Below, one piece after another: positions 1-64,000 of a stretch of 64,000 bases of DNA; position 1 is the stretch's first letter; the number at the start of each line of letters is the position of its first letter. Origin of the DNA: the human T2T-CHM13v2.0 reference genome, Homo sapiens; the NCBI RefSeq assembly GCF_009914755.1, contig NC_060941.1. One strand, given 5' to 3'. Both the position numbers and the translations under genes were made by a program. The notes under the pieces are model-generated. The model did no database searches and was not told where the DNA came from. It saw only the letters and a list, made by a program, of their open reading frames with translations.

Positions 1-282
1 GAGACGGAGTCTTGCTCTGTTGCCCAGGCTGGAGTGCCGTGACGCGATCTCAGCTCACTGCTAGCCCCGCCTCCCGGGTTCACGCCATTCTCCTGCCTCA
101 GCCTCCCGAGTGGCTGGGACTACAGGCGCCCGCCACCACGCCCGGATAATTTTTTGTACTTTTAGCAGAGATGGGGTTTCACCGTGTTAGCCAGGATGGT
201 CTCGATATCCTGACCTTGTGATCCGCCCACCTCAGCCTCCCAAAGTGCTGGAATTACAGGTGTGAGCCACTGCACCCAGCCG
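1..282 (-). mobile_element. Alu (AluY-like)
   Basis: Antisense dimeric Alu, CpG-rich. Confidence 0.95.
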
Positions 283-1069
283 GTAGTTTCTTTTTTTAAC
301 ATGCTCTTGATTTTTTAAAGAAAGGCTTTATAAAACTACCATGATGCCCCCCTCAGACTCACCTGACAATTTTTAACTCATCTGGCAGATGCTCTTTGAG
401 TTTAACCAGATTAGGGCAGAAACATTTGGGTAGACTGGGAAGGGACTTCAGGTAACTCTAAGGACTGAAAATGAATCTTGCTCTAACACTATTTTCCATA
501 ATGTAGAGTTTGGTATAAGGCAGGGTTATCTTGAATTCCATCCCACATGATTTGGCTACTGATTTGCACAATTCTTCTAAGAACTAGGTTACAGTTAGGG
601 GCCGGTGACTTGGACTTGGATTTTGTTTACTACCAGAGACTGTACAAGTGTGTCAGGAAATAAAAATCTCTTCTGTTAGTTGTAGTTGTCTGATCACGTA
701 ACACTGGGCTATTTATGGGACAAGTCAGTTAGCCAACAATGAGGTGTAGGGGAGTGCCAGTTATCTATTTTAGACTAGTGCAATGCTATAGAACACTTGA
801 GAAGTGTATTATTTAGGGCTTTTAGGCATTAAGGCTGGGATCACTGTAGACCCAATTTGACCCAAGACATCAAATTTCAGTGGTTGTGAGTTCACCAAAA
901 CACTTAGATAAAAGAGCTCTCTCCAGAAGCAATTCCACTTTATAATCAAACACTGGAAGTCACTTAACTGCACAATGTATTTTTTAATCAAATAAATCAT
1001 ATCGCAAGATTTTGGAAAACCAGAACAGATACCAAATCATGATTTTTGGATGAAGGATAAGGAATGGAT

Positions 1070-1400
<331 letters not shown>

Positions 1401-1619
1401 TTAAGTATATGGAAGAGTGATAAAAGAATGAAGAGAAGAATCTAGGTGTTAGTATTCCTAAGTAGTAAAGAGTAAGAAGTAGGCCCTCACCATAGCTCTC
1501 AATGAATATGTGAGTGATACCAACAGATACAAAAATTCTCTTGCATCTGCATTCATTAGGTGAATTGACTTCAGAGACAAAAGAAGGAAAGCTATGAAAA
1601 CTTTTATCTCCCCAGAGAC

Positions 1620-1860
1620 TCCTTCCCAGCCCACTCAAATAAAACGGCATTCTGGTCACTCTCTATCCTCTTAATCTGCTTTATTTTTCTTATCATTTAT
1701 CAATTCCTGATATTGATCATATATTTGCTTACTGACTTCCCACCAGGGTGAAATCACCATGAACACAATGACTTTGTTTTGTTCACCGTGCTTTCTCCTG
1801 GGTCTAGAACGGTACCTGGCACATAAGCATCATAATTTTTTTGTTGCATAAATAAATGTA
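1620..1860 (+). mobile_element. L2 3' fragment
   Basis: CTAGAACGGTACCTGGCACATA...TTGTTGCATAAAT L2 tail motif. Confidence 0.6.
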
Positions 1861-1978
1861 TACACACAATTTGACCGATTCTATTGGCTCTTTTCAAAGT
1901 TATAATTGAACAATATATCAGTATGAAACACCAAGGCATGAAAATGGAACAGATTTCCATTTAAATAATCAATTACAA

Positions 1979-2268
1979 TTTTTTTTTTTTTTGAGACGGA
2001 GTCTTGCTCTGTCGCCCAGACTGGAGTGCAGATATCTCAGCTCGCTGCAGGCTTTGCCTCCCGGGTTCAAGCAATTCTCCTGCCTCAGCCTCCCGAGTAG
2101 CTGGGACTACAGGCACACACCGCCACGCCCAGCTAAGTTTTGTATTTTTAGTAGAGATGGGGTTTCACCATGTTGGCCAGGATGGTCTTGGTCTCCTGAC
2201 CTCGTGATCTGCCCTCCTCGGCCTCCCAAAGTGCTGGGATTACAGGCGTGAGCCACCACGCTCGGCCA
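1979..2268 (-). mobile_element. Alu (AluS)
   Basis: Antisense dimer. Confidence 0.95.
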
Positions 2269-2916
2269 GGAGCACATCTTATTCACGACTGTGTCCCCAG
2301 TGTCTAGTACGGTGGCTTGCCTATGGAAAGTGGTCAAAAAATACTTGCGGAGCGAATAAATACACAAACAAATATTTAACATTCCCTGCTGGTCAAGCAT
2401 ATTTAGGAGCCTATTACTGTTTTAGGAAAGAAATACTGTGGTGATATACTATGCATGTAGGGGTATTAAAAAATGTCACTCTATTTTGCCTTAAATTTTA
2501 GATTATTTCTTAGTTTTCATCAAAGAGTAGAATGCTGAGCTCTTAGAATTTGTAGAATATTTTTATGATTCTAGTTATGAACATGCCATAATAATTATTT
2601 TCTAAAATAGCATCCCATTTGAAGGATAATAGCTGGTAAATACCAAGTGGCAATCACCTTATTTTGATAAATACAATATAGTTTCACTACACATAAGTGC
2701 TTTGATAGAGCTGGAGAGTAGATTCTGCTCACTGCTATTCAAAAGTGTAAAATAAAAGTACACTAACTAGTACAGAGTCATTTTTATTTTACTGTTAAAC
2801 TGAAAATTATCTATATGTGAAATATGAGATGACTTACTGAGATTATCATTATAAATTCTAAACACCCAGTTTAGGAAAAAACCAACTGTTCTCCCAGTTA
2901 CGTGAATAACACCTAG

Positions 2917-3228
<312 letters not shown>

Positions 3229-4279
3229 GTTAAGTAGTATTTTTCTTCATACATGTCACAACTCTTCACCCCATTATCAGGCTATGTCCACATGCCTGAT
3301 ATGAGTAGCATTCATCTAACCGGCATTCATCCTTCTAACTGGCATTCATCTAGCCATCGAACGCTACTCTGCATCTACAAAGACTGTACCTCTGTCCCCA
3401 GTACCCGCCATCTTCTGCTTATTTACGGGCAGCTCCAATTTCAGTGCGTGATGCTCAGACAAGGGAAGTAGTTTGTTCTTTGGTAAATCATCACAGGGGA
3501 TTCTCTAAAGACTGGGAAATGGATTCACAATCTTATTTTTAGGCCAAAGATGAGAACTATTTGAGCTCGGCTGAGTTGCACTCTGTGTTCACAGACATTT
3601 CAGAACAACCTAAGACAGCCCTGGATGCAGAACCCTGTACTTTCTGAAGGCATAAAGCACCTACCTCAACCTTATATATCTGGATATACCCATGGGCTTG
3701 GAGAGCCAAATAAATCAGTCGGGCCCTCAGGCACTTGTTAATAAAAGTTTCAAAGTCTAATAGCTCATAATGTTACAGGCTTACTGAAAACCATAAAAAT
3801 GAATGTCCACCACATAAATAAATGATATAAGTGAGTGGGATTTGGAATAATTTTGTCTCAGTCATAAATATCTTTTCTCAGATGCTTTTCCTTTCTAAAA
3901 GTAAAATATAAACTATAACAAAGAAAAACATTACTCTCTCTCTGAAGACTTGTAGAACACTGTGACCAAGGTCTTGCCCTAGCTAAACTGCAGTGGAGAG
4001 TAGTGTCTGACATTAGAAGGCCCACTGTGTATCTGCCAACTCAGTGAATGAATTCTAGTGTGGGGTGGGAGTAGGGGGTTAATATGAATAATATTATGCA
4101 TAATATGAATAATATGAATCCAGCAGATTTGGTCTGCTGGATTCATATGTATAATTTAAAGCATTTTGTAATTCCGATTCTCCATCCTACCCCCCATCCC
4201 AGGGCCAAAGTCTCTAAACTGGGGTTAAACTTTTAGAGATGATGCTGAACTCACCTAAATACGGTTCTGCCAAAGACAG

Positions 4280-4440
4280 CCTGTTAAGCCTCTCTGTGCC
4301 TCAGTTTTCTTATTTGTACAATGGGAATAATAATACTTATGCCCCTTAGGGGGCTGCTGTAAGAATGAATTAGTTTTATGTACATACCTAAAACAGTATC
4401 TAGCTAAGAGCAGGTGCTCTGTAAGTACTCACTACTGTTC
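4280..4440 (+). mobile_element. MIR
   Basis: Core CTCTGTGCCTCAGTTTTCTTATTTGTACAATGGGAATAATAA. Confidence 0.75.
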
Positions 4441-4579
4441 TTACTGTTACCTTAAACTTACAAAACCGGCTTCTTTCTCCCATCTCTAATTTTAACTCAA
4501 TTTAATAAACTTTCCAAAAATCAATCCTCCACAAATAGCTCTTGCTATCCTTCTCCTTAACCAATATCCTCCAGTATAA

Positions 4580-5228
<649 letters not shown>

Positions 5229-5455
5229 CCTTTTAAAAGATGGCATTCCTATTTCTTAATCAATTTCACTGGCACAAGGACTTCTGCAGACAGGAACTCT
5301 TGGGAGGTGGTGGTGGAAAGGCACCATGAAGTCTGTTCTCTCATCTTTGAATGAAAGAATGGAGAATTGTGAAGGGTGAGGGTGGTACAGTAACAGCAAG
5401 GCTTTGATTTTGCCCTATGCATACTAAACTCTTAAAAAAAAAAGAAAAAAGAAGA

Positions 5456-5770
<315 letters not shown>

Positions 5771-6189
5771 CTATTCCATTCCTTCTAATATGTTGTTGAA
5801 CAGAGAGGACTAAGCCAGCAGGGAGCCATGCCTTTACCTATTCCTTCCAAGGACATATCTGACTTTTAATAATTAAAGTACAAAAAACAACTAATGAAAT
5901 TTGAAGTTTTCATTTATTATACTGCTTTATGAATTATTAGCAACAAATATTTCAATTCATCTAATAAATAAAAATAAACTTCAGAAATAGGATAAGAAAT
6001 AAATAACATTTATCAGTGTTATTATTATCCCCCATCCAGATTTAAGAGCTAGCTAAGCACTTAGTATATTACTTATAACAAGTGCTTTTATGAATCTACT
6101 CTTTATCCTAAATCCCTCAGACGTAGGCACTATTATTATCCCCGTTATGGATGAGGAAATTGAGGGTCATCAAGATTAAGTAGAATTGT

Positions 6190-7142
<953 letters not shown>

Positions 7143-7545
7143 AGAAAGAGGTGAAACACTTGCTCCAGGGTCGGTCCATACTACTAAGGGGTACTATCTG
7201 GGCTGGACCTACCTGAGAACCTGCACTTACTTGCACCACTGCACCAGGCTGCATGCATGTTGAGGACTTAAGGTGGTTTGCCATTTTCTATGTACTTTTC
7301 TGCCTGTTTGTTATATTTCATAATTTAAAGAGAGCAAAGAATGAAAAATTAAAGTAAGAAACCTAATACTGAGGGGCTCTGATTTTGGCAAAGGCTAGGG
7401 CTGGGTGACAGATCAAAGAGATGACGTTTAAACATTGCTTCTGATCTGAAAAGTACAAGGCAAGGAGCCAGGGTTCAAAACTGTTAAACCTATCAGCTCC
7501 AGTGAATGACTAAGGATTCTGTACAGAATATAAAGAGCAAGTTCC

Positions 7546-7845
<300 letters not shown>

Positions 7846-7925
7846 GAGCAAATTCCCTAATTATGTTTACTGCTTTCTGTTGATACCAACATTATTAAAT
7901 ATATTAAATGGTGGTGGTCACCTAG

Positions 7926-8230
<305 letters not shown>

Positions 8231-9160
8231 TAGTATAGCGATTTTGAGGGACGGAAAAATATTCAATAGCAGCAATAAAGGATTAAGACTTCATTCATAT
8301 TAAAATTGGACTAATATCAAGTAAGAAGGCTATCACATCTAGAAGCAGGTTAATACCAGAGCCATCTGCTCTTTAATTTTTTTTTTCTAAATACTACCCT
8401 ATATGCAATCAGGAAGCCAATTCTCTTTTTAAAAAATCACATTATTAAACAGATGGGAAGAGAACAGAAAGAATAAAAGCATTTGGCTCACAAAGAAGCA
8501 AACAAGGAAAAATGTGCCCAGGCAACATAGAGATGATAGTATTCTGGGAAGACAATCCGCCATTAATCTTTATGTCACAGCCAAATCACTGCATATTACA
8601 ATAGGAAGAACAGAGAATGGAGGAGGGGAAAAGGGTAAGGGAGGGAATAAAGGAGAAGGTAGAGAAAGGATCTACTTACTAAATATAAAAATCAGGTTTC
8701 AATCAGCAGGTTACTATATATTTAAAACTCTCATCTAAATATAGGATATAAAGTCTTGGCCAAAGATGCACAATCTCAAAAATAAAGAGAGTAGACTCAG
8801 ACAAGGATCATCACAGCTACTAAAACCATTAGGTGATAGTTGTTGGGGAACAGCATTTAGTCTCAAAGTACTACTCACATATTACTTATTATTCAAAGGG
8901 GAAAAGGTGCATTTCTGTGGATAAATCTGGCGGACAATGCCTTAACCGAGTGATCAAACATCCCCAATCATGGCATAAACTGACATTATGTGCCTCCAGA
9001 TATGATTTGCTGAAAAGAATACACAAACTAAATCATGAAGAAACAATCAGACAAATCCAAATTGTGAGACTCTAATCAATGATCCCACCCCCCACCCAAA
9101 ACAGGTGGAACTGTTCTAGGTTAAAGGAGACTGAAGAGACACAACCAAGAGCGTAATTCA

Positions 9161-9860
<700 letters not shown>

Positions 9861-10560
9861 CCCACAGCTCTAAAGGCCATTATATCATTATATATTAGAT
9901 ATTACTTTATCACTGCTAAATTTCTTGAGAGTGACAATGGCATTCAGGTTGCGTAGAAGAATGCCCTTGCTGGGAGTAGATACACTGTCAAGTATTTGAG
10001 GGTAAATGGCCATGTCGTCTGCATCTTACTTTGGCAGGAGAAACGGAAGAGTGACAGTGGTGGGGAGTGTGGGAAAGTAAATCTAACAACTGTGAACACT
10101 GGCTCAACCTAGGTGAAGTATATGCGAGTACTCATTGTTCTATTCTTTCCACTTTTAAGTCATGTACACTTTTTTCAAAATCAAAATGAAGGGCAAACAT
10201 TCCAAAAAAGAAAAACAAAGCAATGAAAGCAGAGGTTTGACTCTCACTTTGAAACTGTCCCTGGTGGTCAATAAAAATCTGGACTTCTTAGGCGTTGTGC
10301 TGCAGCTTGCAGGCCACCAGCATGCAAGTTGGGCTCTCTTGTGCCATGGTGGCCCACAGTGTACATGTGTTATCATTATCTCCATGTCCAAATCCATGGA
10401 GATAATGGATTTGCGATCCCTTTGGGAAGAAGCTACATCTGTATCACTTTCCAGATGACTAAAAGCACTTGCTGTAGCCCAAAATTAATGACCATCTGCA
10501 TTACGGAAAAATAAGAAATGATTTGAAGCTGCCATGTAGTCCTATCTTACCTTCAGAATT

Positions 10561-10882
10561 TTTTTCTTTCTTTTCTTTTCTTTTTTTTTTTTTGAGACAG
10601 GGTCTCACTCTGTCACTCAGGCTGAAGTGCTATGGCGTAATCACTGCTCACTGCAGTCTCAACCTCCTGGGTTCAGGTGATCCTCCTCCCTTAGCCCCCT
10701 GAGTAGCTGGGACCACAGGTGTGTGCCACCATGCCCGGCTAATTTTTTTTTTTTTTTTTTTAGAGATGGGGTCTTGCTATGTTGCCCAGGCTGGTCATGA
10801 ACTCCTGGGCTCAAGTGATCCTCTTACCTCGGCCTCCCAAAGTGCTGGGATGACAAGTGTGAGCCACCACACCCAGCCAGCC
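10561..10882 (-). mobile_element. Alu (AluJ)
   Basis: Antisense dimer. Confidence 0.93.
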
Positions 10883-11381
10883 TCAGAATTTCTAGTGAAG
10901 GTTTATATTTGTACTGTAATTCAAGATCAACTCATCTTAGAATCTGTCTCTTGGACAATTCAAATCTTTTAGTTCAGGAAAAAAACTCCTCAGCTACTAC
11001 AATACCCTGTTTCTATACTGCTTAAATGAAATATAATCCCTTTCCTCTTGTTTGAAAGTTAAAAACAAACAAAACAGGCAATTTATTAATAAATCCACAC
11101 ATGTTACCAATATTTTCCCTATTAAAGTTCATGGCCTCCCTCTTACCATTGAGAATTACAGTGTTTAGTTTCTACCTAGCAAAATTTTCTTTGACAAGTG
11201 CCTTGATTCAGGCCAATTCCCAGGGATATATACCGTCGGGACAAACAGAAATAACCAAAATGTCCAAAATAGGGGGATGATTAGACTATAATGTATTAAT
11301 CTAATGGGATATGGTGCAACCAGTTAAATGAAATATAAAAGCTATGTTGAAATATAAAAACCATGTAGACGCATTTTTAAA

Positions 11382-12446
<1,065 letters not shown>

Positions 12447-12780
12447 GTAGACACATTTTTTTAGAGTAGAAATAAAAGAATGTTAAATGAAAAGTGTATG
12501 CAACACGTATGCAAGAGGGCAAATAGAGAAAGGTCAAAGAGAAGTGTAAACAGTTGTTACATTTAGGTGAAGGGGCTTTTTGGTACAATTTTTGTAAAGT
12601 TTTTGATTAAATTGTGTTTAAAATGTAAAACTTAAGATATAAATTTAATAATCAATGGGGAATTGGTACTACTGACTATCCCACAGGAACCAAGTTTAAA
12701 GAGACATAAAACACAGGAAGAAATATTTCCTAACATGATAATATCCAGGTTATGACACTGTCTTACCTGGGCAGCCTTGA

Positions 12781-12897
12781 TTTAAGTAGAACATTCAGAA
12801 TTATAAAGTAAAAATTCAGAATTATAAAAAAATTTTAATTTTAAGTAGAACATTCAGAATTATAAAGTAAAAATTCAGAATTATAAAAAAATTTTTT
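12781..12897. repeat. 59-bp AT-rich tandem duplication with internal ~21-bp subrepeat
   Basis: TTTAAGTAGAACATTCAGAATTATAAAGTAAAAATTCAGAATTATAAAAAAATTTT occurs twice. Confidence 0.9.
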
Positions 12898-13134
12898 TTA
12901 AAATGCAATTCTTTCACTTTCAAATATATAGTGCCTTAAATGTGTTTTCAAATAGTGATTTAAGACTGTTAATAGCAGATTAATTTGTAATTCTGACATA
13001 TATTTATATATATTAGTGGCCCTCTTTCATCTTTGATGTGACTAAGCAAACTTGTACCAACTGTAAATAGAACGAAATACACAGAAAGTCACTCACAACG
13101 GTACCAGAATTTCTTTAAAATAAAAAACTTTCTA

Positions 13135-13290
13135 GCTGGGCATGGTGACTCACTTCTGCAGTCCAAGCTACTCAGGAGGCTGAGACAGGAGCGCTCCCAG
13201 GAGGTCAAGGCTGCAGTGAGCTATGATCACGCCGCTATGCTCAAGCCTGAGCCACAAAGTGAGACCCCATTTCTAAACACAAACAAACAC
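13135..13290 (+). mobile_element. Alu right monomer/FRAM-like
   Basis: Single diverged monomer. Confidence 0.8.
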
Positions 13291-14152
13291 ATCCCTTACC
13301 TCTAATCACATACCTGAACACAACTGGCTTACGTGAAGGCCGTTGACAGTTCAAGAGTAACAATTCAAGGTGTCTAGAAAGCTATCATTACAAGAGCAGA
13401 TCACAGGAAACCTCAGCTGTTGGTTCCTAACTTCGCTCCTACTCAAAGGCCAACAGAACCGGGGAGAAATCTTCCTGTTTTGTTGATATCAATTTATTTT
13501 GTGCCAAGAACCTATACCTAAAACCAACGCAGGGTTTGTATTCCCCCTGGATTCTTCATTACCCCAGGAAAGTGGAACAGATCAGACCAGTTTCCAAGAA
13601 CAGAAGCACTGCAGGGCAATCTTGCTAAGGGGGCCCTGAGATGTTTCTCTCTGTACTAATCTCTATGTCTTTTATGTACATCAACACAAACCTTCACCCA
13701 ACCATCTCTGCCATCAACAGCAAATCTAGGGAAGAGACCAATAATACCTTAGAAAAGCACACCTATCCACCGAACCAAAACTAAATACAGAAGGATATGG
13801 CAGTTTGCCCCGTTTTCCAGGTAGCTGTGTTCTCTTAATTTGCCATGAATTAAAATGTTTCATTTTTACTTAGACATAACTTGAATATGTCATTTCAAAT
13901 AACAAAATAAAAACTGAACTGAATATGTTTTAGTTAAAACAATACAAAACTGAAATCTCCTCTTTTAAGAGAGAAACGCTTCATCAGCTGGTTAGTTCCC
14001 TTGTTTGCTTACTGGGTGATATGAAACCCAACTACAGCTTTCCAAAAATAATCCCAAGTTGTGGGGTGTCCTACTACCTGTGTTTAAGTAAAACAAGTCC
14101 TGCAGAAAAAGTGGATCCAACGAGTAGCAGGTTTGTTAAGAAGCTAAATCTT

Positions 14153-14785
<633 letters not shown>

Positions 14786-15149
14786 TTATTCTAATTCTGA
14801 GAAGAAATGACATTTAATAAGAGCTCATGTCTTAGCAAATCAAAATGTTTGTCCTGCTGGGGAAAAAAAAAAAACAACAACGGTTATCCAGGTATAAAAA
14901 GCAATTACCAGGACATTTAACATTAAGATGAACTAAAATTGTGCACAAAATAATTGTCCACATTTACTACAGCACTCATAGTGGGAGTAAATAAAATGCA
15001 ATTACTTTTGCTAAAGCAACCTACTTTTTCTGGTAACAGACCGTCTCTCACTATACCTCTAATAGTAGATCTACACACAACTTAGCATGGTGTAGGAACT
15101 TGAGTGCATGCTCCTACAGCACACAACAGATGCACTGAAAGGCTCCCAC

Positions 15150-15362
15150 CTCTTAACTAACAGCTTATGCTGCAAGGCATCAGCCAGGATAACGGCAGAG
15201 CCCTTCTGTGTATGTGTTCTTTCACAGGCGGCACTGTTACCGGAAGAAGCGAAGAGCAGCGATTTCCTTCCAAAAGGTCAGCTGCCTCAGACAGACCAAA
15301 CAGAAAGCAGCGAATTCTTGCCAACTTCCCCTCCTGCTTCTGCAGCTAGTACGCAATAGCAT
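15150..15362 (-). promoter_or_regulatory. Paralog of the STAT5A promoter/leader core; candidate alternative STAT5B promoter/first exon
   Basis: 15302-15234(-) aligns to 54921-54992(+) at 59/69 identities plus one 3-nt gap. Candidate donor AG|GTGGGA at 15150/15149. Local CpG retention in an otherwise CpG-poor intron. Confidence 0.7.
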
Positions 15363-15596
15363 TTAGTTTCCAGTAAAGCTCCAGATAAAAACAAAGCAAA
15401 TGTGAGACCCAGAATCTACACAATGTCAGTGTCTCGCTTGACTGAACGAAGGGCAGTAAGATCATATGGAGCTACGCTTTTTCAACGTGGTGGAAGTGTT
15501 AGGAAGGTGAGATTAAACATGAAGAAAAGGTCAGGACTGGAACCATCCAGATTTTATACCAATGTCCAGAAGTCTCCATCTAAAAATAAGATGGTA

Positions 15597-15945
<349 letters not shown>

Positions 15946-16154
15946 CTAGTCAACTGATAAAAAAAGAATAAATTTTGAACTTATTCTCAAAATAAAGTCA
16001 AGTCAGTCATTCTGCAACATGCTAGGGCACAGGCAAGGTTCAATGCTGACAACCAGTAGATATATATACAATGAATATATAAGTTTCTTAGATTAGACAT
16101 GGAGAAAAGACTGTAAAACACATAACAAAAAGGGGAAGAGGATAGAAAATATAA

Positions 16155-16458
<304 letters not shown>

Positions 16459-17129
16459 TAAATTAAGAGAGTGTTAAACTACATGAAAGCCTACGCATTC
16501 AATCTTCCCAGAGGAGCAAAATTAGACCCTTTTGAGTATAAAAGTGAAGGAGAAGGAAGGGAAAATGATGATTTTAAACATTTTTCTCAACCAGATCGGT
16601 TCCCGGCTTAACTATCTACACAAAACTTGCGAGAAAATGTTACGAGCTCCTACCCCATGTCGTTGGCTCTATGTGGTTTCTAACTCGTTAGTTTCAGGTT
16701 GTGGTGGCAACAGAGACACCAGGCTTTTTGTGAGACAAGCTCTTGTTCTAAAATGTCTGGGCTTTGATGATGGAGAGTATTTTAACCCCACTCTGAGAAT
16801 ACCTAGTTTGAAATGAAGATAGTATGGAGTTCAAGGAAAAACGTATTAGTTTGTTATGTTAAATTAAGCCACCCACACACCCACACTAGAAACTGTTTTG
16901 TGTTGGAAACAAAATAAATGACTTCATTTCCAAGCCCTTCCTATACTTCATCACCAAACCTTAAATAATAGCAAAGGAATAAGCATGGGAAATGAGAAAA
17001 ATAAAGTACTAGCAGCAGTAGTAATAGAATTATAATAACAGTAGTAGTAATAAATATTCAAGGAGTTTTGTCCACCTTCGGAGCTCAGGCTGTGAACCAC
17101 AGTGGTTTACTTATTGAAAATCATCACGA

Positions 17130-17436
<307 letters not shown>

Positions 17437-18204
17437 CTAGTCAAATGAGTTTCTCCTGACAGTGATACCTGCAGTTTAACTCCTTTATAACACGAGCCAC
17501 AAAATGAATTATCATAAAATGCAATTCACAAATGAATACAAAAAGATTATTTGACAATCCAAAAAAAAAGGCTTTAAATAAGACTCCCTTCCCTGAGGGT
17601 TAGCACTAAGAAGACAAACCTTCAAGCACAACCAAAGGATGCCATATTTGGGGGGTGGGGGTTCACCTTCATTCTTTTAAATCAATCAGAAATTAGCCAA
17701 AAGCTTTAGATTGTAAAAGTGAGTGGGAGGAGAATAACGAGAACTGTCCTGGGCTTGGGTAACTTTCCCATAAGGCCAAAACCTAGATCCTGACCACTTG
17801 TGGTCAGAATTAGCAATGCAACATTTCCTATAAGAAGCTGAGTTGTTAACTTTGTTAAACTTGTTCGCAAATTCCTTAAGGGGCTTCCATTAGTTACATT
17901 ATTATCCATCACCAATATTTATCACAGAACATCTGAAACTTAGGCTTTCTAATGGCAGAAAACATTTTACATACAGGGGGAAATGTCATTAATAGAAATG
18001 AGAAAGCAACTTGTAAAACACCCCAGTGTGTAAGACAGGATAACAAAGGATACTGAAGTTAGCTGCCATCTGGATACCTGTTCACATGATACCTATAACT
18101 AAACAGCAACTTACCTGATGCTACTGTGCATTGGGTTGGAGACAAGGTATACATGATAAATTCCTACTATAATTAATAAATGTTCAAATGAAAATATACA
18201 AATA

Positions 18205-18602
<398 letters not shown>

Positions 18603-19594
18603 TCAAGAAATAGACACTCTGATACAGAAGGCAACTTCTGAATTTAACAGTGCTGTGCGATATATCAAGGGGAAATTTGGGACAAGGATGCCTGGCAGTT
18701 CCACAAGCCTAGGAAAAGTGCCTCAAACAATCTTTAACACCTTTAGGTAGAAATAGAATCAGTACAATATTTGTATCCAATGTCTTTGATCATTTTGATA
18801 ATCTTATTTTTAAAAGATGGGATGTTTTCCTCCTCTAGAATTAGAATTTACCCTACACTCTGGACATAAGAACCAAGGCAACTAAGTTATCTGCTGGCCA
18901 ACTAATAGACTGTAAGCCATCCTGGAGCAAGGACCATGTCTCTCTGATTCATTTTGATTTCCCCAATATAGTACTTGATATACATGGTTGGTATTTAGTA
19001 ATTGTGTATTGAATACAATTTTTATAGACCTCCATGTTACAAAAAGGACCTAAATTGGGGGAAATGGATGGTAGGTCAGTTATTTCCTTCAGGATATTTT
19101 TAACACTGTGGAGGTCATTAATCTGAATCCTTATTACAGGAATAATGGGAGTGAATCACACTTTATAGAAACCATGACGGAGGTTTTGACTCATCATTGG
19201 TGCTAATCAAGGTAAACATAATAGCAAGTTGTGCCACCCTCATAAACATCGTGACAAGTTTGTAAAATAGAGCTAACACTTTATTGCAGCAATTTCAAAG
19301 AGAAGAATTACATGAAATATGATGATGCTAAGATGAGCTAAAATTCCAAAGAAAGGATCTTCTCTAAGCAAACTAACCTTTCTTTTAATTATATCTCAAG
19401 AAAGAAGCTGAGTATAAACGAAAAGCACATTTGTCAACAATTCACTCATTCAGTTACCATGTATGCCACTAACTACAATCCAGAAAGATTTATGATTGTG
19501 CCAAAACAAGATGATGAGGTTCTATACCCAGAATGTAGATTAATGTTAGAAGGATGACTCAGGACTTATGGCATCAGTCTGATAGACGTTGAAC

Positions 19595-19595
<1 letters not shown>

Positions 19596-19625
<30 letters not shown>

Positions 19626-19630
19626 TTTTT
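19596..19630. repeat. (TTTC)n microsatellite
   Basis: About 7 tandem TTTC units. Confidence 0.9.
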
Positions 19631-20169
19631 CATCTCTGTGAGTTCTTCAACTACAGGACAGAATGCCAACTCAGGAAGATAATTCAGTAAACACAGCCAC
19701 CTTTGACTACAGACTATTTTTTATCCAAGATGTATTTCCATGTAGCAAAGTAAATTTAGCAAATGAAAATATAGTCTTGACTTGCTATGGATGTCCCCTA
19801 TCTCTGCCAAAAATGACAAGCTGCTTGCTCAAAAGCTGTCACTAATTAGCAGCTGCTGCTGTAAAGAAAACCAAAGTAAGTGCCAATAAAAGCATATTGA
19901 ACTCAAAGAGGGCCCTATGACAAGAGATGGGAAATGCAAGAATCTATTTGTGACTAGTAAACTTACATAAATACTAGCAATCTAAATTTGGGAGATGTAG
20001 GGGCAGGGCAATAATGGCAATACATATCCATTCATATTTAAACAGGAAGGACTGAAAGAGTCTCCTAACATCCTGAAAGTCAGAAATACCAAGGTATTGG
20101 TGTTGCTGAATTCCATCACAACCATTTCCACCTTTCCAATAGGAGCCAGTCTTGGTTTTGGATGATGAT

Positions 20170-20330
20170 GATTATTTTTAGAGACAGGGTCTTGTTCTGT
20201 GGCCCAGACTGGAGAGCAGTGGCATGAACACAACTCATTGCAGCCTGTGACTCCTGGCCTCAAGTCATCTTGCCACCTTTGCCTCCCAAAGTGCTGGGAT
20301 TACAGGCGTGAGTCACCGCGCCTGGCCTGG
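20170..20330 (-). mobile_element. FLAM/Alu monomer
   Basis: Antisense monomer; TSD-like GGTTTTGGAT. Confidence 0.8.
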
Positions 20331-20608
20331 TTTTGGATAATTTCTCATTGTCAATACTTCTGTCTCTGGCACTTTAACAACTGCATTTGTAGACATTGTA
20401 AAAATAAATTTTAAAAATAACTTTCATATTCTATGGGCTTCGGCCTAAACTCTGATGGTTCCGAATCTACCTGTTGACCCCTCATGTTATAGGTTGAAAC
20501 TATGAAGTCAAGCAGAAGTGATCTGCCCAATGTAAATGAGCACAGATACAGTGGTAGAAAATCACTTTACTAGCCCTATTTCAAGAGGCTCTAAAGGAGT
20601 CCACAACA

Positions 20609-20860
20609 TCCCAGCACTTTGGGATGCTGAGGCAGGAGGATCACTTGAGGCCAGGAGTTCAAGACCAGCCTGGGCAACACAGCAAGACCTCATCTCTACA
20701 AAATAAAAATTAAAAAATTAGCCAGGCGTGCTGGTATGTACCTGTAATCCTAGCTACTCAGAAGGCTGAGGTGGGAGGATGGCTTGAGCCCAGGAGTTTG
20801 AGGCTACAGTGAGCCATGACTGCACCACTGCACTCTGTCTCTTAAAAAATAATAATAATA
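20609..20860 (+). mobile_element. Truncated AluJ
   Basis: Diverged Alu lacking its 5' end. Confidence 0.88.
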
Positions 20861-21298
20861 AAGTAGTCTACAGCCCAAGATCCTGCTTTAAAGCTAAATT
20901 CCATAGATTACTTTTCAAATCATCCTTCGAAGCTGTCCTCTCTTTGTTCCTATCAGTCAGAACTCCCAGTATATTTCTCTTTTTCCTCAACAAGTTAGTT
21001 TCTGTCCTTAAAAAAAAAAAAATTAAGAATATTTCCCCTTCATTTTGGTTCTCTTACTCTCTTTTTCTCTCTCCCTCCAGGTGAACTGCTAGAGAGCTAT
21101 GATTGTTTCATCTATATTTGGACCCCTAGGGTCAGGCTGTGTCTTCAGCAACTACTCAGAAAAATGAGAATGAAAAAGAAAGAAAAAAGGAAGAAAGAGA
21201 GAGAGGGAAGGACAAACTGGAAGGGAAGGGAAGGAAAAGTAGGGAGAAAGGAAGATGTAATGAGAATAGAAAATTTTTAAAAATGGAAAAAAAAAGAA

Positions 21299-21592
<294 letters not shown>

Positions 21593-22019
21593 TTAACTGT
21601 CGTTTCTTAATGACACGCAATCAGAACCTCCCCTGCAGCTGAGGTCCCCTGTGGAGAGTATGTCTCATTGTCTGTATAAACAATTACAACAATGTACCTG
21701 TAATTTTCCAGTTCATAATCAGGCTGTAAGAATGAGAACAATTTGTTTTATGAAACATGGAGAAAGACTAATCTTTGCTATTACTCTCAGTGCAGGTTTA
21801 TCAGCAAGACTTGGAGTAGATAAGCCACAGGCATACAGATGAGGAATCACATTTTGAAAGCTTTAATAACTCCCTAGTGGTATGCAACAAGCTGCTGAAT
21901 TAACTTGTCTTTGCATACTCATTGCACATGCATCACTGGCCAGGTCTAGGTACAAAGCAAAAACTAAACAATCAAAGGAAAGAAAAACTGTGAAGTCTCC
22001 AACCAAAAGAATTATGTTG

Positions 22020-22625
<606 letters not shown>

Positions 22626-22744
22626 GGGTTAAAAAACCAGTTTTTGCCTAATAAACTCACATTTTTTCTATCTTTAATGCTGAAATCCAAAGGAAACAAA
22701 GAGATATTTGCTGTCTCCTCTCTCTTCTCCCCCATCCCCCCAAC

Positions 22745-22868
22745 TTTTTTTGAGACAGCGTCTCACTCTGTGGCCCAGGCTGGTCTCTAACTCATGGGCT
22801 CAAGTGACCCTCCTGGCTCAGCCTCCCATAGTACTGGGATTATAGGCATGAGCCACTGCACCCAGCCC
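22745..22868 (-). mobile_element. FLAM/Alu left monomer
   Basis: Antisense monomer. Confidence 0.8.
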
Positions 22869-22969
22869 CCTCTCTTTTCTTTCTTCCACAGTAAAAGGCA
22901 CACTTTCAGTCCTTCTGAGGGTTGAAGTTCTCTGGATACACCTGCTGTATTGAGATTAAAGGGGAATAC

Positions 22970-23547
<578 letters not shown>

Positions 23548-24418
23548 ACTTATTTAACAGATACTTATTGAGTAACTATTACATGTTGGGCTCTGTTCTA
23601 GGTACTAAGAATGTGGCAGTGAACAAAACAGACATGCTTTATGTAACTTAGATTCTGGTATGTAATATTAAATACTTTAAAGTTTAAATAAATAATTGTG
23701 CCCCTGCTACACTTTCTAGTTTTTGTTTTTATTCTTCTTCTCTTTATTTCTGTTGGGAGAAAACAGATACCACCTGACAATTGAATCTTACAGGTCAATG
23801 ACAAAGTCTGTGTGTTCAAACCAGTATCTGGGAAGAAGTTTTAAAAGCACCTCCACAACATCAAACAGGGGGATTACTGGCTTTTGTGAAGTCTTGGTGA
23901 TGCAAAAGCAATTTCTGATAAAACCAGAACATCTGTTCATCCCTGCTGAAAGCCTATCATCTTTATGGAGCTATTGTATGTGCAAAACAAATCGGGTCCA
24001 ATCAAGGATTCCACAGTTAAGATCATTTCAGTGTGGCATTATTCCAGCTTTGGTCCAGGACATACAGTTTTATTTACAGGATAACTTTCATGATTGCCAC
24101 AATCAAATCAAATCCTTTGTCTTTCAAAGGTGATTTGCAGATTCAATCTTCACAAAGCACTAAAAATATAGAGCATGGAGTTAAAAATTCACAATGGGAC
24201 CACACACAAATAGCAGTACAGGGTGGTAGATAGCTAGCCAATGTTTACTTTCTTCTTTTTCCCATAGAATAAAATATAGGTCAAATTCTACTAAAACAAC
24301 AAATACCACCACAGTGAAAACCTAGGTATAACAAAAATATTTTGAAACACTTAAAAATGTCCATGTGTTTCTTAATCCAACACAATATACTTTTATAGAA
24401 TCAATATAATGAATTTTA

Positions 24419-24455
24419 TGAGAGTGCTGAATCCTAACCACTAGACAACCAGGGA
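24419..24455 (-). pseudogene. Tailless retrocopy of tRNA-Glu(CTC) 5' half
   Basis: Reverse complement TCCCTGGTTGTCTAGTGGTTAGGATTCAGCACTCTCA matches nt 1-37 of tRNA-Glu-CTC (34/37 against my recalled sequence). Flanked by the 14-bp direct repeat TATAATGAATTTTA. Confidence 0.88.
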
Positions 24456-24882
24456 ATTATAATGAATTTTAAATCAAAAGAATGACTCCTTAGAGCATAA
24501 CAACTTTGTGTCCGCTCTTTAATTTTCATCTTTAGGGACATATTTTAAATATTTCAAAATAGGCTGTCACAGTATATTTGGAAGAAAGGAATTTGTTTCC
24601 CTTTATGGAAATCATCCTCAAATGTATTGAGGAATAATTTTACATTCAATAAATTACATCAGGATGTTTCCAATGTTATAATGAACCTACTTTTGGCAAC
24701 ATAGTAAAATAAAGGGGTTCCTAAAGCCCACCCATTAGTAAAAGTTATTGAATATTTTATTTAACATTAAAAGGTCAACTAATTTGGCTTAGATGTCAGG
24801 CAATATCCAAAGAAACACAGAAGTTCTAGCCATTTCTTCAAAGGTTCCTTCTGAAATCAGGTATCCTTTAAAAAGACCATTA

Positions 24883-25290
<408 letters not shown>

Positions 25291-25659
25291 TTACCAGTCA
25301 TGGTGTGAACTTGGCAGTTTAGGGAGGCTACCACCTCACCTAGGGGGAACTAAAAATGATTCCCCTCCCTTAAGTATCTCCTAAGACTACAGCAAAACTG
25401 GGGGGAACTCTCTTTTGAAAGGAAAAATTTCATCTGTAACTAGATCCCCAATTTTAAGCATCAACTTGATGTATTTTATAAAAATGAAGAGTAGCTAAGA
25501 CCAAAAGGTGAATATGATTCTTTTCTAGACAAATTCAGTTTCAAAAATAAAGTTAAACAACACTCTGAAACAAAACAAAAATAACAAAACACCCTGCCTA
25601 AAAGTGATTTGACAGTTGAGGTATACCTGAAACAGGGTGGGCTGTTTATTTTTATTCAG

Positions 25660-25788
25660 AATTTTGTTTTCAGAGATGGGATCTCACTATGTTGCCCAGG
25701 CTGACTTGAAACTCTTGGGCTCAAGCGATCCTCCCACCTTGGCCTCCCAAAGTGTTGGGATTACAGGCGTGAGCCACTGCACCTGGCC
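25660..25788 (-). mobile_element. FLAM
   Basis: Antisense monomer. Confidence 0.82.
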
Positions 25789-25991
25789 AGAGAGGGCTTT
25801 TCTACTCCCAAGAAATGAGAGGTCCTCTGAAAGCAGGAGCTTCAAGGACATGGGTAATGCTTCAGCCATGCAAGGATGCAGCAGTTTTCAAACAAGAGGG
25901 TGCATCTGTGGGTGTCTGGGTGTGTCTTGGGGGTGAGGGAATGGTAGGAAGCTTTAAGGGCATCACTTTCTTTAGGTAAGAGACACTTTTG

Positions 25992-26287
<296 letters not shown>

Positions 26288-26349
26288 GACACTTTTATTT
26301 CCTACAGAGCAGTGGCTTCAGTTCCCACAGGGCAAGAGACCCTATTTGT

Positions 26350-26441
26350 TTTGTTTTATTTTAAGTTCCAGGATACATGTGCAGGATGTGCAGATTTGTT
26401 ACACAGGTAAACATGTGCCATGGTGGTTTGCTGCACCAAGC
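26350..26441 (-). mobile_element. Short L1PA 3'-end fragment with TSD
   Basis: GATACATGTGCAGGATGTGCAG...TGCTGCACC L1 3' UTR end; TSD GACCCTATTTGT at 26338-26349 and 26442-26453. Confidence 0.85.
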
Positions 26442-26529
26442 GACCCTATTTGTATTTGTTGATTGTAAGCCAGATGTTATAAAGCAGGAGACAGCCCTAT
26501 ATTTCATTTCCCTTCGTTAGAAGGCCTAT

Positions 26530-27340
26530 AGCCACACTGTTTATTATGGTAGCCTCTAGCAGCATGTGCTACCTAAGCACTTGAAATGTAGCTAGTGCGA
26601 CTGGGGAACTGAATTGCAAATTTTATCTCATTTGAATTAACTTAAATGTAAACCTGGAAACTGGTGTTCAATTTAATACTTGGAAAACCTTTCAGTACGT
26701 TTGGAACACCTTCAGTATGTGAATCTACTTTATCAACTGAAAGTTTTATGAAATCTGAACACAGTTCATGCATTTCTGGTGAAAATTTGGTGGCTAAATT
26801 GAGAGATTTTATAACTGTAAGATACACACCAGATTTTGAAGCATTCGTACAAAAAAAGGAATGTAAAATATCTCAGTGTTTTTGTGGGCTTTTGGGTTCG
26901 TTTGTTTTTTTTTGAGACAGGGTCTCACTCTGTTGCCCAGGCTGGAATGCAGTAGCACGAACACGACTCACTGCAGCCTTAACCTCCTCGGCTCAAGTGA
27001 TCCTCCCACCTTGGCCTCCCAAGTAGCTGGGACTATAGGTGCACATCACCATGCCTAGCTAATTTTGTTGTTGTTGTTGTTAGAGACTGGGTCTCACTAT
27101 GTTGCCCAGGCTGGTCTCGAACTCCTGGACTCAAGTGATCCTCCTGCTTTGGCTCCCCAAACTGGCCCAAAATACCTCATTAATCAATAATTTTTATATT
27201 GATCAAATGTTGAAATGATAATTTTTATATATTAAAGTATATTGTTAAAATTAATTTTATTTTTACTTTTTATTGTGATACAGACTAAGAAAATTACAAT
27301 TGGAGCTCACATTATATTTGTATTGAACAGTGCTGGTCTA
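26530..27340 (+). mobile_element. hAT-Charlie (Charlie1/MER33-like) fossil with transposase C-terminal remnant, interrupted by AluJ
   Basis: MER3/MER33-like ends (AGCACTTGAAATGTAGCTAGTGCGACTG; CACATTATATTTGTATTGAACAGTGCTG). ORF 26664-26915 (FGTPSVCESTLS...NL...LR...TPDF) resembles an hAT dimerisation-domain end. Confidence 0.72.
26900..27165 (-). mobile_element. AluJ in the Charlie element
   Basis: Antisense diverged dimer. Confidence 0.9.
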
Positions 27341-27404
27341 GAACATAAATATTCCACATACTGTACACAATTATTGCTTAGTTTCCTAGTTTATATGTCT
27401 TACC

Positions 27405-27694
27405 TTTTTTTTTTTTTTCTTGAGACAGAGTCTCATTTTGTCGCCGAGGCTGAAGTGCAGTGGTGCAATCTCAGCTCACTGCAACATCTGCCACCTGTGT
27501 TCAAATGATTCTCCTGCCTCAGCCTCCTGAGACTACAGACATGTGCCACCACGCCCGGCTAATTTTTGTATTTTTAGTAGAGACAGGGTCTCACCAAGCG
27601 GGCCAGGCTGGTCTCGACCTCCTGACTCAAGTGGTCCGCCCACCTCAGCCTCCCAAAGTGTTAGGATTACAGGCATAATCCACCATGTATGGCC
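27405..27694 (-). mobile_element. Alu (AluS/J)
   Basis: Antisense dimer. Confidence 0.92.
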
Positions 27695-27985
27695 AGAAAA
27701 CATAATTTTGAATTAAACGAGATTATCATGTTTTTAGGAAGTAGAGGAGGTAAGAGGTGATAAGCAAAAAATAACCAAAAAGAAGAGAATGATTTATTTA
27801 TGTAGGCATATTGAACAATATATGTTTATAGTTTTATCTTTAATACAGAAAAACACTTATTTACTTCATGCATTTTAATTAACTACTTTATGGATTTAGG
27901 TTTTAAAAGCACTAAAAAGTACTACGTGATTTTTAAAAATGTTTTGGTATTCCCCAAACTGGCTTAAAATAAAATTCTGTTATAG

Positions 27986-28487
<502 letters not shown>

Positions 28488-28569
28488 AAAATAGATTTTT
28501 ACTTAATTAAATTTTACATGAAATAAGTAAGTCTACTGGGCTCAAAATTGTCTATTTTTAAGGTTGTAA

Positions 28570-28872
<303 letters not shown>

Positions 28873-29226
28873 TAAACACTAATTCTAGTTACAAAGAAAC
28901 TATTTAATGTAAATTTAATTAAGGCAGAACATAAATCTCTGGTATTAGGAATGACTTATACCCAAGAGAAAATATCTTTCACTAGAGATTTCCTTTACCA
29001 GATATTCCCAAATGAGTACCATAATAAACATTTAGAGAAGTCATTAAGTGTGACTAATGGAATTATAAGAAAAAGAAATCCATAGCCTAGCAGCCTTCAT
29101 AGGTATCACCATGAAGGGGAAAAGCCAATGCAGAAAATATATTGAAATAATACAAAGTTCAGGGTTAAAACAAACTCAACCATTTTTTTCAAAACATCTT
29201 CAATATGAAATGAATAACTTAGCAGA

Positions 29227-29421
29227 GTGTGTATATATATGTGTGTATATATATACATATATGTATATATATACACATATATATGTGTGTATATATACAC
29301 ACATATATATGTGTATATATACACACATATATATGTATATACACACATATATGTGTGTGTATATATACACATATATATGTGTGTATATATATGTGTATAT
29401 ATATGTGTGTATATATATATG

Positions 29422-29509
<88 letters not shown>
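29227..29509. repeat. Compound (TA)n/(TG)n/(CA)n microsatellite
   Basis: About 280 bp of almost unbroken purine-pyrimidine alternation. Confidence 0.97.
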
Positions 29510-29514
<5 letters not shown>

Positions 29515-29524
29515 CCAAAAACAA

Positions 29525-29655
29525 TTTTTTTTTTTTTTTAAAGAGAGACAGGGTCTCTGTCCATTGCCCGGGCTTGGGAGTGCAATGGCACCATTATAGC
29601 TCACTGCAGCCTCCACTTCCCAGGTTCAAGCAATCCTTTCACCTCTGTCTCCCTA
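29525..29655 (-). mobile_element. Alu fragment
   Basis: Antisense right-monomer piece. Confidence 0.8.
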
Positions 29656-29978
29656 ACAATTTATTATATTATATAACAATATAATTCTCCATAAGCTTCT
29701 GTGTAAAAATATACAGGCTACCACGAAGCACAGGAAATAACACAGTCCTGAAGTTCAAATTATTTAAACTCTAAAAATGTTAAATGAAATTATGATGATT
29801 TTAACATAGTTCAACAAAAGATGTCAAAAAACAGGATACTATACCAAAAAATTAACAAAAACATCACAAACTCTTTTTTCTGCTTCTAAAAAGAAAACAC
29901 TGATAACAAAAAACAAATTCTACGTTCTAAGACATATCAATACACACAGCCATTTTAAAGATAACTTTTTTTTCCTGA

Positions 29979-30320
<342 letters not shown>

Positions 30321-30359
30321 TAATCTGTTTATTATAGAAAAATGGAAAGATACTAGAAA

Positions 30360-30360
<1 letters not shown>

Positions 30361-30400
<40 letters not shown>
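30361..30400. repeat. (CA)n microsatellite
   Basis: CGCG followed by about 18 CA units. Confidence 0.95.
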
Positions 30401-30402
<2 letters not shown>

Positions 30403-30689
30403 GAACTCCACGACCCAGAAGAAATCTTTTTTCAGCGCCTGTTCTTTTTTCCAGGCACAATTGTATATGATTGTTTGTAATTTCATTTTTCATTTAGTAA
30501 TATATAGTGAATTTTGTGTAGGTCATTAAATATTGTTTTATAACATAATTTAAATAGCTGGACAGTATTCTATTGGACAGCTATACACAGGTGTAATAAA
30601 TGATTTAGTTTATTAAACCTCTAATGGAAATACCAAGATTTTTCCAATTTATTGCTATTTTAAGTAACACTCCTTTTGTACAAATCTTT

Positions 30690-31792
<1,103 letters not shown>

Positions 31793-31799
31793 TTAAACA

Positions 31800-32575
31800 T
31801 ATTTCAGATGTCCTAGAATGAAATTCATCTAAATGAAACTGCTAAGTCAAAGGGTATGTACTCTTCTTTTTTTTTTTTGAGACGAAGTCTCGCTCTGTCA
31901 CCAGGCTGGAGTGCAGTAGTGTGATCTCGGCTCACAGCAACCTCTGACTCCCTGCCTCAGCCTCCCGAGTAGCTGGGATTACAGGCACGTGCCACCATGC
32001 CCAGCTAATTTTTGTATTTTTAGTAGAGACGGGGTTTCACCATGTTGGCCGGGATGGTCTTGAACTCCTGACCTCGTGATCCGACTGCCTTAGCTTCCCA
32101 AAGTGCTGGGATTACAGGCCTGAGCTCCCATGCCCAGCTTGAGTATGCACTCTTTTAAGCTCTCAATACATGTATCAAACTGCCATCCAAAAAAAGCACC
32201 CATTTACATTTCAACCAATGAGTATGAAAGTGCCAGTTTCCCACATTCCCAAGCAACACTGCTCTTATTTTTCAATATTTTTAGTCTTCATAAATCTGTT
32301 AACTGAAAAAACTTGTCATTTTTATTTGCATTTCTTGATTTCCAGTATGGGTGAACACTGTTTCATATGATTATCGGCTATTTGTAGTTCTTCTTTTGTT
32401 CATTTTCTATTATGGGAATCATCTTTTTCTTACTACTTATATAGATTACTTATATATTACGAATATTTACCCATAATGCTTTGTCATATATATTAGAAAT
32501 ATTTTTCTTATTTTGTCACTTAGCTTTGGTTTCTGGCATTTTTTGGCATAAAGAAGTTTTAAATATTTATGTATA
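31800..32575 (-). mobile_element. Old L1M fragment interrupted by an Alu
   Basis: Degenerate antisense L1 ORF2 3' region (TTTATTTGCATTTCTTGATT...). Confidence 0.55.
31864..32140 (-). mobile_element. Alu (AluSc-like) with internal deletion
   Basis: Antisense dimer. Confidence 0.92.
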
Positions 32576-32734
32576 CATATAAAAAGACATATGTGTATCT
32601 ATAAGATGTATCTTCTTTTATTAGTTATTAAAGCCACTTATATCCTGTTCAAATTTACCAATAAAACTGGAATGTAATGTTAAGTTCTGTGCAAACTAGA
32701 CCTCTTCACATTTGGGTAATAAAAATTCAAAACT

Positions 32735-33200
32735 AGCCAGGCTCAGGGGCTCACACCTGCAGTCCCATCTACTCTGGAGGCTGAGGTGGGAGGATCACTT
32801 GAGCTCAGGACTTTGAGACCAGCCCGGGCAACATAGTGAGACCCCACTCTTTAAAAAATAATAATAATAAATTAAAATAATAAATAAAATTCAAAACCAT
32901 AAATTTTGAGAATATCACATTTTTGGACAAAATTTTAAATGTGTGTCTAAAGTAATACGTTTTCTTACTTAAGGACCCACTCCTGGCACACTTCACTCAT
33001 CCTGGGCAACAGAGCAAGACACTGTCTCAAAAAATAAAAAAAAAAAAAAAAAAATCATTCCCTTAAAATTATATGCTTTTTGGCCCGGTGCAGTGACTCA
33101 TTCCTGTAATCCCAATACTGTGGAAGGTTGAGGTGGGAGGTGTGGAGGTGGAGGTGGGAGGGATCACCTGGAGACATAGCAAGACCCCTGTCTCTATTTT
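32735..33200 (+). mobile_element. Cluster of FLAM/Alu fragments (~32735-32890, ~33000-33054, ~33082-33200)
   Basis: Monomeric and partial Alu pieces. Confidence 0.75.
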
Positions 33201-33454
33201 TTTTTAACTATGTGCATTTTTCTGGTATTGCAAAGTCAAGGGATCTTGCCTCATCACCAACTCAGCATGTGAATTGTAGCCATGCCACTCAGGAAGCCAA
33301 ATATTTTCTATTTTGTTTTGATACCTTCAACATGAGGAGAAAGGCCAATCTCTTCATACATTACAATGAAATTAGTATTTTTACTTGATATTTAAACTCA
33401 CTGCAAGATAAACTCATTTGTAAAACATGACTACACTCAGAGTTTCCATATATG

Positions 33455-34988
<1,534 letters not shown>

Positions 34989-35552
34989 TAGTTACGTAAC
35001 AATAACCAAAGAAAAATACAAAAAGAGGGACTATTTACATTGTATCCTTACATATTAAACCTTCCATGCCTTCGGAATAAGAATCTAGTATCCAGTTCTC
35101 ACTATACATAGCTTTCCCTCACTTTCTATCAGAAATGAGATAGGAGTCCCACCTTCCTGGCATCAGAAACAGATCACCAATCCTGCAAACAAATTCACAG
35201 GGTGAACTGTTTCATTTTTAAAGAGCTGTAGATTTCTGTAGATCTCTAATTTGCTACTTTTCCTAAACCTAAAAGATGACCAAAAGATTTTTAGAAACAT
35301 TAAACAAAAAAACAGAATTAGCATTATTTCTAACAGAACATTTTACCTATTTAAATATACTGTAGAATGAATGCTATATTACAAAGCTGATGAATTCCAA
35401 TTTTTAGTACTTTAAGAGATCAAGTGTTCAAGTTTCTTTTTATATAGGCTACAATGACATGTATGAATGTAACTTAACATTTAGCCCAGGTTAGATTTTT
35501 TAAAATCCCACTCCTTCAAAAACAGTGACTTGCCACCAGCTATAGGCTCTGA

Positions 35553-35860
<308 letters not shown>

Positions 35861-36397
35861 AGGCTCTGAATTTTAGACAACAAAAAATAGTTTCTCACAA
35901 ACTTTTTAACTTACTCTCACCTAAAGGCTGGAAAACCCCAGTGAAGGCTTTTAAAACTCATCAGACATAGAAAAAAAGAAGCAGCTTTAATTGTAGGATC
36001 TCACTGACACAAACATAAGGAAATTCTGAGTTATAGATACCTCACATTAAGCTTTTTCCACTGACATTGTAACTTCTGTCAACATTCAAAGAAAATTCAA
36101 CCCTGGTCAAAGGTGACAGTTGACAATCCTGGAAGCTAACATCCTCTGTTTATTTGAACAAGTTTATACTCTGCACAGGGAATTGAAGTTCTTCTTGTCT
36201 GTGACTTGATCTCCCAAAGTTAAAGCACTACGCTTTAGGGTTGTGAATTCTGTTTCCAAGACTTAACTTCACAATCCACTCCCAAGGAAAAGTGCTGAGA
36301 GAAAGTAAGCATCATAAATGAAAAAAAAAAAAAAATCTGAGACTATTTTCTAATGGCCTTTGCAGAGCTCTAGACATACAATAGTTCAGTTGCCTTA

Positions 36398-36713
<316 letters not shown>

Positions 36714-37239
36714 TTAGCCCAAATAAGTAAAATTCTTAAATCTGTCTCAGAAATCATGACTAATGCTCTAAAAAGCTTTAATGCAACAAGAATAGGACAG
36801 AAATCCCCGCAAAATAAAGTTGTAAATAAAATGAGTGGGATTGTTGAGTTCTCAGTACAGACGTGCATGTCAACACAAACCCACTACATTGGCACAAATG
36901 ATCCCTTTGTTTGTAAACAGAGGCCAAGGAGACAGCTTATAGCTCTTCTTCTATGATGTACACGGTAATGCTAGGGGAAGAAGAATGAAAGACAACTTAT
37001 AATAAAAATTAAGACTTTCTCTTCTTTAATATAATTTCCACCAGAAGTATATACTTTAATTGGAAAAATATTTATCACCATCTTCATCAACATTTAAAAA
37101 AATCCTAAACATATAAAAATATTTTCTATTCAAAAACCAACGAGACTCCATTTGGGAACACAAAGAAATACAAGCCTCAAAGAAACAAAATGTCTTATAA
37201 CAAAGTGGCAGTGGCCAGCTCGCTTTTGCTGTACACTAG

Positions 37240-37455
37240 TTAGGGATGCAGTCTCTGGAATCAGCCCCGCCAAGAACAGTAATGTGACCTTGGACAAATT
37301 ACTTAACTTCTCTGTGGCCATTTCTTCATCTTCCATCTGGGAATAATACCCACTCCTCTGAGAATCACGAGTTAACACAAGGCCAGAGCTGAAAACAATG
37401 TCTGCCCAGCACACTGTCAGTGAACGGTAAGCATTAGGTAATGTTTTTATTATCT
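37240..37455 (+). mobile_element. MIR
   Basis: TGTGACCTTGGACAAATTACTTAACTTCTCTG core. Confidence 0.7.
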
Positions 37456-40400
37456 TCACACTTGAAGGCGTTGGAACATTTTCTCAAACTCTGGGTTTTG
37501 AACATAATTTGAAGGACTTGTTAATTGTCTGCTCACCTCTCGAAAGGTGGCATCATAATGATTAGATACATAATCAGAATATCTTCCCAGGTGAGCCATG
37601 GTAAGCAGAGCTCTAGCCCAGAATGATGAATAGTTATTTTTAATACAAATCATGGATGTGGCTGTTACTGGCAACTTCGGCCTGATTTCCCATATGCAAA
37701 GAAATCCCCTACCAGGGGAAAACAAGCAATGTTAGAAACCCGTTGGGTTTGTCCTGTTATCATTACAGGGTAAAGCCAAATTCACATTTAGTAGCCTGAT
37801 GGGCATTAAAAATATTAGTCACCAAATTAATCCCAACAAATAACAATAATTGATTGGCTCATTGATGTATTTCCCCTTGTCTTCCCCAACCTTTCTCTAA
37901 CTAGTCAGAAAGGAAAGTTTTCATATTTTCTGAGAATCTCATTACTGCTCTCAAACCATGCTCTATATCTTAGTATAATTTAAAAAATGAGTCAGCACAA
38001 GCACCTCAGAAAACTAGCATAGAATATGAAGCTACTTCTCTTCATATTAGAAAAGTACAAAAATTTTTAAAAGGTTATTCAGGGTACCAAAGGTAATAGA
38101 AGGATACATGAAGAGTGAATGTTGCAGTAGATTTTGCAAGCTAGCTTCCAAAAGTAGGTAGAAAAAGATAAATGTTCTTCATCAATCAATCAATACAGGT
38201 ATTCATCATCTCAGTGGTGTCATCCATGTGAAAATGGACATAGTTATTAAGAATAAACCTAAAGAAGAAACCATCTTGTATGTGACAAATTATAACTTCT
38301 CCTTTCTTGAATATTGGGGCAGCAGGGGAATAGGAAGTCAAGATACTCCAAGTATTAACTTCATTTGCAAATTGAATTGTACATAATTGTGCACCATGCT
38401 AATGCAATACTGCTTTTAGTAATGGGATCCAAATGAAAATTTAGAAGAGGTAAACTCCCCCTAAACTGCAAACACATCTGAATGTCAATTCAATTAGGAG
38501 TCTATTTAGTTATTACACTTCTTAGCATAAAGCGAGTTAAAGGCCAGGAAAAGAACACTTGCTTTAATCACTGAAACAATCTACACATATTTCTCAAGGC
38601 TCCACTTAACTCATCCTGCAACATTTATATTAAAAGTGACCTATCACTTAAGTGATCCAGGAGAGTAAAGGAAGAGTTTTAAGGCTGAAGGTGATTCCTC
38701 CTGAGCTCTAATACCATACCCTGAATTTCACCTTGTTCTTAACTCTTTTCCATGACACTGTGTATGGCTTTTAAGCGAGTCCAGAAAAACGGCTATCATT
38801 ACTACTTAATATAAACCATGGGGTTCTGTATCATGTAAACCCAGAGCAACTCCTCTTTGAAGCACCGACATTCAAGGCTCTACATAACATGTTTCAACTC
38901 TATCTTAGTGCTATACATTTTCCAAGTACCTGCGAGGAAACAGATAGCAGCACCTCCATTTTTCTGTAAATTGTGCTTTTGTTGCTGTTCTAAGACTCCT
39001 TCCAAGGCTGTTAAACTTTGAAGAGAGTTGGGAAAAGACAAGAACATCTTGCCTTCCCGATTGGGTATTCAGGCTTCACTCAGTAAAGCTGTCATGAAGT
39101 AGCGCAAAGGGTCAGAGACAAACCACATGGCATCTGATGTTTGTCTGTATAAGTTTAAAATAAAAATGTGACACTACAAGAAGGTTAACATGTGGACCTA
39201 ATTTTGAAAATACAAACAGGAAGCACCCCCACCCCAATATTACCATTTAAAAAAAAAGGAAACCAAACCTCAAAGATACCTTCCAAGGAAGTGATGGGTG
39301 TGACCCAAACTAACAAAAGTAATAAAACGTCACTTCAACTCTGAAACCATCAAAAGTGAGGGTCTCATTCAACCAACTAAAAATCTAACACCTGTAAATT
39401 GCTCTTCTCTTTTGATTAGTAAAAACAGCATAGATTTAGATGTGCAAAATCTTCTCCAAACTGACATAGGCTTTTCAGTAGCAGAGGATCATCATTAATA
39501 AAACACCCAATGTCAAGATTTTACTTCAAATAAGGCCACTATAATTAACAGTGAATACAATTTTAAAAAGTATTTATCACTCTGATGCTTAGAACTTAAA
39601 TTTAAGTACAAAAACTGTCTGATCAATGGAAACTAGATTGTTAAGTTTGACTTTCTTATTCCCAGAAATAAGCATAAAACTGTTGTGTTTCCAACACTGC
39701 AGGAGAAAAAAAAAAACTTCTGATTTTAGAAGAGTTCTATTCACAAAGCTCAGAATTAAAAACATTTTCTTCCTTTAAATACCACACATTTGAGGACAGC
39801 GATAGTGCAGAGCTAACTTTGAAGCATTATTTTTATTAAGTTGCACAGTTAAAGTATTTTGATACTTTGATATTTTATAGTATCAAAATAAAAGGATATT
39901 CTTCTCAAGAGTCCAGTAACCTGGAATTGCCAGATAGCTTTTTAAACGAATAAGTTTCAAATTATCAGAAAAATCATACAAACTAGGGTTATTTTGCTTC
40001 CTTTTGTAGGAATAATGCAGTAATCTGCACTCTTAACAGAAAGGGAAAAAATGTGTCACAGATAGAATGTCCAGAAATCTGTGAATAACTTTATGAGATA
40101 CAGACATTTTTGTAGGGCACGAAAATAGTTAGGCTTCCTTCGATTCCACCTGTAACCTGCATCTAATCTTGAGCATGTTATTTACCTATCTATAACGTCT
40201 TCCTTTTACAATAAGACTACCTGTGTCACCTACCTACATAACAACAAGCCAAATAAACCACAACAAATGGATTCATAATATATAAGCCTAACAAAAATTA
40301 CAGACAATTTGAATACTAACAATACTATGATTTGAAAAAACTCGACTTAAGTATCAAAAAGTAATAAATGGCAACTTTAGTCTTGATGTGGCTTTTACAT

Positions 40401-41539
40401 ATGTAAATGACATAAAAACAATCAAGAGAGGAAGAAAATGGAGATGAGATGAAAAGTCAGAGCAGGATAGGAAGTGTTGACCAAAATATTTATGTTGTAA
40501 CACTCCAAACGATGATAGCACATTTTTCTCCTACAATCATACATACTATGAAGTACACACCTTAAATTTCTGAACACAATCCATATTAATATCCCGTGGG
40601 CAAAAAATACAAGCACCGAAAAGGTGAGAACTGATGAGAAGGTGGGATAGTTTACCTAGTTGGGTATATAGCAAAGATTATTTTGTGCAGAGTTTAGCTT
40701 CAAGTTATGCAATAACCAAACTACTGGTGATAGAAATCAACTTTTTTTTTCTGATGGTTTGCTTTACAAAAAAAAAAAAAAAAAAAAAAAAAAACCTCTC
40801 CATTCCTTCCCTGTGTCTCAATCTGGAGCTTGAAATTTCATCTTCCAGAGGCTACAGTAGCAAACAAGTCATCTCCTAGATAACGCGCTTACCTGACCCA
40901 AGGTGTGGACTTGTTTGAATTAAACGTAACAGATACCACAAATTGTCACATAGGAAGTTTTTCTTAAAATCAGCAGCCCCTTCTCTTATTTAGCCATGTC
41001 CATTCTAACAACTGTGATCTTCCATGAGATGGAAACTGGTACCCAAATGAATAAACAAAACAACCCAAAGCCTTAAAATAAAATCAATCAATAAGATTCT
41101 CCCCATTTGAAGTGATCAGAACCACTCCAATATTTACAGTGTTACAAAATGAAATTTTAAAACATGAAAGGCACACTCAATAAAATACATCCTCACCTAG
41201 GAACTCACAGGCAATGAACATAACGCAATATAACATAAGCAAATGGACAACAATAGAATGTTGGGGAGAGAGGCACAGTTCTATTACCTTAATTGAAAGA
41301 TAACAAAATTATTTGAAATAATGTAGACCCAACAGCTGAAAGCTTATTATGGCCCAGGCGGCTATCCAACAGCTTTGGAAACCTAAGATCCAAGCAGACC
41401 ATAAACACCACTTGAAGACTGAAAAAAATGACATAAGCCCAAGTATGATATTCAGTGTCACGCTGGCCCTTTCAAAGGGCATTCCCTGAGGACACTGCAG
41501 AGAAAATGTATGGAATTGTATCTAGGCAAAGATCTGTAT

Positions 41540-41725
41540 ACTGCACGATGCTTTGGGAAGAGCACGAATCTCAGAGTCCTTGAAGTTTCAATCCCTGGAT
41601 ACTCAACAAACAGCCGTGTCACCTGAGCAGGCCACTTACTCCACCTATCTGGGCCTCAGTTTCCTCATTTGTACAATAAAAGAATGGCATCATCGCTGGG
41701 TTCCTTTCCAGCTCTAACATTCTTT
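41540..41725 (+). mobile_element. MIR
   Basis: GGGCCTCAGTTTCCTCATTTGTA...TCCAGCTCTAACATTCT. Confidence 0.7.
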
Positions 41726-42379
41726 GACCCACTTTTGGCACTATTTATTTGATACGAGGTATGGCGGGATCACAGGGACCAAGAAGAAAAGAACTGACTC
41801 TGGCTCTTTGGCAAAGAGAGAATCGGTATCTCTTTTAGTCTTTAAAATTCTTGTGCTTTTCATTAATCCCGTCTTTCTAAAAGCTGACACTTGGTTTTCT
41901 TCTTTGGCTTTTCCATCACTGCTGGCTACAAGTGTTTGCAACCGCCTCTTGCTCCGTGTGAGTTCTTTCCTCTTTGTTCACCCCGACCATCTTGCCAGAT
42001 TCCTTTAGCCTCAGACCAGCTTTTGTGATACAACTCCCCTTCCGACTCTCCATATCTACCCCCCGACACCAGGAGCACTTTTAACCCTTTATCCCTGACT
42101 AGAAAGAAAAAGCACACTGCATCCCACGGCCACACGCACGAGCCCAGGCCTGGCGGGTCCTGATGTGGGATCCCGCCCCCCAGAGTCTTATCGAAACGTT
42201 CGTATTTGTTGTCTTGATTCCTTATAAGGCCCTGTTTCTTGAAGCTTTGCTAATACCCCCCACCGCACCAGGCACCCCCGCAGGCTCATCCCATCCCCGG
42301 AGTCCCGGGAACCTCTTTTGAAAGAAAGAAGTTAAAGCAAGGAAGACGGCTGGGGATATTCGGAATTGCAACGTGAAGG

Positions 42380-43500
42380 TGTGAGGCGGCTGACAGCAGC
42401 CCCCTGAGCTCCTATGGGGTCGGCGCGGGGTCCCCACACACCCACTCAGCACACGCGCACGCAGCCTTTAAAGCGCACGCCCCCCGCGGCGCCGCGGCGT
42501 TCGCAAGTCCCCCTCGCGCACCCCGCATTGCCCTCAGCCTCCCCGGCAGCCAACCCGGACCCCCTCTCCCCGCGCGCGCCCCTCGCCCAGCGCGCAACCA
42601 CCGCGGCCCGGGAGTGATGGCGGCGGCGCGGCCCTGACGGGCGGCTGAGCGGCTGGAGCGCGGGCCCCGCCCGGGCTGGCTCCCCGGCCTGGCTCCCCCG
42701 GCCCCGGGCCCAGGGCTCGCCCCGCAGCTCCTACCTCGCTCGGCCCCTCGGGCGCCCGCGGCTGCTCCGGCCCAGCTGTCTGGCTTGCCCGCCCGCCCGC
42801 TCGCTCCCTCCCTCGGCCGGGCCGCCGCGCGGAGTTGCCTGCGCTGGGTCCCCGCCCGGGGTGACGGCTCCGGCCGCCGACTCTCCTCCCGCCGGGGCCC
42901 GCGGGGGCGCGCGCGCCGCTCACGCGCGGAGGCCCAGGGACGCGCGCCGCTGGCAACCCGGAGCGCGCCCCGCTTCCTGGTTCCGCCCGGCGCGCGCTCG
43001 CTAGCCCGCTGTCCCTCGCGCCCCCTCCGCGACCGCCCTTGAAGGACCCGGACCCCCTCGGCACACCCGAGGTGGCGGCGCGCTCGGCGGTGCCGGTGCC
43101 GGCGCCGCGCGCACCCCCTTTCTGCGGCGGTGGGGTGTCTTCCCGGCTCGGCTCCCTAGCCGACGCCGCACCGCAAGCACATGCTGCTTTGTTTGGGTTG
43201 GGTCGACCACCACTAGCAGGGCTAGGGCGCACTGTCGTGGTCGTTTTGGTTGGCCCCCTCCGCGGCCCGCCCACCTCTCTCCCTGGGAGCCCAGGCCCGC
43301 GTTCCGGGTCCTCTCCCGCCGAGGCCGAGGTCAGAAGTCCACAGGGGCCCCGATCAATAATTATCCTGGGTTTGCCCCCGGGAGGGCGTCTCAGCCAGGG
43401 CTCCTGCCGCCTGCATGGGCACGGCAGGAATTCACATTCGCCCAGGCCGAATTCACCTGTCCGAGTTCCAGGGTGAACCTACGGGGGACGGGGCGCCTGG
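42380..43500. promoter_or_regulatory. STAT5B: CpG island / main STAT5B promoter
   Basis: Very high GC and CpG density, GC boxes (CCCGCCC), no TATA box, surrounds exon 1. Confidence 0.9.
42735..42878 (-). other. STAT5B: STAT5B non-coding exon 1 (5' UTR); TSS approximate
   Basis: Reverse complement GGCGGCCGGAGCCGTCACCCCGGG...GGGGCCGAGCGAG matches my recollection of the STAT5B mRNA 5' end. It ends in a GT donor, lies in a CpG island and is divergent from STAT5A. Confidence 0.88.
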
Positions 43501-44223
43501 GGCCGGTTCCCTTCCTGGGAAAATCTGGCTGGCTCCCACCAGTCAGAGCTGCGGGAGGGACTGCTCTCTCTAGAGAAGAAAGAATAAACAGGGTCATCTG
43601 TAGGATCCAGGGGAAGGGGGTCCCCCAGATCCTTTCCACGTGCTGAGGAGGGGGTTGCGGTTGTGGGAAGCCAGGCTGAGTCACCCACTCTCCTTTCCTC
43701 TGCTACGTCTATCTCCCGGAGCTGGCCAGCGGTTTCCCTGGCAACCCTCCAAGGGCTAGCACTAAAGCAAGACATAGGAAAGCTCCAGAAGCCAAGCTGC
43801 AGGGGCCAAAAGAGAGAGAAGGACCCCTCCCGCCCCCACTCAGACACACAGAGCTCCCCTGTGTGTATGCAAAACGTTCATGTCCAGAGATGGCCCAGAG
43901 CTGCAAGTTCTCCCATAGTCCTCCCTGGGCAGCTCTTTCCAGCGGCCTTCTCTTCACCTCCAGAATGACACCAGCCACAAAGGTCTCCAGCTGGTCAAAA
44001 AACCCTTCTCCGCTACCCAGGCCACTGCTGCAGTCCCATACTCTGGGCCAACACCTGGCACAGTGCTTTGCACAGAGTAGGTTCAGGGAGCTTGGAGGCC
44101 AGAGAAGGAAGCAGGAAGCAGGATGGATGCGCCAACCAACCCCGAGCTCTCTGGCAATCTCCCTGACAGTTACTGCCCATGATGTTTTGACACTCAGGTG
44201 CTCCATGTTCTCCATATTTCTCT

Positions 44224-44541
<318 letters not shown>

Positions 44542-44559
44542 TCATGTTTCTCTTTCTTG

Positions 44560-44845
44560 TGAGCTTTCATCCCTGCACACATGCTATTCCCTCTGCCTGG
44601 AATGTCCTGCCTTCTTGATGTCTGCCCTTCGGTGACATTTGCTTCAGGCAGCATGACCTCCCTCCTTGTTTCCCACCGCGTTATTCATGCCTCTATTACA
44701 GCACTTCTTGTGTTGAAGGACAATTTCATGTTTTCATGTTTCTGTCTCTGTCCCCAAGGGCAGACGCAATATGCTATTCACTTTTAAATCCTCCTACTCG
44801 TGTTCAAGCCCAGAACAGACACTCAATAAATATTTTTGGAACAAA
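44560..44845 (+). mobile_element. L2 fragment
   Basis: TTCCCTCTGCCTGGAATG...CTCAATAAATATTT. Confidence 0.6.
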
Positions 44846-44909
44846 TGCTATGCTCTAGGAATGCAAATGGAGGTTACAAGGACTATGCAGTCATTAAGAG
44901 GACAGGGTC

Positions 44910-45692
<783 letters not shown>

Positions 45693-45988
45693 TACAGGTT
45701 CTCAAACCAGACTCTGTCAATTCCTTGAGCTGGGTAATCTTGAGTGTGTTTTCCTCTATCTTCTCGTTTGTAATGTGGTGATAGAGACAGTACCTACCTC
45801 ATCGGGTTGCGGGAAATAAGTGTTTACTACATGTAAAGTGCTTCACTGTAAAGCACTGTATAGCGGTTAACTACTACTGTGGTGTTTAGTAGCAGCTAAG
45901 ATGAATACTCCTCTTCCCAAGACCGGCGGTCTAGGACTCAAGCCAGCTGGTTTGTGGCAGCCACAGGGCGCTAGTTTAAATGTCCTGA

Positions 45989-46305
<317 letters not shown>

Positions 46306-47339
46306 TGTCCTGAAGGGTGGGTGGGAATGCCTCTTGATTCTTGCAGCTCTAGGCACATCTCTGACTGATGGTCACCAGGCACCAAGCTAGACCTGGCTGG
46401 GTGTGTGCACAGATGCTGAGGACAGAATGTTCTGGGTCACTACCTCAGCAAAACAGAATGTTGTCATCCTGGGATGGGAAGGCCTGACACCTGCTTCTCT
46501 GCTTGACAGTTCTGATGGGGTGGGACCCTCTTCTTCTAGGCCTCGGGGACATATTCCCTTAAATTGAGGGGACACCAGACTTAAGACATGACAGAAAGAA
46601 AGAAACTGAACAGGAAGCTAGGATCCTGAAAGACCCCACAGTCCAACCCATCAGGAATGACCCAAGAAGGTACCTGGAGATGCAGCAATGTCCACTGGAG
46701 GGTCTCATCCCTTAGTGCACCAGCCTGACCCAGGAGAGAGGCTTGGGGGAAGAGCCTGGGGGTCTAGTCCACAGCCCTTGTCCATGCATGCCCCTGCTCC
46801 CATCCTACAGCCTCCTCCCCTCTCTCTCTCATAGATGAACACATGGCTTTCAGAGGGGGCAGCTTCCCTGCTTCACATCCTCCCTCACTCCTGCCCCAGA
46901 GATCATGAGGCCATTTTCTGGGAACGTCACTGAAGCCACAACCATGATCCCCTCTGGCCAGAAACCAGAGGCCTTCGTTATTATGGCTTCCCTCCTGCAT
47001 CCCAGGAGTCAGGCTGACCCTGGGCAACCACCGGCCACACATTTGCTAAGAAAGGGCACTGTGGGAATGTCCCTTTTTCCCTGTGGGGATGAATCCTTCC
47101 ATAGGGGGATAGGTCAGTACAGGACCCTGGAGCCATGTGGAGAAGGTATAGGATGCTCAACAGAAAAGAAGGCGGGGATGCCAGATCTCCAAGGCCTCAG
47201 AATGGCGTGGCCTCGGTTTGGAATGGGCTCTGCAGTTTCGGAGGGCTCTGTCAGTGCCCCTGCTTACTTCTGCCAGAGCATTGGTGGTGAAAAGTTAGAT
47301 ATGGTTCTAAATCCCAGCTCTGCTAACTTACTAGCTGTT

Positions 47340-47710
<371 letters not shown>

Positions 47711-48703
47711 TCACGTGTAAATCATAGTTAGGGGGTAGAGTGTAATATATGTTTCAAATCCACAGAATCCTTCCGTGCATTTAAATGCACAAAAGACCCC
47801 AGCAACTGTTGTTGCCCCTCCAGAAGGGCCCTGGGGGACAGGAAAGGGCAGAGACTAACTTTTCACCACATACCCTTTTGAATCTTTTGTTACAAAATAC
47901 ATATATCATGTGCAGATGCTCCCTATTAAAACATTAGTAAAATAGACAGTTTTTTTAAAGGAAAAAGGAGAGCATTTGTGAAGGCAACTAAGCACTGTGC
48001 CTGGCACTTGATAAAAAAGCATTTTCTCTCTTTCTTTCCCTCAGCCTAATCCCAGCCAGTGTGCTGGCCAGGAGAGAGCTGGTGCTTTGTCACATGGAGG
48101 GGAGGGGAGAGGACGGGAGCGATGGATGTGCAGGTGCATGGAGGACTCGCCACCTGGAGAGTCTCACACACCTGCTCTCAGTCTTGCTCCTGTGTGCCTC
48201 ACCAATCTGGGCTCCCTTCCAGCCAGAGCTAAAGGCTAAAGGGTGGGCTCTCTGGAAAGGCCAAGGATCCCCCGACCCCGCCTCTTGGGACAGGGTCACT
48301 GGGCTCTCTCCACCCAGAGTCCTGGGGGATGCAGCATTATCCAGGGAGGGTGGGGCGGACGCAGAGGAGGGAGCAGAGTGCCACTGCAGCCAGTATCTTG
48401 CTGGCTTGCCAGGCAGGTTAAGAACTCAAAATTCAGCCCAGCACCAGGCAAAGATGAGGCTGCTGCTGCCACTGTGTGTAGAAAAGCAGCTCAGTGGGAC
48501 CAGAGCAGGCAGAGGCCAGGGCAGCAGGGGGAGAGTCTTCTGGGAACCATGGTGGGGGTGGTCAGTGAACAGGGGGCTGCCCTGAACCGTCAAAGCTCCG
48601 GAAGTTCTGTGCTGGTTTAGGGGCCTTCATTAATCCAACAGATATTTATGAAGACTCTATTGTGGACAAGCAGTGGGACATAGCCCTTTAGGCAATGTGT
48701 TAG

Positions 48704-49126
<423 letters not shown>

Positions 49127-50655
49127 TGTGACTGGGTCTTAACAGAAATCCCAGCAGTGGGTCTTGCTATTTCTTTACAAGTGAGGATGCTTAGATCCAA
49201 GAGGCAGACTCACTCACTCAAGATCCTACAGCAGAGCCAGGGTCTGCACCAGGACCTTATGACTCCAAAGCCTTTGTGTTTTCCTCTAGGCCACACTAAC
49301 CCTAGGAAAGATGAGGCCAATTTCACCAGGTGGCCAAGGGAGGAATGACATTCCAGGTAGATGGAATGAAAGGGGCTAGTGCTTGGAGTTGAGAGGCCAG
49401 CGTAAGGGGAAAAGCCTGGCCGAAGCACTTTTTTGAGGCTTGGAGCAAGGAAGATGTGGGTAGATCTGAGACTTAAGAAACGAAGAAACAATGAGAAACA
49501 GATTCTACAGAAAGGAACCCCCTCCAGTCATAACAAAGGAAAGTGGCAGAGTACTGGGAGGTGTCGTGGAAGATGCTCAGCCCCCTCGCACACAACCCCC
49601 AGAGGGCTTGAGGTTGGGTACTGGGCTGGCCAAGGCACAAAAGATTTCTTGTTGGGCTGGAAGGAGGAGAAACTAGCTCAGCGGGAAGAGCGGCCTGATA
49701 GTCATCATGGATGAGGATGAGAAGCCAGGCTTGACCCAGGGCTGCCCAGGACAGTGCCAATTCCACTCAGCTGCCTGGCTCTGTGTGCCCTCTCTCCTCT
49801 CTCCAGGCTCCTGGGCCTGGCCCTGCAATGAGGGGGCTGCAAAGGGTGGGCTCCTCCTGCCCACCTGACTGGCTGGGAAATGTGAACCTGGCACAGACTC
49901 TGCATCCTCTTCTCTTCGTCCAGAAGGAAACCGGCCTACAAGCCTCTCCCCCAGGGCAGGCAGGCTGGGCAGCTGGGCAGAGGAAGCAGGACTCCTCTCC
50001 TACCCACCCTGTCCAGCCCCACACCCTTCCCCTCATGCTATTCCCAGAAACAGAGGACAGTCACTATGCCTCAGGCAGGATGGCCTTGTGTTCTCTTGGT
50101 GACTTCACTGTAAAGTGACTTCCCTGAAGAGTGGTGGATAGGGGACAGCGGCAGGAACGGGCTTCACCCAAGCTCCGGCAGCTCCTTCCCTTCCCCCAGA
50201 TTTGCACAGAAGTCCTCACCCTGTGCATATAAACACACACCCTCCCTAGGTCCTGATCTGTCTTCTTGGACAAGAATGGGGGTGGCATTTCTATAGGGAG
50301 GTACCAGGGCCTGGCCTCAGAGGTGGGGTATACTCTGAGCATGGGCCCATGGCCCCACTTCTAGAAGCCTTCTCCGGTGGGGGCTGGAGTGCAGGTAGGC
50401 TGTCCAAGCAGAGGCAAGGTGGGGGTGAAACAGGATGTTTAAGTGCTCCAGGGCTTCTCCCCTTTGCCGCAGGGTGAAAAGATACTTCCTAGAAAGCCTC
50501 CAGCTTTCTTGGGAAGGCCCTTCACCCCTACCCCACCTCCCCTCTGGCTCCCATGTAACAGGAACTCTCCTTGAAGAAGGGACTTGGAGCACAGGAAACA
50601 AAGGCATCTCTGTACCACCTCCCTCCACCCCCCAAGGAAGGTCAAGTCAAGGTGA

Positions 50656-51053
<398 letters not shown>

Positions 51054-51499
51054 CTTTGGGATAATTCTCTTAATCCATAAACTCAAACCCACCTTCATGT
51101 AAGTGTGCACAGAGCACACTGTCCCATTCAATAGAGCAGGGGTGTAGGCTGGGCGAGAATGGAGATGCCATGCTCCGCACCGCAGAAAAATGGTGGGCTA
51201 GCCCAGCCCAGGGAGGCCTCTTCACTCCGCCGGTGTGTGCTGGGCTTGGGGAAGCTTAGAAAGGTTATACTGAGACCCTGCCCACAAGGCCCGGCAACTT
51301 GGATCCTGGTGCCATCTGTGCACTTACTGGCCAGACAGCTTTGGGCAGGTTTCTTTCATGGACTAATCAAAGGGTGTGATTCTGGCCCTGACTGCCTTCA
51401 AGGTTATTGAAAGGATCCGTTGAGTTGAAGAGCACAACCATGTCTGTACACAAATGTGCCTTGATGTAGTTCAGGATACGAATATAGTGTGCCAACTGA

Positions 51500-51879
<380 letters not shown>

Positions 51880-52360
51880 GGGGAATATATTTCTGTAAGA
51901 TTTCTAAAATCCTTCCTCACTCCCCATCTAATACTGTGACTTGGATTTGGGGGTGAAGAGCAGTTAGGGGCAAGGAGGCCAGCCTCGGACCGCAGCTCAG
52001 TCAGACCCTTGACAGTTTCTGATCTTCCTGAACCCCCATCCCGTGGCCTCAGTTTTCTCCTCCACAGCCTGGTTCCCCAAAATCACCAGGGCACTTTGTG
52101 GTGGGAAATCACCCACACAAGGGGACAAACAAGGGGACTGAAAGCAAAAAGAAACCCCAAATTTGACATTTCTGGGTAGTTGTGTTATCTGGAGCCACGA
52201 CTACAGTCACCTCTTCCCAACCCAACTCTGACACCCTTCCCTCTACTCCCTTGGGTGCCCTTTGCCCATCCTGGGAAAGTTCCATAGCTCCTCCTCCTCC
52301 CCACTGCATCTCAAAGGGAGAACAGGCCTGAAGAAATGGAGAGAAACCCAGACAGAATCA

Positions 52361-52815
<455 letters not shown>

Positions 52816-54034
52816 TCAACCAAGGGCACAGCCACTGGGCACAGGGTCAGGGTGGGAGGCACGGGAGGGCTCTGAAAACACAGCCACACACCCTTTTAGG
52901 CCCATCCTTCCCATTCTGTACTCTGGCACCTCAATGCTAGCTTTTTAGGACCTAGGACTACCCACACTAAAGCCAAGCCCGGCCCAACCAAGACAGATGT
53001 TTGGTGGGTGGGGCTGCCTGCTGGAGCAACAGGCCTCTGCAGGCCCTGGAGGAGAAGTCTAGAGAGGTGGCTGCCTGGAAGAGAGCAGGCAGGACCCCCT
53101 CTCTTAAGCAGGCACCCCCACCCCATCAGGTGCCCAGATGTCAGTGCATGGCAAGGGTGGCCCTCTGCCCTCCAGACCTGGGTGAGAGGACTTGAAAACC
53201 TGAGGAATCTGCTCCCATCAACTGACTTCCACACCTGCCTGAAGGGAACTGCTGGAGGGCACAGGTGCCAAGTGGGACCCACCCAAATGTGGCAATGGGT
53301 TTGTATCCAGCCACCGACAGGCTGCATGACGGTGGCAAAGTCACTTCCCCTCTCTGGCCTTTGTTTTTCCACTTGTAAAATCATCTTTATGGTCACTTCC
53401 AGCTGTGGCACTTGGCTTTCATTCCAGTTGACCCCCTAGCTCTGTGTCTGACCCTCCCCTGCCAAATCCATTGCTCAGAGTGGGAAAGGAGAGGAGAGGG
53501 ACTATACTTCCTCCTCCCTGGGGCCCCCTGCAGAGCATCTGGGAAGCAAGGCTTCCCTACATCCTCCATGCACCCCCTTAGAGTTTTCAATTCCTTTCCT
53601 CGTGATCCTGCCAACTAAGACACTGTGACCACACAGAGAAGGTGGGGAGAACGCAGACATTTTGGCTTCTGCAGCTTTGAAGTTCTTTTTTTTTTTTTCC
53701 TCTGAAGTTAAAAGAATGAAACTGGGAGAGGTAGTAAGGGGCAAGAAAGGAGAGTGGAAATGGAGAGAAAAGGGCAGCTCTGAGAAGCAGCTGGGGAGGG
53801 AGGCAGATGAGAATGCACCCCCCCCAACAGAACATGCAGTCTTGGCCCAGCTGTGCTGTGAGTGGGCAGCTGGGCTGGCCCCTCCTCTGGTGCTGCCAAC
53901 CCGCTGCCAGGCAGAGGGGAGGCCCAGAGGAGAGGGAAGCTGGGCAAAGGGGATGGAAGGCGTCCAGCCCGACCTTACCAAACCCCTTGGGCCTCGTGGG
54001 AAGGGGCCTCTTGGAGAGGGGGACTGAGGCTCTA

Positions 54035-54122
54035 GACAGGATATTCACTGCTGTGGCAAGGCCTGTAGAGAGTTTCGAAGTTAGGAGGACTCAAGACGGT
54101 CCCTCCCTGGACTTTTCTGAAG
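54035..54122 (+). other. STAT5A: STAT5A upstream non-coding exon of the long-leader isoform (start approximate)
   Basis: Donor CTGAAG|GTAGAA at 54122 and a downstream acceptor TTTTTAATCTAG|GGGCTC at 54542. The joined sequence resembles my recollection of a STAT5A long 5' UTR. Confidence 0.6.
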
Positions 54123-54542
54123 GTAGAACCAGCCTCATAAGTAACTAGGCTGGGTGAACGGGGGCGCTGGCTAGTTTATGGATCACAGTCGGCTGGTGAG
54201 GCCACGTGCCTACTGTGTGGCCCTGGGTGGCCCCGGGCAAGCCCCTTTCCCTCTCAGGACTTCCATTTCTTACCTGCAAAATTGTGGAGAGGGGGAGGGC
54301 TGAAACACATGACTGCCAAGATTCTTTCCAGTTCCTCCGTCAGGGTTGAGTTTAGATGGCCGGAGTAAAAGAAGGAGGGAGGTGCTGCGGTGGTGGGGGT
54401 GATCTTGGCTTCACTAGAATCCCCAGTTCTTCCCCTCTCTACAGTTTTGTCTCTGAGGTCACAAAACCTGTGGCCCCCAAGACACACATGCGCACACACG
54501 CGCGTGCACACACACACCCCACACATTTATTTTTTAATCTAG

Positions 54543-55085
54543 GGGCTCAAAAGATGACACGCGCCAGAGCTGGAAGGCGTCGCCAATTGGTCCACTTTTC
54601 CCTCCTCCCTTTTTGCGGATGAGAAAACTGAGGCCCAGGTTTGGGATTTCCAGAGCCCGGGATTTCCCGGCAACGCCCGACAACCACATTCCCCCGGCTA
54701 TTCTGACCCGCCCCGGTTCCGGGACGCTCCCTGGGAGCCGCCGCCGAGGGCCTGCTGGGACTCCCGGGGGACCCCGCCGTCGGGGCAGCCCCCACGCCCG
54801 GCGCCGCCCGCCGGGAACGGCCGCCGCTGTTGCGCACTTGCAGGGGAGCCGGCGACTGAGGGCGAGGCAGGGAGGGAGCAAGCGGGGCTGGGAGGGCTGC
54901 TGGCGCGGGCTCGCGCGCTGTGTATGGTCTATCGCAGGCAGCTGACCTTTGAGGAGGAAATCGCTGCTCTCCGCTCCTTCCTGTAGTAACAGCCGCCGCT
55001 GCCGCCGCCGCCAGGAACCCCGGCCGGGAGCGAGAGCCGCGGGGCGCAGAGCCGGCCCGGCTGCCGGACGGTGCGGCCCCACCAG
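54543..55085 (+). other. STAT5A: STAT5A non-coding leader exon (shorter transcripts probably start internally near 54.9 kb)
   Basis: Acceptor AG at 54541-54542 and donor CCAG|GTGGGT at 55085. Lies in the CpG island upstream of the ATG exon. Confidence 0.75.
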
Positions 55086-56050
55086 GTGGGTGACCCGGTG
55101 GCGCGTCCTCGGCGGCGCGCCGAGAGGGGACACTCTACTGCCGCCCCGGCACCTCCGGCACCCGGAGCTCGACGGCCGGGCGCAGCGCGGGGATCAGTCC
55201 CCGGCACTGCGAGGGAGTTGGCCCAGCGCAGACGAGGGACGGGGGGACGTGGGGACAGGGGTCGGGGATGAAAGGCAGAGGCCAGGGAGGGCGCCGTCCT
55301 GGCACGCCTCGGAGAGGGAGCACCTGTCGGGCTGGACCCGGGGAGGCACTAGTGCACAGATGGGGGAGCAGCCGAAGAGGGGAGCGCCCAAGTCCTCAGC
55401 CCTGTCTCCTGAACAGCCCCAGCCACGTGCCCGAAAAGCCCTAGCCGTCGAGTGGGAGCCGTCGTGGCGCTGGCCTAACTTCGGGTTGGAATATCTCCCC
55501 TTCCCAGAAACCGGGCCCGAGGTGGGCTGGGGGATCCTTGCAGCCCTCTCCAGGGGGCCTGTGGGCCTCCCGCCGTCAAGTTTCTCTTTCAGTTTCTGGC
55601 CGTCCCCCTCACTAGGGAAGCTCCGGTGGGGCGAGGGGAGAGGAAGACGGGGAGGGCACCTGCCTCTGCAGAGCACCTTCCCCTCCCCTTCAGCGGGTTC
55701 CTTGTTGGAGGGGATGGGCGGCCCTCCACTCCTCACCATCTCTGTTCCCGCACAGGAAAGCTATCTGTGGGAGGGGAGGGGCCTGGCCTGGCCGCGGTCC
55801 AGGGATAGGTAGGCATGGCAAGGCCAGGGGCAGGCCCGGTTCCTTGGCCTCTGCAGAGGAGAGCGCTTCAGCGCTCGGCTCGCCCTAGGTGAACGGCCAT
55901 GGCGGGCTGGATCCAGGCCCAGCAGCTGCAGGGAGACGCGCTGCGCCAGATGCAGGTGCTGTACGGCCAGCACTTCCCCATCGAGGTCCGGCACTACTTG
56001 GCCCAGTGGATTGAGAGCCAGCCATGGTAGGCACGTCCCGCCCTGCCCCT
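54640..56050. promoter_or_regulatory. STAT5A: CpG island / STAT5A promoter
   Basis: High CpG/GC content, GC boxes, kB-like and GAS-like motifs. Confidence 0.88.
55899..56026 (+). CDS. STAT5A: STAT5A coding exon 1 (aa 1-43, [43 protein letters not shown]); exon starts 55889
   Basis: Acceptor CCCTAG|GTGAAC, Kozak GCCATGG, donor CCATG|GTAGGC. The MAGWIQ N-terminus is diagnostic of STAT5A (STAT5B begins MAVWIQ). Confidence 0.98.
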
Positions 56051-56352
56051 CCTCAGAGGGTCCCTACCATCCAGGCCCTTTGGCCTCTAGTTTTACTCAT
56101 GGTGGTTTGGTGTGACTCTGGTCCTGCCTGTCCTTCTTTGTGCGGAAGGGGTGGTGCCCCTGGGAAAGGGGAAGCCTGGGAGGACAGAGAATGTTTTTAG
56201 ACTCGGATGTCTGTGGAGCTGCTGGGAACAAGTCTTGTGGGCCCTGGAGTGCCCTCGGTCATGAGCCTGGGGTTTCCACTTTATTCCAGCTCCCTGACCT
56301 CCTTGCCCAAGGAGGTGCCACAGTAGGTTTTTCTCTTCTGCCCTGCCCCAAG

Positions 56353-56509
56353 GGATGCCATTGACTTGGACAATCCCCAGGACAGAGCCCAAGCCACCCA
56401 GCTCCTGGAGGGCCTGGTGCAGGAGCTGCAGAAGAAGGCGGAGCACCAGGTGGGGGAAGATGGGTTTTTACTGAAGATCAAGCTGGGGCACTACGCCACG
56501 CAGCTCCAG
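56353..56509 (+). CDS. STAT5A: STAT5A coding exon 2 ([52 protein letters not shown])
   Basis: AAG|G acceptor and CAG|GTGGGT donor. 157 nt keeps frame (cumulative 285 nt). STAT N-terminal domain. Confidence 0.98.
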
Positions 56510-57344
56510 GTGGGTGTAGGCTCTGGGCCACCTACGGGGAGGAAGCATCATCTTGTTCCAGCATCAGAACCCCTGGGTTTTTTCCTGGCCTGGCCACTGA
56601 CTCACCATGTGACCACGAACTTATTGGGAACTTTTCTTCGATTTCCCCCACCCCCTCTTTCTAAATTCGACCTGTCGGATTTCTTTAGCATATTGCAAAG
56701 CAAGGGTGGGAGGTGTTTGTTGCCAACAGAGAGAGATGGGTGAACTGGCCTTATGGAAGCAGCAGAAGGGATGGAGGGAGACTGAGTCAGGATTCCTATG
56801 TTGGAGAAGGGAAGACCAGCAGACTCTAGAAATGAGGCCACCAGACCTCCCTCTTGGGGTCTTTTAAAGGTGAGAGAGGAGCCATCCCAGAGACAAGAGC
56901 TGGACACAAGGGCTTTGAATTGAGGGTTTAGAAATAAGATGTAGCTTCTTTACTTGAGGGGAGTGGGTATGGAGGAAGAGAGGGAGTTTTTGTGGAAGCA
57001 GGAAAGGGGTGTGGGTAGTGATGACAGTCAAGCACTTATTGGAACTCACGTATGTTTCCTAGAGAGCCCTTCAATACAGACAGCAGGGTGCCAGGGAAAT
57101 ACAAGTCCATCCCAGAAGAGGGGGAAAACAGGAGAAGCCTGAGGGGAAGCAATATAGGAGGCCAGGGGCAGGATGGTGGGAAGTACCTTGACCTTGGCAT
57201 CAGATGCCCTGAGTCTGGAGTCATCTGCTCTCTCACTTGGTTGCGTCTGGACGAGTACATAATGTCTGAGCATCAGTTTTCTCATCTGTGAAATGGGGAT
57301 CATAGTTTCTGCTTATGTCCTAGAGTTTCCATGCTGTTAGTGCC

Positions 57345-57880
57345 TTGATCCCCCACCACTTTTTGGCACCAGGGACCGGTTTCATGGAAGACAATTTTTC
57401 CATGGACCGGGATTGGGCAGGGAGGTGGTTTCTGGATGATTCAAGAGCATCACGTTTATTGTGCACTTTATTTCTATTGTTATTACATTGTGCTATGCAA
57501 TGAAATAATTATAGAACTCACCACAATGTAGGATCAGTGGGAGCCCTGAGCTTGTTTTCCTGCAACTAGACAGTCCCATCTGGGGGTGATGGGAGACAGT
57601 GACAGATCACCAGGCATTAGATTCTCTTAAGAAGTGCATAACCTAGATCCCTCGCATGTGCAGTTCACAATAGGGTTAGCATTCCTATGGGAATCCAGTG
57701 CCATTGCTGATCTGACAGGAAGCAGAGTTCAGGCTGTAATGCGAGCAATAGGCAGCAGCTGTAAATACAGATGAAGCGTCACTCACTTGCTCACCGCCGC
57801 TCACCTCCTGCTGTGTGGTCCAGTTCCTAACAGACCACCGACCTGTACCAGTCCATGGCCCAGGGGTTTGGGACCCCTGT
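57345..57880 (+). mobile_element. MER1A (hAT-Charlie) element
   Basis: Starts CCCC...CTTTTTGGCACCAGGGACCGGTTTCATGGAAGACAATTTTTCC and ends GGGGTTTGGGACCCCTG; about 530 bp. Confidence 0.85.
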
Positions 57881-57921
57881 GTTACAGTCAAAAGATACGG
57901 TAGATTGGAAGTGCTTCATAA

Positions 57922-58223
57922 GACTGGGTATGATGGCTCACACCTGTAATCACAGCACTTTGGGAGGCCGAGGCGGGTGGATCACCTGAGGTCGGGAGTT
58001 CGAGACCAGCCTGACCAACGTGGAGAAACCCCGCCTCTACTAAAAATACAAAATTAGCCGAGCGTGATGGCACATGCCTGTAATCCCAACTACTCAGGAG
58101 GCTGAGGAAGGAGAATCGCTTGAACCCGGGAGGTGGAGGTTGCAGTGAGCTGAGATCACACCATTGCACCTTTAGCCTAGGCAACAAGAGCAAAACTCCA
58201 TCTCAAAAAGAAAAAAAAAAAAA
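57922..58223 (+). mobile_element. Alu (AluSp-like)
   Basis: Full dimer; TSD AAGTGC(T/C)TCATAA. Confidence 0.95.
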
Positions 58224-58458
58224 AGAGAAAGTGCCTCATAAACTGTGGGTTTTTAATTCGCTCCAAACCAGATATGAAGATCTTGGAGGGGAAGATGAGG
58301 ATGAGGAACAGAGATATAGAGGTGTCTGGGGATAGTTCCTGAGGCTCCCTGGGAAAAGCTGAGGCAGAGGCTGAAGGAGAGGAAGGGCTGGGCATAGCAT
58401 GGGGCTGGCATGGCTGGAGCAGAGGATGGCGCTGGAGGCTACTGTTGGATTCTTTCAG

Positions 58459-58548
58459 AAAACATATGACCGCTGCCCCCTGGAGCTGGTCCGCTGCATC
58501 CGGCACATTCTGTACAATGAACAGAGGCTGGTCCGAGAAGCCAACAAT
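58459..58548 (+). CDS. STAT5A: STAT5A coding exon 3 ([30 protein letters not shown])
   Basis: TTTCAG|AAA acceptor and AAT|GTGAGT donor; 90 nt, phase 0-0. Confidence 0.98.
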
Positions 58549-58753
58549 GTGAGTGTCCCTTGGGGATGGGGAGGAGTGTTGAGAAGTCCCTCCATATGCC
58601 TTTCTCTCCAGAAACAACTGTGTTTATATAAAACAGCAGCACGAGGAGAGCACCAAGAAGATGAGGGACGTGGGCAAGTGTAAGAGGTGGCAGCATTGCA
58701 CGCCGGGGTGGAGTGACCCCCTGGATCCAGTCCCTGGCTCTACCACTTACTAG

Positions 58754-59414
<661 letters not shown>

Positions 59415-59623
59415 TGTTCCTACTCTTGTAAAATGGAGATAGCAATCATACCTATCTGTGTCAGAAGAACTAACACAGGCAGGCTCAGAGAAGTGAGGCC
59501 CAGGGAGGGGTAACAGGGACACATCTCCCCAGTTCTGAAATAATAAAGGCACTGGGCATCTACATGGACAATGGCACAGTGCTGTACTATCTGCAATAGA
59601 GCAAAATGAATTTCACAACATGA

Positions 59624-60037
<414 letters not shown>

Positions 60038-60175
60038 TAGACATTTATTGAGGTCTTACTGTGTGTCCGATGCTGGGCTATCATCAGAGAAACACATAAA
60101 GGCCTGGTTCTTGCCTGGAAGGAATTCTGGCAGTGATGGATTCTCTAGAGATGAGCTGAGTGCTAAGGGGGCCTA

Positions 60176-60715
<540 letters not shown>

Positions 60716-61322
60716 TAGGGGTTAGAAACCAGGTCACAAAGGGTCTTCCAGCACAGCCCCTGTGTCCCTGACTTGTTGCCATCACAGAGCTATCTGCAAA
60801 CCTAAAAATGACTTCAGCCTCATTGACAAATCCATGTCCATGGTGCTGGTGCTGTCATGGTCTGGGAGCTCATTCCTTCCTCCAACCATACAACTGTTCC
60901 TGAACACCCCTGGCATTCTAGGGCTTGGGGATTCTGTAGTTCACAGGAAAGGCAAGGTCCTAGCCCTTGGGAACCTCACATCCTTGTGCAGGGAGACAGA
61001 CAGAAACATGTAAGCAAATACAAGAACAACACACTTTTAGATAGGACTACTGTGAATTGGCTCGTCAGAGATGACCCCTCTGCAATGGTACCAGTTAAAG
61101 TGCTTTGCCTCAGGAGGATCTGATGCCAGAATGTTCCAGACTGTTGGAACAATAAGTGCAAGGGCCCCAGGGCAGGAACATGCCTGTGTGTTCAAGGAAC
61201 AGAAACAGAAAGCACACATTCCCAGCGAGCTGGGGTTGGAGGTAGGCAGGGCTATGGCCAGCAGACACCATGGGAAGGGGTTTGGATTTTATTCTGAGAA
61301 CAGTTCATTGGAAAGCCTCTGA

Positions 61323-61550
<228 letters not shown>

Positions 61551-62045
61551 TAACTTCATTTCGGGGTCTCCAGGATGCCTGTGAGAGTTTCGGCCTCTTC
61601 CCTCTTCCTTCAGTCACAAGGGGGTCTTAAGTGAGATGGTGTGTGTTCACACAGCCCTGTTCCTCCCTATGTCCCTAGGATCTACTGCAGTCCATGGTAT
61701 TGAGTCAGCAAATAAATGTAGAGCGAGGGGTCATCATCATTAGTGGGAAAACCCAGGTGACACCTGGGACGTGTTGAGTTCTAGTCCCTGGGAGGAAATT
61801 AGATGGACCCTGTTTGGAATACTCTAGTGGAGGGCAGCTCTGACATAGATATTTGGACTTTGAAGGTGTTACTATCTGCCGTTATCTGCCAGGTCACCTG
61901 TTTCTCCTTTCTCTTTCCCTTTTCTATCCCAATTCTGGCAAATGACTCCTTCTGATGCAAATGATCCTTCCTTCTTGCCCTAGTTTCCCTTCTTACCCTA
62001 GTTTGGGGTTTGGGGTTTGGGGTCTGTAGTATTGGTGTTTCCTAA

Positions 62046-62321
<276 letters not shown>

Positions 62322-62449
62322 TGAGGAACATTCTATGGACTCCTAGAGGGTAGAGCTGGGTCAGTGTCCATCTCCTCAGCACTTTGCCCAAAGCCTGGTA
62401 GAAGCAATGGCTCCCGGTGATTGAGCCCCTGCCGTGGGTCACACTTGGC

Positions 62450-62630
62450 ACACATTATTTAATTCAACCCTCTCAACAAGCCTATGAAGTGAACAGTTGT
62501 GTTATCCCCCCTTTTGCAGATGGTAAAAGTGAGGTTCAAAGAGAACAAGTAACTTGGCCTAGGTTGCCTGTAAATTACAGAACTGGATCTCAACTAGAGA
62601 TATATCATAAAACTCCTGTACTTTATTAAC
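62450..62630 (-). mobile_element. MIR
   Basis: TTTTGCAGATGGTAAAAGTGAGG...AAGTAACTTGGCCTAGGT. Confidence 0.7.
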
Positions 62631-63104
62631 CAGTATTCTCTCCTTAATGGTATGTATTCTGTAAATATCGACACAAATAGGTAAATATGAACAGTGCTCC
62701 CTAACCAGAGGGAGGACTTGGATTGGAAGTCTTCTGGTTGAACCAGGCTGGGAGAGGTGGAACTTCCAAAGTGGGCCTTCTTGAGCCTCACGGATAGGAT
62801 GTGGGCCTGGGGGAAGGGGTGACAGTAGAAAATTCTCCTGTATCCTAGGTCTGTAGTTCGCCAATGGCTCCCATGATAAAGATGTGGGGAAATTAAAAAA
62901 TCAAATTAGCTTGAAAGGAACTATCCCCAGGTACAATTTGAGGAGTCATGGGACATGGCCCATCTATTAATATGTCCCATTCCAGACTGACCCCAGAAAT
63001 GTAACACCTCATCTTAGTGAGAACAAGGGGTGTCAAACTGCTTTTTCCTTTACTCTTTTTAATCTGATTTCTTAAGGTAGACCTTAGGTCATTGATTTTA
63101 GACC

Positions 63105-63298
63105 TTTCTTCTTTTCTTTTCTTTCTTTTTCTTTTCTTTTTTTTGAGACAATCTTGCTCTGTCGCCCAGGCTGGAGCACAGTGGCATGATTTCGGCTCAC
63201 TGCAGCCTCTGCTTCCCAGCTTCAAGAAATTCTTGTGCCTCAGTCTCCCGCATAGCTGGGACTACAGGTGCAGGCCACCACGCCCAGCTGATTTTTTT
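63105..63298 (-). mobile_element. Alu right monomer within an L1M-like remnant
   Basis: Antisense monomer; flanking TTAGGTCATTGATTTTAGACCTTTCTTC is L1-like. Confidence 0.8.
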
Positions 63299-63321
63299 AG
63301 AATTCTATTGTAGCTATTTAA

Positions 63322-63736
<415 letters not shown>

Positions 63737-64000
63737 TAATTCTAAGAGAATTTCCCCTCATCTGAATCTATCCCAGACTGGCCCTAGAAGAAGGGCAGCT
63801 CCTTCTGAGAATGGAAACGGAAGATTTTGGGCGGTTATTCCTACCCAAGTCCTTAGACTGTCGACAGTATTTCTGATCCCGTGCCTGGCTTTTCTGTTTC
63901 CTGTGCATGGTGGCGGATTAGGTTTGGATTCAGGTTGGGTTTGGATCTATCATGCAGTGTCTTCTCAGTCCCATTTGTCAAGTTCACTCAGCAGAAACAC

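What the first reader, a model, noticed from the sequence alone, without database searches (positions are those of the whole stretch)
15150..15362. Hidden paralog of the STAT5A promoter/leader core inside STAT5B intron 1
Seen: 15302->15234 (minus, STAT5B sense) reads TGTTTGGTCTGTCTGAGGCAGCTGACCTTTTGGAAGGAAATCGCTGCTCTTCGCTTCTTCCGG---TAACAG. STAT5A 54921-54992 reads TGTATGGTCTATCGCAGGCAGCTGACCTTTGAGGAGGAAATCGCTGCTCTCCGCTCCTTCCTGTAGTAACAG. That is 59/69 identical, with perfect 15-bp (AGGCAGCTGACCTTT) and 16-bp (AGGAAATCGCTGCTCT) blocks, and I do not recognise it as a repeat. Both copies keep an E-box (CAGCTG) overlapping an NBRE/nuclear-receptor site (AAAGGTCA on the other strand), a GGAAA and an ETS core (CCGGAAG vs CAGGAAG). 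Both are followed about 90 nt later by an AG|GTGGG donor (15150/15149 vs 55085/55086). The flanks are unrelated (AT-rich vs CpG island). Established: STAT5A and STAT5B arose by an old gene duplication, and neutral non-coding homology of that age is normally erased. Inference: this is the ancestral STAT5 promoter/first exon, kept under selection in both paralogs and acting in STAT5B as an internal alternative promoter or enhancer ~27.5 kb downstream of its CpG-island TSS. An alternative STAT5B promoter may already be described; I cannot check whether it is this element.
Basis: partly seen in the sequence, partly recalled or inferred. Interest (0 to 1): 0.82.

Follow-up and report, generated by a model that had tools for sequence, protein, structure and literature searches.

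The report
STAT5A core-promoter paralog inside STAT5B intron
A unique stretch of about 70-100 bases in the first intron of STAT5B is a true evolutionary copy of the sequence just upstream of the main STAT5A start site, and it is better preserved than neutral DNA around it, but whether it still works in STAT5B could not be tested here.

Summary
Window 15337-15238 (minus strand) matches 54887-54985 at 75 of 100 columns, and the core matches at 59 of 69. The pair scores 48, against 10.1 +/- 1.3 for shuffles.

- **Unique:** these are the only two copies in the genome, found both ways, and neither lies in masked repeat.
- **Paralogous position:** the match is the first link of the colinear chain of STAT5A/STAT5B exon pairs.
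- **Where it sits in STAT5A:** the block ends at the MANE Select start site (54985), so it covers about -98 to +1 of that promoter.
- **No other counterpart:** STAT5B's own exon-1 CpG island shows no homology to the STAT5A 5' region.
- **Above neutral:** flanks and four-fold sites of never-converted exons are near saturation. Three CpGs are shared.

This points to selection, old gene conversion, or both. A neutral relic is disfavoured but not excluded.

Some details fail:
- The equivalent splice acceptor is dead.
- The exon body is not homologous.
- The two perfect blocks are not unusual.
- RefSeq has no exon there.

Orthologues, CAGE and chromatin data were not available. The 2002 paper on an alternative STAT5B promoter was not held.

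The parts
15238..15337 (-). STAT5B intron-1 copy of the element (full BLAST block), CHM13 chr17:43105238-43105337
   Evidence: 75 of 100 columns identical to 54887-54985, E 2e-13 and 9e-13 in the 114-kb search. Not in masked repeat. Local score 48 against shuffles 10.1 +/- 1.3.
15234..15302 (-). Well-preserved core of the STAT5B copy (69 nt)
   Evidence: 59 of 69 identical to 54921-54992 with one 3-nt gap. The genome-wide search returns only this copy and the STAT5A copy.
15273..15287 (-). Perfect 15-nt block AGGCAGCTGACCTTT, holding CAGCTG and, on the other strand, AAAGGTCA
   Evidence: Direct reading and the pattern match. The motif names are recalled consensus strings, not tested for binding.
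15253..15268 (-). Perfect 16-nt block AGGAAATCGCTGCTCT, holding one shared CpG (15261)
15240..15246 (-). CTTCCGG (CCGGAAG on the other strand), an ETS-like core. The STAT5A copy has CTTCCTG.
   Evidence: Direct reading. The motif name is recalled.
15144..15152 (-). Candidate splice donor GAG|GTGGGA (last exon base 15150)
   Evidence: 7.2 bits in a matrix built from 138 annotated donors, the 46th percentile of true donors. 3.3% of the 2366 GT sites of intron 1 score as well or better. No annotated exon ends here.
15284..15306 (-). Position equivalent to the STAT5A acceptor: CTGAG|GC, no longer a usable acceptor
   Evidence: -7.8 bits, below all 140 true acceptors, with G at -3. The STAT5A site CGCAG|GC scores 6.3 bits and is used by NM_001411103.1.
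54887..54985 (+). STAT5A copy, about -98 to +1 of the MANE Select start (NM_001288718.2, exon 1 = 54985-55085). It also lies inside the long 5' exon 54543-55085 of NM_003152.4.
54921..54992 (+). Core of the STAT5A copy: perfect blocks at 54936-54950 (-49 to -35) and 54955-54970 (-30 to -15), and CTTCCTG at 54977-54983 (-8 to -2)
   Evidence: Positions relative to the start site come from the annotation.
55083..55091 (+). STAT5A donor CAG|GTGGGT, the annotated end of the first exon
   Evidence: 9.9 bits, the 86th percentile of true donors. Annotation.

Best explanation
The element is the STAT5B-side paralog of the STAT5A core promoter. Both descend from one sequence in the single ancestral STAT5 gene. 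In STAT5A the module lies directly upstream of the main start site, so there it is the core or proximal promoter. Its shared features are an E-box overlapping a nuclear-receptor half-site near -45, a GGAA-rich block near -25, and an ETS-like core just before +1. In STAT5B the same module lies 27.6 kb downstream of the promoter in use and 16.5 kb upstream of the ATG exon. My preferred reading is that it is still a cis-regulatory module there. It would bind the same factors and act either as a weak or tissue-limited internal promoter or as an intronic enhancer. As a promoter, its first exon would run from about 15240 to 15150 and splice to the ATG exon.

Shown: homology, uniqueness, colinear position, coincidence with the STAT5A start site, and preservation above the local neutral level.

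Inferred: present-day constraint and any regulatory activity in STAT5B.
For: - **Only two copies in the genome**, each the other's best match.
- **Colinear position:** it is the first of 15 colinear links among 18 HSPs between the two genes, just upstream of the ATG-exon pair.
- **Ends at the start site:** the block ends at 54985, the MANE Select start of STAT5A. That is what a promoter with a free-to-vary leader would look like.
- **Leader not homologous:** the sequence downstream of the core matches no better than shuffles.
- **No homology at the STAT5B promoter:** shuffles reach the observed score against the STAT5B exon-1 island in 45, 63 and 191 of 200 trials.
- **Local neutral baseline is near saturation.** Intron flanks of unconverted exons are 38-52% identical, against 40.7% for unrelated pieces. 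Four-fold sites of CDS exons 1, 9, 10, 11, 13, 14, 15 and 18 are 44 of 112 identical (my sum of rows). The neighbouring ATG exon is 4 of 10.
- **Neutral decay fits poorly.** If STAT5A is held fixed and STAT5B decays neutrally, the observed score is reached in 3.8% of simulations at K 0.5 and 0.15% at K 0.62.
- **CpGs survive.** Three of the 8 STAT5A CpGs are kept at the same columns in an intron whose non-repeat windows have a median CpG o/e of 0.19. The 400-nt window over the element is in the top 4-5% of 289 windows for GC, CpG count and CpG o/e.
- **Usable donor:** it scores at the 46th percentile of true donors.
Against: - RefSeq RS_2025_08 has no exon, transcript start or functional element at 15150-15362.
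- The copy is CpG-poor compared with STAT5A. Five of the 8 STAT5A CpGs have no counterpart at the same columns of the STAT5B copy.
- A 3-nt gap falls exactly at the place equivalent to the STAT5A start site.
- The acceptor equivalent is dead.
- The mismatches are not significantly clustered.
- With the lower pooled baseline (one-lineage K 0.40), 29% of neutral-decay simulations reach the observed score.
- Short gene-conversion patches occur in this gene pair, for example a 243-nt block at 98.8% with random flanks. Similarity therefore need not mean selection on the STAT5B copy.
- No orthologue, CAGE, methylation, chromatin or junction data could be consulted.
Confidence: 0.45

Rival explanations
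1. Dead relic. The STAT5B copy is the remnant of an ancestral 5' untranslated exon or proximal promoter that STAT5B no longer uses. It is still recognisable because the STAT5A partner is held fixed by selection, and perhaps because an old, short gene-conversion patch reset the similarity. It has no function today.
For: - No RefSeq exon or element lies there.
- The acceptor is destroyed (-7.8 bits).
- The exon body has decayed to random.
- Most STAT5A CpGs have no counterpart in the STAT5B copy.
- The gap sits at the start-site position.
- A one-sided neutral model fits if the one-lineage K is 0.4 or less (29% of simulations at 0.40, 80% at 0.30).
- Patchy conversion is documented in this pair: blocks of 96-99% identity, and CDS exons 2-4 at 37 of 47 four-fold sites identical with poorly matching intron flanks. 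A passage read in PMC3296744 cites gene conversion between the mammalian STAT5 genes.
Against: - The local baseline from never-converted exons and intron flanks points to a one-lineage K of about 0.5-0.6, where the model reaches the observed score in only 0.15-3.8% of simulations. Those simulations include no indels, which favours the model.
- Three CpGs survive at shared columns. This is unlikely in germline-methylated neutral DNA of this age. That inference rests on the recalled roughly ten-fold higher CpG transition rate.
- A conversion patch needs similarity that had already been preserved, so it still implies earlier constraint on the STAT5B copy.
Confidence: 0.4
2. Skipped or rare cassette exon. 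The element is an internal 5' untranslated exon of STAT5B (15286 to 15150, 137 nt), equivalent to STAT5A exon 54938-55085 (148 nt).
For: The AG lies at the same aligned position as the acceptor used by STAT5A NM_001411103.1. A donor lies at a similar distance, and the lengths are similar.
Against: The acceptor scores -7.8 bits, below all 140 true acceptors, and 69% of intron AG sites score as well or better. No annotated transcript includes it.
Confidence: 0.04
3. RNA-level or peptide-level element: a conserved structure in the leader, or a conserved upstream open reading frame.
For: STAT5A has a 20-codon upstream ORF (54924-54986) in its long leader forms, and the STAT5B copy keeps the frame and the stop. 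RNAalifold draws a hairpin in which parts of the two perfect blocks pair with each other.
Against: - The start codon is TTG in STAT5B.
- By my reading, 7 of the 8 sense-codon differences change the amino acid, so there is no coding constraint.
- The folds are no better than shuffles (z 0.97, 0.26, 0.18, -1.25).
- Rfam gives nothing above its gathering score.
- The main STAT5A transcript starts after the element, so the element is not in that RNA.
Confidence: 0.03
4. Chance similarity or an unrecognised dispersed repeat.
For: None found.
Against: E 2e-13. None of 200 shuffles reaches the score. Only two genomic copies, found both ways, although that search skips very common words and closed regions. 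The position is colinear with the exon chain. The element lies outside masked repeats.
Confidence: 0.01

Closest known systems
Duplicated (paralogous) conserved non-coding elements retained next to both copies of a duplicated gene
   Same: A short non-coding block is shared only by the two paralogs, in colinear position, with unrelated flanks.
   Different: That class is defined by deep conservation across species and mostly concerns developmental genes after whole-genome duplication. Here cross-species conservation was not testable, the duplication is a local inverted one within mammals, and one copy is a core promoter. The class itself is recalled. I saw only the search listing and the start of the abstract of PMC1896008.
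The alternative tissue-specific STAT5B promoter of Ambrosio et al., Gene 2002 (pmid 12039059)
   Same: A second STAT5B promoter is reported, and one citing paper speaks of an 'upstream promoter' of Stat5b (passage in PMC5842396). An internal promoter at this element would fit that description.
   Different: The paper is not held. I saw only its title in reference lists, so its location is unknown to me. RefSeq's only alternative first exon inside intron 1 is 34772-35343 (XM_054316999.1). That is an equally good or better candidate for the published promoter.
Gene-conversion tracts between STAT5A and STAT5B
   Same: Islands of raised identity with sharp edges occur in this pair: 96.1% over 920 columns, 96.8% over 2679, and 98.8% over 243. 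Conversion between the mammalian STAT5 genes is cited in a passage of PMC3296744.
   Different: Those tracts are longer and far more similar. This block is 75-85% identical and 70-100 nt long, so any conversion would be old. It also coincides with a promoter boundary.
Relic first exon or promoter left in an intron after a promoter switch (pseudo-exon)
   Same: A former exon or promoter module lies inside the first intron of a gene that now starts further upstream. The acceptor is lost and the exon body has decayed.
   Different: The core is preserved above the neutral baseline and keeps CpGs.

Membership tests
Dispersed repeat / transposon fragment | Many copies in the genome | tested here: not met
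   Only the two STAT5 copies are found at E <= 10 with either copy as query, and with a gapped pattern allowing 2 mismatches. Caveat: that search skips very common words and closed regions.
Dispersed repeat / transposon fragment | Overlaps sequence masked as repeat | tested here: not met
   The nearest masked stretches are 14147-14748 and 15571-15909.
Paralogous conserved non-coding element | Significant non-coding similarity between the two paralogous loci | tested here: met
   E 2e-13. Score 48 against 10.1 +/- 1.3; 0 of 200 shuffles reach it.
Paralogous conserved non-coding element | Colinear position and same orientation relative to the paralogous exons | tested here: met
   It is the first link of a chain of 15 colinear HSPs out of 18.
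Paralogous conserved non-coding element | Preservation above the neutral level | tested here: inconclusive
   It is above the baseline of never-converted exons and intron flanks (0.15-3.8% of simulations). It is compatible with neutral decay at a one-lineage K of 0.4 or less (29%). Gene conversion is not separable from selection here.
Paralogous conserved non-coding element | Conservation of each copy among orthologues of other species | not testable with these tools
   No vertebrate genome other than this reference could be reached.
Alternative promoter / first exon of STAT5B | Transcription start evidence (CAGE, 5' RACE) on the minus strand near 15240 | not testable with these tools
   No expression data were available. 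Supplements of papers are closed.
Alternative promoter / first exon of STAT5B | Usable splice donor downstream | tested here: met
   GAG|GTGGGA scores 7.2 bits, the 46th percentile of 138 true donors. But 3.3% of the intron GT sites score as well.
Alternative promoter / first exon of STAT5B | Annotated transcript or junction to the ATG exon | tested here: not met
   None of the 6 STAT5B RefSeq or Gnomon models has an exon at 15150-15362. Junction reads were not available.
Cassette 5' untranslated exon | Usable splice acceptor | tested here: not met
   -7.8 bits, below all 140 true acceptors.
Structured RNA family | Rfam match, or a fold better than shuffles | tested here: not met
   There are two matches, both far below their gathering scores: an Alu-related SRP hit next door and a chance hit to Giardia U2. 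Fold z-scores are 0.97 to -1.25.
Conserved upstream ORF / peptide | Start codon kept and an excess of synonymous change | tested here: not met
   ATG becomes TTG. By my reading, 1 of the 8 sense-codon differences is synonymous.
Gene-conversion tract | Paralogs within a species more alike than orthologues between species | not testable with these tools
   This needs orthologous sequences.

The most novel reading that the evidence does not exclude
The single ancestral STAT5 gene had two promoters. The inverted duplicate that became STAT5A carried only the proximal one, which is now the STAT5A main promoter. STAT5B kept the distal CpG-island promoter and still holds the proximal one as a live, condition-specific internal promoter or enhancer. 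The two paralogs would then share one ancient cis-regulatory module that could co-regulate them.
Probability: 0.2. Interest if true: 0.6.

Novelty: new member of a known kind. Interest (0 to 1): 0.4.

Why it matters
STAT5A and STAT5B are near-identical proteins, and their different roles are ascribed largely to dose and expression. If this holds, the only surviving 5' homology between the genes is the STAT5A core promoter and a spot deep in STAT5B intron 1, not the STAT5B promoter. That gives a concrete picture of how the duplicates came to be driven by different promoters. It also gives a 100-bp target for testing whether a shared module still links their regulation, or explains the reported second STAT5B promoter. 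If the copy is only a relic, it still marks where the ancestral leader exon or proximal promoter lay.

Tried and rejected
**Homology of the leader up to the donor.** Local alignments with and without lenient scoring of transitions did no better than 1000 shuffles in each direction. Rejected.

**Homology between the STAT5B exon-1 CpG island and the STAT5A 5' region.** Weak BLAST hits appear in several overlapping registers and lie within the shuffle range. I take them as compositional.

**Structured RNA.** Rfam and folding were negative. With two sequences, the 3 'compensatory' pairs carry no weight.

**Peptide or upstream ORF.** No coding constraint.

**Cassette exon.** The acceptor is dead.

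**Perfect blocks as a sign of binding sites.** They are not unusual.

**Literature.**
- Searches found no held paper describing this element or locating the second STAT5B promoter. One search was badly framed and gave nothing useful.
- Ambrosio 2002, Crispi 2004 and Metser 2016 are not held.
- I cannot therefore say the element is unpublished. Supplements, which are closed, and the unheld papers may bear on this.

**What I recall of the Ambrosio abstract.** I recall two alternative first exons, one of them tissue-limited. This is memory only and gives no location.

**Recalled, not tested.** The motif names (E-box, NBRE, ETS), the roughly ten-fold CpG mutation excess, and the tendency of ETS sites to sit just upstream of start sites.

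Full report
**Observation.** I read both stretches. There are 69 aligned positions, 59 of them identical, with one 3-nt gap and perfect runs of 16 and 15. The ten mismatches are 5 transitions and 5 transversions. I masked the stretches that RefSeq marks as repeat (32% of the window). The best hit between the STAT5A part (53000-64000) and the rest of the window is then this pair. It extends to 54887-54985 against 15337-15238, with 100 columns, 75% identity and E 2e-13. A local alignment of the two neighbourhoods scores 48. Dinucleotide shuffles give 10.1 +/- 1.3, and 0 of 200 reach the observed score. The 100 nt on either side are 37% and 43% identical, against 40.7 +/- 4.3% for unrelated pieces.

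**Not a repeat.** The element lies between masked stretches, not in one. A whole-genome search with the STAT5B copy finds only itself and the STAT5A copy, at 85% over 65 nt and E 6e-11. The reverse search gives the mirror result. A gapped pattern allowing two mismatches hits only these two places, and its reversed control hits none. That tool skips very common words and closed regions, so the count is a lower bound.

**Position.**
- I extended the sequence to 114 kb and compared all of STAT5A with all of STAT5B on the opposite strand.
- Of 18 HSPs at E <= 1e-3, 15 form one colinear chain of exon pairs. The element is the first link of that chain. It lies just upstream of the ATG-exon pair (55897-56031 against -1379 to -1513, 78.5%).
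- The three off-chain HSPs are short, at 39-56 columns.
- In STAT5A the MANE Select transcript NM_001288718.2 starts at 54985. The block therefore spans about -98 to +1, and the core about -64 to +8.
- Other STAT5A transcripts include the element in a long exon (54543-55085) or splice into it at 54938.
- In STAT5B the copy lies 27.6 kb downstream of exon 1 (42735-42878) and 16.5 kb upstream of the ATG exon. No RefSeq exon or functional element overlaps it.
- The STAT5B exon-1 CpG island has no detectable homology to the STAT5A 5' region. BLAST hits there fall in several overlapping registers. Shuffles reach their scores in 45, 63 and 191 of 200 trials.

**How well preserved it is.**
- Intron flanks of the unconverted exon pairs are at random level, 38-52%.
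- Four-fold degenerate sites vary by exon:
  - 87-100% identical in CDS exons 5-8, 12, 16 and 17, which is recent conversion;
  - 37 of 47 in CDS exons 2-4;
  - 44 of 112 in CDS exons 1, 9, 10, 11, 13, 14, 15 and 18.

  The last two figures are my sums of rows.
- The script's own pooled figure for all exons outside the seven it flagged as converted (CDS 5-8, 12, 16, 17) is 81 of 159, giving K 0.80.
- The ATG exon next to the element is 4 of 10.
- The element, at 75-85%, is therefore as well preserved as the coding exons.

**A neutral-relic model.** I asked whether the STAT5B copy could be a neutral relic that is visible only because the STAT5A copy is held fixed. I simulated decay of one copy without indels. 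The observed score is reached in:

| One-lineage K | Simulations reaching the score |
|---|---|
| 0.30 | 80% |
| 0.40 | 29% |
| 0.50 | 3.8% |
| 0.62 | 0.15% |

The never-converted exons and the random-level flanks point to a one-lineage K of about 0.5-0.6. The pooled estimate gives 0.40. The neutral relic is disfavoured, not excluded.

**CpG evidence.** Three of the 8 CpGs of the STAT5A block are kept at the same columns in STAT5B. Non-repeat windows of this intron have a median CpG o/e of 0.19. The 400-nt window over the element is in the top 4-5% of 289 windows for GC, CpG count and CpG o/e. CpG mutates much faster than other sites in methylated DNA. On that recalled rate, the retention argues for selection, low methylation or later conversion.

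**Gene conversion.** This pair shows blocks of 96.1% (920 columns), 96.8% (2679 columns) and 98.8% (243 columns, a single exon with random flanks). A passage in PMC3296744 cites conversion between the mammalian STAT5 genes. An old short patch could therefore explain the element. Such a patch would still need similarity that had been kept until then.

**Details that do not hold.**
- The leader between the core and the donor is not homologous.
- The two perfect blocks are expected at this identity.
- I built splice matrices from 138 donors and 140 acceptors annotated in the 314 kb I held.
  - The STAT5B donor GAG|GTGGGA scores 7.2 bits, the 46th percentile of true donors. But 3.3% of the 2366 intron GT sites do as well.
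  - The AG equivalent to the STAT5A acceptor scores -7.8 bits, below every true acceptor.
- The shared AGGTGGG has P about 0.013 for a 31-nt window, judged after the fact.
- RNA folds are unremarkable and Rfam is silent.
- The STAT5A upstream ORF has no start codon in STAT5B and shows no coding constraint.

**History.** Passages of PMC3670131 date the STAT5 duplication between about 310 and 130 million years ago. They state that chicken stat5 sits as STAT5B does, without the inverted STAT5A. STAT5A is then the derived copy. Either the whole 5' region was duplicated and STAT5B later took a new upstream promoter, or the duplicate carried only a proximal element of the ancestral first intron. Outgroup genes would decide this, and I could not reach them.

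**Verdict.**
- The paralogy is solid.
- The element is the STAT5B-side counterpart of the STAT5A core promoter.
- It has been held above neutral by selection, conversion or both.
- I give 0.45 to a still-functional regulatory module in STAT5B (internal promoter or enhancer), 0.40 to a dead relic, and the rest to minor rivals.
- It is a new member of a known kind, paralogous non-coding elements. The caveat is that the 2002 paper on a second STAT5B promoter (title seen only) might already describe it. RefSeq's alternative first exon at 34772-35343 is another candidate for that promoter.

**What I saw of each paper.**
- PMC3670131, PMC3296744, PMC5842396 and PMC2947470: passages found by term search.
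- PMC12649934 and PMC8974754: reference-list passages only.
- PMC1896008: search listing and the start of the abstract.
- Ambrosio 2002, Crispi 2004, Seyfert 2000 and Metser 2016: titles in reference lists only.
- Supplements were closed and none was consulted.

Noticed in passing
window 63729-64000, continuing in L005:1-3959 (window 64001-67959): Near-identical blocks between STAT5A and STAT5B that include introns: 96.1% over 920 columns and 96.8% over 2679 columns. Four-fold sites in these exons are 87-100% identical. This probably corresponds to the 'regions of nearly identical sequence' in the title of the 2002 paper, and it is the signature of recent gene conversion.
   Followed up: partly
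L005:8716-8958 (window 72716-72958): A 243-column patch at 98.8% identity is confined to one exon, with intron flanks at 58% and 52%. Very short conversion patches therefore occur in this pair.
   Followed up: partly
window 56353-62280: CDS exons 2-4 have 37 of 47 four-fold sites identical (my sum), but their intron flanks are only 43-63% identical. This means either intermediate-age conversion confined to exons or constraint on synonymous sites.
   Followed up: no
window 54924-54986: There is a 20-codon upstream ORF in the long 5' leader forms of STAT5A. It is absent from the MANE transcript, which starts at 54985.
   Followed up: partly
window 15255-15273 and 15306-15324: There is a 19-nt direct repeat (84%, 51 nt apart) inside the STAT5B copy. 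Each unit holds one of the three shared CpGs, in a TCGCTGCT context. Short two-copy repeats are often chance.
   Followed up: no
window 54274-54521: A predicted STAT5B first exon (XM_054316998.1 / XM_054317001.1, minus strand) lies inside the first intron of the long STAT5A transcripts. The two head-to-head genes therefore overlap in annotation.
   Followed up: no
window 54659-55338: The RefSeq functional element 'silent region_8521' (silencer) covers the STAT5A copy of the element and the MANE start site.
   Followed up: no
window 34772-35343: This is the only RefSeq alternative first exon inside STAT5B intron 1 (XM_054316999.1). It is CpG-poor (GC 0.31-0.39 in 400-nt windows) and has a strong donor at 9.7 bits. 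It is a candidate for the published tissue-specific promoter.
   Followed up: partly
window 15598-15700: There is a sub-threshold match to metazoan SRP RNA (32.4 bits against a gathering score of 70). It lies in a masked repeat (15571-15909) and is probably an Alu.
   Followed up: no
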